Below, piece after piece: positions 1-64,000 of a DNA stretch of 64,000 bases. Position numbers and translations under genes: made by a program. The number at the start of each line of letters is the position of its first letter. The first letter of the stretch is position 1. A model generated the notes under the pieces. It worked only from the letters and a program-made list of their open reading frames with translations. It had not been told where the DNA came from and searched no databases. This DNA comes from Candidatus Altiarchaeales archaeon (GTDB lineage Archaea; Altiarchaeota; Altiarchaeia; IMC4; SCGC-AAA252-I15): the NCBI GenBank assembly GCA_014727915.1, contig WJMO01000006.1, positions 320,001 to 384,000 of the forward strand, read 5' to 3'.

Positions 1-329
1 TCAAGTTCTCGGCGATGCCCCAGGCCAGCTGCCTTGAGACGTTGCAGTTGCTCGATGACACTGGAACGAATACCATCGGGACGTGCGTTATCGGAGAGCC
101 GTCGAAGGGTCCGGGCTCGTGCCCTGCGGTACAGATGGACAACTCAATGTGGGACTACTGTGAGGTTCAGGTGGACAGCGGAGACCCGGAGTGGTCTTAT
201 ATCACCTTGGGTGCTGAGAACATTTTCACGATAAGATACGATTATGCCTTCGACGGTTATGGCGGGGGCTGCAGCACTAATACCCCGTGTGTCATGTACC
301 TTGACTCGGTTGAGATGGAGTGCAGTTGA
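1..329 (+). CDS. 3' part of a Cys-rich, probably secreted hypothetical protein (5' truncated by the window edge)
   Basis: Frame open from the window start to TGA at 327-329; Cys/Asp/Gly-rich beta-type sequence. Confidence 0.6.
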   Translation, partial: KFSAMPQASCLETLQLLDDTGTNTIGTCVIGEPSKGPGSCPAVQMDNSMWDYCEVQVDSGDPEWSYITLGAENIFTIRYDYAFDGYGGGCSTNTPCVMYLDSVEMECS

Positions 330-393
330 TCGGGGGTTTAAAAGCGTCTGGTGGCGGGTCAAGTATTTAAGCCAGAGTTCCATAATATAATGG

Positions 394-894
394 ATGGCTT
401 CGGTTATGAGATCTGATGTTATCCGAAACGTTCTTGCTGAATGCCTGAGTGAAAGTCATGTTAGTGTCCTTGACAAGTTGAGCGATGAGAAGTATGACGA
501 GGACGTTGCTGCTGACCTCGGACTGAAAGCCACCATCATCCGAACATTGTTGAATGACCTGCATGAGAACAGTCTGGTCGAGTATCAGAGGACGAAGAAC
601 AAGAAGACCGGTTGGTACACGTATCTTTGGGTGAGGCGAGAGGGCAAGATAAAGGAGTACGTGCAGAATTGGCTGAATTTTCAGCTTTTAGAGCTTAATT
701 CCCGTTTAGAGGATGAGACCAGGAATGTGACTTTCAATTGTGAGTGCATGAGGGTCCCCTATGAGTCCGCCATGGAAGCCAACTTCCGGTGCGGCAGCTG
801 CGGCGGTGATTTCGTCGAGTACAACAACAGCGAGCTCATAGATGAGATAGTCAGTGAGGTTGCTCGCATAAACAGTCTGGTTGAGCAGATTTAA
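394..894 (+). CDS. tfe: Transcription factor E, alpha subunit
   Basis: Winged helix (VAADLGLKATIIRTLLNDLHENSLV), TGWYTYLW motif, Zn ribbon (FRCGSCG). Confidence 0.92.
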   Translation: MASVMRSDVIRNVLAECLSESHVSVLDKLSDEKYDEDVAADLGLKATIIRTLLNDLHENSLVEYQRTKNKKTGWYTYLWVRREGKIKEYVQNWLNFQLLELNSRLEDETRNVTFNCECMRVPYESAMEANFRCGSCGGDFVEYNNSELIDEIVSEVARINSLVEQI

Positions 895-900
895 GTTAAG

Positions 901-1416
901 ATGTCTTTGTTGACGCGGGATCAGGCACTACAAAAACTCCAATTGAACAATGTACACAGAGATGTTATTGAACATTGTTTAACTGTTTCTGGTTTTGCGG
1001 TGGAGATCGCAGAGAGGATAAGAGCCAACGGACACCAGGTTGACTTGGACTTCATAGAGACAGCATCACTGCTGCACGACATCGGACGATGCAGAACGCA
1101 CGGGATAGGACATGGAGTGGAAGGGGCCAGGATAATGGAAGACCACCCCCGTTACGCGCGCATCTGCGAGAAACACATCGGGGGAGGGATCACAAAAGAA
1201 GAGGCAGTTGAACTAGGTCTGCCAGCCAGAGACTACCTCCCCGAAACGCTGGAGGAGAAGATAATATGCTACGCGGACAAGTTGACATCAGGCACAGAAA
1301 GACAAAATATCAGCGAAGCAGTGAAGAAGTTCAGCGAACGGCTCGGGCCAGGACACCCAACAATAGAGCGCATAAAAAAGCTGCATGAGGAGATAACGGA
1401 ACTAGCAGGATACTAG
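901..1416 (+). CDS. HD-domain metal-dependent phosphohydrolase (TIGR00295-like)
   Basis: LLHDIGR, HGVEG, HIGGGI, PETLEEKIICYADKL; usual tfe neighbour. Confidence 0.88.
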   Translation: MSLLTRDQALQKLQLNNVHRDVIEHCLTVSGFAVEIAERIRANGHQVDLDFIETASLLHDIGRCRTHGIGHGVEGARIMEDHPRYARICEKHIGGGITKEEAVELGLPARDYLPETLEEKIICYADKLTSGTERQNISEAVKKFSERLGPGHPTIERIKKLHEEITELAGY

Positions 1417-2633
1417 CCCGCGAGTGGCGTGTTCTCGACGTCCTCTGGAGTCAGCCGTAGGAACCTGTAGATCGTCCGCCTCTTCATCTCCACGATATTC
1501 ATCTCAGTGCTGTAGTACTCCCATACGATCTCTTTGTCAGGGGTTATCTCGAAGACATGACCCCGGTCGGATTCGGTTATCAACGTGTTTCCATTAGGAA
1601 GCCGCTGGGCCGCTCCGCGCTTCTCACTGTAGAAGGAGGTCGGCGGCTCGCCCTTGTACTCCCATACTATCTCCCCAGACAATGGGTCCACCTCTATCAC
1701 ACGGGAGTAGCCCCAATTCCGCCCATTGTCGAACAATAGTATCCGCCCGCCATCCAACAGGGTCGGATGGTGCTGTCCATCCAAGACGCCCTGACCCCAC
1801 GACCACAACACCCTCTCCCCCTCAACGTCGACCAATGCTATGGTGTTTATCTCCCGTATCGATACCAGCAGGGCGCCAGCATCACATAAGCCTGGTATCG
1901 GCCTGTCAATGACCTCCAAGGTGTTGGAGTGGAAGACGTCGAATATCGTGTCCTTTATGATATTCAACCGTTCGGGCGGGACCTGACCCTTTATCTGGGC
2001 TATGGTGTCCAAACGGCCCTGAGGGATGAGATGGCTGAAAAGCCCGTAGACCGACAAGGCCTTAACAACGGAACCGTCAGGTGAGAGCACGGTGATGTAA
2101 TCGTTCAAAATGGGTATTTCCCCCCCATCATGGTCGATCGTAATCTGTTTTCTCGTGTAAACGTAGACGCTGCCATCCTCTGAGAAGGCGACATCATGGT
2201 GTGCCGGAACTTCAACGCTCCACAGCACATTGGAATCCCAGTCCAGCTTCAAAAGCGCCTTGTCCCTGACGATAGCGTAAAGGTTCCCCTCGTCGTCCAT
2301 CCTCACCTGATTCCAACCGTGATCCCGGTAATCGGACCTGTTACGGTGCCATATGTGGACGACTCTACCCTCCATGTCGAGTATCTGGGCTTGCGTGCCG
2401 TCATCGTAGTTGAAGAGGTTATAGCCAGGGTACGCTTTGCCGCGTTCATAATTCACGACACCCTTCAGGCTCTCCTCGCCCTCCTCCACATCGGACCATT
2501 GGACGTAAGGGAGGGACTTCAAACCCTCCAGGGAACTGTCATCCGCCGGGCCGCCGAGGAAAGCGCCTGAGCCGAACACGTACAACCCGGCCGAGAAGAC
2601 CAGTAAAAAGGCCACTATCCATGAATGCCTCAT
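1413..2633 (-). CDS. Arylsulfotransferase (ASST)-family beta-propeller, exported
   Basis: N-terminal hydrophobic signal; HHD, FHSN, SIR, QHHP, FDNG, QRLPNGNTLI motifs. Confidence 0.82.
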   Translation of the reverse strand: MRHSWIVAFLLVFSAGLYVFGSGAFLGGPADDSSLEGLKSLPYVQWSDVEEGEESLKGVVNYERGKAYPGYNLFNYDDGTQAQILDMEGRVVHIWHRNRSDYRDHGWNQVRMDDEGNLYAIVRDKALLKLDWDSNVLWSVEVPAHHDVAFSEDGSVYVYTRKQITIDHDGGEIPILNDYITVLSPDGSVVKALSVYGLFSHLIPQGRLDTIAQIKGQVPPERLNIIKDTIFDVFHSNTLEVIDRPIPGLCDAGALLVSIREINTIALVDVEGERVLWSWGQGVLDGQHHPTLLDGGRILLFDNGRNWGYSRVIEVDPLSGEIVWEYKGEPPTSFYSEKRGAAQRLPNGNTLITESDRGHVFEITPDKEIVWEYYSTEMNIVEMKRRTIYRFLRLTPEDVENTPLAG

Positions 2634-2673
2634 CCATACAACATAAAATAGAAAAACATAAAAATCAAAAGCA

Positions 2674-3942
2674 TCAGCTCAAACCGAGCATCTCAGGCTC
2701 CAAACGTGCCATGCGGTACATTATCGCCCTGGACTCGTTATCGTCCTTTAGATGTGGGTTGTAGAACTCCCAGACCACAGAGCCGTCGTATCCGACCTCA
2801 AACGCCCAGCCCTGGTCGGACGAGCATATTAAAGTGTTCCCGTTGGGGAGGCGATATGCGGAACCTCGCTTCATGCTATGGAACCTATTTGGGGGGGTTC
2901 CGGTATAGTTCCAAACGACCTCGAGCGTGAGAGGATCTATCTCCAGTACTTGGGAGTATCTCCTGTGGAACCCATTGTCGAAGACCAGAACGTTACCGTT
3001 GTCCAGGAGGGTGGGGTGGTGCGGGTAGTCTAGGACGCCGGGGCCCCAAAGCCAGACTATGCGCTCACGTACAGGGTCTACGACGGCTATGATGCTCAGC
3101 ATCCTGGTGGATACGAGCAAGTCGCCCCTATGGCAGAAGCCTGGGATGTCCCTGTCAAGATACTCTATGGAGTTGGTATGTACCACATCATAATATGGGC
3201 CACTATTTGCGTTATGGGTCACGTTTTCGTCTAGATGGTGCTCAAGCAGCTTATCCATCGACTCATTGCTTACGAAACCCCCCAGAAGGGCATACAATGA
3301 TATGTTCCAGAGCTTCTCGCCGTCGCTTGACAGGACAGTGACGTAGTCTGCCAGGACGGGCACTTCATGGGATGAGTAGTTCACGCGATCCACGGTCCGG
3401 TCCAACGCGTAGATCAGACCGTCTCCGCCGAATGTTATGTCATGGTGAGGCTGCATGCTCACATTCCATATTACGCCGGAATCCCAGTCCAGTTTCATCA
3501 AAGCCCTGTCCTTAACGATTACGAACAACCCATCGTCGGCGTATTCGACATGGTGCCAGCCACGCCTCGGGTAAGGCGTCAGGTTGGCATACCATACGTT
3601 CACAATGCCACCGTCCATGTCCAATAGCATGGCGAAGTTGCCGTCGTCGTCGTTGTAGAGGTTGTAACCCGGGTATGCGCCCTCCAGGTTCAACTCGACG
3701 CCGTGCTTGTCTTCGGTGCCGTTCTCGACCGGAGACCAGCCAAGATACTGCAAGGCCATAAGCTCGTCGATCTCAGATTCTGAGCCCATGATGACGCCGT
3801 CACCGCTCTCATTCCGGTCTTCGAGCAGGGGAACGCCAGAATCGTCCGCTGACGAGGCCCTTGGGCTTCCAGGACCTGCTAGGACTATGAGTAAACACAG
3901 ACCTGCCGCCAAGGCAGTTGCATGCAATGCGTTCAGCCTCAT
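2674..3942 (-). CDS. Arylsulfotransferase (ASST)-family protein, paralog of 1413-2633
   Basis: Signal peptide; HHD, VHTN, STR, PHHP, FDNG, YRLPNGNTLI motifs; several N-x-S/T sequons. Confidence 0.82.
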   Translation of the reverse strand: MRLNALHATALAAGLCLLIVLAGPGSPRASSADDSGVPLLEDRNESGDGVIMGSESEIDELMALQYLGWSPVENGTEDKHGVELNLEGAYPGYNLYNDDDGNFAMLLDMDGGIVNVWYANLTPYPRRGWHHVEYADDGLFVIVKDRALMKLDWDSGVIWNVSMQPHHDITFGGDGLIYALDRTVDRVNYSSHEVPVLADYVTVLSSDGEKLWNISLYALLGGFVSNESMDKLLEHHLDENVTHNANSGPYYDVVHTNSIEYLDRDIPGFCHRGDLLVSTRMLSIIAVVDPVRERIVWLWGPGVLDYPHHPTLLDNGNVLVFDNGFHRRYSQVLEIDPLTLEVVWNYTGTPPNRFHSMKRGSAYRLPNGNTLICSSDQGWAFEVGYDGSVVWEFYNPHLKDDNESRAIMYRMARLEPEMLGLS

Positions 3943-5894
3943 CTTATCAGGGTTGAACCGTCTATCGAATCCGGCACTCGCAAGCCAACGGCGTCCAAGA
4001 CCGTTGGTGCAACGTCCGTCTGAGAGGGTGAATCCGCTGATAACCGGGCATTTGAGAACAATACGCCCGGCACGAACTTCGGGTCTACTAGGTGGTCTCC
4101 ACCCCAGCGCTTGCGGTTGTCCGTTAGCACTTCCTTCGTGAACCCTCCGATTGCGGTCTGCCAGGCCATCCTATAACCTGGGTTGAAGCCTACGATAACG
4201 TCAGGGCAGTTTTCCACGTAGTCGCCGCTGTAGACGTCATCGCGGAGGTATGCGCTGTTCACGACGTCCCTGCCATACACGCCGTCTTTGAGCTTCTTCA
4301 GGTCCCGTGCTATGGACTCGGCAACGTATTCCCTGTCCTCCACGACACCATTACCCTCACGGCCCTCTAGGTTGACGTATATGCTGTTGAAACCGAGAGA
4401 GTAGGCCTGGGTCCCGCTCCAATCGACATTCTGGAACAGCGGGGCCTCGTCACCCTCCCGCAGCTCCTTCTTCAGCTTCATGTAATCGTTCTCGACAAGC
4501 CAGGTGTTCAAGCTAACAGACCTCTCAAAGGAGGTGAACCCATGGTCGGATATGAGCAGGAACAACGTGTCCTCGTCCAGGTCGGAAACCAACCCGCCGA
4601 TGAACTCGTCCTTCCTATCGTAGTAGTCCGCGACAGCATCGTTAACTGACAATCCATCAACCGGGCCGTCGATTACCTTCTCGTCCCAGAACACGTGCTG
4701 GACCCTGTCCGAGCTGTCATATACGAAGGCGAGGACTCCCTCGCCCCGCTTCTTGAACGCGTTGAACTCGCGGTTGAACATCCTGTCCCTCTGAGCTTCG
4801 ATGTCAGCTATCTGAGCGAGGAAGGCGCGGCTGTCCAGCTTCAAGTCCACGTAACCGTCGGTCTCCTCCGGCATGCCCAGCGTGTAATAGAGCCCTATGT
4901 CGCCGGCGAGCTCGGCCCCATACTTTCCCGGCGAGGTTATGTCCACCACAGGGTTCTCAGGGTCTATCTGCACAGCCGACACGTACATCTCGAACGGGTC
5001 AGTGCCAATGAGATAGGCCTTGAATATGCCTGTGACAGACTTCAACATGCCGACCTTGAACTTCGCCCGGATGAAATCGCTCCAAAACCCCTTACCCACC
5101 CGGGTGGTCTTACCGTCAACTGTGATTTCGCATGCATCAGCAGACAGCTTAACCTCCAGGGGAACCGTGACGTCAACCACCTCGCCAGACTTCCGGGTCT
5201 TCGGGCCCGAAAGCTCTGTATTCACAAAGCCGTCAGCCAACTCGACCTTCACGACCTTGTTGGACTGCTTGTCAGACTCTCCTGGATCGCCGGACGTGTA
5301 GTATGTGTAGCCGCTGAGGAACCCCTTGATGTCCGGGACGCCCAAGCCCCCCAACATGCTTCCCTCGACCTTCTCCGGCGGGAAAGTGACCGGCCATCTG
5401 ACGACCGTTGTGGGTATGCCCGCGTCGGAGGTCAGCTTCCAGAAACGGTCGGCCATCACAAAAGACTCATAGCCTGTCCCGCCCACCCCGGCCTTGGTCT
5501 TCGAGAGCGAGAGCTCCGGCATATGGGTTCCAGGGTCCCTGCGTATGAAGTCGAAGATGTTATGCTTGCCCGGGTTCATGCCCGTAGCGATGGAAGTCCA
5601 CGCAACAGGGCTGTTAGGCGGATTGCTAGTCGCAAGGGTTGTGAAGGTCCCCGAATCCGCCAGTGCCTGAAGGTTGGGCAGCCTGCCATCTTCCAACAGC
5701 TTGCCTGTTATGTTCGGGTCCATCCCGTCAACGCCCAAGACCAGCACCTTCTTGTACTTTGTCTCCATCCTAGCACCTGATGTGACACCTTTGTATAGTG
5801 ACTTGTATATGAGGCCTCCGCCCGCCAGAGCTGCCGAAGCCGCCAGCCCATACTTCAGGAACTGCCTCCTGGTTATTTCACGACCTTCCGCCAT
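3939..5894 (-). CDS. Tat-exported alkaline-phosphatase-superfamily (type I phosphodiesterase/nucleotide pyrophosphatase) protein
   Basis: TRRQFLK twin-arginine signal; GVDGMD, PPNSPVAWTS, DRVQH, ISDHGF, GDH, DVAPT motifs. Confidence 0.85.
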   Translation of the reverse strand: MAEGREITRRQFLKYGLAASAALAGGGLIYKSLYKGVTSGARMETKYKKVLVLGVDGMDPNITGKLLEDGRLPNLQALADSGTFTTLATSNPPNSPVAWTSIATGMNPGKHNIFDFIRRDPGTHMPELSLSKTKAGVGGTGYESFVMADRFWKLTSDAGIPTTVVRWPVTFPPEKVEGSMLGGLGVPDIKGFLSGYTYYTSGDPGESDKQSNKVVKVELADGFVNTELSGPKTRKSGEVVDVTVPLEVKLSADACEITVDGKTTRVGKGFWSDFIRAKFKVGMLKSVTGIFKAYLIGTDPFEMYVSAVQIDPENPVVDITSPGKYGAELAGDIGLYYTLGMPEETDGYVDLKLDSRAFLAQIADIEAQRDRMFNREFNAFKKRGEGVLAFVYDSSDRVQHVFWDEKVIDGPVDGLSVNDAVADYYDRKDEFIGGLVSDLDEDTLFLLISDHGFTSFERSVSLNTWLVENDYMKLKKELREGDEAPLFQNVDWSGTQAYSLGFNSIYVNLEGREGNGVVEDREYVAESIARDLKKLKDGVYGRDVVNSAYLRDDVYSGDYVENCPDVIVGFNPGYRMAWQTAIGGFTKEVLTDNRKRWGGDHLVDPKFVPGVLFSNARLSADSPSQTDVAPTVLDAVGLRVPDSIDGSTLIR

Positions 5895-6088
5895 ACACTC
5901 CTAACCCCTTCCTTGATCTGGGTGAAGAACTTGAGAAAGAATCCTAGAATCCCCGCTGCAATAGCGGCAAGCAACGGCCAAATGGACCCGCCGACGATCA
6001 TGCCCGCAGTCCCCGGGTCGATGTACGCCGACACGCAGCCGACCAAAGGCAGAAAAGCCAATAAACCCAAATAACCCTTTCGACGCAT
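5873..6088 (-). CDS. Small membrane protein with AYIDPG motif
   Basis: Two hydrophobic segments flanking SAYIDPGT; basic tail; overlaps the start of the phosphodiesterase. Confidence 0.7.
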   Translation of the reverse strand: MRRKGYLGLLAFLPLVGCVSAYIDPGTAGMIVGGSIWPLLAAIAAGILGFFLKFFTQIKEGVRSVWRKVVK

Positions 6089-6126
6089 CCTTAAACATTT
6101 AAAATGACAAAATAAAACCGCAGTGG

Positions 6127-7035
6127 TTACCTCTTCAAAAGCGCGACACGGCTCTCGACCTTCTCATCCGCGACCTCATAGGACAGTTCGCCAGCCAGCT
6201 CTCCGGCAAAGGCCCTGACCTCGGAGTGGGAGGGCATGTTGTCCATTGAGAGCCTGTTCCTGCTTCCACCCACGAACATGAACGCCTTCACCTCAACGAA
6301 GTCCGGGTTGGCCCTGGAGATGAGCCTCGCATAAGCCTGGGGGTCCAGCATATTCCAGCCTTTCACCGCAGTCAATCGGATGACCTTCCGGGTGTCAAGG
6401 GAGGGAAACAACTCCAACGTGGAGTTTATGCTATCCCAGGCATCAGACACAAGGGGAGCGCAGACCCTCCTATGGGTTTCACGGTCGGGGGCGACAAGGG
6501 ACATGTAAAGCTGTGAAGGCAGAGTGTCTAGGGCTTCAAGCCGCCCGGGTAGAGTGCCGTTGGTGACCAGGTAGGTGGTCATAGCCCTCTTTTTGAAGCA
6601 TTCAATCAAGCCTCCAATGTCGGGGTAGATGGTGGGCTCCCCAGCCAGGCTGATAGCCGCATGACTTGGCTCCTGAGCCTCCCTGAACCTGTCCATGTCA
6701 ACGCCGTCGGACCCGCCGAAACCGGAGATGGCCTGCCTTTGAGCGTTGAAACATCCTTCAACAATTTCCTCAGGGTCCTCCCAGGAATCCATCCCCACGC
6801 CCATGGTGTGCTCGGTGTTCCTCCAGCAGAACACGCAAGCGTGGGTGCACCAGCCGACCGCGGGCGTCATCTGCATGCACCTGTGGCTCTCGATGCCATA
6901 GAACCTCTGCTTATAGCAGTGACCCTCCCCCCGCAGGCTCTTCTTCAACCAGAGGCACGGCTTCACCGCACTGTGACCTCCGACCAGGGAATAGTGCTGT
7001 TTAGCCAGCAGGCGCCTTAGGGCTTCGGATATCAT
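6127..7035 (-). CDS. taw1: 4-demethylwyosine synthase (radical SAM, TYW1/Taw1)
   Basis: HSAVKPCLW, CYKQRFYGIESHRC, CxxxCxxCWR, SLAGEPT; start reassigned to ATG 7035. Confidence 0.93.
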   Translation of the reverse strand: MISEALRRLLAKQHYSLVGGHSAVKPCLWLKKSLRGEGHCYKQRFYGIESHRCMQMTPAVGWCTHACVFCWRNTEHTMGVGMDSWEDPEEIVEGCFNAQRQAISGFGGSDGVDMDRFREAQEPSHAAISLAGEPTIYPDIGGLIECFKKRAMTTYLVTNGTLPGRLEALDTLPSQLYMSLVAPDRETHRRVCAPLVSDAWDSINSTLELFPSLDTRKVIRLTAVKGWNMLDPQAYARLISRANPDFVEVKAFMFVGGSRNRLSMDNMPSHSEVRAFAGELAGELSYEVADEKVESRVALLKR

Positions 7036-7096
7036 AGGTATTGTTTTTAAAGCTGGATTCTTAATAAACTGTATTGTTTTACACGTGGGGTGTACT

Positions 7097-7342
7097 ATGG
7101 TTACATACATTATAGCAAGGCAATTGGGCGGGAAACCTGTCATAACGGTTGGCGGCGAGGAGCTAGGCCGCCTCGACGACGTAATAGTAGACGAGTCCAC
7201 GGGCGACTTCATATCCTTGATAGTCGAGCCTGTGGTGGAGGCACCCCCGCGTGTCGCATACCCGAAGGACAAGGAAGGAAACTACGTCATACCCTTCGAC
7301 GCAGTCAACGCGGTAAGCAAGGTCGTAGTAGTAAAGGAATAA
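7097..7342 (+). CDS. PRC-barrel domain protein
   Basis: LGGKPVITVGGEELGRLDDVIVD and IPFDAVNAVSKVVVV. Confidence 0.85.
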   Translation: MVTYIIARQLGGKPVITVGGEELGRLDDVIVDESTGDFISLIVEPVVEAPPRVAYPKDKEGNYVIPFDAVNAVSKVVVVKE

Positions 7343-7349
7343 GCGGGTT

Positions 7350-7907
7350 TCACTTCCTCTCCCAGTAGACGCTGACCATGCCCTCAGCCGTGCTCACGAT
7401 CCTCCAGGAGGAGTCAACCAGTTCGGCGGCTACCTTATGGTCCTTCTCAGCCACGCCCTCTACCACATGCAATTCGAAGGGCACGACCTCCACCTCCCCC
7501 GCCTTAAGGTCAACGACAACAGGGTTCTCAGACTCGGACCGGAATCCGTTGGGAAGTTTCAACTCCAAAAGCAGTCTCCTGTCATCAAGAGAGGATAATA
7601 CCACGTTGAAGGAGAATGACGAGCCATCAGCAACGCGTGGATCATACACAAGTTTCATACCATCCGAACCCAGACCCCTGCCGCAATCAAGGCAGTCCCC
7701 AGTCCAACAGCAACCCTCACATGAGTAGCATATGGCAGGCCCGGGACAGCTGCAGTCATCACAGCATGATGAAAGCCCACCTTCAAGCACAGCGTATCCT
7801 GAGGGCATTTCAGAGGATATCAGGGAGTTTTCGAGGGTCAAAGCAGTCAAAGTAAGCAGCCCCAGCACAAAAACCGTGTATTCGAGGGTTTTGATCTCAG
7901 AGTCCAT
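7350..7907 (-). CDS. Membrane-anchored hypothetical protein with Cys-rich segment and Ig-like C-terminus
   Basis: N-terminal TM; CCDDCSC-x4-CYSCEGCCWTGDCLDC. Confidence 0.6.
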   Translation of the reverse strand: MDSEIKTLEYTVFVLGLLTLTALTLENSLISSEMPSGYAVLEGGLSSCCDDCSCPGPAICYSCEGCCWTGDCLDCGRGLGSDGMKLVYDPRVADGSSFSFNVVLSSLDDRRLLLELKLPNGFRSESENPVVVDLKAGEVEVVPFELHVVEGVAEKDHKVAAELVDSSWRIVSTAEGMVSVYWERK

Positions 7908-7943
7908 TACTATTACGTAATTATTGGCTCTGATAGATTATAT

Positions 7944-9212
7944 ATGTTAAAAATGACATTATCTAACGTGAAACCGGTTGTTCTCTGCGTCGACCGCGAC
8001 GACGACATAGGAAGGAACGTTGGCATCAAGGGCCCCATTGTCGGGAGGGAGAAGAACCTGGAGGTCGCGCGGAAGCTGGCGTTGGTTGACCCGGCCGACA
8101 CGGACGTCAACGCACTGTACGGAGCGTTGAAGCTGGCATACGAGCTGGACACCGAAGTGGTCACGTTGACCGGCGACGAGAAGGTCGGGCTCATATCGGA
8201 CAGGGAGATATCAAAGCAGCTGGAGAAGGTCATCAAAGAACTGAAACCCAATTCGGTAATCTTCGTCTCCGACGGATTGGACGACGAGCAGGTGATGCCC
8301 ATAATACAGTCGAGGGTCAAGATAGACTCTGTGGAGACGATAGTGGTTAGGCAGAGCAAAGAATTGGAGAAGGCCTATTTCAAGCTAACCCACTTCCTCA
8401 AGGAGGTCACGGAAGACCCCAACCTCGCAAGGCTCATATTCGGCATACCAGGCATAGTGCTGCTGCTGCTGGCCGTGTTCGGCACCCAGGCGTTAAGCCT
8501 CACCATAGGCGTCATCGGAGTATACCTGATCATAAAGGGTTTCGGATGGGAGGAGGAGTTCTTCCAGAGAACTTCCGAGTTCTTGAAGTCCCTGTCCGTG
8601 GAAAGGATAAGCACCCTCATATACTTCATAGCGTTCATAACCTTCACCCTCGGATTGAGCTACGCCTACGAGAGCATACAGGTGAACAACCTGAACTTCA
8701 CGGACTTCAACACCGGAATAAACACATTGGCGGCTTTCATACACAGGTCCAACGCATTGAACCTCATAACCGTCACCTTCCTACTGGTCATACTGGCCAG
8801 GATAGTGGACGAATGGGCAGTGAAGAACTTCATACACGTTCGCAGGTACCTCATACTAGCCGCGTTCATAGTATTGATAAACGTGGTCTTGGACGCCGGA
8901 GCCGAGTTCATGATAGTGGAGGAATTCGGATTCGGCAACTTCATATTCAACGGGGTAGTTGGCGTCCTGTCACTGTGGATCTGGACCAAGCTGACAGACT
9001 ACTTCTTCAGCGAGGAGATAGAGATAATGCACAGGATAATGAGGGACCATGAGGGCAAGGAGATAGTGGACTCCGAGGGGAACAGGCTGGGGAGGGCTTC
9101 CAAGGCGGTGATCATTAACCTCGAGCTGAAAGAGCTGCGCTACGGGCGGAAGACCATACCCAAGAAGGACATAGCGTCTGTGGGCGATAAGATAGTGGTA
9201 AAGACCAAGTGA
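7944..9212 (+). CDS. DUF373-family membrane protein with C-terminal PRC-barrel-like domain
   Basis: VLCVDRDDDIG, DPADTDVNA, VSDGLDDE, VVRQS; multiple TMs; true start may be GTG 7968. Confidence 0.85.
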   Translation: MLKMTLSNVKPVVLCVDRDDDIGRNVGIKGPIVGREKNLEVARKLALVDPADTDVNALYGALKLAYELDTEVVTLTGDEKVGLISDREISKQLEKVIKELKPNSVIFVSDGLDDEQVMPIIQSRVKIDSVETIVVRQSKELEKAYFKLTHFLKEVTEDPNLARLIFGIPGIVLLLLAVFGTQALSLTIGVIGVYLIIKGFGWEEEFFQRTSEFLKSLSVERISTLIYFIAFITFTLGLSYAYESIQVNNLNFTDFNTGINTLAAFIHRSNALNLITVTFLLVILARIVDEWAVKNFIHVRRYLILAAFIVLINVVLDAGAEFMIVEEFGFGNFIFNGVVGVLSLWIWTKLTDYFFSEEIEIMHRIMRDHEGKEIVDSEGNRLGRASKAVIINLELKELRYGRKTIPKKDIASVGDKIVVKTK

Positions 9213-9223
9213 CCAGATCCGGA

Positions 9224-9844
9224 CTAGTCGCAGCAGATCTTCTCTAGCTTGTCCACTGACTCCCGGGCGCCCAAGACTATGAGCATGTCACCCTCTTTCA
9301 CAGACGTGTTCTTGCTTGGATTGTATATCCACCTGCCGCTACGCTTTATCGCCCTCACAAAGCATCCGGTCTCGGACAGCAGCCGGTATTCCCCAAGGGT
9401 CTTCCCAGCCAGGTCGGAACTCCCGCTCACTACCAGCTTGACCACCTGCTCCTCGGACTCGTCCAGCATGGTCTGGTATATGGGATGGTCGCCCACACCA
9501 CGCAATACGACGTCAACTATGTCCTCCGCCGCATCGGATACCTTCTCCGCCGCGGACGCCACGTGTATTATCCCGCTCAGGTCAGCCGCGTCCTCGGGGG
9601 TCCTCGCAGCCAGCATTGCCAGTATCTCTATCTCGTATTGGAGGTTGTCCATGAGCTCCTCCAAGTCCTCGACCTCCTCCGCTATCGACTTGCTGTTGGT
9701 CAGCAGTGCGGAATATGCGAGGTCGATCATCAGCTCCGAATTGTCCTTCATCTCAACGAGGATGTCCTTGACGTTCCTCTTTTTCTGTATCGCGTCCTCT
9801 GCAAGCACATCCACTTCCTTGTCTTCTTCAACCATTTCAGTCAA
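9224..9844 (-). CDS. PhoU/TrkA-C (RCK_C) domain protein
   Basis: MKDNSELMIDLAYSAL helical domain plus LAGKTLGE and WIYNP RCK_C features. Confidence 0.85.
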   Translation of the reverse strand: MTEMVEEDKEVDVLAEDAIQKKRNVKDILVEMKDNSELMIDLAYSALLTNSKSIAEEVEDLEELMDNLQYEIEILAMLAARTPEDAADLSGIIHVASAAEKVSDAAEDIVDVVLRGVGDHPIYQTMLDESEEQVVKLVVSGSSDLAGKTLGEYRLLSETGCFVRAIKRSGRWIYNPSKNTSVKEGDMLIVLGARESVDKLEKICCD

Positions 9845-9883
9845 CCCACATAACTTAATTAGCCCATTGTTTTTATTAAACCC

Positions 9884-10447
9884 TCAGGCCACCACCTGTA
9901 TCGCCATATAAAGGCACAATACTGTGATTATGTCCCCGACGGTCGCCAGAGAAGGCGCCAGCACGTTGTCGGGGTCCAATCCCCTAGAGTATGTTATCAA
10001 TGCAAATGAGATCGTGAGACCTGACAGCAGCAGGCCAGCCAATGTGCCTGCGATCAACGCTATCAATGTGAGGTCCGCCATGCTGGCGGGCATCTTGTCC
10101 GCGTTGCCTGTGAACGTGTAAGCGAAATATGCCACCACACCGGAGAAGAAAGCCATTAGAGTGTTCAGTACCAGGGATGCCAGCAGGTTGTCCCCCAACA
10201 CCCTGTTCCATCTGAGCTCCGGCTGTATCAGACCAAGGTGGAGGGCCGACGCCAGGCGGGAGCCGAGAGCACCGCTTATGTTCCCCCTCATGCCCAGCAC
10301 GGCGGGCAAGAGTATCAGAATGCCGGGAATAGCGGCGAGATCCGCCTTCAGACCCTCTAATATGAGGCCTGCGAGGACTCCGCCGAGGGAGCATAGCATG
10401 AAGATGGGGATGCTCTGCTTGAGTATGCTCTTAACCAGGGAAGGCAT
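9884..10447 (-). CDS. MgtE-family divalent cation transporter, membrane domain
   Basis: GMRGNISGALGSRLASALHLG, GLDPDN, TVGD. Confidence 0.88.
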   Translation of the reverse strand: MPSLVKSILKQSIPIFMLCSLGGVLAGLILEGLKADLAAIPGILILLPAVLGMRGNISGALGSRLASALHLGLIQPELRWNRVLGDNLLASLVLNTLMAFFSGVVAYFAYTFTGNADKMPASMADLTLIALIAGTLAGLLLSGLTISFALITYSRGLDPDNVLAPSLATVGDIITVLCLYMAIQVVA

Positions 10448-10478
10448 AATGAATTATTTAACATATATTATAAGAAAA

Positions 10479-10904
10479 ATGATTTCGCGCAGGGTTGACG
10501 TGGAGGAAGCCTACGTAGGAAGGTTCGACCACGACAGTGAAGGAGTCCAGGAGCTGAAGGACCTTGTGTCCAAGCTCGGGGTGAAGTCTGGTGTGTTCAC
10601 CGTGATAGGGTCTGTAATGTCAGCGACACTGGCATACTACGACCAGGAGAGTAGAGAGTATGTCGAGTATGAGGTCGACCGGCCGATGGAGATAGCCAAC
10701 TGCAGTGGGAACGTGAGCGTGAGTGAGGGTATGCCGCACATTCACGCTCACATCTGCCTGTCCGACCGGGAGGGAAACACCGTCTCCGGGCACCTGGTAG
10801 ACATGAGGGTTTTTGCAGCGGAGCTTTATCTGAGGAAGTTCAGGAGCAAGGTGGACAGAGTCCACGATGAGACGACAGGCCTCCAGCTAATGGACCTTCG
10901 TTAG
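10479..10904 (+). CDS. PPC/DUF296 domain protein
   Basis: VIGS, EIANCSGN, PHIHAHICLS, SGHL; start reassigned to ATG 10479. Confidence 0.85.
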   Translation: MISRRVDVEEAYVGRFDHDSEGVQELKDLVSKLGVKSGVFTVIGSVMSATLAYYDQESREYVEYEVDRPMEIANCSGNVSVSEGMPHIHAHICLSDREGNTVSGHLVDMRVFAAELYLRKFRSKVDRVHDETTGLQLMDLR

Positions 10905-11786
10905 GGCGTTGAAGACCAGCTCGAGCAGGTTCCCGACATATAACGTCAAAGCCAGGGCTATGAAAAGTATGGGGACGAACTTCACGCCCCATTTTATCTT
11001 GAGGGTAGGGGGTATCTTGCCCGCCTCCGAAAGCTCCAGGAGAGTCTGACGCTGGTCAGGGGTTATGCCCTCTATGTCCCTCTTGGAGGCTATCTTCTCG
11101 CCGTCGACTATGACGTCATCGGCCATTATGTCCCAGTCCCTGAGCTCTGATACCTCCACCGTCCTTGTGAGTATATCGTCCTCGACCGTCTTGAGATATA
11201 TGGATGCTATCAGCAGCAGGGGGACCAGGGAGTATACCATCGCCAACGTCATGAAATCGAAGTGTAGGGCTAGAAAAAGCGGCATGAGGGTGAGTGAGAG
11301 GGCAAGCATTGACTTTCGGCTTCCCAGGTTGTCCAGGTATCTCCTGAACACTGCGGGGTGCATGAGGCCCAATGCTATCGTGTAGACTATGACATATGGT
11401 GTCGAGGCGAAGGCAACGTCTATGAAGTATGTTAGTAGCGGCGGTATCTTGTAGCCTATGAATGTGTTGTTGGGCCAGCTGTAGCCGTTTGATTCCAGGT
11501 ATCCTATCAGGCAGCCTACCCCCGCCATTATCTTGACGTCCCCGCCACCCCATTGGCCGTAGTAGAAGAGCGCATAGCTTATTGCGAAGGCTATCAGACC
11601 CCATAGCAGGGACTGGGTGACGGGTTGGGCGTCCCAGGAGGCCAAGGACTGCGCGGAGGCAACCAGCACTGTGAATGCTATCAAACCGAAGCTCAGCTTC
11701 TCGGGTATCTCGCCCGTCTTCAGGTCGGCTATGCTCGCGAGCAGTAGGAAGCCCAGTGCGGCCGCGATGGCGATTGCCGTCAGCAT
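10887..11786 (-). CDS. A24-family prepilin/preflagellin peptidase
   Basis: SIADLKTGEIP and WGGGDVK catalytic aspartates; C-terminal EGIT and KFVPIL. Confidence 0.88.
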   Translation of the reverse strand: MLTAIAIAAALGFLLLASIADLKTGEIPEKLSFGLIAFTVLVASAQSLASWDAQPVTQSLLWGLIAFAISYALFYYGQWGGGDVKIMAGVGCLIGYLESNGYSWPNNTFIGYKIPPLLTYFIDVAFASTPYVIVYTIALGLMHPAVFRRYLDNLGSRKSMLALSLTLMPLFLALHFDFMTLAMVYSLVPLLLIASIYLKTVEDDILTRTVEVSELRDWDIMADDVIVDGEKIASKRDIEGITPDQRQTLLELSEAGKIPPTLKIKWGVKFVPILFIALALTLYVGNLLELVFNALTKVH

Positions 11787-11936
11787 CTCCCTATAGTATT
11801 CTTCCGCGTTGAATATAAGCCGAAAAACAGGCCATAGAATATAAAGAATATTTTATAAAATATTTTGAATAAAATAGTAATTATTTTAAATAATTCTTTT
11901 GGAGGGTTTTTATACGTGGTCTACCTATCATGTTCC

Positions 11937-12425
11937 ATGAGATATGCACCAGCCCTGGCAGTGCTCTTGCTGGCATCAACGGCAGCGGCAGGACCTCAAA
12001 CCGGCATCTGCTTCCTGGACGCCATACTGAACGGATTGGACATGGTAGCGGAAAAGTTCACAGGGATCATCAACCCCACCACAACGACGACCACAACGAC
12101 GACCACGACCACAACAACAGGCACAACATTGGAGACCACGACAACGACACTGTATGTTCCTGTGACTTCCACCACAACGACGACTGACACAACTACAACA
12201 ACCACGCTGTTCACCGGGGAGTGCTGGAAGAAGGAGGACTGCCCTGAAGACAGGGTGAAGTACACGTGCAGCTTCGACGGTGACGTGGAACGCGTGACAA
12301 CCACCTTCTTCTGCGCAAACCCCGGGCCCGAGTCGGAGTGCAAGAGCAGGCAGACCAGGAGGGTGCACGACAACTGCGGGGTTAACGAGAGATGCGTTGA
12401 GGGACAGGAGAACTGCGTGGAATAG
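11937..12425 (+). CDS. Secreted Thr-rich protein with Cys-rich C-terminal module
   Basis: Signal peptide MRYAPALAVLLLASTAAA; poly-Thr linker; six Cys in the C-terminal domain. Confidence 0.75.
   Translation: MRYAPALAVLLLASTAAAGPQTGICFLDAILNGLDMVAEKFTGIINPTTTTTTTTTTTTTTGTTLETTTTTLYVPVTSTTTTTDTTTTTTLFTGECWKKEDCPEDRVKYTCSFDGDVERVTTTFFCANPGPESECKSRQTRRVHDNCGVNERCVEGQENCVE
12076..12205 (+). repeat. Imperfect ACN trinucleotide tract encoding poly-Thr
   Basis: accaccacaacgacgaccaca... within the CDS. Confidence 0.8.
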
Positions 12426-12468
12426 CCAAAACCCACTTATTATCATATAATCGAATAAGTCAAATGCT

Positions 12469-12951
12469 ATGAAGCCAACAAAAGGGATTAGAAATGTAAA
12501 AGGCCAGACATCCGTGGAATACCTCGTCCTATTGGCCATAGCCATCGTGATAGTCGTTGTCGCCGTGGGCGTTCTCGCAGGCTTCATAAAGATCGGCACC
12601 GGGACGACTTACAAGAAGAAGGGGAACATCTACTGGAAGAGCGCGGACTTCGGGATCGCAGACTGGGAGATATACCCCGAGGGCGCCAATTCAACGCTCA
12701 TACTCCAGAACAACAAGGAATACCAGGTGAGGCTGGACTGGGTATCCCTAGACGGGGGGACCACCCAGATAAACATCGACAACGTACTACTGCCGGGAGA
12801 GACCTACCGCCTGGAGACCCAAGCCATAAACTGCAGTGGGAGCTCGGCATATTCGTTCGAGCTGACATTCCAATATGACAACCTGGAGCACGGAGTATAC
12901 GACAAGACCTTCTCAGGCATCGAGAAGCTGACTGGAAGCTGCCATTCATAA
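12469..12951 (+). CDS. Type IV pilin-like protein (class III signal peptide)
   Basis: KG/QTSVEYL followed by a hydrophobic helix; Q+1 and E+5. Confidence 0.85.
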   Translation: MKPTKGIRNVKGQTSVEYLVLLAIAIVIVVVAVGVLAGFIKIGTGTTYKKKGNIYWKSADFGIADWEIYPEGANSTLILQNNKEYQVRLDWVSLDGGTTQINIDNVLLPGETYRLETQAINCSGSSAYSFELTFQYDNLEHGVYDKTFSGIEKLTGSCHS

Positions 12952-12990
12952 AAAAAATAGAAGAGAGCGTGATGAGGGCCATCAGGCCCT
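12949..12990 (-). terminator. Hairpin plus poly-T terminator of the thermosome gene
   Basis: AGGGCC-TGAT-GGCCCT followed by a T run on the minus strand. Confidence 0.5.
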
Positions 12991-13030
12991 GCACCACGGT
13001 GGTAGCACGTGTAAAACCCTGTTTTGGGCC

Positions 13031-14677
13031 TTACATCATCCCGCCCATGTCGCCCATGCCGCCGGGTGGCATGCCTGGTGGCATGCCGCCTCCGCCGCCT
13101 GACTTCTTGGACGCTATCACGTCGTCGATGCGCAGTATCAGCTCTGCGGCTTCGCTGGCGCTCTTGATGGCCTGGGTCTTTATCTTCAGGGGCTCCACTA
13201 TACCCTTAGACCAGAGGTTCTCTATCTTGGCCTTGTCCACGTGGACTCCTATCTCAGCGCCGTCCTTGGCCTCGTGCTTGGCTCTTAGCTTCACCAGCGT
13301 GTCGATGGCGTCCATGCCTGCGGACTCCGCTAGGGTCCTGGGTATTATCTCCATCGCGTCCGCGAAAGCGTTGACTGCTAGTTGCTCGCGTCCGCCGACT
13401 GTGTCTGCGTACTTGCGCAGCTTCTGGGAGACCTCCACTTCAGGCGCTCCCCCGCCTGCAACGATAGCGCCCACCTCAACCGCTGCGGCGACGCCTCCGA
13501 GTGCGTCATGGACCGCGCGCTCGACCTCATCGACTACGTGCTCCGTGCCGCCGCGGATTATGAAGCTGACAGCCTTCGGGTTCTTGCACCCCCTCACGAA
13601 GACCATCTCATCGCCTGATATCTTGACCTCTTCCACCAGCTTAGCGGATCCCAGGTCGGATTTGGTTAGGTCCTTGATGCTCGTCAGGAGCCTCGCGCCG
13701 GTCGCCTTGGCAAGCTTGTCCATATCGGACTTCTTGACCCTGCGCACCGCGAATATACCGGCCTTGCTCAGGAAGTGCTGGGCCAGGTCGTCGATGCCCT
13801 TCTGGCAGAACAGAACGTTAGCGCCGCTGTTGGCCACTTCGTCGACCATGGTCTTGAGCATGTTCTCCTCCTGCTGCACGAACGCCTGCAGCTGCTCGGG
13901 GCTTGTTATGCTGATCTCGGCGTCGGTTTCCGTCTCCTTGATCTCTATCGCCACGTCCAACAGCGCTATCTTGGCGCCTTCTATCTTCCGCGGCATTCCG
14001 CTGTGGACGCGCTCCTTGTCTATTATTATCCCGTCTATCAGCTCGGAGTCGACCGTCGACCCGCCCTGTTTCTTCTCTACCTTTATGTTGTCCAGGTCGA
14101 CCGTCGTCTTCCCGTTCTCATCCTCCGCCACGCGAGACACCGCCTTGACGGATAGCTTGGCCAGCATCTCCTTGCTCGCTTCCGCGCCCTTACCGGTCAT
14201 CGCGGTTATCGCGATCTCCTCCAGGAGCTTCGTGTCCTTCAAGGTCACTTTCTTGCTGATGGTGTTCAGGTACTCGTGTGCCTTGTTGGCTGCCATCCTG
14301 TAACCGCGGGAGATTATGGTCGGGTGTATGCCCTGGTCGAGCAGGCTCTCCGCCTTCGCGAGGAATTCGCCCGTCAGCACGACGGCCGTCGTTGTTCCGT
14401 CGCCGACCTCGTCGTCCTGTGTCTTCGCTACCTCTATCACCATCTTAGCGGCCGGGTGTTCGACGTTCATCTCCTCGACGATCGTCGCGCCGTCGTTTGT
14501 TATGACGATGTCGCCTAGGTCGTCTACTAGCATCTTGTCCATGCCCCTCGGTCCGAGGGTGCTTCTCACCGCTTCAGCCACCGCCTTGGCAGCTAAGATG
14601 TTGTTCCTCTGGGCGTCCCGCCCAGTCGTCCTCAATGCCCCTTCAGGCAAAATTATCACTTGCTGTCCTTGTGCCAT
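13031..14677 (-). CDS. ths: Thermosome (group II chaperonin) subunit
   Basis: [16 protein letters not shown]-terminal GGM repeats; start ATG 14677 after AGGTGA SD. Confidence 0.97.
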
Positions 14678-14827
14678 TTTCCTAATCACCTGTTTTTTTA
14701 ACTTCAGGAAAAAAATTCTGGAGTATGTTATAGGTTTGGTTGTATATAAAAATGTGAGGTAAGATGGGTTTAGATGTATATTTACGAACATTGTCCAAAG
14801 AGGGTTTTTGGGGTGTTTTTGGTGTTT

Positions 14828-16345
14828 TCAGGTGGTAGGAGACGTGTAGGAGCTCAAATCCACGAGGTAGAACTCCCCATATGAGGTTACATTGGTGAAC
14901 CCAAAACCCAGGTTGTCACCCCACTGCGTGTACACGTTATCGACTGCGTAGCCGTGATAGTTGGAAGGCTTCAGGATGAACGACAAAAATCCTGCGGACA
15001 TTCCATAGTAGTCCCTCATCAGAGGCGTGAAACCGTCAAGCCGCAGGTTCTCGGACTCCGACCGCTGGATTAGCAGGTAGGAGCCGCCGCCGGAATCGGA
15101 TATCTTCCGGAGGTCATCCGTAACCGCCAGGCGGGCGTCTGGTAGATAAAAGCCCAATATCTCCCCGTAGCTTCCGAACGTGTAATCTGACATGTAGACG
15201 GTGGTTTTCCCGTCTCCGACCAGCCTGGGCAGAGTGCTCAACCCGTTGAACCCGTACTTTGAAGCAGCCAACAACAGCATGGAATTCAACAGCATTGTGG
15301 CAAGCAACAGATGGGGAACCCACTTCCACCTCTTCGGGATTTTCACCAAAGTCTTCGATGACAGCACCGCCGCAGGGTATACCATGGGCAGCAGGTAGTA
15401 GCTGTGGTAGTTGTACTTGAGGAATAAGAGCAGGAATACGGCCAGCATGGACAGCAGCAGAAGCTCCTGCTTCGACCTCTTCGAGCGGAGCCCATAAGCG
15501 GAGTATGCAGACAGTATGAACAGGGCGGGCGAGAACCCCCAGAAAAGTTCCCTGAGACAGTGCAGCAAAGCAGGTAACCCCCCTATGGACCGGCTGCCCT
15601 CCGCGAGATAGGATGATCCGGTGATGAACGCCCCGGAGTTGAGCACAAGACCATATGCTATGAAGGGCGCTATGATGACAGCGGATATCAGAAGCCCGGT
15701 TAGGTGAGGTCTGCCCACCCACTTGAAACCCTTGGACAGGTAGGTCTCAGTCAGTGCAGCGGACACCAGGAATAAAACGGTTATCTGCTTTATCCAGAAC
15801 CCAACACCAACGAAAAAGCAGGCAAGATACAGGTAACGGCGGTCCTTACGCTTCCACCATCTTAGATAGGACGCCAATGATGCCAGCAGGAAGCATGAGA
15901 CAGCCATGTCGGTCTGTATGTTCCTACCTACGAGAACATGGGCCGGGGCGAACGCAGCCAACGCGGACGCGAGCAAAGCCTCCCTCCTACCGTATATGAG
16001 GTCGGCGACTGTGAAGGTGAGCGTGAGCGCGGCAAGGGAGAACAGTATCGACAGGAGCCTACCATAGAGGACGTTAACGCCGAACACGAGGTAGACGGAG
16101 GCGAGCAGGTAGTCGTAGAGTGGGGGCGGGCTTGTGAAGAGATTGCCGGCCGCATTCGAAGGATACTTGAACGGGTGTTCCAAGACGCTGGAGGCCTTGT
16201 TGGAGTAGTAGGCCTCATTCCAGCCGTGGTATCCTCCGATACCCTCCCAGGCCCTGTTAACGCCAACCAGTAAAGAGATCGCCAGGACGACTATGAGCCA
16301 AAATAAGGTCTTATCACCTGCTGATTTCTTCCTCTTGGCCATCAT
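14828..16345 (-). CDS. GT-C membrane glycosyltransferase (ArnT/PMT, GT39-like)
   Basis: WNEAYY, SPPPLY, GRLLS, KQ motif, many TMs. Confidence 0.8.
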   Translation of the reverse strand: MMAKRKKSAGDKTLFWLIVVLAISLLVGVNRAWEGIGGYHGWNEAYYSNKASSVLEHPFKYPSNAAGNLFTSPPPLYDYLLASVYLVFGVNVLYGRLLSILFSLAALTLTFTVADLIYGRREALLASALAAFAPAHVLVGRNIQTDMAVSCFLLASLASYLRWWKRKDRRYLYLACFFVGVGFWIKQITVLFLVSAALTETYLSKGFKWVGRPHLTGLLISAVIIAPFIAYGLVLNSGAFITGSSYLAEGSRSIGGLPALLHCLRELFWGFSPALFILSAYSAYGLRSKRSKQELLLLSMLAVFLLLFLKYNYHSYYLLPMVYPAAVLSSKTLVKIPKRWKWVPHLLLATMLLNSMLLLAASKYGFNGLSTLPRLVGDGKTTVYMSDYTFGSYGEILGFYLPDARLAVTDDLRKISDSGGGSYLLIQRSESENLRLDGFTPLMRDYYGMSAGFLSFILKPSNYHGYAVDNVYTQWGDNLGFGFTNVTSYGEFYLVDLSSYTSPTT

Positions 16346-16372
16346 GGGATGAGAAGCGGTAGGTGCGGAAGA

Positions 16373-16840
16373 TCAGTGGATCTTCACCCTCCTGCCTGCG
16401 GGGCCCTCTTCGACACGAGCCAGACTAACCTCCAGGACTCCGTTGTTGTAGTTGGCCGACGCCGACTCAGGCCGGACCCTGCAGGATAGCTTGACATCCT
16501 TGCCGTATTTCCTCAGTGGCGTGTCCACGCTTATGTAGACGCTCTCGACGCTGGCACGCAGGTCTATGTCCTCCTTCCTGACCCCGGGCAGCTCGAACAC
16601 GACAGACACCGAATCATACTTTTCGATCACGTCGGTTATGGGCTCCATGAAACCGCAGACCCCATGGGGTGACGTGTTGCCGAACTCGTCAACCACCGGA
16701 TGCCCCCTCTGGTCGAAACGCATGGTGAACCCGTAAACGAACGGACCCCCATATGATGGCAGCGAGGACAGCATCCTAGCCTCCTCGAACATCTGCTTTA
16801 TCCTCTGATGCAACCCCAGATACGAAACCCCCTCGTCCAT
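16373..16840 (-). CDS. Small heat-shock protein (Hsp20)
   Basis: PFVYGFT, EPITDV, ELPGVRKEDI, ANYNNGVLEV; start reassigned. Confidence 0.9.
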   Translation of the reverse strand: MDEGVSYLGLHQRIKQMFEEARMLSSLPSYGGPFVYGFTMRFDQRGHPVVDEFGNTSPHGVCGFMEPITDVIEKYDSVSVVFELPGVRKEDIDLRASVESVYISVDTPLRKYGKDVKLSCRVRPESASANYNNGVLEVSLARVEEGPAGRRVKIH

Positions 16841-16853
16841 TGCAGAGTGAATA

Positions 16854-17759
16854 TTAGTTAGACAACAATTTAAAAAGCTCCTCGGCGGAGTCAATCTCCG
16901 CCAGCTCGCCCGGAGAAAGCACCGACATCTCCCCTTTAAGCCTTCTCTCGCTTATGCAGACGGAGTAACCGCCGACTATGTCCGATATCTCGTCCAGGAC
17001 GGACAACTTGTCCTTTATCCTGCGCCAGTCGTTGCTGACCACGCTGAAGACCCGCTGGTCACTGCGGGCGACGATGTCGAAGGGGGCGTTGGTCAACTGG
17101 GTGTTGAACCCCATGTTCTCGAACTCATTGAATACGATCCGCTTCAAAGAGGTGATCTTGCCCTGGGAATCATCCCGTAGCTTGGACTTCTCATAGGTCA
17201 GTTTGAAGTCGGCACCGCGGATGTCGTCTCCAAGCATGTCAACAAGCTTGTCGAATATCTCCAGGCTCACCCTGCCCGACCGCTCATAGCGGTAGACGGA
17301 CTGCTTTGATACTCCAAGCTCCCTCGCGAACGAGTCCTGGGTGTATCCCATCATCTTCCGGAGGTCTGAAAGGTTTTCCCTGTCGACCCTAACGCAGTAG
17401 TTCCCACGCGTCGAATAAGCCCGGGGAGGTATGTTGCCTATTATCTCCTTCAGAGTGTTCAAGGTGGATACGAAGACCCCGTATCGGTCGTATACCACGC
17501 CGTCGTTCAGCAGAGAGGACTTCATCCTCTCGGAAACGACTATGGGCACGGCCTCAAGGAGCTCCGAAACCCTCTTAAGCTCCGAAACCGAGGGTCGGCT
17601 AAGGCCCTCAACGTTTGAGAGGACCTTGACCAGCAGGAGCATGTCCTTCCTCTTGGCTAGGACGTCGAAGCTGCTGCGGGATCCCCTGCAGTCGACTACT
17701 TCAAAACCCGAATTCGACAGGTTAGCCAGAACGGCATCAACAAGGCTGGACTTGTACAT
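16854..17759 (-). CDS. Archaeal XRE-HTH transcriptional regulator (COG1395-like)
   Basis: SFDVLA, VVYDRYG, central HTH TQDSFARELGVSKQSVYRYE, APFD. Confidence 0.85.
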   Translation of the reverse strand: MYKSSLVDAVLANLSNSGFEVVDCRGSRSSFDVLAKRKDMLLLVKVLSNVEGLSRPSVSELKRVSELLEAVPIVVSERMKSSLLNDGVVYDRYGVFVSTLNTLKEIIGNIPPRAYSTRGNYCVRVDRENLSDLRKMMGYTQDSFARELGVSKQSVYRYERSGRVSLEIFDKLVDMLGDDIRGADFKLTYEKSKLRDDSQGKITSLKRIVFNEFENMGFNTQLTNAPFDIVARSDQRVFSVVSNDWRRIKDKLSVLDEISDIVGGYSVCISERRLKGEMSVLSPGELAEIDSAEELFKLLSN

Positions 17760-17760
17760 T

Positions 17761-19152
17761 TTACCCTATGAACTCGCCATGCAGGGATTTCACAGCCTTT
17801 TCCACGTCATCGGATTCGATGACGAACGATATGTTCACTTCGCTGCTTCCCTGGGCGATCATCATTACGTTAACGTCGGCTTCCGCGACCGTGGCGAAGA
17901 CCTTGGAGGCGATGCCCTTGGTCCCTCTCATCCCAGCGCCGACGACCGTCAGGACATTGACTTCCTCGAGGACCGAGATGGACTTAAGGAAGTTGTTGGT
18001 GAAGACCATCCCAAGCGCGTCAAGCGCCCGCTCAACGTCGGACTCCGAGATGACGAAGCTAAGGTTGCTCTCGCTGGAACCGGATATCATGAGTATGTTT
18101 ATGTTGGCCTCCCCGAGGCATGAGAACACGCGCCCTGCGATGTTGGGGGTCTCTGCCATTCCAACACCCTCGAGGTTCACTATCACGACGTTCTTTATAA
18201 CCGCAACCGCCTTTATGACGCCAGAAACCTTCTTCTGCCTGCTCACTATCAAAGTTCCCTCGCAGGAGGGGTTGAATGTGTTCTTCACCCTGACAGGTAT
18301 CCTCCCCGTCATGGCAGGCTCTATCATCTTGCTGTGTATGACCTTAGCCCCGAAGTAGGCCAGGTCCATGGCCTCCACATAGGATAAGGTGGGTATCAGC
18401 TTGGCCTCCGACACCAGCTTGGGGTCGGTGGTCAAAATGCCGTCTACGTCCGTCCATATCTGAACCTCCTTGGCCTTCAGATAGTTGCCCAACAGGGAGG
18501 CGGTGTAGTCGGAGCCGCCCCTCCCAAGGGTGGTTATCCTGGCCTTCTCGTCGGCTGCTATGAACCCCGTCACGACAGGCGTTATCTTATTCTTCACGTG
18601 ACTTCCCAAGATGGAGTTTACCTGCTTCCTTGACTTGCTGTGCAGTGGATGGGCCCTGCCAAAGGAAGAGTCAGTTACTATACCCGCCTCGAATCCTGTC
18701 AACGAGGCAGACTTCACGCTTATAGAGTTAAGCGCGCCGGACATGACCAGGACGTTAAGCCTCTCCCCGAATGATTGTATGTAGTCCAGGCTCTTTGGGC
18801 TGAGGTCCTCAAGGTATCCGACACCCAACAGGGCTACCCGGAGCTTCTCTATGAGCTCGAGTGACTGGCTTAACACCTCGCCACGCTCCTTCTTGTTGGT
18901 TACCGCGCCTATGACCGCCTTCCTCTGCTGCATGGTCAGCTCCCTGCAGAACCGGCTCACCTCCCGCTCTACAACGGTGTTGGGCAGGTCTATCACTGAG
19001 GTAGCGATCTTTATGAGCTTGTCTGTAACGCCACCCATAGCAGAGACCACGACCACCTTAGGCCCCTTCTCAGCCTTCACCAGCTTGGCAGCAGCCTGGA
19101 TTCTCTTGCCGTCAGCGACCGAACTGCCGCCGAATTTCATCACAACAACCAT
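17761..19152 (-). CDS. lysC: Aspartate kinase
   Basis: KFGGSS, TLGRGGSDYTA, DVDG, two ACT domains. Confidence 0.95.
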   Translation of the reverse strand: MVVVMKFGGSSVADGKRIQAAAKLVKAEKGPKVVVVSAMGGVTDKLIKIATSVIDLPNTVVEREVSRFCRELTMQQRKAVIGAVTNKKERGEVLSQSLELIEKLRVALLGVGYLEDLSPKSLDYIQSFGERLNVLVMSGALNSISVKSASLTGFEAGIVTDSSFGRAHPLHSKSRKQVNSILGSHVKNKITPVVTGFIAADEKARITTLGRGGSDYTASLLGNYLKAKEVQIWTDVDGILTTDPKLVSEAKLIPTLSYVEAMDLAYFGAKVIHSKMIEPAMTGRIPVRVKNTFNPSCEGTLIVSRQKKVSGVIKAVAVIKNVVIVNLEGVGMAETPNIAGRVFSCLGEANINILMISGSSESNLSFVISESDVERALDALGMVFTNNFLKSISVLEEVNVLTVVGAGMRGTKGIASKVFATVAEADVNVMMIAQGSSEVNISFVIESDDVEKAVKSLHGEFIG

Positions 19153-19216
19153 CGTAGAAGAAAATAGTGAATAACTTATATAAAAGAATCACGGATTGGA
19201 TGGGAGATGTGCTTTT

Positions 19217-19511
19217 GGTGGCTGTCGGTAGCCCGCCTTCTGTCAGCCTGTCTTGCGGCCTAATGCTCGCCTTGGCTGCCCGGGCATTCTTCTGAGCGCA
19301 GAATTTACTGCTTGCACCAGATCGTGGGACGGCATCCGTTTCACACAGTGCATGGACAACTCCCAATCAAGTTCATCGTTGGCGCCCAAACACGTCTACG
19401 TCTCTGCTATGCCATCCGGGCGCTCACGCACCCATCACAACAATGTCTGGTGGGCGGAACTTGCCTCAAAAACCCCTGAAAGGGACTTCGTAGGCCCGGC
19501 CAACAGCCACC
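19217..19511 (-). ncRNA. rnpB: RNase P RNA
   Basis: P1 GGUGGCUGUUGG/CCGACAGCCACC; CR-I GAGGCAAGUUCCGCCC; CR-III UGAAACGG; CR-V ACAGAAGGCGGGCUA. Confidence 0.92.
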
Positions 19512-19579
19512 AAAAAAAGAAAAGGGAAACAAACAAATAAAAATGAAGAAAAAAGGGTGGAGGTGCAATTTTTCACGGT

Positions 19580-19717
19580 TTAAAGCAGTGTCTGGGCCAG
19601 TGCCACGGCTACTAAGAGGGCTAGCACCGCCACGATCTGAGCTGCTTCAGCCACCGTCGAAGCTCCCATGTTAAAGGTTAGGTCCGCTGGGGGACTAACC
19701 ACGGTCGTCGCAGTCAC
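19580..19717 (-). CDS. Small hydrophobic protein of about 45 aa
   Basis: SD GGAGGTGAT just upstream of GTG 19717 (alternative ATG 19723); TTTATAT box upstream; T-rich tract downstream; C-terminal TM helix. Confidence 0.6.
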   Translation of the reverse strand: MTATTVVSPPADLTFNMGASTVAEAAQIVAVLALLVAVALAQTLL

Positions 19718-19904
19718 AGCCATCACCTCCAGTAAGGACTTAGGTGACCCATATAAAGAAGATAACGCCAATATAGGGCTAAAATAGGGCTAGAAGTGTG
19801 TGACCGAACGGTTAGTCTGGGTCGGTTGAAATAAAATGGCCGGAAGGTGGTGTAATTGGATGTATCCAATTGAGCATTTGACTTGTCGCCAAAGAGGCGC
19901 AGAG

Positions 19905-22748
<2,844 letters not shown>

Positions 22749-22936
22749 ACTCTACGTCTCTTTTTGGCGAGCCAAATGCTCTATATAATACATCCTATAC
22801 ACCACCTTCCAAAAGAAGAAAGCCAAAAAGAAAATTGGCTAACTTAGCATGAAAGGTTTCTCCACACGCCCGCCTGCGCAGGCATGCTTCAAGCGAAAAA
22901 ATTTTCCACCAAAATGAATTGATGAACGTGATTGTT

Positions 22937-23176
22937 TTATGGTTTTTTTATCTCACTGGGTTTGGGTAGTTCATCCGGTTGTATGTCGCAAAGCAGACCA
23001 TACAACTTTAGGGCCGCGCCTCTTGGCTGGCCCATGACAGTCTCTGCCAAGGCAAAACATGCCTCGGATAGCTCACCATCCCCGGGGGGGCAGTTGAGCT
23101 TCACCTGAAACTGCTTTGCAAGACGGAGCCTATCCGCCTCATGCCATTGGATTTCATTACCTTTTGTTGCTTGCAT
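22937..23176 (-). CDS. Orphan 79-aa ORF inside the 16S-23S spacer
   Basis: ATG to TAA ORF starting 15 nt after the tRNA-Ala 3' end; protein-like composition; no family recognised. Confidence 0.45.
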   Translation of the reverse strand: MQATKGNEIQWHEADRLRLAKQFQVKLNCPPGDGELSEACFALAETVMGQPRGAALKLYGLLCDIQPDELPKPSEIKKP

Positions 23177-23190
23177 TTTAACCCAATTGA

Positions 23191-23341
23191 TGGACTCGTC
23201 GGGATTTGAACCCGAGGCCTCCCGCGAACTCGGAACCTTTTACGGACACGGAATATTATTTTCCGTGAACGCTTTTACGGCCTGTAGGCCGGAAAAGGGT
23301 TCTTGCAAGGCGGACGATCTACCGGACTGATCTACGAGCCC
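23191..23341 (-). tRNA. tRNA-Ala(TGC) with 77-nt intron at 37/38 (23227-23303)
   Basis: GGGCUCG/CGAGUCC acceptor with G3-U70; UUCAAAU T-loop; canonical BHB (CUUG/CGAG helix, bulges CAA and UUC). Confidence 0.95.
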
Positions 23342-23482
23342 CTGAATAAAGTTTCTTGGATTCACCCCAACGGGTTCCATGAATTTTTTGTGTTCAAGTC
23401 TTTTGCTGGAAGAATTTTAGCCCCTGTGCGCGGAAGGCAAATATTCCGCATTGTAAAAGAAGCAAACACATGTTGGTTTGCT

Positions 23483-24974
23483 TGGAGGTGATCCAGCCGC
23501 AGATTCCCCTACGGCTACCTTGTTACGACTTCACCCCCCTCGCGAACCCGAGATTCGACACACCCGAAAATCGAGTATGCCTCACCTCCAATCCACTCAG
23601 TTGGTGTGACGGGCGGTGTGTGCAAGGAACAGGGACATATTCACCGCTTTATGGTAAAAAGCGATTACTAGGGATTTCACCTTCATGAGGGTGAGTTTCA
23701 ACCCTCAATCCGTACTGGGACATGGTTTAGGGGATTAGCTCCGCCTTTCGGTGTTGCAACCCATTGTCCATGCCATTGTATGCCGCGTGTAGCCCAGACG
23801 ATTCGGAGCATACAGACCTACCGTCGCCCGCGCCTTCCTCACACTCATCGCATGCAGTCCCCCTATAGTGCCCCACAAGTCTCCTCGTGGGTTGCAAATA
23901 GGGGTACGGGTCTCGCTCGTTAACGGACTTAACCGTACGCCTCACGGTACGAGCTGACGACGGCCATGCACTACCTCTCGGCTCGTTCGGCAAGACCTTT
24001 AGCCTGGCCTTCATCCTGCCGTCGCGTCTGGTAAGTTTCCCGGCGTTGTATCCAATTGAACCGCAGCATCCACCCCTTGTGGTGTTCCCCCGCCAATTCC
24101 TTTAAGTTTCAGCCTTGCGACCGTACTCCCCAGGTGGTGGGTTTAACGGTTTCCCTTCAGCACTCCCCGAACACGAGGTTCAGGGAACACTAAACCCACA
24201 TCGTTTACGGCTAGGACTACCAGGGTATCTAATCCTGTTCGCTCCCCTAGCTCTCGTACCTCATCGTCAGGCCCGTTCCAGAGTGGCGCCTTCGCTACCG
24301 GTGGTCCTCCAGGGATTATAGCATTTCACCGCTACCCCCAGAATACCCCACTCCTGCCCCGGCCTCAAGCCCAGTAGTATTTTCTGCAAGCCCTACGGTT
24401 AAGCCGCAGGATTTCACAGAAAACTTGCTGAACCGACTACGCACGCTCTAAACCCAGTAAACGCGATCACCACTTGAGCTGCTGGTGTTACCGCGGAGGC
24501 TGGCACCAGTCTTACCCAGCCCTTATTCCCAGAGCTATTTACACTCTGTAAAAGCACACGTTGTACGTGCGCACTTGGGGTCCCCTCGTCACGCTTGCGC
24601 GCATTGCGAAGGTTTCGCGACTGCTGCGCTCCGTAGAGCCTGGACCTTTGTCTCAGTGTCCATCTCCCGGCTCCCACTCTCATGGCCGGTACAGATCGTA
24701 GCCACGGTAGGCCATTACCCTACCGTCAAACTAATCCGCCGCAGACTCATCCTGAGGCGATGGACCGGATACAGGTCTTCTCCTTTGAGCGGCGGACATT
24801 CCAGTGCTCGCCGCCTATGGGGGATTGTCCTCAGTTTCCCGAGGTTATACCCCTCCCCAGGGCAGATTGTCCACGTGTTACTGAGCTGGTTGCCCGGACC
24901 TTAACCGTGTCCGAAACGTGCATGTCTTAATCAAACCCCAATAGCAGTGACCTCGAGCAGGATCAACTCGAGTT
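23483..24974 (-). rRNA. rrs: 16S rRNA
   Basis: UUGAUCCUG near the 5' end, AAACUUAAAGGAAUUGGCGG, AAGUCGUAACAAGG, anti-SD GAUCACCUCC. Confidence 0.98.
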
Positions 24975-25275
24975 AATGTACGTATCGCTGATTGTTTTTT
25001 GGAATTGTATGGTCTTCCACACACAGGTATAGCTATTTCCAGCGTTTGAACACGTCAGACAGCCCCCATGCAGAGGATGTCATCATAAATTGCCCACACT
25101 AGCATGGATCGGACTCCACGGAAGGTGCAGACGCCCAAACCGCTTCTAGGCCCAACAAAACCAGATGTGAGGCGATTCCAAATCAACACTTTCCCGCATT
25201 TTGCGGGGTTGTCTCATTTAATTGGAAAAACACATTGCGCAAAGGGAATTTCGCGCGGACAATATATAGGCAACC

Positions 25276-25288
25276 TCTATTTATAAAT
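25276..25288 (-). promoter_or_regulatory. Probable TATA box of the rRNA operon
   Basis: TTTATAAATA about 300 nt upstream of the 16S, directly after the upstream stop codon. Confidence 0.5.
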
Positions 25289-25947
25289 CAACTGTAGATG
25301 CCGGATATCGTTCCGCTCGAGGTGAAATCGGCTTTTTTCTGTCCTCCGGCCGTTACCAGGAGTTCTCTGCGCTTTTTGTCCACCATATCATCGATTTTCT
25401 CATCTGAAACGCCCATATTCCGGAAGGACTTGGCCTGGTCCAGGACCTTTGCATAATCAAGGGAACGCTGTGTCGCCGTAGACTCCAGAACGACTTCCAA
25501 CATGAATATCCTTCCCCTCATGTTGAGGTCTGGAGCGCAGTTAGATGCTGATATGTTCTTCCTCTCGCCCGCCCCAAGGTTGAAGGGCGTTTTAGTGATT
25601 AAGTCGCATCTTCCAGAGTCCCGGTTCCAAAGGCTTATTTTCCTCACGGTCGCCGTGTCCAAACCATAGTTGGCAACATTGAATGATAGTCTTCCAGTAT
25701 CGCCGTCTATGGACGGCGAATCCGGAATCAGCACCTTCAGCGACTCTGCCACTTCTTCCTTGGGCTCCATAAGGCCTGAAATGTAGTCGAAGACGCCAAG
25801 CCACCACATAAGTAGGATGAGAGTGACAAAGGTTATGACATAGTCCTTCTTAGAGGGTTGGACGTTCACCGGCAGACTGCCAATGGATCGGCTAGGCTGG
25901 CCTGTTTTATCGTCTGTTTTAGATTCAGCTTCGAGGTCAGGGGACAT
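25288..25947 (-). CDS. Membrane-anchored pilin-like/Ig-fold hypothetical protein
   Basis: TM ending in WWLGVF; C-terminal SSGTISG resembles the pilin C-termini. Confidence 0.6.
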   Translation of the reverse strand: MSPDLEAESKTDDKTGQPSRSIGSLPVNVQPSKKDYVITFVTLILLMWWLGVFDYISGLMEPKEEVAESLKVLIPDSPSIDGDTGRLSFNVANYGLDTATVRKISLWNRDSGRCDLITKTPFNLGAGERKNISASNCAPDLNMRGRIFMLEVVLESTATQRSLDYAKVLDQAKSFRNMGVSDEKIDDMVDKKRRELLVTAGGQKKADFTSSGTISGIYS

Positions 25948-25948
25948 T

Positions 25949-26623
25949 TTAAGTCCAGGTTATGATTCCCGTACTGTGCTCGACAGTCTGAACGTTACCA
26001 ATCTTTAAAACATATTCTATGTCGATGTATGCGCTTCCCGGATGCCCTGAGCTTACATCCAGACATTTGTCATCCAAACCTTCGATGCCGCCGCCGCCAA
26101 CTTTGATAGTGCCCTCCTGGGGGACCTCATAGTCTTCCACGCCATCGCCAGTATGGTCAACGCATTCGAACACTTGTGAGCCGTAGAGCCCACCAGGCGC
26201 GTAGTCACAGTCTACGATGCTACTATCTTGATAGTGGACTATCTTGCCCTTGTCCGTCTCAGCCAGGCCGTAACCGCATTTCAAATCATGTGATGTGGCT
26301 CCGCCGGTGGGGACCTCGGACTCAGGGGACATGCTGACACTGACGTTCTGCACGTACACTTTAGTGTTCAACGTGTTGGTGAATATGCACACCAGCCCCC
26401 TGTCAAGGGACCCGCCGCCCAGGGCGTTCTCGGTTATCCCGCAGGTGGAAAGCAAGGGCTTGAACGCGCCGGTGAAACCGGATTCTGTGAAGTGGCCGCC
26501 GCCGCCGAAGTTGAATATCCCCAGCCGCCACATGGCAATGCCAGCGACCATCACAACGATAATAGCCCAGCCGTAGGTCATCAGGTACTCCATAGCACCC
26601 TGACCCCTCCTATGAGAAAACAT
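25949..26623 (-). CDS. Type IV pilin-like protein (class III signal peptide)
   Basis: RRG/QGAMEYLMTYGWAIIVV; start ATG 26623 below a TTTTATAAG box. Confidence 0.88.
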   Translation of the reverse strand: MFSHRRGQGAMEYLMTYGWAIIVVMVAGIAMWRLGIFNFGGGGHFTESGFTGAFKPLLSTCGITENALGGGSLDRGLVCIFTNTLNTKVYVQNVSVSMSPESEVPTGGATSHDLKCGYGLAETDKGKIVHYQDSSIVDCDYAPGGLYGSQVFECVDHTGDGVEDYEVPQEGTIKVGGGGIEGLDDKCLDVSSGHPGSAYIDIEYVLKIGNVQTVEHSTGIITWT

Positions 26624-26759
26624 GGTAAATACAGTAACATATTGGACGAGAAAGCTTATAAAAACAGGTGGGCCGCGGGGGGCTACCGGCCCCCTCAGTT
26701 CCAAGTTCCTCCTGATCCCCCCGAAACGAATATTGTGCCGCCCAAAGGTGGCACAAATG

Positions 26760-26998
26760 CAGTAACCAGAATGAATCAATGACGATTGGCTAGAAAAAAG
26801 TACAACCAATAATATTGGCCCAGCAAGGGCGAACATACCATGGTGGATAATTGATTCAACCAGACAATTAGATTTGTCAGAAATGCTCGAGCAATATACA
26901 ATGAAGCCTCCAGCGACTCAAGCGATTATTGCTAAGTACCAACTAAATAGGATATGAAAAACCTCTTTTGAGGATAGCCTCTCAAATTTTATATCCAT
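26760..26998 (-). pseudogene. Interrupted AT-rich small membrane-protein ORF downstream of tRNA-His
   Basis: MDIKFERLSSKEVFHILFSWYLAIIA*VAGGFIVY...; the frame continues past TGA 26918-26920. Confidence 0.4.
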
Positions 26999-27067
26999 TT
27001 TGATAGTGCATTCTGGGGGGTCGTAGACCCCCCCATTTCGCTTCGCGTGTCCACGGAGCGAGCCGTG

Positions 27068-27215
27068 GGCCGCGGGCGGAATTTGAATCCGCGTCGCCGG
27101 ATAGCTGCAACCTGTCGTATGCCCGGAATTATTATCTTCCGTCAACGCTTTCGCCCGGAGGGCGGAAGAGGGTTGCCACAGTCCAGTAGGATAACCAGGC
27201 TACCCCACCGCGGCC
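27068..27215 (-). tRNA. tRNA-His(GTG) with encoded G-1 and 73-nt intron at 37/38 (27103-27175)
   Basis: G-1:C73; GCCGCGG/CCGCGGC acceptor; BHB with CUGU/GCAG helix and bulges GGC and CUA. Confidence 0.95.
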
Positions 27216-27257
27216 ATAATGTGGGTATGTATTAGGGCCTTATTCGAATAAAAGGTT

Positions 27258-27536
27258 TTATTTCAGTATCTCAATCGCCTGTTCACCGAGCATCCCTTCT
27301 GTTATTCCGAGCTCTCTTGCCTTCGAAGTGCATGCTGCTATCTCTGCTTTCAGGACATCGGAAAAGGTGGACACACCTGTCACTACCGCCGCGGCCTGAC
27401 CTATCTCCTCCGCCTTCTTAAGGTTGAGCAGCCCGCACATTAGATAACCCCTTTCACCGACTACCAATATCATGTTGGCGCTGGGGAGTCGGGCCTTCAG
27501 TCCTAGACAGCCGTTTATTATGCGTGTCTCGATCAT
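27258..27536 (-). CDS. YunC/DUF1805 family protein
   Basis: GYLMCGLLN, AAVVTGV, LGITEGM. Confidence 0.85.
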   Translation of the reverse strand: MIETRIINGCLGLKARLPSANMILVVGERGYLMCGLLNLKKAEEIGQAAAVVTGVSTFSDVLKAEIAACTSKARELGITEGMLGEQAIEILK

Positions 27537-28387
27537 CCGCCCTTCACCTTATGCCTGGTTATCATCGTCCCAGTGCCCGTTACAGTTAGTATCTCCTCTA
27601 GTATGGCGTGTTTGCTGGCCTTGATTATGTGGGTCCGCTCCACGCCGTTCTTCAAGGCGTGAGTGCATGCCTTGATCTTGGGTATCATGCCGCCGACTAT
27701 CACGTCATCCCTTATGAGCCTGTTGGCTTCCGTGACGGTCAGCCGATGAACAAGCTTTCTTTTCTTGTCCAACACGCCTTCTACGTTGGTCAATATTATA
27801 AGCTTCTTGGCCTTGAGCGAAGCGGCGAGTTCGGCGGCGGCAGTGTCGGCGTTAATGTTCAGCGTGTCGCCTTCCCGTGTCAAACCTATGGGCGATATTA
27901 TGGGTATGTACCCGCTGTCCAACTGTGTCTTAACGATCTTGGGGTTCACATTCCTTATTTCTCCCACCTGGCCGAGGTCCACTTTTTTCTTCTTCTGCTT
28001 CACAGCCTCGAAGAGGCATCCGGACTTTCCGGACAAGCCGATGACTTCTCCGCCGTGCTTGTGTATGACCCCGACCAGCTGCTGGTTCACCTTGCCGGAA
28101 AGTACCATCTCCACTATGTCCATGGTTTCCCTGTCCGTGACACGCAATCCCTTCACGAAAGCGGGCTTTTTTCCGAATTTTTCCATTGCCTCGGAGATCT
28201 CCACGCCCCCGCCGTGGACGACGACCGTTCTTATGCCCAGCGCATTCAATAGTATCAGGTCTTTAGCAACGGAGTCGACAACATCCTTATCCAGGAGGGT
28301 CTCCCCCCCGAATTTTATGACGAACGCGTCTCCGCTGAACTTCCTTATGTACTCTATGGCCTCTACAAGTATCTCGGACTTCCTCAT
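27533..28387 (-). CDS. argB: Acetylglutamate kinase
   Basis: IKFGG, VHGGG, GLRVTD, NINADTAA, GGMIPK. Confidence 0.95.
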   Translation of the reverse strand: MRKSEILVEAIEYIRKFSGDAFVIKFGGETLLDKDVVDSVAKDLILLNALGIRTVVVHGGGVEISEAMEKFGKKPAFVKGLRVTDRETMDIVEMVLSGKVNQQLVGVIHKHGGEVIGLSGKSGCLFEAVKQKKKKVDLGQVGEIRNVNPKIVKTQLDSGYIPIISPIGLTREGDTLNINADTAAAELAASLKAKKLIILTNVEGVLDKKRKLVHRLTVTEANRLIRDDVIVGGMIPKIKACTHALKNGVERTHIIKASKHAILEEILTVTGTGTMITRHKVKGG

Positions 28388-28486
28388 ACCCGTAGAATAT
28401 TCGTTTAAAAGGATAAATAAAATAAGAAGCGGGTCAGGGCATGCGACCGTCTTTTATATAGCCACCTGTTAATACAATAAGCCAAG

Positions 28487-29134
28487 ATGTACATCATAAT
28501 AATCGGCGGGGGAGGCATCGGAAAATCGCTCTCCAACCATCTCGTGAGCGAAGGCCATGAGGTCGTAATCATCGAGAGGGAGGAGGAGAGAGGCAAGACC
28601 CTAGCCGACTCCATGGACTTAATCGTCATACACGGAGACGGCAGCTCCACGGAGATACTGAAGGACGCGGGGGTGGAAAGGGCTGACGCCGTGGCTGTCT
28701 TAACAGCCGACGACAACACTAACCTGACCATCTGCCAGATGCTGAAGAAGTTCAACGTCCCGAAGATAGTGGCGCGGGTGAACGAGCCTGACAAGAAAGA
28801 CCTGTACATAAGCCTTGAGATCACCGCCTCGATAAGCATCGTCTCGGCTGCGGTGAGCCAGATCAAGAACGCCCTCACCAAGGAGAAGGGGAGGAGCATG
28901 ATGAGCATCGCAGGGGGTAATGCCGAGGTCGTTGAGATACGGTTGACCAACGAGAAGCTGGACGGGAAGAAGATAAAGGACATCGGCCTCCCATACGGGG
29001 CGCTGATAGGTGTCGTCTACAGGAACGGGGAGGTCATAATCGGGACGGACGAGACCATACTGAAGAAAGAGGACGTCCTGACCGTCATAACAAAGACGGA
29101 AGTGATCCAGGATGTCACCACAATACTGAAGTAG
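28487..29134 (+). CDS. trkA: TrkA-family potassium uptake regulatory subunit
   Basis: GGGGIG Rossmann motif, HGDG, RCK_C domain. Confidence 0.88.
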   Translation: MYIIIIGGGGIGKSLSNHLVSEGHEVVIIEREEERGKTLADSMDLIVIHGDGSSTEILKDAGVERADAVAVLTADDNTNLTICQMLKKFNVPKIVARVNEPDKKDLYISLEITASISIVSAAVSQIKNALTKEKGRSMMSIAGGNAEVVEIRLTNEKLDGKKIKDIGLPYGALIGVVYRNGEVIIGTDETILKKEDVLTVITKTEVIQDVTTILK

Positions 29135-29140
29135 AGCTTC

Positions 29141-29395
29141 TCAGATCATGTTGAAGAAGTGGAGCACGACCAAAGCCCCCACGCCGGGTATGCCGAACAA
29201 CGCGCATACCAGCACGGTCGCAAGGTTCACTGGTATCCACCAGCCCAGGTAGTGGTTTAGGAAGAATAGGATCAGGACTCCCGCCAAACCGTTCACCAAG
29301 AGAATTGAGGCTTTTACTGCTAGCTTCTTTATGAGAGACCAGAATAACACTAGAAACGCCAGCAATATGACCGCTGCTGCGATGTATTCGATCAT
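29141..29395 (-). CDS. BofA-family small membrane protein
   Basis: NGLAG...IPVN...LFGIPG pattern. Confidence 0.75.
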   Translation of the reverse strand: MIEYIAAAVILLAFLVLFWSLIKKLAVKASILLVNGLAGVLILFFLNHYLGWWIPVNLATVLVCALFGIPGVGALVVLHFFNMI

Positions 29396-29396
29396 C

Positions 29397-30077
29397 CTAG
29401 ACCAGGACCTTCTCGTTGGGATAGAGTATCATGCCCCCTTTGCCAAGGCGGTATACTATCTCCTGCTTTGTGTGGTCGGTGCCGCGCATCTTGAACACCT
29501 CCAAAGTCCGCACCCGCTCCTGGCCGATCTTCACATAGTACAGGTGGATGATCGTGTCTACCAGGTATTCGACGCCGAACCGTGCAGCGCCGGACTCGAC
29601 TTCGCTCGTGACCAGCACCGTCGCACCCCACTTCTCCATGGCCTCGAACAACACCATCAACGCGTTCCTCTGGGCTGTCTCCGCGTTGTATGCTAGCATG
29701 AGCGCGGTGACACTGTCCAAGACCACCCTCTTGATCTGATGGGGTTTGAAGTACTCCTCGAAGCTTATAAGCCCCTGGTCGAGGAGGTTCCTCATCTCCG
29801 AGACTGTTGTCTTGTGGAATATGAGCTTGCCCTCGTCTTCGAGCTTCTGCATGTCGAAGCCGAAACCTTCCATGTTACTGTAGAACTTGTCCCTCTTCTC
29901 CTCCACTGAGACGTAAAGGCATGTCTCCCCGGCCTCGGCGCCTGCCATAATGTAATGGACGGAGAACACGGACTTTCCGCAGCCGGGCTCCCCTGCTATC
30001 AGATTGATGCTCCCCGGCTTAAGACCCCCGCCTATGAGCTCGTCCAATCCCTTAACTCCGGTGGACAACCGTTCCAT
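29397..30077 (-). CDS. Single-domain KaiC/RAD55-family ATPase
   Basis: STGVKGLD, GEPGCGKS, VLDS, KMRGT. Confidence 0.9.
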   Translation of the reverse strand: MERLSTGVKGLDELIGGGLKPGSINLIAGEPGCGKSVFSVHYIMAGAEAGETCLYVSVEEKRDKFYSNMEGFGFDMQKLEDEGKLIFHKTTVSEMRNLLDQGLISFEEYFKPHQIKRVVLDSVTALMLAYNAETAQRNALMVLFEAMEKWGATVLVTSEVESGAARFGVEYLVDTIIHLYYVKIGQERVRTLEVFKMRGTDHTKQEIVYRLGKGGMILYPNEKVLV

Positions 30078-30394
30078 GTGAAAGAATGAGAATATAAAAT
30101 TAAATAGGGGATGTTTTCACCGGGTCATCCTGTGCCTGCCACCACCAGGGGACTGTCTATCAACCCGGGCGGAGAAACGGTCGAATACTCCCTGATAGTT
30201 TGTGAGAGGGTCGGGCGGGGTGAAAAAACACCGGGGGGTCGACGACAACCCCGTCCGCGGAAGACATAAGAGAACAGGGGAAACACAGGCATAATACCGG
30301 TCAGAGTAAAGAAGCTTCAGAGAGTCCAGGGGGGGCCAGATTAATGCGACGCATTCTTTTAACCTGTGCTCCTCTAATAATATCCTGTCAATCC

Positions 30395-30467
30395 GGGACC
30401 GTGGGGTAGCTTGGTATCCTTCTAGCTTTGGGAGCTAGTGACTCGAGTTCGAATCTCGGCGGTCCCA
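30395..30467 (+). tRNA. tRNA-Pro(TGG), no intron
   Basis: GGGACCG/CGGTCCC acceptor; CTAGC-TT-TGG-GA-GCTAG anticodon arm; TTCGAAT T-loop. Confidence 0.96.
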
Positions 30468-30483
30468 ACCCTTATTTTCTTCT

Positions 30484-30963
30484 CTATTCTTCGTGCCATA
30501 GGTTTTTCAGCATCTTACGGCCGTACGGGAGGTCCATTATCAGGGTGTTCAGGTAGGCAGCGCACCTTCGGGAGTTCAGTTCTCCATCGGTTTGCTGCTG
30601 GAAGTCCGCTTCCACCGCGGCGCGGGCTGACTTCCGGCCTTTAACATTGGCGCCGGTCAGGTCGGCGAGAGCGTCCATGACCTCTCTCCTCTCATCCCTC
30701 CTTAGGCTGGCAGCCAACTCTAGGAAGGTCGAGGATACCATCCTCCCCCAGTCCGGTTTCAGAGGTTCCAGGTCTAGCCTCTGCCCCTCTACCATACGGC
30801 CGGGGCGGGCATGATGGCGGTCCAATCGCATCCTCTGCCAGCCAGTCCTCTTATCGGCGAGGACTTCGGCAAGTTCCATGGCAGACTCCAGCGCATCATA
30901 GGACACTGTACTATGCTCTTCTCCCTTGTCTTTCCTATTTTTTACCGACTTTTCGCCTTTCAT
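30484..30963 (-). CDS. Hypothetical protein, probable paralog of 30960-31493
   Basis: ATGA overlap with the upstream ORF; shared motifs. Confidence 0.6.
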   Translation of the reverse strand: MKGEKSVKNRKDKGEEHSTVSYDALESAMELAEVLADKRTGWQRMRLDRHHARPGRMVEGQRLDLEPLKPDWGRMVSSTFLELAASLRRDERREVMDALADLTGANVKGRKSARAAVEADFQQQTDGELNSRRCAAYLNTLIMDLPYGRKMLKNLWHEE

Positions 30964-31493
30964 CTTCCAATGAGCTTTTGGGGAGGGGTGGGCAGGTCCA
31001 TTGTACGTAGTTTCTCATGTCCCAGAACTTCATCGGCGTGGGGTAGAGCAGTCAGCAATTTGTAGATGATAACAGAAGACTGAAACGATGTCTTCCTGAC
31101 AACATCCTCGTTGCTAAGAGAGCCCAGGTCGCCTATGGGATGGGGTTCATCCAGTTTTTTCTTCATTAGCTCCTCTATCTGATCGTTTGTGTTGAGTTTG
31201 GTGCCTTCCCTCTCGGCCAGTGCGTCCAAGAGCTCATCCCTCGGTCGCTTGGAGAGGGTCGTGGTCAGCAGGTGTATGGCATACCTCGCCATCACTTCCT
31301 CTACTGGTCGGGGGTTATCCCGCTGTCCATTGTAGGTTAGATACTCTCTAAGGTGGGATGCCATGTTACGCTGTGTCATGAATGCAGTGAGAGGTTCTTC
31401 CAAGGGCAACGGGGTCTGCTCTACAGTCGGGGTACGGTCATCTTCTGGCGGCTTGTATATCTTCAGCTTGAACCTTCTGGTTTGTTTCTTCAT
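30960..31493 (-). CDS. Hypothetical protein
   Basis: 177-aa ORF starting 9 nt after rnz. Confidence 0.6.
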   Translation of the reverse strand: MKKQTRRFKLKIYKPPEDDRTPTVEQTPLPLEEPLTAFMTQRNMASHLREYLTYNGQRDNPRPVEEVMARYAIHLLTTTLSKRPRDELLDALAEREGTKLNTNDQIEELMKKKLDEPHPIGDLGSLSNEDVVRKTSFQSSVIIYKLLTALPHADEVLGHEKLRTMDLPTPPQKLIGR

Positions 31494-31502
31494 CTTCCCG
31501 AT

Positions 31503-32411
31503 TCACCAGTGTTTTCCTATCTTCACCTTCAATAGGTCCTCTGCGACATACGATTCAGGGAACACCTCCCGGGCCTCTTCCAGAAGAGCGTCTGGTTCAG
31601 GGTAGCGTTGGCTTATGTGGGTGAGGTATAGCTTCTTGACCCCTGCCTTCTTAGCTACTTCAGCAGCCTGCCTGGCGGTGGAGTGGGCGGCGTCCTCCGT
31701 GGCCTCCAGGTCAGCGTGACTGAACATGCTCTCGTGTATTAGCAAGTCAGCACCCTCAGCCAATTTTACAACAGCCCTGCAAAGTCTTGTATCGCCCGTG
31801 TAGACGACTTTCCTGCCGTCTATGGGGGGGTCAAGAACCTGCTCTGGAGCTATGGTTTTGCCGTTCACCTCGACCGGATCTCCGTCAGCGAGCTTTGTGA
31901 ACAGCGGACCCACCGGCACTCCCAGGTCGATGGCGGTCTGGCGGTTGAATTTGCGGTGCGGGTCCTCGGTGAAGCAGTAGGCTAGGCTGTTCCTTGTGTG
32001 GTCGGTGTTAGCCGCGGATATGGCATACCTGTCTCCGCGGTACACTTCGCCTGCTCCGACCTCGTGGGTGTCGACGGTGAGATGATCCAGCCGGAAGGTG
32101 CCGACCGTGAGGAGCTTTTCCATCGCGTCCTTCATGCCGGCGGGGCCGTATATGTTGAGGGGCCTCTCCCTTTCAAGGAAGTCCATCGACTGTATCATGC
32201 CGCCGAGGCCGAGGAAGTGGTCTGCGTGGAGGTGTGTGATGAATATGTTGTTGAGGTTCATGAAGTTCAATCCTGCGAATCTCATCTGGCGTTGGGTGCC
32301 CTCGCCGCAGTCGAAGAGCATGTGCTCCCCGAGGTAGTCCAGGTGTATTGAACTCAAGCCCCGCTTGTCTGTTGGTATGCACCCGCTGGTGCCGAGGAAC
32401 GTAACCTCCAT
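31503..32411 (-). CDS. rnz: Ribonuclease Z
   Basis: FLGTS, DCGEGTQ, HLHADH, GDT, HST, THISQRY. Confidence 0.96.
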   Translation of the reverse strand: MEVTFLGTSGCIPTDKRGLSSIHLDYLGEHMLFDCGEGTQRQMRFAGLNFMNLNNIFITHLHADHFLGLGGMIQSMDFLERERPLNIYGPAGMKDAMEKLLTVGTFRLDHLTVDTHEVGAGEVYRGDRYAISAANTDHTRNSLAYCFTEDPHRKFNRQTAIDLGVPVGPLFTKLADGDPVEVNGKTIAPEQVLDPPIDGRKVVYTGDTRLCRAVVKLAEGADLLIHESMFSHADLEATEDAAHSTARQAAEVAKKAGVKKLYLTHISQRYPEPDALLEEAREVFPESYVAEDLLKVKIGKHW

Positions 32412-32419
32412 TTTCTCCC

Positions 32420-33682
32420 TTAAAGCCTTTTTTCCACGCTCTTGCTGTGCTCCATCAGGCCCTCCTCTTCCGCCAGAGTTCTTATCGTCTTGGAAAGTGA
32501 CTTCAATCCCTTCCTTGTTATCTTCTGCACGCTAGTGGATTTTAGGTAGTCCCTGACCGAGAGTTGGCTGCTGAATCTGGCAGCTCCCCCGGTGGGAAGA
32601 ACGTGGTTACCCCCGGATGCGTAGTCGCCTGCGGCCACCGGACTGTAGGGTCCGATGAATATGGCGCCCGCATTGACTATCTTCTTGGATAGGTCGTCGG
32701 GGCTCTTAGCAATTATCTCGACGTGTTCGGCAGCGTAGTCATTGGCGAACCGCAGAGAGTCCGATATGGATTTTGTTTTAATAATTGAGAAATTATCAAT
32801 GCTTTTTGATATTATTTCAATTCTTTTCGAAGATGTTTTTTGCGTTTCTACTAGGGACTTGACCGCCCCCACGAGGCTTTTGGAGTCGGTAACGAGAACG
32901 CATTTGGCGTCAGGGTCGTGCTCGGCCTGGGCCATCACATCGGAAGCTATGAACTCCGGGTCGGCCGAGTCGTCTGCGACTATCAGGACCTCGCTGGGAC
33001 CTGCGGGCATGTCTATGTCGACCTCTCCGTAGACGAGCATCTTGGCGGCGGTGACGTACTTGTTGCCAGGACCCACTATCTTGTCGACCTTAGACACGGA
33101 CTCTGTCCCATAGGCGAGGGCCGCTATGCCATGAGGTCCGCCCACCATGTAGACCTCGTCCACGCCAACGACCTTGCATGCTGCGAGCACAACATCGGAT
33201 ATGGGCGGCGGCGACGCCACCACCACCCTCTCGACACCTACCACCTCCGCAGGGGTTGCAGTCATAAGGAGGGTGGATGGATAAGCTGCCCTCCCTCCTG
33301 GGACGTAGCATCCCACACTGGACACTGGGGTCATCCTCTCGCCGGCAGTGACGCCGTCTTCTACGACCATGGACCATTCGCTGTCCACCCTCTGATACTG
33401 GGCGGTGTGGAGAGACTCTATGTTGGAGTGGGCGTGTTCCAACGCCTCGATGACCGATATGTCAACCCTCGAATATGCTTCTTGTATCTGTTCCTCACCC
33501 ACCCTCAGGGAATCTAGCTTTACCTTGTCGAATTTCTCCGTGTATTCCAGTAGGGCCCTGTCACCCCTTCTCCGCACGTCCTTGACTATGCCAGCGACAT
33601 AGTCCAATAGGCCTGAGTAGTCAGGTGAGTCCCGCCTTAATACGATTTCAAGGTCGTCTTTGCCGTATTCGAATGTCTTCAT
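32420..33682 (-). CDS. hisD: Histidinol dehydrogenase
   Basis: YVPGG, GPGN, AGPSE, QAEHD, AEH, NHVLPT. Confidence 0.97.
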
Positions 33683-33705
33683 CAGATAAAAATTAGCCAG
33701 TCAAA

Positions 33706-34482
33706 CTATTTAACCCTGACCAGCAGGTACACTGCTGGGTTGACCACGCTCAGATACGTGTAGACAACCGCCTGAACCATCCTGGCCAGCGCAAAGGCTG
33801 ATAGGGAAATCAGAGTGAGCGAATCGTTTATTTCCGCTGTTAGAACCAGGATCATCGTGGAAAGCGCTAGGAATGCGAAGAGGGAATTCAAGCCTGTGAG
33901 TTCCTTCCAGTTCTCCAGCCCGAGCTTGAAGCTGTTCCGGAAGCTGTCATTCACCCCCTTACCTTCCAAGACCGCCATCGGAACCACGAAGAACACAAAC
34001 ACCGAGAAAGCTATGATTAGCGCGATTCCGGACAGGGCTGCCAGCACCGTGAAGGCGAAAAAGCCCGTCAGCGCATGGAGTATCTGGAAGAAAGCGGCCA
34101 CAGTGGAGACGAACACCAGGCTTGCGAATACCGCACAGCCCAGCGCCAAGACCACCTTCCACGCCTTGAGAGCGTCCTTCAATGCGAGTGAAAGGCCTAC
34201 GTCCCCTGATGACTTCAGGTCGGCGACCATCCGAGGATACATTGCATAGGAGAGTATGTCCACCACATAGAGTAGGGGAAGGGCGGCGAAGAGGATTGCT
34301 GTCTTCCACAGGAACACTGAGACCATCTCCGGGTCTTTCATCAGGACGAAGTCCGCTGTTATCCCTATCGAATATAGCGTGAAGATTGTGTATAGTGCAG
34401 TGGTGAGCATCCGCGGAAGGAACATCTTGGGGTGTGACCTGAGCATCTTGAACGAGTCTCTCAGAACAGCAGCCAATTCCAT
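33706..34482 (-). CDS. Multi-pass membrane hypothetical protein
   Basis: About 6 hydrophobic segments. Confidence 0.7.
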   Translation of the reverse strand: MELAAVLRDSFKMLRSHPKMFLPRMLTTALYTIFTLYSIGITADFVLMKDPEMVSVFLWKTAILFAALPLLYVVDILSYAMYPRMVADLKSSGDVGLSLALKDALKAWKVVLALGCAVFASLVFVSTVAAFFQILHALTGFFAFTVLAALSGIALIIAFSVFVFFVVPMAVLEGKGVNDSFRNSFKLGLENWKELTGLNSLFAFLALSTMILVLTAEINDSLTLISLSAFALARMVQAVVYTYLSVVNPAVYLLVRVK

Positions 34483-34551
34483 GTAATGTTATGTGCTGGG
34501 CTGGTTTTATGCTGAAAATCTGATTTTATCACAGGAGGTGAGGGGGAAGGT

Positions 34552-34826
34552 TTGCTGGATTCCGTCCTTAGGACGGGTTTCAAAGCAGGATTCCTGATCA
34601 TGATTTTTGGCCTGGCACTTTACTATGTGAGTGTCTTCGAGCGGACCAGAAGACTGGGCATAGACTTCAGCTTCGTATGTTGGATGTTCAACTTCCTGCC
34701 GCCGTGGCTCAGGTCGGGTGTTTTGGGGGGGCTATTGTGCCGGGTTTTTCCATACTGTTTGGGGCGGTCAGGGATACCATTAGGATATTATGTGACAGCC
34801 TGTCAGGAAGAGGGGGTTATTGCTAG
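34552..34826 (+). pseudogene. Probable frameshifted paralog of 34857-35174
   Basis: LRTGFKAGF versus LRIGFKVGF; similarity resumes in another frame after the G7 run at 34725-34731. Confidence 0.5.
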
Positions 34827-34856
34827 TTTTTTAATCCTCCAATCCGATTCTTTTCT

Positions 34857-35174
34857 ATGGGCAAATGGAAGGACGCCTTCGACCTGTTACTCCGTATCGG
34901 CTTCAAAGTTGGTTTCATCACCGCAGTTATTGGACTGGTGATGATGTACTATCAGATGCTGGCTGACGCCTTCATGCCGTTTTTGAGGTATATCCGGCTT
35001 TTGGAGGCCTTCGAAGCGAATCCCGGATGGGTTAAGATATCCCTCTTGGGCGTCCTGGTGATGGTTGCCGTCTTGTTCACCATGGTCGTTAGGGGGTGGG
35101 TGGAGGAGATGGCAGACATACTCTTCGATGACGATGATACTAGGGCTGTTGGCGTGCAGAGGCTAGACCCCTAG
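34857..35174 (+). CDS. Small two-TM hypothetical protein
   Basis: Two hydrophobic helices and an acidic tail. Confidence 0.65.
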   Translation: MGKWKDAFDLLLRIGFKVGFITAVIGLVMMYYQMLADAFMPFLRYIRLLEAFEANPGWVKISLLGVLVMVAVLFTMVVRGWVEEMADILFDDDDTRAVGVQRLDP

Positions 35175-35654
35175 TAGTTCGCTGTAGGTCTTGGTTGTCG
35201 CCTTTTCTTCGACCCCCAACTCCTTCAGTACTTCCATTATGCGGTCATGGTCTTCTGGTTCCTTGGATTCGACTTCCACGTATTCTCCCAGTCCTTCAAC
35301 GTCATCGCAGCATATTGTGAGCTCGCCAAGTTTGTAGGTCTTCCTCGTTTTCCTTATCGTGAAGGCTTTCTCGAATCCGAGGCGTTCCAGTAGCGGGTAC
35401 GCGTCCTCTGTTACCGGGAACTCTATCTCCTCCCTTATCTTGAGGTCGGATTTTTTCTTGGGTCCCTTGTAGGTTAGCGCATGACGTTCTGTTTTTCTGA
35501 TGCGGAGGGCTTCGTCAGATTCTCGGAGGTCCCGGCAGGGGTGTTTGAAGTAGGTGTCTTCCTGGAATACGGTATCGACGTATTCTGCCCCCAGGGATTT
35601 GACCTTTTCCTCGGCGCCCTGGCAGGGAGCCTTCGCCTCGACTTCAACCGTCAT
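35163..35654 (-). CDS. cyaB: CYTH-domain protein (class IV adenylate cyclase family)
   Basis: EVEAK, QEDTYF, ALRIR, TYKGP, REEIE; start ATG 35654. Confidence 0.9.
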   Translation of the reverse strand: MTVEVEAKAPCQGAEEKVKSLGAEYVDTVFQEDTYFKHPCRDLRESDEALRIRKTERHALTYKGPKKKSDLKIREEIEFPVTEDAYPLLERLGFEKAFTIRKTRKTYKLGELTICCDDVEGLGEYVEVESKEPEDHDRIMEVLKELGVEEKATTKTYSELLGV

Positions 35655-36292
35655 TTCGCCTTCAGGTTCAACAGCATATGGTCTTCCTCGTAGGGTTCCA
35701 GGCTCAGCTGCTCGAGTATCTCGAACTTTTGTGTCAGCTTTTTCTTCTCCGCTTTGAATACTTTTTTGGGGTCTTTGGCGGAGTTTATGCTCCTTGCCTT
35801 TATTGATAGCAGGGCGTGTTTGAACTTGAAGGTGTCGTAGTTGTTCAAGAGTATTCCTGCCTGGTCTGGTTGGGCGACATCCTGGATTAGTACGTCTGCG
35901 TTTGCTATTGTGTTGCTGTACTCCCAGGGGTGGCGGGCGTCGGCGAGTATGGGTATCATGTTCTGCTTCCTGTCGCAGACCGGCAGTAGCTCGCGCATCA
36001 TGCGCTTGCTGAATTCGACGCAGTATACGGTTTCGGCTATGTCGGCTATGTGGGAGGCTGTTGTCCCGGAGGATGCTCCCAGGTAGAGCACGGACGAGCC
36101 GGGGGATATTGGAAATGTCTTCATGCCTTTCGCGAGGGCTGCGGCGACCTTGCTGCGGTGGGGGTCCCACATCCTGTATTCCTTTCCCTTCTTCTTGACT
36201 GTCTTCTCGCCGTAGACCCTGTAGCCGGGCGTTTTGTTATGTGTCGCGAGCTTCCGGTCTATTAGGTAGACGCCGGGGAACTTTTCCTTCAT
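35651..36292 (-). CDS. flpA: Fibrillarin-like 2'-O-methyltransferase
   Basis: VYGE, WDPHRSK, LYLGASSGTTASH, DVAQPDQ; start ATG 36292. Confidence 0.96.
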   Translation of the reverse strand: MKEKFPGVYLIDRKLATHNKTPGYRVYGEKTVKKKGKEYRMWDPHRSKVAAALAKGMKTFPISPGSSVLYLGASSGTTASHIADIAETVYCVEFSKRMMRELLPVCDRKQNMIPILADARHPWEYSNTIANADVLIQDVAQPDQAGILLNNYDTFKFKHALLSIKARSINSAKDPKKVFKAEKKKLTQKFEILEQLSLEPYEEDHMLLNLKAK

Positions 36293-36329
36293 GAGGGTAT
36301 ATATTGATGAGATTATTAAATAGGTTCTA

Positions 36330-37241
36330 ATGAAGGGCATTACGATAGCCTTGTTCAGTTGCATGTTCCTGGGTTTGCAGCCCGTTTTCAGCAAGGTCCT
36401 CCTCAGCTACATGCCCCCCATAGTCTTGGCTGCCATAACCTCTTTCTCGGCTGCTCTGCTGCTGATATTCATCCTTGAGATAGAGCACAAGATACGGGAG
36501 ATAGAGGAGTTGAAGAGCCGTGAGGTTTTTGTCTTGGTATTTATCGGGCTTTTGAGCGGTTTCTTCGGTCAGCTTTTTTTCGTGAACGGGCTTGCCAAGA
36601 CGACCGCAACCAACGCTGTTCTGCTGACGAGGACCAACTCGCTGTTGATCGCTATCTTCGGGGTGATGTTCCTCAAGGAGAAGCTGACGTTGAATCACAT
36701 CGTCGGCTCTGTGATAATGTTCACGGGGGTCGCCATAATAGCGACTAAGAACTTCTCGGTTTCGCTCGAGCCCGCCCAGGGCGATGTTCTTTTGATCGGT
36801 GCCGCAGTCTGCTGGGCTTCTGCGAACATCATAATGAAGAGGTACATATGCTATCTGCCCCCGGAGGTCATAGTGATAGGCAGGCATGCCGTGGCAGGGA
36901 TAGTTTTGACTTCTCTGACGTTTCAGCAGATACCTGCCGTCATCAACCTCCACATGCTTCCCTACCTGCTTGGCCTGGTCATACTGGTGATAATCGTCGG
37001 CCAGTACCTGTGGTACTATTCGCTGGAGCATACGACCGCCGAGAACGTCGGGTTGATCTCGCTGACCATACCTTTCTTCGGGGTTTTGTACTCTGTTCTC
37101 CTTTTGGGCGAGCAGCTGACCCCGTATCAGATAGTCGGGGGCTCTCTTATCATCGCGGGTCTGGCTGTGGTTGAGATACACCTGACGACATTGCATGACA
37201 TCGAGTGCAGGATAAGGGGCGTGCATACGCCCCATCACTAG
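36330..37241 (+). CDS. DMT/EamA-family transporter
   Basis: About 10 TMs; FLKEK and LLGE repeat ends. Confidence 0.88.
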   Translation: MKGITIALFSCMFLGLQPVFSKVLLSYMPPIVLAAITSFSAALLLIFILEIEHKIREIEELKSREVFVLVFIGLLSGFFGQLFFVNGLAKTTATNAVLLTRTNSLLIAIFGVMFLKEKLTLNHIVGSVIMFTGVAIIATKNFSVSLEPAQGDVLLIGAAVCWASANIIMKRYICYLPPEVIVIGRHAVAGIVLTSLTFQQIPAVINLHMLPYLLGLVILVIIVGQYLWYYSLEHTTAENVGLISLTIPFFGVLYSVLLLGEQLTPYQIVGGSLIIAGLAVVEIHLTTLHDIECRIRGVHTPHH

Positions 37242-37246
37242 GTGGT

Positions 37247-37786
37247 TTACTGCACTTTGATGTCCTTACTGCCTTTTTTGGCGTAGGTTATCTCCAGGAC
37301 GCCGTTCCTGTACTGTGCCTTCTCGGGTTCGCTGCCTACTTCGGAGGGTGTTCTTATGTCTGCCCTGTATCTTCTCTCTGGATTCTCTGCTTTTAGGTGG
37401 ATGTTTGTGCCGTTCGATGTGAGTTCTATGTCCTCTTTCTCGAGTCCTGGCAGGTCTACGATGACCTTTACCTTGTCGCCTTCGTCCAGTGTGTCATGGT
37501 ATGGAGTCTCCGGTTCCTCTGAAGGTGAGATGTCCTGTGGTATCTGTGGGTTGCAGGCCGGTCCGTTACATTGGGTTTCGTTCCTGGGTAGGTTCCCGTA
37601 TTCTCTGGTGTGTGTCTTGCCGTCCGGCCCTGTGTATGAGGTGAACCCCCATACGTAGGATTGGCCGGGGTTCCTCCCAGCCCTTTGTATCATCTGGCTC
37701 ATGTACTCGTCAAATCCCTCGAAATGGCGGTCAAACTCCCCGAATAGACGGGGTTTCCGCGGTTCCTTCCTATCAAATGGAAACAT
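37247..37786 (-). CDS. Small heat-shock protein (Hsp20)
   Basis: GPDGK, REYGN, DLPGLEKEDI, YRNGVLEI; SD GGAGGTG. Confidence 0.92.
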   Translation of the reverse strand: MFPFDRKEPRKPRLFGEFDRHFEGFDEYMSQMIQRAGRNPGQSYVWGFTSYTGPDGKTHTREYGNLPRNETQCNGPACNPQIPQDISPSEEPETPYHDTLDEGDKVKVIVDLPGLEKEDIELTSNGTNIHLKAENPERRYRADIRTPSEVGSEPEKAQYRNGVLEITYAKKGSKDIKVQ

Positions 37787-37844
37787 AATACACCTCCTTT
37801 TGTTTAAAGAATATTGATTTTGTTGATATATTACAATACAAACT

Positions 37845-37863
37845 AGTATATAAAGGTTTCGGT
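37845..37863 (-). promoter_or_regulatory. BRE-TATA promoter of hsp20
   Basis: CCGAAACCTTTATATA on the minus strand. Confidence 0.65.
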
Positions 37864-37884
37864 TTAAAGAATCTAAACGAGATT

Positions 37885-38286
37885 ATGGTTGTTAGGATCA
37901 GGATCATGAGACAGAGGAAACCAACAGAAAACACCGTAGAGGATGAACTGGAGTGGCTATGCTCATCGCTTGGATTCTGCGAGGCCATCGACCGGGACAG
38001 GACAGCCCAGAACATTTTCAAACAGCTGATAAGGTCAAGCCACGACGGCAAGGGACTGAAAAGCGACGACCTGGCGGATATCGTCGGGAAGTCACGGGGT
38101 GCGGTCGTCAACCACCTGAACAAGCTCATATCAAGCGGGCTCGTGGTCAGGAGGGGGACAAGGTATGAGATGCGGGAGAATACACTCCACAACACCATAG
38201 CGGAGATGCGCAGGGACATGGACCGAATATTCGAAGACATGGAAAAGGTAGCAGACGAGATAGACCGGCAGATGAGAGGGGAATAG
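37885..38286 (+). CDS. Winged-helix transcriptional regulator
   Basis: SDDLADIVGKSRGAVVNHLNKLISSGLV plus C-terminal coiled coil. Confidence 0.8.
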   Translation: MVVRIRIMRQRKPTENTVEDELEWLCSSLGFCEAIDRDRTAQNIFKQLIRSSHDGKGLKSDDLADIVGKSRGAVVNHLNKLISSGLVVRRGTRYEMRENTLHNTIAEMRRDMDRIFEDMEKVADEIDRQMRGE

Positions 38287-38287
38287 G

Positions 38288-39943
38288 CTACTTCTTCAAC
38301 ATCATCTCGACCCTGTTCAATGTGTCGGCTTCTTCCACGCCCTTGTCCTCCCGGACCCTCACCAGCCGGGGGAACCTTAGAGCATAGCCCGACGAGTATG
38401 TCGGGCTCTTCTGAATCTCCTCATATGCTACCTCGAACACAACCTTCGGTTTTATGACGACAGACCTCCCTTCCTGCGACGTTATCAAGGGCTTGAACAG
38501 TTCGGTCAGGCCCTTGAGCTGCTCGTCGGTCAAGCCGGTCGCCATCCTGCCTATCTCAAGGAAACCCCCGGATTCGGGGTCATAGACTGAGAGAAGGTAG
38601 CTGCCGATCCAGGACGCCCTCCTACCCTCACCCCATGTGCCTCCCGTCACGACAAGATCCAAGGATTCCATGACAGGCTTCAACTTGTACATGTACCCCA
38701 CCCTACTTCCCGGCTGGTAGGGCGCCTTCAGGTTCTTGACCATCACGCCCTCATGGCCCATGTCCAACGCCTTCTTGTAGAAGTTCTCGGCTGGTTTGAG
38801 GTCGGTCGTCACCAGGTTCTCGGCCAGCCTGAACCTGTCGGTCTCATCCACAGACTCTGACAACAGTTGCCTGCGTTCTCTGAACTCAAGCCCGGATTTG
38901 TCGCCACCGTTGTGGTAGATTATGTCGAATAGGTTAACCTCAACAGGTATCTTGTCCACCATCTCGCGTATGTCATACTTCCGCTTTATGCGCCTGGAGA
39001 GGTTCTGAAAGGGGAGGGGCCTCCTCGTCCCAACATCTACCGCCACCACTTCGCCTTCGATGACCGCCGAAGCCGCCTTCACATGGTTCAGGCTGTCCTT
39101 GACGACTTCCGGGAACTGGCGTGTCACATCCTCCAGCCTACGGGTGAACAGGGATACCCTGTCCTTGTCCTTGTGTATCTGCAATCTTGCGCCGTCGTAT
39201 TTCACCTCCAACTCTACCTCCCCCATGTCTTCAAGCGCAGACTCCAGGGACTCGGCCTTCTGGGCGAGCATCACCTTAACCGGCTGGCCGACTATGATCC
39301 CATAATCCTTCAAACCGGATTCTCCCCTGTTCTTCGCGGTCAGAGCCACCTCACCCCAGTCAGGCCGCATGTTGAACGCCCTATCAACGACGGAAGGATC
39401 GAGTTCGTAGGCTTTGGCTATGGCATCCCGTATTATTCCGTCGCCGACTCCGATGCGGAGCTGGCCGAGGATCAACCGCACGATATACCTTGAATCCTGC
39501 GGCGACGCGTTCGACAGGAGCTCTGTTATGTAGGCGATTTTCTTGTCCTGGGAGCCCTTGCCCGTCAATTTCGCGAGCCTGCCAAGGTTCTCCTGCACCT
39601 TCTCAACGGTCAGGGTCTCACTGTACAATGTGGTCTGGGGCTTGGACACAAGGGCCTCCTCCGCGACCAGCCCTATGTCTCCCTTCTCCCTTACCAGGTC
39701 GTTAAGCTTGGACTCGGCCAACCCGGAAACCGATGATAAAGCCTTGACCATCAGCTTGTCTGCTATGCCCAATTCCAGGCTGCTCCACGACGGGAAGGGA
39801 GTGCCACGTAGGAAAAGCAGGACTGTGGACAGGGATTCGTCGGGAACTTCCTTTATGAACTCGGCCACCACATCCGTCATCTCCAACCTGCCGGAGATGC
39901 CTTCCAATCGGGCGTATACGCCGGTAAGGAGAGAGTAGTCCAT
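38288..39943 (-). CDS. lig: ATP-dependent DNA ligase
   Basis: KYDG, EGE, FDI, EGVMVK, LRFPR. Confidence 0.97.
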   Translation of the reverse strand: MDYSLLTGVYARLEGISGRLEMTDVVAEFIKEVPDESLSTVLLFLRGTPFPSWSSLELGIADKLMVKALSSVSGLAESKLNDLVREKGDIGLVAEEALVSKPQTTLYSETLTVEKVQENLGRLAKLTGKGSQDKKIAYITELLSNASPQDSRYIVRLILGQLRIGVGDGIIRDAIAKAYELDPSVVDRAFNMRPDWGEVALTAKNRGESGLKDYGIIVGQPVKVMLAQKAESLESALEDMGEVELEVKYDGARLQIHKDKDRVSLFTRRLEDVTRQFPEVVKDSLNHVKAASAVIEGEVVAVDVGTRRPLPFQNLSRRIKRKYDIREMVDKIPVEVNLFDIIYHNGGDKSGLEFRERRQLLSESVDETDRFRLAENLVTTDLKPAENFYKKALDMGHEGVMVKNLKAPYQPGSRVGYMYKLKPVMESLDLVVTGGTWGEGRRASWIGSYLLSVYDPESGGFLEIGRMATGLTDEQLKGLTELFKPLITSQEGRSVVIKPKVVFEVAYEEIQKSPTYSSGYALRFPRLVRVREDKGVEEADTLNRVEMMLKK

Positions 39944-39973
39944 CGAAATATATTTACGGTGCTATTAAGTTAT

Positions 39974-40387
39974 ATGCTTGTGGTCGTGGAAACCCCGAGG
40001 GGAAGCCTATCCAAGTTCGCGTTCAAGAACGGGATTTTCGAGGTCGAATACCGGACTCCCTTCCCCAGCTTCTTCAACTACGGGTTCGTCAAGAACACCA
40101 GGGGAGCGGACGGTATGCCGGAGGACGCCATCGTATTGGGGAAGACGCTGAAGCAGGGTTCGGAGGTGGAAGTCCAGGAGGTGGGGACAGTGTACTTCAT
40201 AGACGACGGTCTCGTGGACGACAAGATGATAACCTCCTTGGACGGGCGCGTTACGTTCATGGACAGGGTGATGATAACCGTGTTCTTCACTGCATACATG
40301 GTTTTCAAGACAGTGCACTACTACATCGAGGAGGACCGGGTTGTAAGGTGCAGGTACCACGGTTTCAGCCTAAAAGCAGGAATATGA
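39974..40387 (+). CDS. Family I inorganic pyrophosphatase-like protein (short, variant)
   Basis: VETPRGS, NYGF, DGMPED, DDK. Confidence 0.7.
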   Translation: MLVVVETPRGSLSKFAFKNGIFEVEYRTPFPSFFNYGFVKNTRGADGMPEDAIVLGKTLKQGSEVEVQEVGTVYFIDDGLVDDKMITSLDGRVTFMDRVMITVFFTAYMVFKTVHYYIEEDRVVRCRYHGFSLKAGI

Positions 40388-40404
40388 AGCCGGTGTGCCC
40401 TGCG

Positions 40405-42042
40405 TCACTCTTCAGGCTCTATGAATACGCCCTTGACCTTTGACAGCAGGCCGCGCCTCTTCTCCTCTGTCTCATCGTCCGGCCTTATGAAAAGCCCTAT
40501 TAATTGGTCTTTGAGGTTTCTCTTCCTTTTGGGGGTTTCATCTCCGTCTCTTTCTTTTTCCCTGCCCCGCCGCTTATCCCTGAGGACCTCCTTTTTCCTC
40601 CGCTCCTTCTCCTCGTCGAGTTTGGGCTGCTCTATCCTTCCGGTCTCGTCGTATTTGGGCTTGGCGCCGTGCTTGGTCTCCCGCACGCGTATGTCCACCG
40701 TTATCGGCTGGCTCAACGCCTCGCTCACAACGAGGGCGTGTCCGACGTTCAGCTGCTGTATCTCCTCCTCCATGCCAGCCGTGAAACCTTCAATACTATG
40801 TCGGATGGCCTTGAGGTCGTTGGGGTTGGTCACCTTGAGTATGATCTGGGTGGTGCACTGGCTAAGCACGTTCTTGTCCACTCTCGCCGGACGCTGGCTG
40901 ACTACACACAGGTGGAAGCCGAACTTCCGGCCCTCCCCCGCTATCGTCCTCATTATGGGAGAGCTCATCACATCGCCGAAACCCCGTTCAGGACAGAAGT
41001 TGTGGGCTTCCTCCACTAGGAAGAACATCTCAGGTATCCTGCCGACAGTGCGCAGGTGGAAGAGCTCCCTTGTCAGCCTGGCCACCACCAATTGCTGTAC
41101 CGACGGCAGCGTACCCTTCAGGTTGATTATCGAACACTTCCCTTCGGCCACTAGCTCGGAATAGGGGGTTGGAATCCCCGTGAACACCCCTGATTTCATG
41201 AGCTCTGAAAGCCCGTCCAACACCTTCCACTTGAACTTGGTAGGCTCCTCTTCGATGCGTTCTATGAGCTCGTCGAGGGAGTAGTCCTCGTCCATGTCCT
41301 GCAAGGCAGTGTATAGGACGCTCTTCTCCTTCTCGGTCATGTTGATGGGTATCAGGTCAAGGAGCTCCTCCATGGTAAAGTTCGCCCGCAGTACGAACTT
41401 CTTCGCGTGGGGGTTTATGGTATGGTCTGTCGTGTACTCGAAGACCTGGTCCTCGTAGCTGTGGACCTGGACGTCATACAATAGCATGTCGTCGTATTCG
41501 TCGTTTTCGACGCAGAGGCTGCTGTACTCCCCATGAGGGTCTATTATGACGATGGGCACCTTGGCCTTCAGAAGCTCTTCCAGTATCACGGCTACCGCGT
41601 AGCTCTTGCCTGCCCCAGTCTTCGCCAATACGCTCATGTGCTTGCCTATGGTCCTCTCCACGTCAAGGTACACTGGTATGTCCATGCTCTCAAGGTAGCC
41701 CATGTATATGCTGCCCTGCCTCCGGGAGCCAATGTTGAGAACATCGCTTATCAGCTTCTTGTCAGCGAGGTAGACCTTCTCCTGGGGGTTGAAGGGTGTC
41801 CTCGGGGAAAGCACTTGATGGCCTTCCCTGTATCCGACGGTGTAGGCGTGGGCCTTGGTCTCGTCCTCGTCGAAGTCGTCCAAGTAGGTCTTCAGCGAGC
41901 TTATACGCGCCAGAACCCACCCGTAAACGGGGTGCTTCACCTTGATGAACGTGCCCTTGCCTATTGTGCGGTCTGTGAGCTTAAGGTCGAATTCGCCGGG
42001 TTTGACGCTGCCTGTAAGAACGCCTATGTCCTCATCTGCCAT
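40405..42042 (-). CDS. HerA/DUF87-family ATPase
   Basis: HAS-barrel-like N-terminus, AKTGAGKS, DPHGEY, EEAH, EGRKFG, SQRP. Confidence 0.9.
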   Translation of the reverse strand: MADEDIGVLTGSVKPGEFDLKLTDRTIGKGTFIKVKHPVYGWVLARISSLKTYLDDFDEDETKAHAYTVGYREGHQVLSPRTPFNPQEKVYLADKKLISDVLNIGSRRQGSIYMGYLESMDIPVYLDVERTIGKHMSVLAKTGAGKSYAVAVILEELLKAKVPIVIIDPHGEYSSLCVENDEYDDMLLYDVQVHSYEDQVFEYTTDHTINPHAKKFVLRANFTMEELLDLIPINMTEKEKSVLYTALQDMDEDYSLDELIERIEEEPTKFKWKVLDGLSELMKSGVFTGIPTPYSELVAEGKCSIINLKGTLPSVQQLVVARLTRELFHLRTVGRIPEMFFLVEEAHNFCPERGFGDVMSSPIMRTIAGEGRKFGFHLCVVSQRPARVDKNVLSQCTTQIILKVTNPNDLKAIRHSIEGFTAGMEEEIQQLNVGHALVVSEALSQPITVDIRVRETKHGAKPKYDETGRIEQPKLDEEKERRKKEVLRDKRRGREKERDGDETPKRKRNLKDQLIGLFIRPDDETEEKRRGLLSKVKGVFIEPEE

Positions 42043-42069
42043 CAGTTAATTATCGTATTTGTATAATTA

Positions 42070-42789
42070 ATGGAGATGAAGGGCACGTTCTCTGTTGTGC
42101 TTGTGGAGCCCAAGTATGACGGCAACATAGGGAGTGTGGCCAGGGCCATGAGGAACTTCGGTTTCAGGGACCTGGCGCTGGTTAAACCGCCGGAGATTGG
42201 TTCTGAGGGCAGGAGGAACAGCATGCACGCCCGGGAGCTCATGGAAGACGCGAGAGTGTATGGCTCGTTCGATGAGATGAAGGAGGACTTTGACTTCCTC
42301 GTGGGCACGACCGCCAAGGTCGCCGGCGACGGCAACACTTTGAGGACGCCAGTGTTCCCCGAGGAGCTGTCAGTCGCATTGGACTCCAAGGGCAGAGTGG
42401 GGCTGCTCTTCGGGAGGGAGGACTACGGACTGTTAAACGAGGAGATAAGGGAATGCGACATGCTCGTGACAATACCAGCGAACCCCGAGTATCCCACCAT
42501 GAACCTGGCCATGTCAGTCGCGGTCATATTGTACGAGCTGAGCAAACAGGCCAACAAGAGGCGTTCCTCACAGAAGAAGTTCAAGGAACTAAGCGGCAAG
42601 GAGAAGGAGATACTGCTCAGGTTCTTCGACGAGCTGGTTGATGAGATATACGACAGAGACTACGAGAACCAGCTTAGCAAGAAGACCTTCAGGCAGCTGG
42701 TAGGCCGGGCCTTCATAAGCGGCAGGGAAAGCAAGACATTGACCGGTTTGTTCCGTAAGTCGGGGGAGAGGATTAGAGGAGAGCGATGA
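42070..42789 (+). CDS. trmJ: TrmJ-family SPOUT RNA methyltransferase
   Basis: NIGSVARAMRNFG, FGREDYGL, IPANPEYPTMNLA. Confidence 0.9.
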   Translation: MEMKGTFSVVLVEPKYDGNIGSVARAMRNFGFRDLALVKPPEIGSEGRRNSMHARELMEDARVYGSFDEMKEDFDFLVGTTAKVAGDGNTLRTPVFPEELSVALDSKGRVGLLFGREDYGLLNEEIRECDMLVTIPANPEYPTMNLAMSVAVILYELSKQANKRRSSQKKFKELSGKEKEILLRFFDELVDEIYDRDYENQLSKKTFRQLVGRAFISGRESKTLTGLFRKSGERIRGER

Positions 42790-43889
42790 AGTTGGGGCAG
42801 GAGGGCAGGAGAATCATCACTGCTTTCCTCATATCAAGGCTGTTCGTTTTCAGCGTAGGGGCAATAGCAGACACCCACCTGCCAAAGTTCGGCCATTACA
42901 GGTCCTACGGGCACCATGTGCTGGTTGACATGTGGATCAAATGGGATGCGGGATGGTATCTTACAATAGCCCGCGAGGGCTATTCGATTCTGGAGGGGCA
43001 GACGTCCAGCGTGGGGTACTTCCCATTGTATCCGCTCCTCGTCCGTTTGGGCGGCTTCTTCGTCGACCCGGCGATCGCCGGGATAATGATATCCAATGCC
43101 TCGCTGCTGGCCGCGGCATTGATATTGCACAGGCTGTTCCGCCTCGACTTCGACGCTGACACAAGCCACGCCGCCATAGTGTACCTTCTGCTGTTCCCTG
43201 CTAGCGTGTTCTACTCCGCAATATTCACGGAGTCTCTTTTCCTGCTGCTATCGGCTGCTTCATTCTACCAGGCCAGGAAGAACAGGTGGATGATGGCGGG
43301 TGTCAGCGGCTTCCTAGCCTCCCTGACAAGGATGCATGGGCTGCTGCTACTTCCTGCCCTGACCGTCGAATACCTGCATCAGAGAGGATATTTCAAGAGC
43401 TGGCAGGGAGTTGACAGGGGGTGGAAGGATATGGCCTGGCTGGCGCTGATACCGTTGGGCACTATAGTGTTCTTCACATATCTTGGAGTCACAGTCGGAG
43501 ACCCGGCGGCGTTCATAAAAAGCCAGACCCACAGCGGGAGACATATTATGATGCCGTTCATGGTATTCTGGACCTCCCTCACGGTCAACCTCTGCGACTC
43601 TGAGCTTTTGGGTGTGGCTTTCACGGTATTCGGGCTGGCGGTTACCGGGCTGATGATCCGCAGGTTGAGGCCGAGCTACACAGCCTACACGATATCGTCC
43701 ATGGCATTCATAGTTTCCTCTTCCTCGCTGGTTGGGAGCCACAGGTACGTGGCGGTGGTCTTCCCCGTATATGCCGTGATGGCCATGGTGACAGAGAACC
43801 GTTGGCTTAAGACCTTGACTGCGGCCGGCCTAGCAGTCACCTTGGCGTTGTTTACCGTGGGTTTCGTGAACGGATGGTCGATCCACTAG
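42786..43889 (+). CDS. GT-C mannosyltransferase-like protein (PIG-V/GT76-like)
   Basis: WDAGWY, FPLYP, FTESLF, RY motif. Confidence 0.82.
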   Translation: MKLGQEGRRIITAFLISRLFVFSVGAIADTHLPKFGHYRSYGHHVLVDMWIKWDAGWYLTIAREGYSILEGQTSSVGYFPLYPLLVRLGGFFVDPAIAGIMISNASLLAAALILHRLFRLDFDADTSHAAIVYLLLFPASVFYSAIFTESLFLLLSAASFYQARKNRWMMAGVSGFLASLTRMHGLLLLPALTVEYLHQRGYFKSWQGVDRGWKDMAWLALIPLGTIVFFTYLGVTVGDPAAFIKSQTHSGRHIMMPFMVFWTSLTVNLCDSELLGVAFTVFGLAVTGLMIRRLRPSYTAYTISSMAFIVSSSSLVGSHRYVAVVFPVYAVMAMVTENRWLKTLTAAGLAVTLALFTVGFVNGWSIH

Positions 43890-43932
43890 CAGCCAGGACA
43901 AACTTATATTATCAAGCCCATATTATCTTCCG

Positions 43933-45162
43933 ATGGACGACACCATGTTGAAAGATCTAGCGGATGAATACGGCACTCCACTGTACGTCTATGACGGGAG
44001 GATCATCCAGGCCAGGTGCCGGGAGTTCAAGGACTCCTTCAAGGAATTACCAGTGGAGGTGAAATGCTGCTACGCCGTCAAGGCCAACAGCAACCTAGCG
44101 ATTTTGGCCCTGGTCAGGGATGAGGGATTCGGAGCGGATATTGTCTCTGCAGGAGAGCTCGATGCCGTATTGAAGGCAGGCTTCAAGCCCGGTGACATAG
44201 TGTACACCAGCAACAGCAAAAGAGAAGAGGACTTGAAAGCGGCTGTTGAGGCCGGCGTCATCATAACCGTCGGGAACAAAAGTGAGATAGAGACGTTGAA
44301 GGGGGTGGGGGGGGATAAGATCGCGTTCAGGGTCAACCCTGACGTGAACGCGAAAACGCACCCTAAGATATCGACCTCCCTCAGAGGCAGCAAGTTCGGA
44401 CTGCACTTTGAGAACGGCATAGCGTTCGATTCCGCCAGGAAGGCGTTGGAAATGGGCCTGAAGGTCACAGGGATACACTGCCACATCGGCAGCAACGTAA
44501 CGGACATGAGCGGATTCAAGGAGGCCGCCGAGAAGATGCTCGAGTTCGCTGCGACGCTGAAGGATGATTTGGATGTTGAGCTGGAGTTCATAGACCTGGG
44601 AGGGGGCCTAGGGGTGAGATACAACGAAGAGAAGGTCACTACAGCCGGCGAATTCGCAGAAGCATACAGGAACATCATAACAGAGGGTGTGGAGAAGCTG
44701 GGCTACAAGCCCACATTCCTGTTCGAGCCCGGGAGGTATGTGGTCGCCGAGTCAGGGCTTCTGCTGGCGAAGGTCAACAGTGTCAAGGAAACCCCTGAGA
44801 AGACGTTCATAAACGTGGACGCAGGATTCAACGACCTCCTGAGGCCTGCAATGTACGACGCATACCATGGTATCAGGGTTTTGGGCAAGGAAGGAGAGAG
44901 CAGGAGGTATGACGTGGCAGGGAACCTGTGCGAGAGCGGGGACATACTCGGCAGGGATCGGATGCTGCCCGACGTCGAAGCAGGGGATATTATCGTGATA
45001 GAGAATTCTGGAGCCTACGGCTATTCCATGTCCTCAAACTACAATAGCATGCCATTGCCTGCTGAGGTGCTGGTTAGAGACTCCAAGGTAGACCTTATCA
45101 GGGAGCGGCAGGACGTGCAGGAATTGTACGTCAGACAGAAGGTTCCTGAGGACCTGCTCTGA
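43933..45162 (+). CDS. lysA: Diaminopimelate decarboxylase
   Basis: YAVKAN, HCHIGS, EPGR, RPAMY, CESGD, GAYG. Confidence 0.96.
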   Translation: MDDTMLKDLADEYGTPLYVYDGRIIQARCREFKDSFKELPVEVKCCYAVKANSNLAILALVRDEGFGADIVSAGELDAVLKAGFKPGDIVYTSNSKREEDLKAAVEAGVIITVGNKSEIETLKGVGGDKIAFRVNPDVNAKTHPKISTSLRGSKFGLHFENGIAFDSARKALEMGLKVTGIHCHIGSNVTDMSGFKEAAEKMLEFAATLKDDLDVELEFIDLGGGLGVRYNEEKVTTAGEFAEAYRNIITEGVEKLGYKPTFLFEPGRYVVAESGLLLAKVNSVKETPEKTFINVDAGFNDLLRPAMYDAYHGIRVLGKEGESRRYDVAGNLCESGDILGRDRMLPDVEAGDIIVIENSGAYGYSMSSNYNSMPLPAEVLVRDSKVDLIRERQDVQELYVRQKVPEDLL

Positions 45163-45394
45163 TACTCTGCTCCACTTCAGCCCAGAAGCCCTCTTTTGCG
45201 TCGTAGTACAGCACCAATGAGGGTATCAATATCAGGAAAGACATCAACATCGGCACGGGAATCTCAACTAACCATCCCTTGTAAGGAAGGTTTATCTGCA
45301 TCCAAAACCCAAGAACAACAGCAAAAAGAGAGGCTAGAACGCCTAATGCTCCGAGCTTAAACTTAATCGCGTATGTAGAACCACAGCATTTCAT
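45131..45394 (-). CDS. Small two-TM hypothetical protein
   Basis: Two hydrophobic helices. Confidence 0.55.
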   Translation of the reverse strand: MKCCGSTYAIKFKLGALGVLASLFAVVLGFWMQINLPYKGWLVEIPVPMLMSFLILIPSLVLYYDAKEGFWAEVEQSIRAGPQEPSV

Positions 45395-45429
45395 AGTGAG
45401 AAAATATTTGTCTTTGGCTTAAAAATACT

Positions 45430-46383
45430 TCATTTTTCCATGGACTTCCTCAAATCCTCGAGTTGACGGGTCATTTTCCTCAGATAGGGGGCTTCTATGT
45501 GGCCGTGAAGCTGCTCTGATATCAACTGCTCGACCTCGCATGGGTTTGTTATGCCGAACAGGCAGTACATGCTCCGTACCCTGGGAGTCTGGACGTACCT
45601 GCCCCCAGTAACGCCTCCAGCCACCATGGGACCTCCTCTCGGCCGCCCGGCAACCCCGACCGAGACCGCGGAGAAATCCCCGCCCATGCCCAACCCGGAG
45701 GCTGTTACTGGGATGATGGTCCCAAAGTCGAGCAAACGCCCGATCAGGTTCTGGCTCAAGACTATGTTATTGATCTTGTCATAGCTGAGCTCGTTGCGTT
45801 TGTGGTCTATGAACTCGACCTCGGTTATTATCCTCTGGTCTGTTATGAAGAAGGTGTGAGCCCTCCGGTAAAGCTCAACGAACCCGGACCCTATGATGGA
45901 GGAGAGTATGCCGAATTTCATGGCGGACTCCGGGAGCATTCCAAGGAAGGAAGTCACGGCGAGGCTGCCCAAGCCAACAGCCAGCATGATGAAGACCCAC
46001 TTGAACTCAATCTTCAGGACGGACACTACCAACGCGCTAAGAACTATTGAAGCAAACCAAAGGCCGGCCTTGGTGTATGAGTTCGCGTATTCGTCAGCAT
46101 CTCCCGCAGCATCGTCCACACCCTGCAGGATATCCGTGAAAACTGGGATCTGACGGGTCAGCTCGTTGTCTATCATGGACGTGAATTGTGCCGCATAGCC
46201 TGTGGACGATGTGAGGGGATCGCCGAGGGAGTATACCAGAGTGTCCCCGTAGAATATGAACGCGAGCGATACTACGGCGATCCATATCCATAGTAGGTAC
46301 ATGTCATAGAAGGCGAGAAAATGTGGTTTGATAACCTTGAGTATCTTCTCGTCCTCGAAGAGGGCTAGACCGTCGCCTGCCAT
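45430..46383 (-). CDS. Membrane protein with bacterial PH (bPH_2) domain
   Basis: FITDQRII, QNLIGRLLDFGTI. Confidence 0.75.
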   Translation of the reverse strand: MAGDGLALFEDEKILKVIKPHFLAFYDMYLLWIWIAVVSLAFIFYGDTLVYSLGDPLTSSTGYAAQFTSMIDNELTRQIPVFTDILQGVDDAAGDADEYANSYTKAGLWFASIVLSALVVSVLKIEFKWVFIMLAVGLGSLAVTSFLGMLPESAMKFGILSSIIGSGFVELYRRAHTFFITDQRIITEVEFIDHKRNELSYDKINNIVLSQNLIGRLLDFGTIIPVTASGLGMGGDFSAVSVGVAGRPRGGPMVAGGVTGGRYVQTPRVRSMYCLFGITNPCEVEQLISEQLHGHIEAPYLRKMTRQLEDLRKSMEK

Positions 46384-46422
46384 CGTTTAAGGATATGGTA
46401 GGATAAAAAGAAAAGGGGTTTT

Positions 46423-46485
46423 GCGTCAGAACTCATAAGCTTCGTCACCGGCCGCTTGGGCCTCGGCTCATTTGCTTCATCACGT
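46423..46485 (-). ncRNA. Box C/D guide sRNA, predicted target C34 of a CAU-anticodon tRNA
   Basis: C box GUGAUGA (46483-46477), D'-like CCGA, C' GUGACGA, D box CUGA (46429-46426); 12-nt D guide AGCUUAUGAGUU; TAAATAAA upstream and T-rich tract downstream. Confidence 0.82.
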
Positions 46486-46511
46486 GGAATAGAATAGGAT
46501 TGGGGGTTTAT

Positions 46512-46940
46512 TTACCTTCGCTTTATCCCGTGTAGGCGGGCCCATGTGTGCATCACCCGCACGGCGTCTTCGATGTGGTCAACGTCTGTTATGTGCCGGC
46601 CCCGGACCATCACAGGGTCTATGAGATTCTCCCTCAGGCATTTCTGGCTGGTTCCCACCAAAACGCTGCTGTTTATCTTGTAGTCGTCAGAGCCGCGATT
46701 TCCCTCCAGTTCAATAAGCTTGGGGGGTGGTGTCGCGTTTATTTCGGCGACTGCCACGGCAAGATTGGACATGTGATCCTTCAAAGAGCCATCGTCTTCG
46801 AAGTGATCGGCTAGTTCCACTTCGCTCGCCTGGTTCGCCGTGCCGGGGAGTGATAGGAATATGGATTCGAATTTGAGAAAGGTATCATGCATTGAGGGAT
46901 GCGCGCTGACCTTGGGGGTTTTCGTTTTTTGCCCAGTCAT
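46512..46940 (-). CDS. Hypothetical protein
   Basis: ATGA overlap with the phosphomannomutase stop. Confidence 0.55.
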   Translation of the reverse strand: MTGQKTKTPKVSAHPSMHDTFLKFESIFLSLPGTANQASEVELADHFEDDGSLKDHMSNLAVAVAEINATPPPKLIELEGNRGSDDYKINSSVLVGTSQKCLRENLIDPVMVRGRHITDVDHIEDAVRVMHTWARLHGIKRR

Positions 46941-48289
46941 ATCTTCCCTTTCAGCACCGGATATTTGTCGAAAACCTCCTGGAACATGGCCTTCATCTCA
47001 TCGAGCTTCTCGGGGGTCTTTCCCTCGAACCGGATTATTATCTTGGGCCCGGTGTTGGAGGCGCGCATGAGACCCCACCCGTCTGGAGTCTGAACCCGGA
47101 CTCCGTCTACTGTGATGACGTCAAGTCCCTCACGAGACATGAACTCCTTCTTAACCTCTTCCACGAGCTTGAACTTAACCTCCTCCGGGGCGTCCACCCT
47201 TATCTCCGGGGTCGAATGGTATTTGGGTATGGTGTCGACCAACTCGCTGAGCTTCATCCCTGAGTCGGACAACAACTCCACCATCCTAGCCGACGCGTAT
47301 ATCCCGTCATCGTAGCCGGGGTAGTTGTCCGCGAAGAAGAAGTGCCCGCTCATCTCCCCAGCTATCAAAGCATTCTCCTCCTTTATCTTCTTCTTTATGA
47401 AGCTGTGGCCTGTCCGGTACATTATCGGCTTTCCGCCGTGGGCTTCTATGTCCTCGAAGAGGGCCTGGCTGCATTTCACCTCGAATATGATGGATGCGCC
47501 AGGGTTTTTCTCGAGTATTCCCCTGCTGAACAAGGCCAACGCCATGTCACCCCGTACTATCCCTCCTTCTTCGGTAACGAAACCCGCGCGGTCGCTGTCA
47601 CCATCGTAGGACAACCCTATGTCAGCGCCCTCGGACCTCACCCTATCTATGAGTTCTTTGAGGTTATCATCTACTGTTGGGTCGGCTGGGTGGTTGGGGA
47701 AGCTGCCGTCAGGATCCTCATAGAGGGTTGTGACCTCGCATCCCAGCTGCTCGAATAGCTTGGGGGCTACCGCACCAGCAGTCCCGTTGGCGCAGTCCAA
47801 CACGAGCTTCAGCTTCCTCCCGACGTTGACACGTTCCTTAACAAAATCCAGGTATACCGGTATTACGTCAATTTTCTCATGGGTTCCTTCGCCCGTCCTG
47901 AAGTTGCGCTCCTCGACTGCGTCGCCAAGGGCCTTTATCTCCGGACCGTACAATGTCATCGTCCCGCCACGACAGAGCTTGAAACCGTTGTATTCCGGGG
48001 GGTTATGGCTTCCCGTCACCATTATGCCCCCGTCAAGCGAGAGGTGGTGTATGGTGAAGTAGAGTAGGGGCGTGGGGACCACGCCGACGTCTATTACGTG
48101 AAGGCCTGTTGACTGCAGTCCTTTTATTAGCGCTTCCGAGAGTGCCGGGGAGCTCAACCGCACATCCCGGCCAACGGCAACGGAACCTTCGACTGAGGAA
48201 CCGAATGCCTTTCCTATGTCGACCGCGACCTCGTCTGTAAGGTCCTTCCCGTATATCCCACGGATGTCATAGGCCCGGTAAATGCTCAT
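46937..48289 (-). CDS. Phosphomannomutase/phosphoglucomutase
   Basis: RAYDIRG, TGSHNP, DGDSDR, GEMSGH, RASNT. Confidence 0.95.
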   Translation of the reverse strand: MSIYRAYDIRGIYGKDLTDEVAVDIGKAFGSSVEGSVAVGRDVRLSSPALSEALIKGLQSTGLHVIDVGVVPTPLLYFTIHHLSLDGGIMVTGSHNPPEYNGFKLCRGGTMTLYGPEIKALGDAVEERNFRTGEGTHEKIDVIPVYLDFVKERVNVGRKLKLVLDCANGTAGAVAPKLFEQLGCEVTTLYEDPDGSFPNHPADPTVDDNLKELIDRVRSEGADIGLSYDGDSDRAGFVTEEGGIVRGDMALALFSRGILEKNPGASIIFEVKCSQALFEDIEAHGGKPIMYRTGHSFIKKKIKEENALIAGEMSGHFFFADNYPGYDDGIYASARMVELLSDSGMKLSELVDTIPKYHSTPEIRVDAPEEVKFKLVEEVKKEFMSREGLDVITVDGVRVQTPDGWGLMRASNTGPKIIIRFEGKTPEKLDEMKAMFQEVFDKYPVLKGKI

Positions 48290-48291
48290 CT

Positions 48292-49140
48292 TCAGATAAT
48301 CCCCTTCCAGTTTTTGATGGCCTTCTCATAGGCTTCAGGGGTACCCGTGTCGAACCACTGCCCGTGGAAGGGATAGCCGAACAGCTTGCCCTCAGCAGAT
48401 AGCTTGGGGAAGACATCGGTCTCCATCATGGCCTTGCCCTTCGGTATGTAATCGATAACCTCAGGCTCCAACACATAGACGCCCGCGTTTATGAGCTTGC
48501 TTTCCTCGCCCGCCTTTGGCTTCTCTATAAAACCCACGATGGTATGGCCTGTCAGCCTGGCAACCCCGAATGCTGATGTGTCATCGACCTGTGTCAACGC
48601 TATGGTCGCCGTTGCCTTCTGCTCGGTGTGGAAGCTTATCAGCTGTGAAAGATCTATGTCGCTTAGCACGTCCCCGTTGAACATCAGGAAAGGACCGTCA
48701 AGGTGCTTCTCAGCCAGCCTAAGGGGCCCGGCAGTGCCGAGTTCCTCCTTTTCCTCGACGTACTGTATGTCCACACCCAAGTGGCTTCCATCGCCGAAGT
48801 GCTCCCTGATCTTCTCTCCCAGGTAGCCCGTGGACATTATGATCTCCCTTATGTCGTATTTCCTGCATAGTTCGATTATGTGCTGTACGAGCGGCTTGCC
48901 CTTCAGGGGTATCATGGGCTTGGGCATCTCATAGGTCAGCGGGCGCATTCGGGTGCCCTTCCCACCCGCGAGTATGACAGCCTTCCGCACCTTCCGGGAC
49001 TCCAAGACCCTGGATATCAGTATCTCTATCGCGTGGCTGCGGTTCCTGACGTTGATGCCGTCGACCGTGGAGTCCAACTCCTTGAGAAGGTCCTTCCTAA
49101 GGGTTATCGTAAGCCGCTCCCTACTAGCTTCAGAGACCAT
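48292..49140 (-). CDS. RHH domain fused to sugar-phosphate nucleotidyltransferase
   Basis: RLTITL...LD...NRSHAI N-terminus; LAGGKGTR, PKPM, GTAG, NGD, EKP, WFDTG. Confidence 0.85.
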   Translation of the reverse strand: MVSEASRERLTITLRKDLLKELDSTVDGINVRNRSHAIEILISRVLESRKVRKAVILAGGKGTRMRPLTYEMPKPMIPLKGKPLVQHIIELCRKYDIREIIMSTGYLGEKIREHFGDGSHLGVDIQYVEEKEELGTAGPLRLAEKHLDGPFLMFNGDVLSDIDLSQLISFHTEQKATATIALTQVDDTSAFGVARLTGHTIVGFIEKPKAGEESKLINAGVYVLEPEVIDYIPKGKAMMETDVFPKLSAEGKLFGYPFHGQWFDTGTPEAYEKAIKNWKGII

Positions 49141-49217
49141 AAGTTAACACCATCATACAGGATGCTACAATATATGATAAGCTAAATATAAAAGGGTAAG
49201 GGGAAAAGATAAGGGAT

Positions 49218-50252
49218 ATGAACGTCAGAGAGCGCATGAGGCCCTGGATAGGGGAGATAAGCAACTACGTTCCCGGAGAGTACAGGGAAGGGTATGTCAA
49301 GCTGGCCAGCAACGAGAACAACTACGGGCCAAGCCCCAAGGTCGTTGAAGCGCTCAGGCAATGGAGCGGCAGGACCCAGATCTACCCCTACAGGGGGGAG
49401 GAGCTGAGGGAGAAGCTGGCAGAGTACGTAGGCGTGAAAAAGGAGAATATCGTGTGCGGCAACGGCAGCGACGAGCTCATCGACCTGGTGGTTAAAGCCT
49501 TCAAGGGGCCGAACGCAGGAAGCTATCCCTCATTCGCGGAATATCCAATCGTCTCACGGATAAACGGTGAAAAATACACTCCAGTAAAATTAGAGGATGA
49601 CTTCGCATTCAACGCGGAGAAATTCCTTGCGGGCGCGGGGGACTGCAACCTAATGTTCCTATGCACCCCCAACAACCCGACCGGGCTCTCAATACCGGAA
49701 GGAGAGATTATGAAGGTGGTAGAGTCAGGCAAGATTGTGGTCGTGGACGAAGCCTACTACGAGTTCAGCGGAAAGACCGTGGTAGGGCGGATAAGGGACA
49801 ACCCGAACATGATAGTGTTGCGGACGATGGCAAAATCATTCGCCCTAGCCGGCCTAAGGATAGGATACGCAGTGGCGGACCCGGAGGTCATAGAAGCGTT
49901 GTTGAAGGTGAAGCCGCCATTCAACGTTAACACACTCGCCGAGGCGGCTGCCATAGCCGCGCTGGACGACATAGAGTACATGGAAGAGACAGTCAAGAAG
50001 GTGAAGTTGGGCAAGGAGGCCATATACAAGGCGTTGAAGGGCAAGTTCAAGCCTTTGGAGAGCGACAGCAACTTCGTGTTCGCGGACGTCACCCCCATGA
50101 CCTCGGAGGAGTTCGCGGAAAAGCTTCTCGAAGCCAGGATAACCGTCAGGAGATTCGGGAAACTGGAGGGATACCCTGGAGACTACGTGCGAGTGAACGC
50201 TGGAACGGAAGAGGAGAACATGAAGTTCGCGGAAGCTCTTAGTAAGATGTGA
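49218..50252 (+). CDS. hisC: Histidinol-phosphate aminotransferase
   Basis: LASNEN, GNGSDE, PNNPTG, DEAY, LAGLRIGY. Confidence 0.93.
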   Translation: MNVRERMRPWIGEISNYVPGEYREGYVKLASNENNYGPSPKVVEALRQWSGRTQIYPYRGEELREKLAEYVGVKKENIVCGNGSDELIDLVVKAFKGPNAGSYPSFAEYPIVSRINGEKYTPVKLEDDFAFNAEKFLAGAGDCNLMFLCTPNNPTGLSIPEGEIMKVVESGKIVVVDEAYYEFSGKTVVGRIRDNPNMIVLRTMAKSFALAGLRIGYAVADPEVIEALLKVKPPFNVNTLAEAAAIAALDDIEYMEETVKKVKLGKEAIYKALKGKFKPLESDSNFVFADVTPMTSEEFAEKLLEARITVRRFGKLEGYPGDYVRVNAGTEEENMKFAEALSKM

Positions 50253-50261
50253 GGAAAAAAC

Positions 50262-51212
50262 TCACTTCTTCATCTTGACAGCCTCCTCGGCTGCCTTGAC
50301 TATGTCGGCTGACTTAAGGTTGTACATTTGAAGCAGGTCCTCGGCGGAGCCCGACTTTCCGAAACGGTCCCTTATCCCAACACGCCGCATCGGCGTCGGA
50401 CAGTCCTCGGCCAATGCTTCAGCCAACGCACTGCCCAAGCCTCCGTGTATGCTATGCTCCTCAACGGAGACTACAGCCCCGGTTTCCTTAGCTGCTTTGG
50501 CGACAAATTCACGGTCAAGAGGTTTGATCGTGTGCATGTTGAGCAGACTGGCGGATATGCCCTTCTTCTTGAGTTCCGCGGCTGCTTGTATGGCCTCGGA
50601 AACCATGTAGCCGCAGGCGAAGATGGAAACGTCAGAGCCTTCGAGCAGCTTTCTGGGCTTGTCGGTGAACTTCCCATAGTCTTCGAACAAGACAGGGCTC
50701 TTCTCCCGGGTCAGCCTCATGTAGATGGGCCCCTCGTATCTCGCGGCAGCCCTTACCATGGCACGGGTCTCAACAGGGTCCGCGGGAACCTGCACCTTCA
50801 TCCCAGGTATCACCCTCATCAGGGATAGGTCCTCGATTATCTGATGGCTGCTACCGTCCTTGCCAACGGTTATGCCAGCGTGGGTAAGCACGATCTTCAC
50901 GTTCAAGCTGTCATAGGCTATGGTGTTCCTTATCTGCTCCCAACCCCTGCCGGCGCCGAACATGGCGAACGCGCTCGTGAAAACCGTCTTGCCCGCTAGG
51001 GCCAACCCCGCGGACAATCCCATCAGGTTCTGCTCCGCGCAGCCTACGTTGAAGAATCGGTCAGGGTACTCCCTGGCGAACATGATGGTCTGCGTTGAAG
51101 AGCTGAGGTCCGCGTCGACCACTACTATGTTCGGGTCTTCCCCTCCCAACTCTACCAAGGTTTCCCCATATGCCTTCCTCGTGTGCTCCTTGGTATCGCA
51201 TGTTAGTTTCAT
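50262..51212 (-). CDS. Transketolase, C-terminal subunit
   Basis: DADL, AEQN, DGSSHQ, EEH; start ATG 51212. Confidence 0.93.
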   Translation of the reverse strand: MKLTCDTKEHTRKAYGETLVELGGEDPNIVVVDADLSSSTQTIMFAREYPDRFFNVGCAEQNLMGLSAGLALAGKTVFTSAFAMFGAGRGWEQIRNTIAYDSLNVKIVLTHAGITVGKDGSSHQIIEDLSLMRVIPGMKVQVPADPVETRAMVRAAARYEGPIYMRLTREKSPVLFEDYGKFTDKPRKLLEGSDVSIFACGYMVSEAIQAAAELKKKGISASLLNMHTIKPLDREFVAKAAKETGAVVSVEEHSIHGGLGSALAEALAEDCPTPMRRVGIRDRFGKSGSAEDLLQMYNLKSADIVKAAEEAVKMKK

Positions 51213-52039
51213 ACCAGCTCCTTCAACGCCTCGCAAAGTTGTTCCCTGCTCAAAGGCTTACCGTGGAATTCAGCGACGTTCTCCATGAAAGACACTCCCT
51301 TGCCCTTGGTTGTGTTGGCTATTAACACCGTGGGAGAGTCCTTCAGAAGCTCCGCCTCATCCAAGGCGTTTATTATCTCTTCGAAGTTGTGGCCGTCCAC
51401 TGTGAGTACATTCCAGCCGAAACCGCTCCACTTGTCGGCGAGAGGCTCGATGGACATTACCTCCTCGGTGCTCCCGTCGATCTGAAGGCTGTTACGGTCC
51501 ACGACGACACATAGGTTGTCAAGCCTGTAATGGGCAGCCGACATCGCAGCCTCCCAGATCTGACCCTCCTGAGACTCCCCATCGCCCAATATGACATAGA
51601 CACGATAGTCCCTCTTGTCCAATTTGCCAGCCAACGCAATCCCGCACGCTACGCTCAACCCCTGACCCAGCGAACCGGTCGAAACATCCACCCCAGGTAT
51701 GCTCTTCCGGCAGGGATGGCCTTCAAGGAAGCTGTCCGCATGGCGGAACCTCTTCAGCTCCTTGACAGGAATGTAACCGGACTCGGCAAGCACACTGTAC
51801 AGCGCAGGGGCGGCATGCCCCTTGCTAAGCACGAACCGGTCCCTGTCAACCCATTCCGGGTCAGCAGAGCGGTGGCGCATTTTGTAGAAATATAGAGTGA
51901 CAATGACCTCCAAGGCGGACATGGAACCTCCGGGGTGGCCTGACCCCGCCTCTGTTGTCATCTCGAGGATGTGCTTGCGTACAGCCTTAGCCTTCGAATT
52001 CAAAAGTTTTATAGTGTCCTGGTCCACCATGCCAACCAC
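51209..52039 (-). CDS. Transketolase, N-terminal subunit
   Basis: SGHPGG, DRFVLSKGH, GSLGQG, GDGE. Confidence 0.94.
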   Translation of the reverse strand: MVGMVDQDTIKLLNSKAKAVRKHILEMTTEAGSGHPGGSMSALEVIVTLYFYKMRHRSADPEWVDRDRFVLSKGHAAPALYSVLAESGYIPVKELKRFRHADSFLEGHPCRKSIPGVDVSTGSLGQGLSVACGIALAGKLDKRDYRVYVILGDGESQEGQIWEAAMSAAHYRLDNLCVVVDRNSLQIDGSTEEVMSIEPLADKWSGFGWNVLTVDGHNFEEIINALDEAELLKDSPTVLIANTTKGKGVSFMENVAEFHGKPLSREQLCEALKELV

Positions 52040-52065
52040 GCGTGGATAGTATTCGACCTTCTCGG

Positions 52066-52722
52066 TTAAAAATGTTTCCTCAGCTCCGACACCGCAGATG
52101 ATATCCCGCGGGGGTGCTTGAATATGTATGATCCCGCCACCAGAACATCAGCCCCAGCCTCTGATATGGACTTGGCCGTGTCGGCATTTACGCCCCCATC
52201 GACTTCCAGTAGGGTTCTGAGCCCTTGGTCGTCTATAACAGACCTGGCAGACCTTATCTTATCCAAGACCTCCACCTTGAACTTCTGCCCTCCGAAACCG
52301 GGCTCAACACCCATGAACAATAACATATCCAGGTCTCCGATCACCTCCAATACCTTCTCGAGAGGTGTTCCAGGGTTTAGTGAGACTCCTACCCTGGCGC
52401 CCGTCTCAGACACCTTCCTGACCGAGTTCTTAAGGTCCATGCATGCCTCCGCATGTATGGTGATGTAATCGGCGCCGGCAGACCTGAAATCCCCAACGTA
52501 CCTCACAGGGTCGAGTATCATAAGATGAACGTCCAATGTCAAGTCGGTGGCCGGCCTCAAAGACTTCAGAACCGGTATTCCAACGCTTATGTTTGGCACG
52601 AAACACCCGTCCATCACGTCAAAGTGTATCCACTCCACCCCCGCCTCGCCGGCTGCCGCTACCTCCTCCCCCAGGCGGGTGAAATCCGCCGACAGGATGG
52701 AGGCTGCAATGATCTTACCCAT
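52066..52722 (-). CDS. rpe: Ribulose-phosphate 3-epimerase
   Basis: HFDVMDG, DVHLM, PGFGGQ, VDGG; start ATG 52722. Confidence 0.95.
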   Translation of the reverse strand: MGKIIAASILSADFTRLGEEVAAAGEAGVEWIHFDVMDGCFVPNISVGIPVLKSLRPATDLTLDVHLMILDPVRYVGDFRSAGADYITIHAEACMDLKNSVRKVSETGARVGVSLNPGTPLEKVLEVIGDLDMLLFMGVEPGFGGQKFKVEVLDKIRSARSVIDDQGLRTLLEVDGGVNADTAKSISEAGADVLVAGSYIFKHPRGISSAVSELRKHF

Positions 52723-53638
52723 TTCGAACCCACTCCACAGTCTTTGACAAACCATCCCTCAAACCCGTCACAGGCTTCCAGCCCAGTTCCCCGTCAGCCA
52801 ACGAGACGTCAAGGTATATGTGCCTGACCTCGCCCGGGACAGTGTCCGAGTGCTCGGGCTCCACGTCAACCCCCATGGCATCGATCAGCTCCGCTGTTAT
52901 GTCGTTCACCGACGTCTCGACACCTGAGCCGATGTTGTAAACCCCTGACTTCCCGCTCTCCCTCAGACCCGCGAGGTTAGCCCCTGCTATGTCGGCAACG
53001 TAGCAGAAGTCCCGCGTCTGGCCGCCGTCGCCGAATATCACGGGAGGCCTGCCCTCATGCAACAGTCCGGCGAATATGGCTATCACGCCCGCTTCCCCCA
53101 AGGGATCCTGCCTTGGCCCATAGACGTTCCCATACCTGAGTATGTTATAGTCCAGGCCATAGTTTTCAGCGTATAGTTCGACGTATTTTTCCCCCGCATA
53201 CTTGGAAACGCCATATGGGCAGAGGGGGGCTATCGGGTGGCCTTCGCCAACGGGATTTTGCTCAGGCTCGCCGTATACTGCGCCTCCAGAAGAAGCATAG
53301 ACTATCCTCTCCACCCCGTTCTTCCTGCAGGACTCCAGCAGGTTGACCGTCCCCATGATGTTTATGCCAGCATCGTATATTGGGTCCTTAAAGCTTTCCC
53401 TTACGTTTATCTGAGCGGCCAAATGCACCACGAAATCCGGCTTCTCCTCCTTGAAGACCTGATCCAGCTTGGACGAGGACACGTCCGCCTTATGGAAATG
53501 AACTGCGGGGTTTAGGTTCTCGCGTTTTCCTGTTGAGAGATCATCCACTACTGCAACATCGTATCCTTCCTCCAAGAGCAGGTCCACAGTGTTGCTGCCT
53601 ATGAACCCAGCACCCCCGGTGACGAGGACCTTACTCAT
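52715..53638 (-). CDS. UDP-glucose 4-epimerase-like SDR
   Basis: GGAGFIG, YGVSK, NVYGPRQ. Confidence 0.88.
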
Positions 53639-54570
53639 GAAACGACCTCTTTGAAGTAGTCGATGGTCTTCGAAAGCCCCTCCCTCAAATGGACCTTAGG
53701 CTTCCAGCCCAGTACCTCCCCCGCAAGGGCGATGTCAGGGCACCTTACCTTGGGGTCGTCCTCGGGCAGGGGCTCGAATCCTATCTTCGACTTTGAGCCG
53801 GTCAATTCTATTATGATCTCAGCCAGCTCCAGCATGTTAAACTCTCCCGGGTTACCGACGTTCACCGGCTCATGGTAGTCGGATTCCATCAGCTTCAATA
53901 TGCCCTCTACCTGGTCCGTTATGTAGCAGAAGCTCCTGGTCTGCTTACCATCGCCGAAAACTGACAGGTCCTCTCCCTTGAGGGCCTGGGATATGAAGGT
54001 GGGTACGACACGCCCATCGTCTATGCGCATCCTGGGACCGTAAGTGTTGAATATGCGGACTATCCTCGTGTCTATGGCATGGGTTCGATGGTATGCCATG
54101 ACAAGGGCCTCGCTGAACCTCTTAGCCTCGTCATACACCGACCTGGGACCTATGGGGTTCACGTTACCCCAGTAGGACTCCGGCTGCGGGTGGACCAGCG
54201 GGTCACCATAAACTTCGGACGTCGAAGCCTGGAGGTACCGGGAGCCCTTCGCCTTGGCCACGCCCAAAGTGTTCAACGTGCCAAGCGAATCAACCTTCAT
54301 CGTCTGTATCGGGAGCTTCTGGTAGTCTATGGGGCTGGCGGGGCACGCAAAATGAAGTATGTAATCTAGGTCGCCTTCGACCTCTATGTATTTGCTAACG
54401 TCATGCTCTATGAACTCGAAGTCCTTCTCCCCGAGAAGATGGTCTATGTTGCGCATGGAACCAGTAAGCAGATTGTCCATGCATATGACATGCCATCCCC
54501 CGCCCAGAAGCCTGTCGCATAGGTGCGAGCCTATGAAACCCGCGCCGCCCGTGACCAACACCCTCTTCAT
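53635..54570 (-). CDS. UDP-glucuronate decarboxylase (UDP-xylose synthase)
   Basis: [32 protein letters not shown]. Confidence 0.92.
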
Positions 54571-55445
54571 CTGTACTTTGCCTCCACTTCATCCGCGTTG
54601 AAGTTTGAAAAGTATTCCCTCAGTCGGGGACCGACTTCCTCGTGCAGGAGACCGTATTCGAGGGAAGCCTTCAAGTATTCGAACTTGTTGCCAAGGTCAT
54701 GGCGGACACCCTCGAACTCCCAACCATACATCTCCTCCTTCTTGCTCAATCTCATGAGGCCGTCCGTCAGCTGTATCTCACCGCCACGTCCCTTCTTGGT
54801 CTTCTTAAGCTCTTCGAATATCCCGGGGGTCAGGAGGTACCTCCCTATTATCCCCAGGTTGGAAGGAGAATCCTCCGGCTTAGGCTTCTCCACCAGATGG
54901 GTTATCCTATGAAGGCCAGGACCAACCTCGGTGCCGTCGATTATTCCATAGCTGGATATCATGTGTTCCGGGACCTTCTCCACCGCGATTATCGACGCCT
55001 TATGCTTGTAGTATAGCTCGAAAAGCTGCTTGGTGCAGGGCTTCTTGGAGAAGACTATGTCATCGCCCAACAGCACCGCGAATGGCTCGTCCCCCACGTG
55101 CTTCTCGGCTCTCAGTATCGCATGCCCCAGGCCCAACGCCTCCTTCTGCCTTATGAAGTGTATGTCCACCATGCTGGCTATGTCAGCGACCATCTCCTTC
55201 AGGTCTTCCTTCCCCTTCTTGTCCAACACCGCCTCCAACTCCACGCTGTGGTCGAAGTGGTCCTCGATCACACGCTTGCCCCTTCCGGTTATTATGATTA
55301 TGTCGTCTATCCCCGAGTCCACGCACTCCTCAACAACGAACTGTATGCTGGGCTTGTCCACGAGGGGCAGCATCTCCTTGGGCTGGCTCTTAGTCGCAGG
55401 GAGGAAGCGGGTGCCCAAGCCAGCGGCGGGTATCACAGCCTTCAT
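54567..55445 (-). CDS. galU: UTP-glucose-1-phosphate uridylyltransferase
   Basis: [34 protein letters not shown]. Confidence 0.96.
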
Positions 55446-55571
55446 AGTGGATAACACATATGGGACCTTCCTTTTAAATAATATCCAAGGGCCGAGCCTG
55501 GTTGGGATAATCCAAATAGTATCCCCAAGGTAAGTGAAATGTTTTTTAGCCTTCCAGGACAGATATTATTA

Positions 55572-56135
55572 ATGCACAGGGTTTATGCGGTTGACTTTGA
55601 CGGAACGCTCTGCGATACGTCTTCTCTCAAACAGGAATATCTGCTCAACAACCACGGGGTGATCGTCTGCCCATGCAACACCAACAGAACATACCTTACC
55701 AGGGAGAAAGGCCATATCTCTGAGGAGGATTATGATGCCATGGTCGAGTTCGTTGGGAGCAGGGAGGCCACATTATCAGCCAAACCGGTGCCAGGAGCGG
55801 TCGAAGCCGTGAAGAGAATGTCCGAATCAGGGAGGGTTTTCATCCTGACAGCCAGGAGGGGAAGCCAGTTGGACTCTGCGAGGGAGTGGAGTAGAAAAAA
55901 CGGGCTGGAAGATTTCATAGAGGGATACATCTCATCCCGCCATTTCACGGAAGACAAGATGCGCATATGCAGCAGCCTCAACATCAGATACCTGATAGAC
56001 GACGACCCAGGGAATCTGGACCAACGCAGCCAGGAGGTGGAGGGCATAATCTTCAGGAACGGGTGCGCGCTTGAGGATAGCATGAGCGCGGCCTGCGCTG
56101 TCGACTGGCAGCAGGCACTGGCCTACATGCAGTAG
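55572..56135 (+). CDS. HAD-superfamily hydrolase (NT5C-like)
   Basis: DFDGT, LTAR, K, IDD motifs. Confidence 0.8.
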   Translation: MHRVYAVDFDGTLCDTSSLKQEYLLNNHGVIVCPCNTNRTYLTREKGHISEEDYDAMVEFVGSREATLSAKPVPGAVEAVKRMSESGRVFILTARRGSQLDSAREWSRKNGLEDFIEGYISSRHFTEDKMRICSSLNIRYLIDDDPGNLDQRSQEVEGIIFRNGCALEDSMSAACAVDWQQALAYMQ

Positions 56136-56136
56136 C

Positions 56137-57426
56137 CTACCAGCAGAGACCCTCGTACTCCACGTCATCAGCCAGGAGGTCAACGTTCAATATGTGCCTC
56201 GAGTCGACCACCCGCTTCTTCTTCATGGGCGAGAAGTCGACTGTCTTGAATTCAGGCCACTCGGTAACTATGACGGCGAGCTCGCTGTCCTTCAACGCGT
56301 CCTTGACCGTAGACGCATATTTGATGCTGTCCTTGAAATGGTCCTTAGCGTTATCGATGGCCTCGGGGTCGTATGCGGTAATCTCGGCACCTTCCTCAAT
56401 CAGTCCCCTGACTATGGGTACGGACGGGCTCTCCCGCATGTCGTCCGTGCCGGCCTTGAACGCCAAGCCCAAGACGGTCACCTTGGCGCCCTTCAGTTCA
56501 TACTTGGACCTGACTAGGTCCAACAGTACCTGCGGCTGCCTGGCGTTGACCTCCAGCACCGCATTCAACAGTATAGGATCAACATCCACTTCCTGGGCCT
56601 TATGAACCATTGCCTTGACGTCCTTCGGGAAGCAGCTACCCCCGAATCCAGGGCCGGCGTTCAGGAAAGAGGGGGATATTCGATGGTCCAATCCTACGCC
56701 CTTAGCGACATCGTAGACGTTGACATTAAGCCTCTTGCACACGTTTCCGATCTCATTGATGAAGCTTATCTTGGTTGCGAGCAGGCTGTTGCTCGTGTAC
56801 TTAATCATCTCCGCGGTCTTCAGGTTAACGCGGAGCACCGGGGCTGTGAAGTCGTAGTAGAGCTTCTCTATGAGGTCGCCGCCCCTCTCGTCCAGGCTGC
56901 CTATGACGATGCGATCGGGGTTCAGGAAGTCGTCCACTGCAACGCCCTCTCGTAGGAACTCCGGGTTCATGACGACGCCGAAGTCCCTTCCAGCCTTCTT
57001 CCCAGACTCCTTCTCCAAGGCGGGTATCACATGCTCTTCTGTGGAGCCGGGTATGATGGTGCTCTTCACCACCACGACATGGTATCCCTTCTTCTTTTTG
57101 AGTATCTTACCCACTTCCCTGCTGACCTCTTTCACATACTTCAGGTTGATGCTGCCATCGTCGTCGGATGGGGTGCCCACGCATATGAAGGTTACGTCGG
57201 TCTTCAGCACGCTGGCCTCCAGGTTCAACGAAGCCTTCAGATTTTCAGGGACTACATGGTCGAGTATCTCCTGAAGGCCCTTCTCGAATATGGGCGGCTT
57301 ACGGGCGTTTATCATGTCCACCTTGCGCTTGTCGATGTCTACGCATATAACGTCATGGTCCTTCTCGGCGAAGCCCGCCGCCGTTATCAAACCAACATAG
57401 CCCGATCCAACCACTGAAATCTTCAT
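56137..57426 (-). CDS. ugd: UDP-glucose 6-dehydrogenase
   Basis: GSGYVG, VGTP, NPEFLREG, FGGSCFPKD. Confidence 0.95.
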   Translation of the reverse strand: MKISVVGSGYVGLITAAGFAEKDHDVICVDIDKRKVDMINARKPPIFEKGLQEILDHVVPENLKASLNLEASVLKTDVTFICVGTPSDDDGSINLKYVKEVSREVGKILKKKKGYHVVVVKSTIIPGSTEEHVIPALEKESGKKAGRDFGVVMNPEFLREGVAVDDFLNPDRIVIGSLDERGGDLIEKLYYDFTAPVLRVNLKTAEMIKYTSNSLLATKISFINEIGNVCKRLNVNVYDVAKGVGLDHRISPSFLNAGPGFGGSCFPKDVKAMVHKAQEVDVDPILLNAVLEVNARQPQVLLDLVRSKYELKGAKVTVLGLAFKAGTDDMRESPSVPIVRGLIEEGAEITAYDPEAIDNAKDHFKDSIKYASTVKDALKDSELAVIVTEWPEFKTVDFSPMKKKRVVDSRHILNVDLLADDVEYEGLCW

Positions 57427-57449
57427 GGGTAAACTATGGCAGAAAACCT

Positions 57450-58247
57450 TTAAAAAAACCCGAGCAGCCAGTCGAAGAGCGATCTCATGAAAGAGGGCCT
57501 AACATCATCCGCGGGGGTTTTCCGGTCTTTTGAGGGGACCGTGCGGGGAGGCCCTGCCAGAGTCGCCCTGCTAGACTCCCCCACGACTATGTTGTCAGAG
57601 CAGATCCTGTGCACTTCCCTTGCAGCCTCCTTACCCCCAGCATCGTTGACGCGGATGAACATCTTCCTTGCTGAATCGGCACTCTCCACGCACTCGGGAT
57701 ACAATGCGTTTCCCTGGTACCTGCGCGCCATTTTTAGGTGGTAGGTTGCGTTTTCGTATGTGCGACTACGCTCGTCGATGAGGTCCAAGAGAGCCTTGGC
57801 CTGGCCCATGCTGATAGGGTCTTCCTCTTGGGAGGATAGGTTATAGCAAGCCATCGCATATTCACGGGCAGACTCGTAGTCGCCAGCCAGGATCATGTCC
57901 TGGGAGGTCAGATAGTATGATTCAGCCATACCATCGGGAGGTAAGTCCTCGCATTGCTCGCTTATCCTGTCGGATAGTATCTTCGCGCTGTGAAGGTATG
58001 ACCTGAAGATTTGGGACTTCACCCTCTTGTCCGGGTCTGGTATGATAGCCTCCTCTTCAACTGCCTCCTCATAGTATCCCTGGTATACGTTGACCGCCAT
58101 CAAAGCGTGGAACGTGGCATTCTGGCAGTCCCCAAGCGCCGAGTATCTCTCAGCCTCCTCAACGTGACGCTTCGCCTTGCTCACGTCATAGGCTGAAACA
58201 GGGAGGTAGAAGAGCAGCAGCAGGACAAAAACGTTCAAGTATTTCAA
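57450..58247 (-). CDS. Secreted TPR-like helical protein
   Basis: TTG start overlapping the nadE stop; signal peptide; helical repeats; amphipathic C-terminus. Confidence 0.6.
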   Translation of the reverse strand: MKYLNVFVLLLLFYLPVSAYDVSKAKRHVEEAERYSALGDCQNATFHALMAVNVYQGYYEEAVEEEAIIPDPDKRVKSQIFRSYLHSAKILSDRISEQCEDLPPDGMAESYYLTSQDMILAGDYESAREYAMACYNLSSQEEDPISMGQAKALLDLIDERSRTYENATYHLKMARRYQGNALYPECVESADSARKMFIRVNDAGGKEAAREVHRICSDNIVVGESSRATLAGPPRTVPSKDRKTPADDVRPSFMRSLFDWLLGFF

Positions 58248-59029
58248 TTTAACCTTACCATCTCCGGCCTGTTGACCTTGTGCCTGTTGTCCTCCACACG
58301 CCTGCGCACCTTCACAACCTCTTCCTGTCCTATCTTGAGCTTCTCTGCGACCTCGTCTACCATCATCCACTCGTCGAATGAGAGGTGGAGGATCCTGTCA
58401 AGGGTCTTGTAGCCGATGCCAAGCTCGTCCTCGTCGCACTGGCCCTCCCACAAGCCGGCGGTGGGCGCCTTTTTGATTATGGAAGATGGCAGCTTAAGGT
58501 GTTGGGCAAGCTGCCTTACCTGGGTCTTGTACAATGATGCGATGGGAAGGCAGTCGGAGGCGCCGTCACCGTGTTTCGTGAAGTATCCGGTTAACAGCTC
58601 CGTCTTGTTGGATGTGCCGAGCACCAATCTGTTCTCCGTGTTTGCAGTCAGGTATATCAGAAGCATTCGAGCCCGCGCCTTCACGTTCCCAAGATGGCGG
58701 AATCCGATGTCACGGCCGAAAGACGACCTCACAGCATCCACGACACCGTTGATCTCCATGACAGAGTGCCGGACCTTCAGCTTCCCAGCCAGACCGATAG
58801 CATCGTCCAAGTCCGATTTGGGGGTCAATCCCATCTCGGGCAATATGAGGGCGTGAACGTCGACCTTGGCCTTCGCAGCGAGGGAGCATGTGACAGCGGA
58901 ATCAAGTCCTCCGCTCAAGCCCAGCACAACACCTTCCGACTTCGAGCCATCAACCCAGGATGATATTGAGGACGTGACGGTCTTAACCGCCGATTTTAGC
59001 TGTTCGGGGGATAGGCGAAGGGATTCCAT
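58244..59029 (-). CDS. nadE: NH3-dependent NAD+ synthetase
   Basis: SGGLDS, NVKARARM, NKTE, TKHGDG, PTAGL. Confidence 0.96.
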   Translation of the reverse strand: MESLRLSPEQLKSAVKTVTSSISSWVDGSKSEGVVLGLSGGLDSAVTCSLAAKAKVDVHALILPEMGLTPKSDLDDAIGLAGKLKVRHSVMEINGVVDAVRSSFGRDIGFRHLGNVKARARMLLIYLTANTENRLVLGTSNKTELLTGYFTKHGDGASDCLPIASLYKTQVRQLAQHLKLPSSIIKKAPTAGLWEGQCDEDELGIGYKTLDRILHLSFDEWMMVDEVAEKLKIGQEEVVKVRRRVEDNRHKVNRPEMVRLN

Positions 59030-59085
59030 AACAGTAACATATTGTTTTGAGTTTTTTTTAATTAAAACATGATATAAGTAACGAT

Positions 59086-59535
59086 ATGACCAAGATAGAC
59101 GATGTTGACCTGAAGATCATCAGGGAGCTGAGGGGGGACGGTAGGAGGAGCTTCAGGGAGATAGCGGAGAAGCTGAAGGTCGCGGAAGGCACGGTATACA
59201 ACCGTGTGAACAAGCTGAAGGACATGGGCGTCATAAAGAGCTTCATAGCAGACATAGACTACAGCAAGCTCGGATACGACCTCACAGCAGTGATAGGAGT
59301 GATCGTGAAGGGCGGGCACCTTCCGGAGATAGAGAAGAAGATAGCCGCTGAGAAGAACGTCACCGCAGTCTACGACGTAACGGGACAGTATGACGCGATA
59401 GTCGTCGCCAAGTTCCCTGACAGGACCGAACTTAACAAGCTGGTCAAGAAGCTCACCGCCATGGAGCACGTGGACAGGTCCTATACGATGGTCGTGCTGA
59501 ACGTGGTGAAAGAAATGCACGGCATAGAAGTATAG
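59086..59535 (+). CDS. Lrp/AsnC-family regulator
   Basis: N-terminal HTH and VTGQYD. Confidence 0.93.
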   Translation: MTKIDDVDLKIIRELRGDGRRSFREIAEKLKVAEGTVYNRVNKLKDMGVIKSFIADIDYSKLGYDLTAVIGVIVKGGHLPEIEKKIAAEKNVTAVYDVTGQYDAIVVAKFPDRTELNKLVKKLTAMEHVDRSYTMVVLNVVKEMHGIEV

Positions 59536-59570
59536 ACATTTTATGGATAATTTTGAATATTTTGGAAAAA

Positions 59571-60230
59571 CTATAAATATTTTAAGAATACCTGCAGGTC
59601 GTCTGGGTTCAAAACTGGGCGGTGGTAATCGTCGCCGACTATCCGGGGGCATGCGGTGTTGACCAGGCAGTCAACGTTGAATGGGAGCATGTTGTTGGGG
59701 GTTATCTCATCGCCTGCGAATATGAACGCCTCCTTCCCCTTAGACCTGAGCTTGCCCGAGAGCTCCAGTGCCCTGTCAAGGCTGTACTGGCCGCCTTTGG
59801 TGGAGACCATCACACCGAACGATTTTGATTCCATCGCCCGTTTGACCGCAGCCTTCCTCTTTCCAAGCCACCTGCCCTTTTCCTCGTCGGTTATAGCATC
59901 CAACACCCCCGAAAGGGGGTTCAACATGTACACCTGCTTTTCCGTCTTCAAAGCCACGCCCAGGGGGTGGAAGCGGCCGGAGCCCATGTAGAGTATGCAG
60001 TCGACGTCCAACTTCAAAGCGGCGTCCTGCCTGCAGCCGAGTATCTGGCCCCCCACCTCGACCCTCTTCCCCTTAGACTCCAGGTAATCCTTCACCTCCC
60101 CCAATTGGTGGAGGTGCTGGGCTGTGGTGACCAGTCCAATCGACGGATAGGCTTCCAATATCCCATAGCATTCTTCAAGAACAGGGATCGGATTTGAGAG
60201 GGAACGACAGGGTATGTGGAGTACCTTCAT
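59571..60230 (-). CDS. dph2: Diphthamide synthesis protein Dph2, short form
   Basis: TAQH, QILGC, GRFH, STKGGQ, TACPR. Confidence 0.85.
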   Translation of the reverse strand: MKVLHIPCRSLSNPIPVLEECYGILEAYPSIGLVTTAQHLHQLGEVKDYLESKGKRVEVGGQILGCRQDAALKLDVDCILYMGSGRFHPLGVALKTEKQVYMLNPLSGVLDAITDEEKGRWLGKRKAAVKRAMESKSFGVMVSTKGGQYSLDRALELSGKLRSKGKEAFIFAGDEITPNNMLPFNVDCLVNTACPRIVGDDYHRPVLNPDDLQVFLKYL

Positions 60231-60280
60231 GTTAAACAAATGGGCATAGCATAAAAATAGCTGGGATCGGATAAGACGTT

Positions 60281-61036
60281 CTAATCAGATTTCTTCCCGG
60301 ACTTCTTGGGGGTTTTCTCCTCTGATTTATCATCCGACTTCTCATCCCCCGAATCCGACTTCTCTTTCTTCTTTTTCTCCGGGTTCTCCCATGTCTCCTC
60401 GAAGACAACATCATCCACCTTCAACAGCTTGAAGGCCTCGGCTGTGAAGCTCATCTTCCGCATGAGCAGGTTCTGATCGTAGTTCGCGGACTTTGGGAGC
60501 TTGACCGTCAGCTTGTTGGCTGTCAGCTTTGACTCGAACTCGTCGGATGATTCGAACGCCCGCTCGAGTATGTAGTTGACCTTGTCAGTGTCTGTTTTCG
60601 CCTTTTCAACGACTTCAACGTCGAATTCGATGGTCTTGCCAGCCAGCTCGTGGTTGAAGTCCACCCGAACCCTGCCGCCCGCAACCGTCTGCACGCGACC
60701 GCGCATGTTGTCGATCTCAACAGGCATGCCGGGTATTGGGTTTATCCGCTGCTGCTTGAACTGCTTTATAGGTATCAGCTTGACCATTGAGGGGTTCCTG
60801 GGGCCGTAGGCCTTCTCAGGCTCGATTGTTACGGTCTTCTTCTCCCCGACCTTCATCTTGGCGAGGGCCTCGTCCAACCCTTCAACCACCTGCCCCTCGC
60901 CCACTGCAACGCTGAAGGGCTTGTAAACCCTCCGCTCGTCGAATATGCCCTCTTTCTCAGCGTCCTCCCGGCGGGTGGTGTCGAACACCGCACCGTCCTT
61001 GATGCGTCCAGTGTAGTTTATTTTGATGAAATCCAT
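60281..61036 (-). CDS. Long-type FKBP peptidyl-prolyl isomerase
   Basis: FDTT, PEKAYG, VDFNHELAGK. Confidence 0.93.
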   Translation of the reverse strand: MDFIKINYTGRIKDGAVFDTTRREDAEKEGIFDERRVYKPFSVAVGEGQVVEGLDEALAKMKVGEKKTVTIEPEKAYGPRNPSMVKLIPIKQFKQQRINPIPGMPVEIDNMRGRVQTVAGGRVRVDFNHELAGKTIEFDVEVVEKAKTDTDKVNYILERAFESSDEFESKLTANKLTVKLPKSANYDQNLLMRKMSFTAEAFKLLKVDDVVFEETWENPEKKKKEKSDSGDEKSDDKSEEKTPKKSGKKSD

Positions 61037-61091
61037 CTTCTAAAAGGTCTTAACATTTAACACATCCTATTATAAATACCCGGATATTAAG

Positions 61092-62129
61092 ATGGCTAGG
61101 AAAAAGCGCGGTAAGGGCGGTAAGCCTAGGTCGGGTAAGAGGCAGAAGCAAAAGTACATGATATACTTTGTAGGCGCCATCATGGTGTTGTCGGGCATGT
61201 TCTTCGGGTTGAACCGGGCGCAGAACGGACCGCCAGAAGAGAATCCATCAGGCGACTGGAATGTGGTGGAGTATGAGTCCGCCAGCCTGGGGAAAACCAG
61301 CTACGCCGCAAAGGTGGTTGGAATAACCAGCGGATACAAGCTCGTGCCCAACCAGATGAGATTCTCCGAGGGGGACATACAGCACGTGTTCGAAACCGAC
61401 ATAGCAGGGGTCACCAACGTGATACTGGAGGCTGCCCCAGGATATTACATGTTCCACTTCGTCGCAGACGGCGACGTGGAAGAGGGCATAAGGGAGAGGA
61501 TAAGGCTGCCTGGAGACTACAACCTCTACAGGGCCTACAGGGCGTCAACTGAAGGGGGGGAGTTCAACGTCGTCGGCAACAATCTGGAAGTCGGCGATTA
61601 CGTGATGGTGGTGGTGTTGGAGCGGGTCCGCGACGGCAGGCTGGAGCAGCTTGGTTTCGTGGAGGACAGGCTCGAGGAAGGCCCGGTCATCAACGGAACC
61701 GCTTACGGTTTCGAATCGTATTCGATAACCGGAGTCAGCGCATCAGAGGTCCCGGAAGAGGATTTGAAGGAGTCGATGGGATATGAGGACGTGATGGTCG
61801 AGGAGGACAACAGCTCGGGGGATACTTTATACCGGGTTTCGATGACCTTGCCCTTCGACGCGGATGTGGGCGAGGCCAGGGAGAAGCTCGAAGGCTTTGA
61901 CGTCTTCAACGTAACTGCATTGATACTGGGCTATTCCGAGACCGCGGAGCACATGGTGGTGAACGGCAGCCTCGTCAGGATACCCAACTACAGGGGCGTG
62001 CAGTCGACCTTCGACGAGGACACCATGGAGAATGACACAGTCGCCATCCGCGTTTACATGCTGAGCATGGGAGGTCAGACGTTCGCCTTCGCTACCGAGG
62101 CGACAACGCCTGGCATAGGAGTTCCGTAG
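61092..62129 (+). CDS. Membrane-anchored acidic hypothetical protein
   Basis: Basic N-terminus, single TM, acidic ectodomain. Confidence 0.65.
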   Translation: MARKKRGKGGKPRSGKRQKQKYMIYFVGAIMVLSGMFFGLNRAQNGPPEENPSGDWNVVEYESASLGKTSYAAKVVGITSGYKLVPNQMRFSEGDIQHVFETDIAGVTNVILEAAPGYYMFHFVADGDVEEGIRERIRLPGDYNLYRAYRASTEGGEFNVVGNNLEVGDYVMVVVLERVRDGRLEQLGFVEDRLEEGPVINGTAYGFESYSITGVSASEVPEEDLKESMGYEDVMVEEDNSSGDTLYRVSMTLPFDADVGEAREKLEGFDVFNVTALILGYSETAEHMVVNGSLVRIPNYRGVQSTFDEDTMENDTVAIRVYMLSMGGQTFAFATEATTPGIGVP

Positions 62130-62640
62130 CCTTCCGCCTGTGAGATGCCCGGTTCTTGTGGGCTGGGTCTTCCGCGAAGGTTTTTTCACTGTCTAAAGGC
62201 TTGAATATGGGGTCGTAGCCGAATCCCTTGGAGCCGCGCATCTCGCAGGGGATGGATCCCTCAACAACACCCTCGTAGACTTTAACGCCTTTTTTGTCGC
62301 AGTATCCGATGGCGGACTTGAACCTGGCCCGCCTGTCTTCTACCCCGTCCAGCAGCTTCAATATGCCCTCGCAGCCTATTCTCTTGAACACGTAGGCACT
62401 GTACGTGCCTGGAAAATCGTTGAGTGCGTCTATGAACAGGCCGGAGTCCTCTACTATCACAGGCCTCTTCAGCTTCTCATATACGTATCTAACCCCCTCC
62501 CCGGCCACCTTGGACACGGACTCGGCTCTCACCTCAGGGTATATGATGTTGACCTGCTGGAAGCTCATGCCATATTCGGCCGCTATCTTGTTGGCCTCCT
62601 CGACCTTGTTGGTGTTGGATGTTGCGAACAGGACTTCCAT
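62092..62640 (-). CDS. rdgB: XTP/dITP diphosphatase
   Basis: ATSNTNK, EDSGL, FGYDPIF, SHR. Confidence 0.95.
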   Translation of the reverse strand: MEVLFATSNTNKVEEANKIAAEYGMSFQQVNIIYPEVRAESVSKVAGEGVRYVYEKLKRPVIVEDSGLFIDALNDFPGTYSAYVFKRIGCEGILKLLDGVEDRRARFKSAIGYCDKKGVKVYEGVVEGSIPCEMRGSKGFGYDPIFKPLDSEKTFAEDPAHKNRASHRRKATELLCQALSPR

Positions 62641-62650
62641 GTTAAAGGGA

Positions 62651-63547
62651 TTATAATCCGCGCTTATAATTGCCCCGGGTTATCTGCTGGAGTAGTATTA
62701 TCAGTGAGGGTTCTGCGATGGCTGCGAAGGCCATGGGCAAAGCGGACTTGGGGGTGAGCAACGCCAACGCTATCACCGCCGCGGCTCCGTTGTTCTTGTA
62801 GGATGAGAAGAGGGCATAGGTTATAGAACGTTCGCCGGAGCCGAGACGACGAGCAATATAATATACTATGGTGGCGGGGACAAATGTGCGGACGAACACC
62901 ACAGCAACTACGGGGGAAAGGGACAGGGGGTCCGATATGATGGCCGCGTGGTTCAAGCCTATCAGTACATAGGTTATGAGCGCGAATAGCAGGTTAACTG
63001 CGCTCTTGCCATAGTCCCATGCGGGCGATTCGATACTCGCCAGTATCCTGGACAATGCCATTGGCAGTATTATGAGAACCGACAGCAGGCCGAGTAGGTA
63101 TGAGACGTCCATGACATCTCCGATCAGTAGGAGTATCAGCGAGGGCGTTAAGGCAAGGGCGAGGAGGTAGGCTATGACCTCCGTCAGCGTTGAAGTGTAT
63201 GAGTCTCCGCGTAGGAGGTAGGTGAAGGGGACTACGGACACTGCCGGCGGCACTGCTGCCATGATGATGAAGCCGCGAATGTAGTCCGAGTCGTCGAGGA
63301 GGATGTGGGCGGCAGCCAATATTATACCAGTGAGCAGTATGTACTGCAGTGCCAGCGCCTTAATCGCCGGGGCTGCCAGTTCCCTCTTCCATAATCCCCT
63401 GAAGCTGAGGCTCCTGAGGGATATTGTCATGGACAAGACAAGGGCAGGCATTATCGTCCATTCAAGCATCTGAGCGAGGCCGGGATACGCCAGGGCAGCC
63501 AGTATGGCGGAGAGGAAGACCTTCCTCGTGTCCTCCAGGAAGCTCAT
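62651..63547 (-). CDS. Bile acid:Na+ symporter-family transporter
   Basis: VPPA, YKN motifs and about 9 TMs. Confidence 0.75.
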   Translation of the reverse strand: MSFLEDTRKVFLSAILAALAYPGLAQMLEWTIMPALVLSMTISLRSLSFRGLWKRELAAPAIKALALQYILLTGIILAAAHILLDDSDYIRGFIIMAAVPPAVSVVPFTYLLRGDSYTSTLTEVIAYLLALALTPSLILLLIGDVMDVSYLLGLLSVLIILPMALSRILASIESPAWDYGKSAVNLLFALITYVLIGLNHAAIISDPLSLSPVVAVVFVRTFVPATIVYYIARRLGSGERSITYALFSSYKNNGAAAVIALALLTPKSALPMAFAAIAEPSLIILLQQITRGNYKRGL

Positions 63548-63581
63548 GCATACATATTAACAAAAGGCTAATATCAACGTG

Positions 63582-64000
63582 ATGGTAATCGTGAACAGGG
63601 ATGAGTTAGCCGCCGGTGACCGGTTCAGGGAGGATGCATTGGACATTGTGGAGGCTGGTTTGAAGGCCTGCAAGGTCGAGAACATAATGGGCTCCGTAGT
63701 GGAGGAGGACCGCATATGCGTGGAGGGTGTTGAGTACAGGGTCCAAGACTATGAGAGGGTTCATGTGGTGGGCTTCGGCAAGGCTTCAGGTTCCATGGCC
63801 TGCGAGCTTGAGAGTAGGTGGAGGGATAGGATAGCGGATGGCGTGGTCATATCCTATCCGAACCCGGGTTGCAGGGCCATAAGGGTTTTGGAGGGAACCC
63901 ACCCCATGCAGTCTGAGGGGAACATCCGAGCCTCCGAGGAGCTGTTGGATATCGTCTCGAACGCGGGTGAGAGGGATCTCATAGTATGCCTAATATCGGG
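63582..64000 (+). CDS. Glycerate 2-kinase (MOFRL/DUF4147), 3' truncated
   Basis: Translated by hand: VVGFGKASGSMA, GTHP, CLISG. Confidence 0.88.
   Translation, partial: MVIVNRDELAAGDRFREDALDIVEAGLKACKVENIMGSVVEEDRICVEGVEYRVQDYERVHVVGFGKASGSMACELESRWRDRIADGVVISYPNPGCRAIRVLEGTHPMQSEGNIRASEELLDIVSNAGERDLIVCLIS

Follow-up and report, generated by a model that had tools for sequence, protein, structure and literature searches.

The 64,000-nt window analyzed here is a stretch of a Candidatus Altiarchaeales archaeon genome (GenBank GCA_014727915.1, contig WJMO01000006.1, positions 320,001 to 384,000), and it contains two different tRNA genes that are interrupted by similar, structured introns. This raises the question of whether the introns are an RNA family in their own right or copies of something that also exists outside of tRNA genes. 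An initial annotation had proposed that one RNA element colonized several tRNAs and that its fold is under selection, either as a selfish element or as a functional circular RNA. Our analysis makes it probable that both introns are copies of a short, non-coding, hairpin-forming DNA repeat, the core of which spans about 55-65 bp.

All features of the locus are on the minus strand. The tRNA-Ala(TGC) gene (23191-23341; Rfam tRNA, 50.5 bits) is split at 37/38 and lies in the spacer between the 16S rRNA gene (23483-24973; Rfam SSU_rRNA_archaea, model positions 1-1478), which carries no insertion, and the 23S rRNA gene (19896-22758; Rfam LSU_rRNA_archaea). Its 77-nt intron (23227-23303; hBHBh' motif; 94 bits with R1 and 52.8 bits with R2) is made up of one repeat copy and a 3' splice module. 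The core hairpin (23267-23302), supported by fold and covariation, has a 4-bp foot GAAC/GTTC, a C.C mismatch, the stem CTTTT/AAAAG, and a GC-rich apex; it folds at -16.4 kcal/mol and its architecture was identical in 37 of 37 copies. A second hairpin, ACGGAA...TTCCGT with an A/T-rich loop (23248-23266), has its first bases within the conserved ACGGAAAA block. The intron-specific 3' module (23227-23247, located with the motif script) is composed of a GGTTC strand that pairs with the first bases of the intron, then CGAG, and then a 2-nt bulge. The tRNA-His(GTG) gene (27067-27214; motif script) is also split at 37/38. Its 73-nt intron (27103-27175; hBHBh' motif; R1, 35.1 bits; R2, 39.4 bits) is a second copy of the repeat, with a core hairpin of the same kind of fold (27143-27175; foot CAAC/GTTG, GC-rich apex) and a second hairpin, CGGAA...TTCCG (27124-27141). 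Both tRNA genes were missed by ARAGORN in its default mode and found once introns were allowed.

The coordinates and lengths that the initial annotation gave for the two introns matched ours exactly, and the homology that it had seen by hand was upheld. MAFFT aligned the introns with 52 identical columns out of 78, and their local alignment score was 53 compared to 12.5±2.1 (sd) for shuffled sequences (z of about 19; 0/2000 shuffles reached 53). Both introns have the AAAGCGTT linker between a hairpin 1 that shows the compensatory change and a hairpin 2 of the form CGGAA...TTCCG, and the motif script confirmed that the tails, CGAG in Ala and GCAG in His, each pair with the anticodon loop of their own host. 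The introns also did not turn out to belong to a described Rfam family. At the gathering score only tRNA and rRNA families were reached, leaving no family for the element, and at E ≤ 10 nothing in the introns came within 20 bits of a gathering score.

The core of the repeat begins with a foot of 4 bp, in which N-R-R-C is paired with G-Y-Y-N', followed by one conserved C.C or C.T mismatch and by a stem in which a T-rich arm is paired to an A-rich arm around a variable apex. After the hairpin comes a linker of 8 nt, CGTTSACG in the common type, and downstream of it a purine tract that is an exact mirror of the A-rich arm. Hairpin covariation was strong: 99.1% of cells were paired and double changes were seen in six of nine pairs, which was not reached in any of 500 shuffles. 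The mirror was 100% in 33 of the 45 copies having the purine arm, and its mean of 0.955 compares to 0.853±0.011 when arms were dealt among copies (0/2000 permutations reached 0.955). Homopurine mirror repeats form H-DNA, or intramolecular triplexes. The repeat is like H-DNA in that a purine arm, a spacer, and an exact mirror image stand beside a complementary pyrimidine arm. The triplex is known for H-DNA, whereas here it is a candidate read from sequence, with the hairpin arm and mirror tract as its putative signature. We know of no report of a triplex mirror motif as a repeat family or within tRNA introns. The exact mirror tract was unexpected and provides a clean target for biophysics. AAAGCGTT and ACGGAAAA are near-invariant across families, the C.C mismatch is conserved, and the mirror is exact, all of which suggests that a particular structure or binding partner is involved. 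Reading the element as a promoter- and terminator-like DNA cassette (see below) leaves that structure or partner unnamed, which counts against the reading. On the tRNA-sense strand, nine G.U pairs were counted vs two A.C mismatches, which hints weakly at selection on RNA or on a single strand.

Ten tRNA introns of this genome carry the element and are its top matches to the R2 covariance model (E ≤ 4.7e-6), and the weaker copies all adjoin tRNAs or follow a gene end. The intron copies of Glu, Arg-TCT, and Met, three unrelated tRNAs, have mutual scores of 91-96; those of Ala, His, Asn, and Gly score 32-54, and scores between subfamilies are 10-27. In relatives, the element is found in tRNA Leu, Gly, Met, Gln, Asp, Asn, Glu, Cys, Ser, Val, and Thr, among others. 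R1 had matches in 18 of 80 other genomes. Within the class, R2 had about 497 matches in 53 of 60 other genomes, with a maximum of 37 per genome. Match counts should not be read as copy numbers, since a palindrome may also be scored on the opposite strand. In another phylum, 31 of 38 genomes were without any match.

Contexts were assigned to 113 curated copies with ARAGORN and reading by eye, leaving out G039 (22 matches): 42 copies were in tRNA introns, 65 were non-intron copies, 2 were in rRNA, and 4 had no assigned context. An element confined to introns was rejected on these counts. The proportion within tRNA introns varied among genomes, from 13 of 25 matches in G011 and 5 of 12 in G022 to 4 of 23 in G023, which has two more inside its 16S gene, 0 of 6 in G053, and 0 of 15 in G026, a complete genome of 1.39 Mb on one contig. 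Non-intron copies abut tRNA 3' ends, where a T-run is placed like an archaeal terminator. They are also found 0-80 nt upstream of the starts of tRNA and protein genes, in the same orientation, with the A/T-rich apex and arm placed like a TATA region. The apex departs from consensus TATA in many copies. A same-orientation ATG ORF starts no more than about 80 nt downstream of 18 of 30 non-intron copies, a divergent ORF was seen for 5 of 30, and no ORF start was nearby in 12 of 30. Other copies have a duplicated 5' piece of a gene on one side and the complete gene on the other, with duplicated flanks of 16-60 nt, and both tandem arrays and target duplications are present. Where tRNA fragments adjoin the element, they stop in the D arm or at the mature 3' end and not at 37/38. 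Minimal forms are present on four viral contigs; one of them, on a contig with terminase and portal genes, has a TTTAAAAAA apex and stops 8 nt short of the ATG that starts a 55-aa ORF. Only non-intron forms were seen in viral contigs and in relatives from other families.

The Ala and His introns are both placed at 37/38 in a canonical bulge-helix-bulge (BHB) motif. In it, one 3-nt bulge separates the 5-bp exon helix from the 4-bp central helix, and another 3-nt bulge leads on to the outer helix, which has 5 bp in Ala and 4 bp in His. The strict hBHBh' form was found at 37/38 in all 10 element-bearing introns of this genome, with A/U-rich outer helices of 1-12 bp, and 27 of 35 introns of at least 40 nt in relatives passed the same script. 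Anticodons were read correctly from the loop in all 10 tRNAs; ARAGORN mislabels among them were CAT as Ser-CGA and Trp-CCA as Arg-CCT. The genome has one EndA gene (PF01974, 109.5 bits; 170-178 aa, alpha4-like) and one RtcB (572 bits), and these two enzymes would excise the element via the BHB motif. The RNA sequencing runs that were screened contained only 16S-like words. Intron copies alone retain the second hairpin and the 3' module, and for most of them a three-helix fold is predicted. The intron boundaries are exactly the ends of the element, and intron copies have their own common 3' module, observations that would also fit RNA-level spread.

We consider it probable that the element is a duplicative, promoter- and terminator-like DNA cassette that has multiplied across the class and is tolerated in anticodon loops as spliceable introns. 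The putative promoter- and terminator-like role is suggested by the placement of the copies. Such a cassette would spread at the DNA level, often duplicating 24-60 nt of the adjoining gene end. A copy in an anticodon loop would be harmless once the 3' module pairs with the copy's first bases and with the host anticodon loop to form the BHB. Removal by splicing would thus let the repeat persist within tRNA genes, and the excised RNA would need no function of its own. Since the covarying hairpin and linker are also found in 65 of 113 copies outside of introns, and since none of the 15 matches in G026 is in an intron, the covariation is a property of the DNA repeat. The introns are thus not a private RNA family, and neither the intron RNA family with an RNA-selected fold nor the functional circular RNA put forward by the initial annotation is supported. 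Other parts of that proposal were borne out: one element does occupy several tRNAs, with 10 intron copies here and further tRNA types in relatives, and both further copies (53 of 60 genomes) and covariation (0/500 shuffles) extend to relatives. Its two introns are true relatives, but they were the only members of the family that it saw, and the non-intron copies had been missed.

Presence of the element differs between orthologous tRNAs. In the same-genus genome G001 the tRNA-Ala of the spacer has no intron, and in G000 and G002 it carries the element. For tRNA-His, the intron is 21 nt long in G001 and 20 nt in G004, and is the element in G000 and G002. These differences could be losses. No fresh insertion with identical flanks was caught among the copies compared, and a search of the 90.6%-complete genome found neither RVT_1 nor Y1_Tnp and identified no agent of spread. 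A GC-rich apex was found in 14 of 39 parsed intron copies vs 1 of 62 non-intron copies. This subfamily, which includes the Ala and His introns, is almost intron-only. It would be adapted to intron life, with T-run, A/T apex, and mirror tract largely lost, and probably moves from intron to intron.

Another possible reading of these signals, which we regard as unlikely, is that a portable terminator-promoter splits tRNA genes, so that the halves are transcribed separately, pair via the first bases and the 3' module of the element, and are joined in trans by EndA and RtcB, in the manner of the adjacent split tRNA-Asp of Aeropyrum pernix. For copies with T/A-rich stems, a 5' half ending in the T-run and a new transcript starting at the end of the purine tract are similarly doubtful. 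Gene starts do lie 0-40 nt after the purine tract in non-intron copies; in intron copies the tract ends about 25-29 nt before the 3' splice site, in agreement with the 20-25 nt given in the available account of A. pernix, and the 5' strand and 3' module are able to pair over 4-12 bp. However, this stem is short and A/U-rich vs the 14 G/C-rich bp described for A. pernix, and in the two focal introns the apexes are GC-rich and not TATA-like, with T-runs of just 4 and 2. Their only A/T-rich stretch is 26 nt from the 3' splice site, a distance at which no leader would remain for pairing. There is little likelihood that a cassette with a hairpin and mirror triplex, on landing in an anticodon loop, turns a tRNA gene into two neighboring transcription units with products that are joined in trans. 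If true, the element would be an agent creating split tRNA genes and a living intermediate between intron-containing and split tRNAs, in at least 10 tRNAs per genome vs one.

It is quite improbable that the excised intron, probably circular, acts as a structured non-coding RNA with a selected fold. The predicted three-helix fold, the restriction of the second hairpin and 3' module to intron copies, the sequence conservation across families, and the excess of G.U over A.C (9 vs 2) would all suit such an RNA, but the covarying hairpin and linker recur in the 65 non-intron copies, and the intron-only features are what the splice motif requires anyway. Orthologous tRNAs of the same genus do without the intron or have an unrelated 21-nt one, one relative has 15 matches and zero intron copies, and there is neither an Rfam match nor a C/D box. 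Very improbable, in our estimate, is an origin as a tRNA-hopping intron of the kind proposed for Thermoproteales, with the non-intron copies as recombination debris of intron-bearing tRNA genes. Many non-intron copies are indeed flanked by tRNA fragments, and integrase genes adjoin two tRNA genes. Nevertheless, those fragments end at the D arm or mature 3' end and not at 37/38, the same pattern is seen at protein genes, non-intron copies lack the intron-specific 3' module, and no intron forms were seen in viral contigs or in relatives from other families. Copies at regulatory positions, and a copy in the Gly-Gln spacer of G000 that is also found upstream of tRNA-Gln in G017, could suggest a lineage-wide regulatory motif that is not mobile, descends vertically at each site, and resembles itself through common function. 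This is extremely improbable given that presence varies between same-genus orthologs, that unrelated tRNAs of one genome have near-identical copies, and that copies occur in tandem arrays, with target duplications, in viral contigs, and in a second phylum.

If the element is a duplicative DNA cassette, then the donor of a tRNA intron can be named: a class-wide DNA repeat with recognizable anatomy, present inside and outside of tRNA genes and with an intron-adapted subfamily. A 2026 census of Asgard archaea describes repeated gains of tRNA introns and, in the text available, no route of arrival (10.64898/2026.10.13.758758). A nameable donor, along with presence and absence differences within a genus, makes intron gain testable in one lineage. 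The repeat also links intron families, tRNA-fragment scars, and promoter-bearing intervening sequences, which have so far been treated apart. Among the papers listed in the library searched, none dealt, judged by title and abstract, with the tRNA introns of Altiarchaeota.

Among known systems, the archaeal tRNA-Trp intron is a box C/D guide that is long, structured, and located at 37/38. Unlike it, the Ala and His introns lack C/D boxes and gave no snoRNA match near threshold. The 190-nt tRNA-Trp intron of this genome starts with a copy of the element. Short mobile repeats are a closer comparison. In the published descriptions available, Candidatus Altiarchaeum hamiconexum has the highest density of conserved MITEs among archaea (PMC11602168), and mobile promoters are similar promoter-like sequences before unrelated genes (PMC3575422). 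Like MITEs, as described there, the element is short, non-coding, multi-copy, palindromic, intergenic, and common to hosts and viruses (PMC11602168). It differs from that description in that its inverted arms abut as one hairpin, and in its mirror tract and use as a tRNA intron. A MITE with terminal inverted repeats flanking an internal segment and a fixed-length target duplication was rejected, since the arms abut and the duplicated flanks are 16-60 nt. As for a partner, the transposase search covered Y1_Tnp and RVT_1 and found neither; two tyrosine integrases are located beside tRNA genes.

Two single-tRNA cases are also similar in part. In the available account of Caldiarchaeum subterraneum, tRNA-Thr is disrupted by a 1.8-kb element that encodes a recombinase (Sugahara et al. 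2012, PMC3293823). There, as here, a 5' tRNA fragment is upstream of a whole gene with mobile sequence between, and intron gain is tied to a mobile element; the intervening unit here, however, is about 60-130 bp, non-coding, and in many copies. For the adjacent split tRNA-Asp of A. pernix, the description available reports separate halves on northern blots and a 14-bp G/C stem. In both cases tRNA position 37/38 is interrupted within a canonical hBHBh'. Signals resembling a promoter lie on the tRNA strand in A. pernix, with a start predicted 20-25 nt ahead of the 3' end of the intervening sequence; here such signals are putative, by analogy with the non-intron copies. A long G/C-rich stem of that type beside the BHB was rejected, as the outer helix here is 1-12 bp and A/U-rich. 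Unlike the single tRNA of A. pernix, the cassette here is in at least 10 tRNAs per genome and is known from sequence.

The closest parallel is found in Thermoproteales, where, according to the accessible parts of the published accounts, very similar introns occur across tRNA types within a single genome (Fujishima et al. 2010), intron gain has been proposed to take place on DNA, with the BHB motif as the filter for what survives, and the only accepted case of intron copying between tRNAs has been described (PMC4090602; 10.64898/2026.10.13.758758). The introns studied here are also closely similar in different tRNA types of one genome (scores of 91-96 and 32-54). A Thermoproteales-type family with non-canonical intron positions was rejected, as all 10 copies are at the canonical 37/38. 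The family also differs in its Altiarchaeota lineage and its single, short EndA, and it is set apart by its hairpin-linker-mirror anatomy and by copies at protein genes, in one 16S gene, and in viral contigs.

Two tRNA genes of the window, both on the reverse strand, were missed by ARAGORN in its default mode and called when introns were allowed: tRNA-Ala(TGC) at 23191-23341 and tRNA-His(GTG) at 27067-27214. The former lies in the 16S-23S spacer of an archaeal rRNA operon, whose 16S (23483-24973) and 23S (19896-22758) genes were found on the same strand through Rfam searches. The introns returned by ARAGORN, 77 nt in tRNA-Ala (23227-23303) and 73 nt in tRNA-His (27103-27175), were the same as those in the initial annotation. 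Both were placed at position 37/38 by a splice-motif script that requires a 5-bp exon helix, a 3-nt bulge, a 4-bp helix, a second 3-nt bulge and an outer helix. The same script supported the annotation's claim that each intron tail is matched to its host, as CGAG in tRNA-Ala and GCAG in tRNA-His complement their own anticodon loops. The two introns were identical in 52 of 78 aligned columns, and their local alignment score was 53, compared to 12.5±2.1 for shuffled sequences (0 of 2000 shuffles as high). The proposed homology is therefore real and well above chance level.

A search for sequencing runs found only runs that contain 10-14% of the sampled words. Four metatranscriptome runs were mapped to the window, and coverage was confined to the 16S gene. 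One run, X6, provided a low-depth contig in which 23225 is joined to 23304, the intron-less form of tRNA-Ala; it may stem from any relative whose gene lacks an intron and is therefore uninformative. At 31503-32411 on the reverse strand, about 1 kb from tRNA-Pro (30395-30467), the window also contains a gene resembling RNase Z (Lactamase_B_2 and tRNase Z N-terminal domains).

The initial annotation had also proposed that one element colonized several tRNAs, and this was borne out in the focal genome (G000; 1.81 Mb, 13 contigs). The same architecture was found in 10 introns among its 34 tRNAs (ARAGORN, introns allowed; two of the ten host tRNAs were mislabeled), and all 10 showed the strict canonical bulge-helix-bulge motif, hBHBh', at 37/38. 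One subfamily occupies tRNA-Ala, His, Asn, Gly-TCC and Thr-GGT, and the other occupies tRNA-Glu, Arg-TCT, two CAT tRNAs and Trp. In the second subfamily, the first ~55 nt are near-identical between introns of unrelated tRNAs (scores 91-96). Searches with nhmmer, a motif scan and two covariance models revealed a few weaker copies, all adjoining tRNAs or behind gene ends. One separates the intact tRNA-Ala(GGC) gene from a duplicated 21-nt piece of its 5' end (6 nt of leader and the initial 15 nt of the tRNA). The others lie in the Gly-Gln spacer, upstream of a 12-nt tRNA-Gly fragment, 3' of tRNA-Lys (a degenerate copy) and behind a stop codon on contig 12. The element was rejected as a general promoter of this genome since no copies were found away from tRNAs or gene ends and the region upstream of the rRNA operon lacks it.

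ARAGORN mislabeled the tRNA-Trp(CCA) gene (L007, G000:C11:99288-99551) as Arg-CCT. Its intron of 190 nt starts with an element copy, which is followed by ~120 nt that include the stretch GATGA, and the intron matched none of the snoRNA families in Rfam. Other short repeats surround the tRNA genes of this genome. The hairpin GTCGGAGTTAGCCGAC lies beside partial tRNA 5' pieces, with examples of short repeats upstream of tRNA genes at C11:99288, C11:32631 and C3:227118, and the motif ACGGCTCGCTCCGT recurs 3' of several tRNAs, including tRNA-His of the window (27000-27066).

Two covariance models were built for the element, whose core is ~55-65 bp long. R1 was based on the Ala core alone and missed the second subfamily unless filters were off; it matched 18 of 80 other genomes. 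For R2, which was built from 37 copies and has 9 base pairs, matches (E ≤ 0.001) were obtained in 53 of 60 class members other than the focal genome, with 150 matches listed, 347 more and at most 37 per genome, counts that are not copy numbers, as the palindrome may score on the opposite strand too. In another phylum, searched as a control, 31 of 38 genomes had no match. The two genomes of its family f10 (G061 and G102) had 9-11 matches each, which could be due to transfer or shared viruses. Among viral contigs, a 17-nt pattern gave 25 matches, about the number expected from a rough chance estimate, and R1 retained 3 contigs (E ≤ 1). With one locus added, R2 confirmed minimal forms of the element on 4 of 26 contigs (E ≤ 0.01). 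One of the four, which carries terminase and portal genes, has the apex TTTAAAAAA, and its element ends 8 nt ahead of the ATG of a 55-aa ORF. The 20-nt motif of the second subfamily was absent from the viral contigs searched.

A single hairpin fold of 22-42 nt was found in all 37 aligned copies. Its 4-bp foot is followed by a single conserved mismatch, which is C.C in the common type and C.T in the other; above this a T-rich arm pairs with an A-rich one, and the apex varies. Since MAFFT does not align the second hairpin and the variable apex correctly, pairs were counted only at the foot and proximal stem, and copies were folded singly. In the reliable columns 99.1% of cells were paired, and changes on both sides were seen in 6 of 9 pairs (28 cells). 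On any of four of the five measures, none of 500 shuffles was as high, and pairing fell to 45-65% when the partner was shifted by 1-3 columns. Downstream of the hairpin lie an 8-nt linker and then a purine tract. Copy by copy, this tract repeats the part of the A-rich arm nearest the foot in reversed order and without complementing it. Among the 45 copies with a purine arm (e.g. at L016, L031, L165 and L183), this mirror match was perfect in 33. Mean mirror identity was 0.955, compared to 0.837 for a direct repeat and 0.853±0.011 when arms were dealt among copies (0 of 2000 permutations reached 0.955). We know of no copying mechanism that yields a mirror image and, therefore, take the tract to be selected. 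Its rationale might be an intramolecular triple helix, with the purine motif on the tRNA-sense strand and the pyrimidine motif on the other.

The context of copies was read for all R2 matches of five relatives and for the loci of the R1 search; G039 (22 matches) was excluded due to its fragmented assembly. The share in tRNA introns was 13 of 25 matches in G011, 5 of 12 in G022 (one of the five read by eye), 4 of 23 in G023, which has two more within its own 16S gene, 0 of 15 in G026, a single contig, and 0 of 6 in G053. The 113 curated copies comprise 42 in introns, 65 outside introns, 2 in rRNA and 4 unassigned, an intron share that is not unbiased since the first 21 copies came from an intron-built model. 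The annotation had suggested that the fold is selected as an intron RNA. With 65 of 113 curated copies outside introns, the covarying hairpin is a property of the DNA repeat, and this part of the claim was not supported.

Non-intron copies lie flush with the mature 3' end of a tRNA, ~20-75 nt 5' of a tRNA, or immediately 5' of protein genes, where in several cases the ATG begins 0-5 nt past the purine tract. Among the latter genes are some with N-termini that, by eye, resemble aIF5B, ATP synthase subunit D, Nop10 and KaiC/RadA. Others are sandwiched between a 5' gene piece and the whole gene, or form tandem arrays with a 5' gene piece and an element as the unit (also at L199 and L222). Among 30 copies not abutting tRNA 3' ends, the 24-60 nt directly 5' of the element were repeated 0-144 nt downstream in 17 (≤ 20% mismatch), and these duplicated flanks come from tRNA genes and protein genes alike. 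An ATG-initiated ORF in the same orientation started within ~80 nt downstream in 18 of 30 non-intron copies, and a divergent ORF lay on the other side in 5 of 30.

Several loci illustrate these arrangements. At L169, L186, L207 and L220 (G011, G026, G023 and G053), protein genes show scars like those at tRNAs, in which a diverged duplicate of 17-70 nt from the start of the same gene comes first, then the element and last the complete gene. The array at L195 (G021:C185:2000-3200) has at least six units with a period of ~132 nt, each with a 35-nt tRNA 5' piece, the element and an A/T-rich tail, and two variants alternate. At L201 (G023:C5:1948-3638), a ~150-nt insertion at ~221-366 in the 16S rRNA gene consists of two inverted copies, and the gene covers 843 model positions over 995 nt in the Rfam alignment. 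In that operon, tRNA-Ala is interrupted by an element intron and also has a copy directly abutting its 3' end.

Intron copies are extended by three parts that together make up the splice motif: a second hairpin strand, a segment that pairs with the start of the intron, and 4 nt complementing the host anticodon loop. The bases at the intron's start have two possible partners, the 3' strand needed for splicing and the partner strand of the foot, and so the two folds compete. A GC-rich apex was seen in 14 of 39 parsed intron copies versus 1 of 62 non-intron copies (Fisher's p = 3e-6, which is overstated since the copies are kin). This subfamily, to which both focal introns belong, has T-runs of just 2-4, no A/T apex and a mirror tract reduced to 5-6 nt; in the window the tract is weak, at 23255-23266. 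These features suggest a lineage adapted to living within tRNA genes.

Orthologous tRNAs differed between relatives. The spacer tRNA-Ala(TGC) has the element intron in the focal genome and G002 and is intron-less in the same-genus G001. tRNA-His likewise carries the element in these two genomes; its intron in G001 is unrelated and 21 nt long, and the one in G004 has 20 nt. A separate gene, tRNA-Ala(GGC), is intron-less in G007 and has unrelated introns in the focal genome (28 nt) and G004 (39 nt), and introns of the element type occupy it in G001 (60 nt) and G011 (48 nt). This pattern of presence and absence indicates that introns were gained and lost recently, and any single difference may be either.

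The focal genome encodes one RtcB and one EndA of 170-178 aa, which, judging by its length, we take to be the homotetrameric, strict-substrate type; the closest EndA homologs carry the names Candidatus Altiarchaeota or Altiarchaeales. Retro-mobility was rejected, as no RVT_1 reverse transcriptase domain was found in this 90.6%-complete genome. An IS200/IS605-like insertion beside TTAC was rejected because the junction has TTAC in tRNA-Asn only and no Y1 transposase was found in the same 90.6%-complete assembly. The likeness to an integron attC site was limited to the AAC...GTT foot, and the flanking bases do not resemble the attC consensus. Two tyrosine integrase genes (C4:3382-3873 and C3:114464-114943) each adjoin a tRNA, the two being tRNA-Asp and the element-bearing tRNA-Glu.

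Considering the homology, splice motif, distribution, contexts, covariation and mirror tract, the element is probably a duplicative, terminator- or promoter-like intergenic cassette, which persists in anticodon loops since splicing can remove it. It would act as a promoter or terminator beside genes and would spread at the DNA level, and its intron copies would be removed by splicing. Another explanation, which we consider unlikely, is that intron copies with a T/A-rich stem split the tRNA gene into two adjacent transcription units. The precedent is one Aeropyrum pernix tRNA, for which such splitting has been demonstrated; the same organism provides the described case of a promoter within an intervening sequence. 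For the focal introns, the A/T-rich loop of hairpin 2 was tried as an active TATA box of a split gene and rejected, since a transcript starting ~22-24 nt on would begin at the 3' splice site and lack a leader for pairing.

The annotation had named a match to an already described Rfam family as a refutation, and an Rfam scan matched none. Judged by title or abstract, none of the papers listed by a literature search deals with tRNA introns of this lineage; published MITE supplements might include the repeat. The intergenic cassette proposed here has precedents in part. Intron families common to several tRNA types are described in Thermoproteales (PMC4090602; 10.64898/2026.10.13.758758), a 5' tRNA fragment together with a mobile element and intron gain in Caldiarchaeum (PMC3293823), and Altiarchaeum as the archaeon with the highest density of conserved MITEs (PMC11602168). 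Compared to these systems, the lineage is new, and so are the mirror tract, the subfamily adapted to introns and the finding that a single small repeat of defined anatomy connects all of these phenomena.
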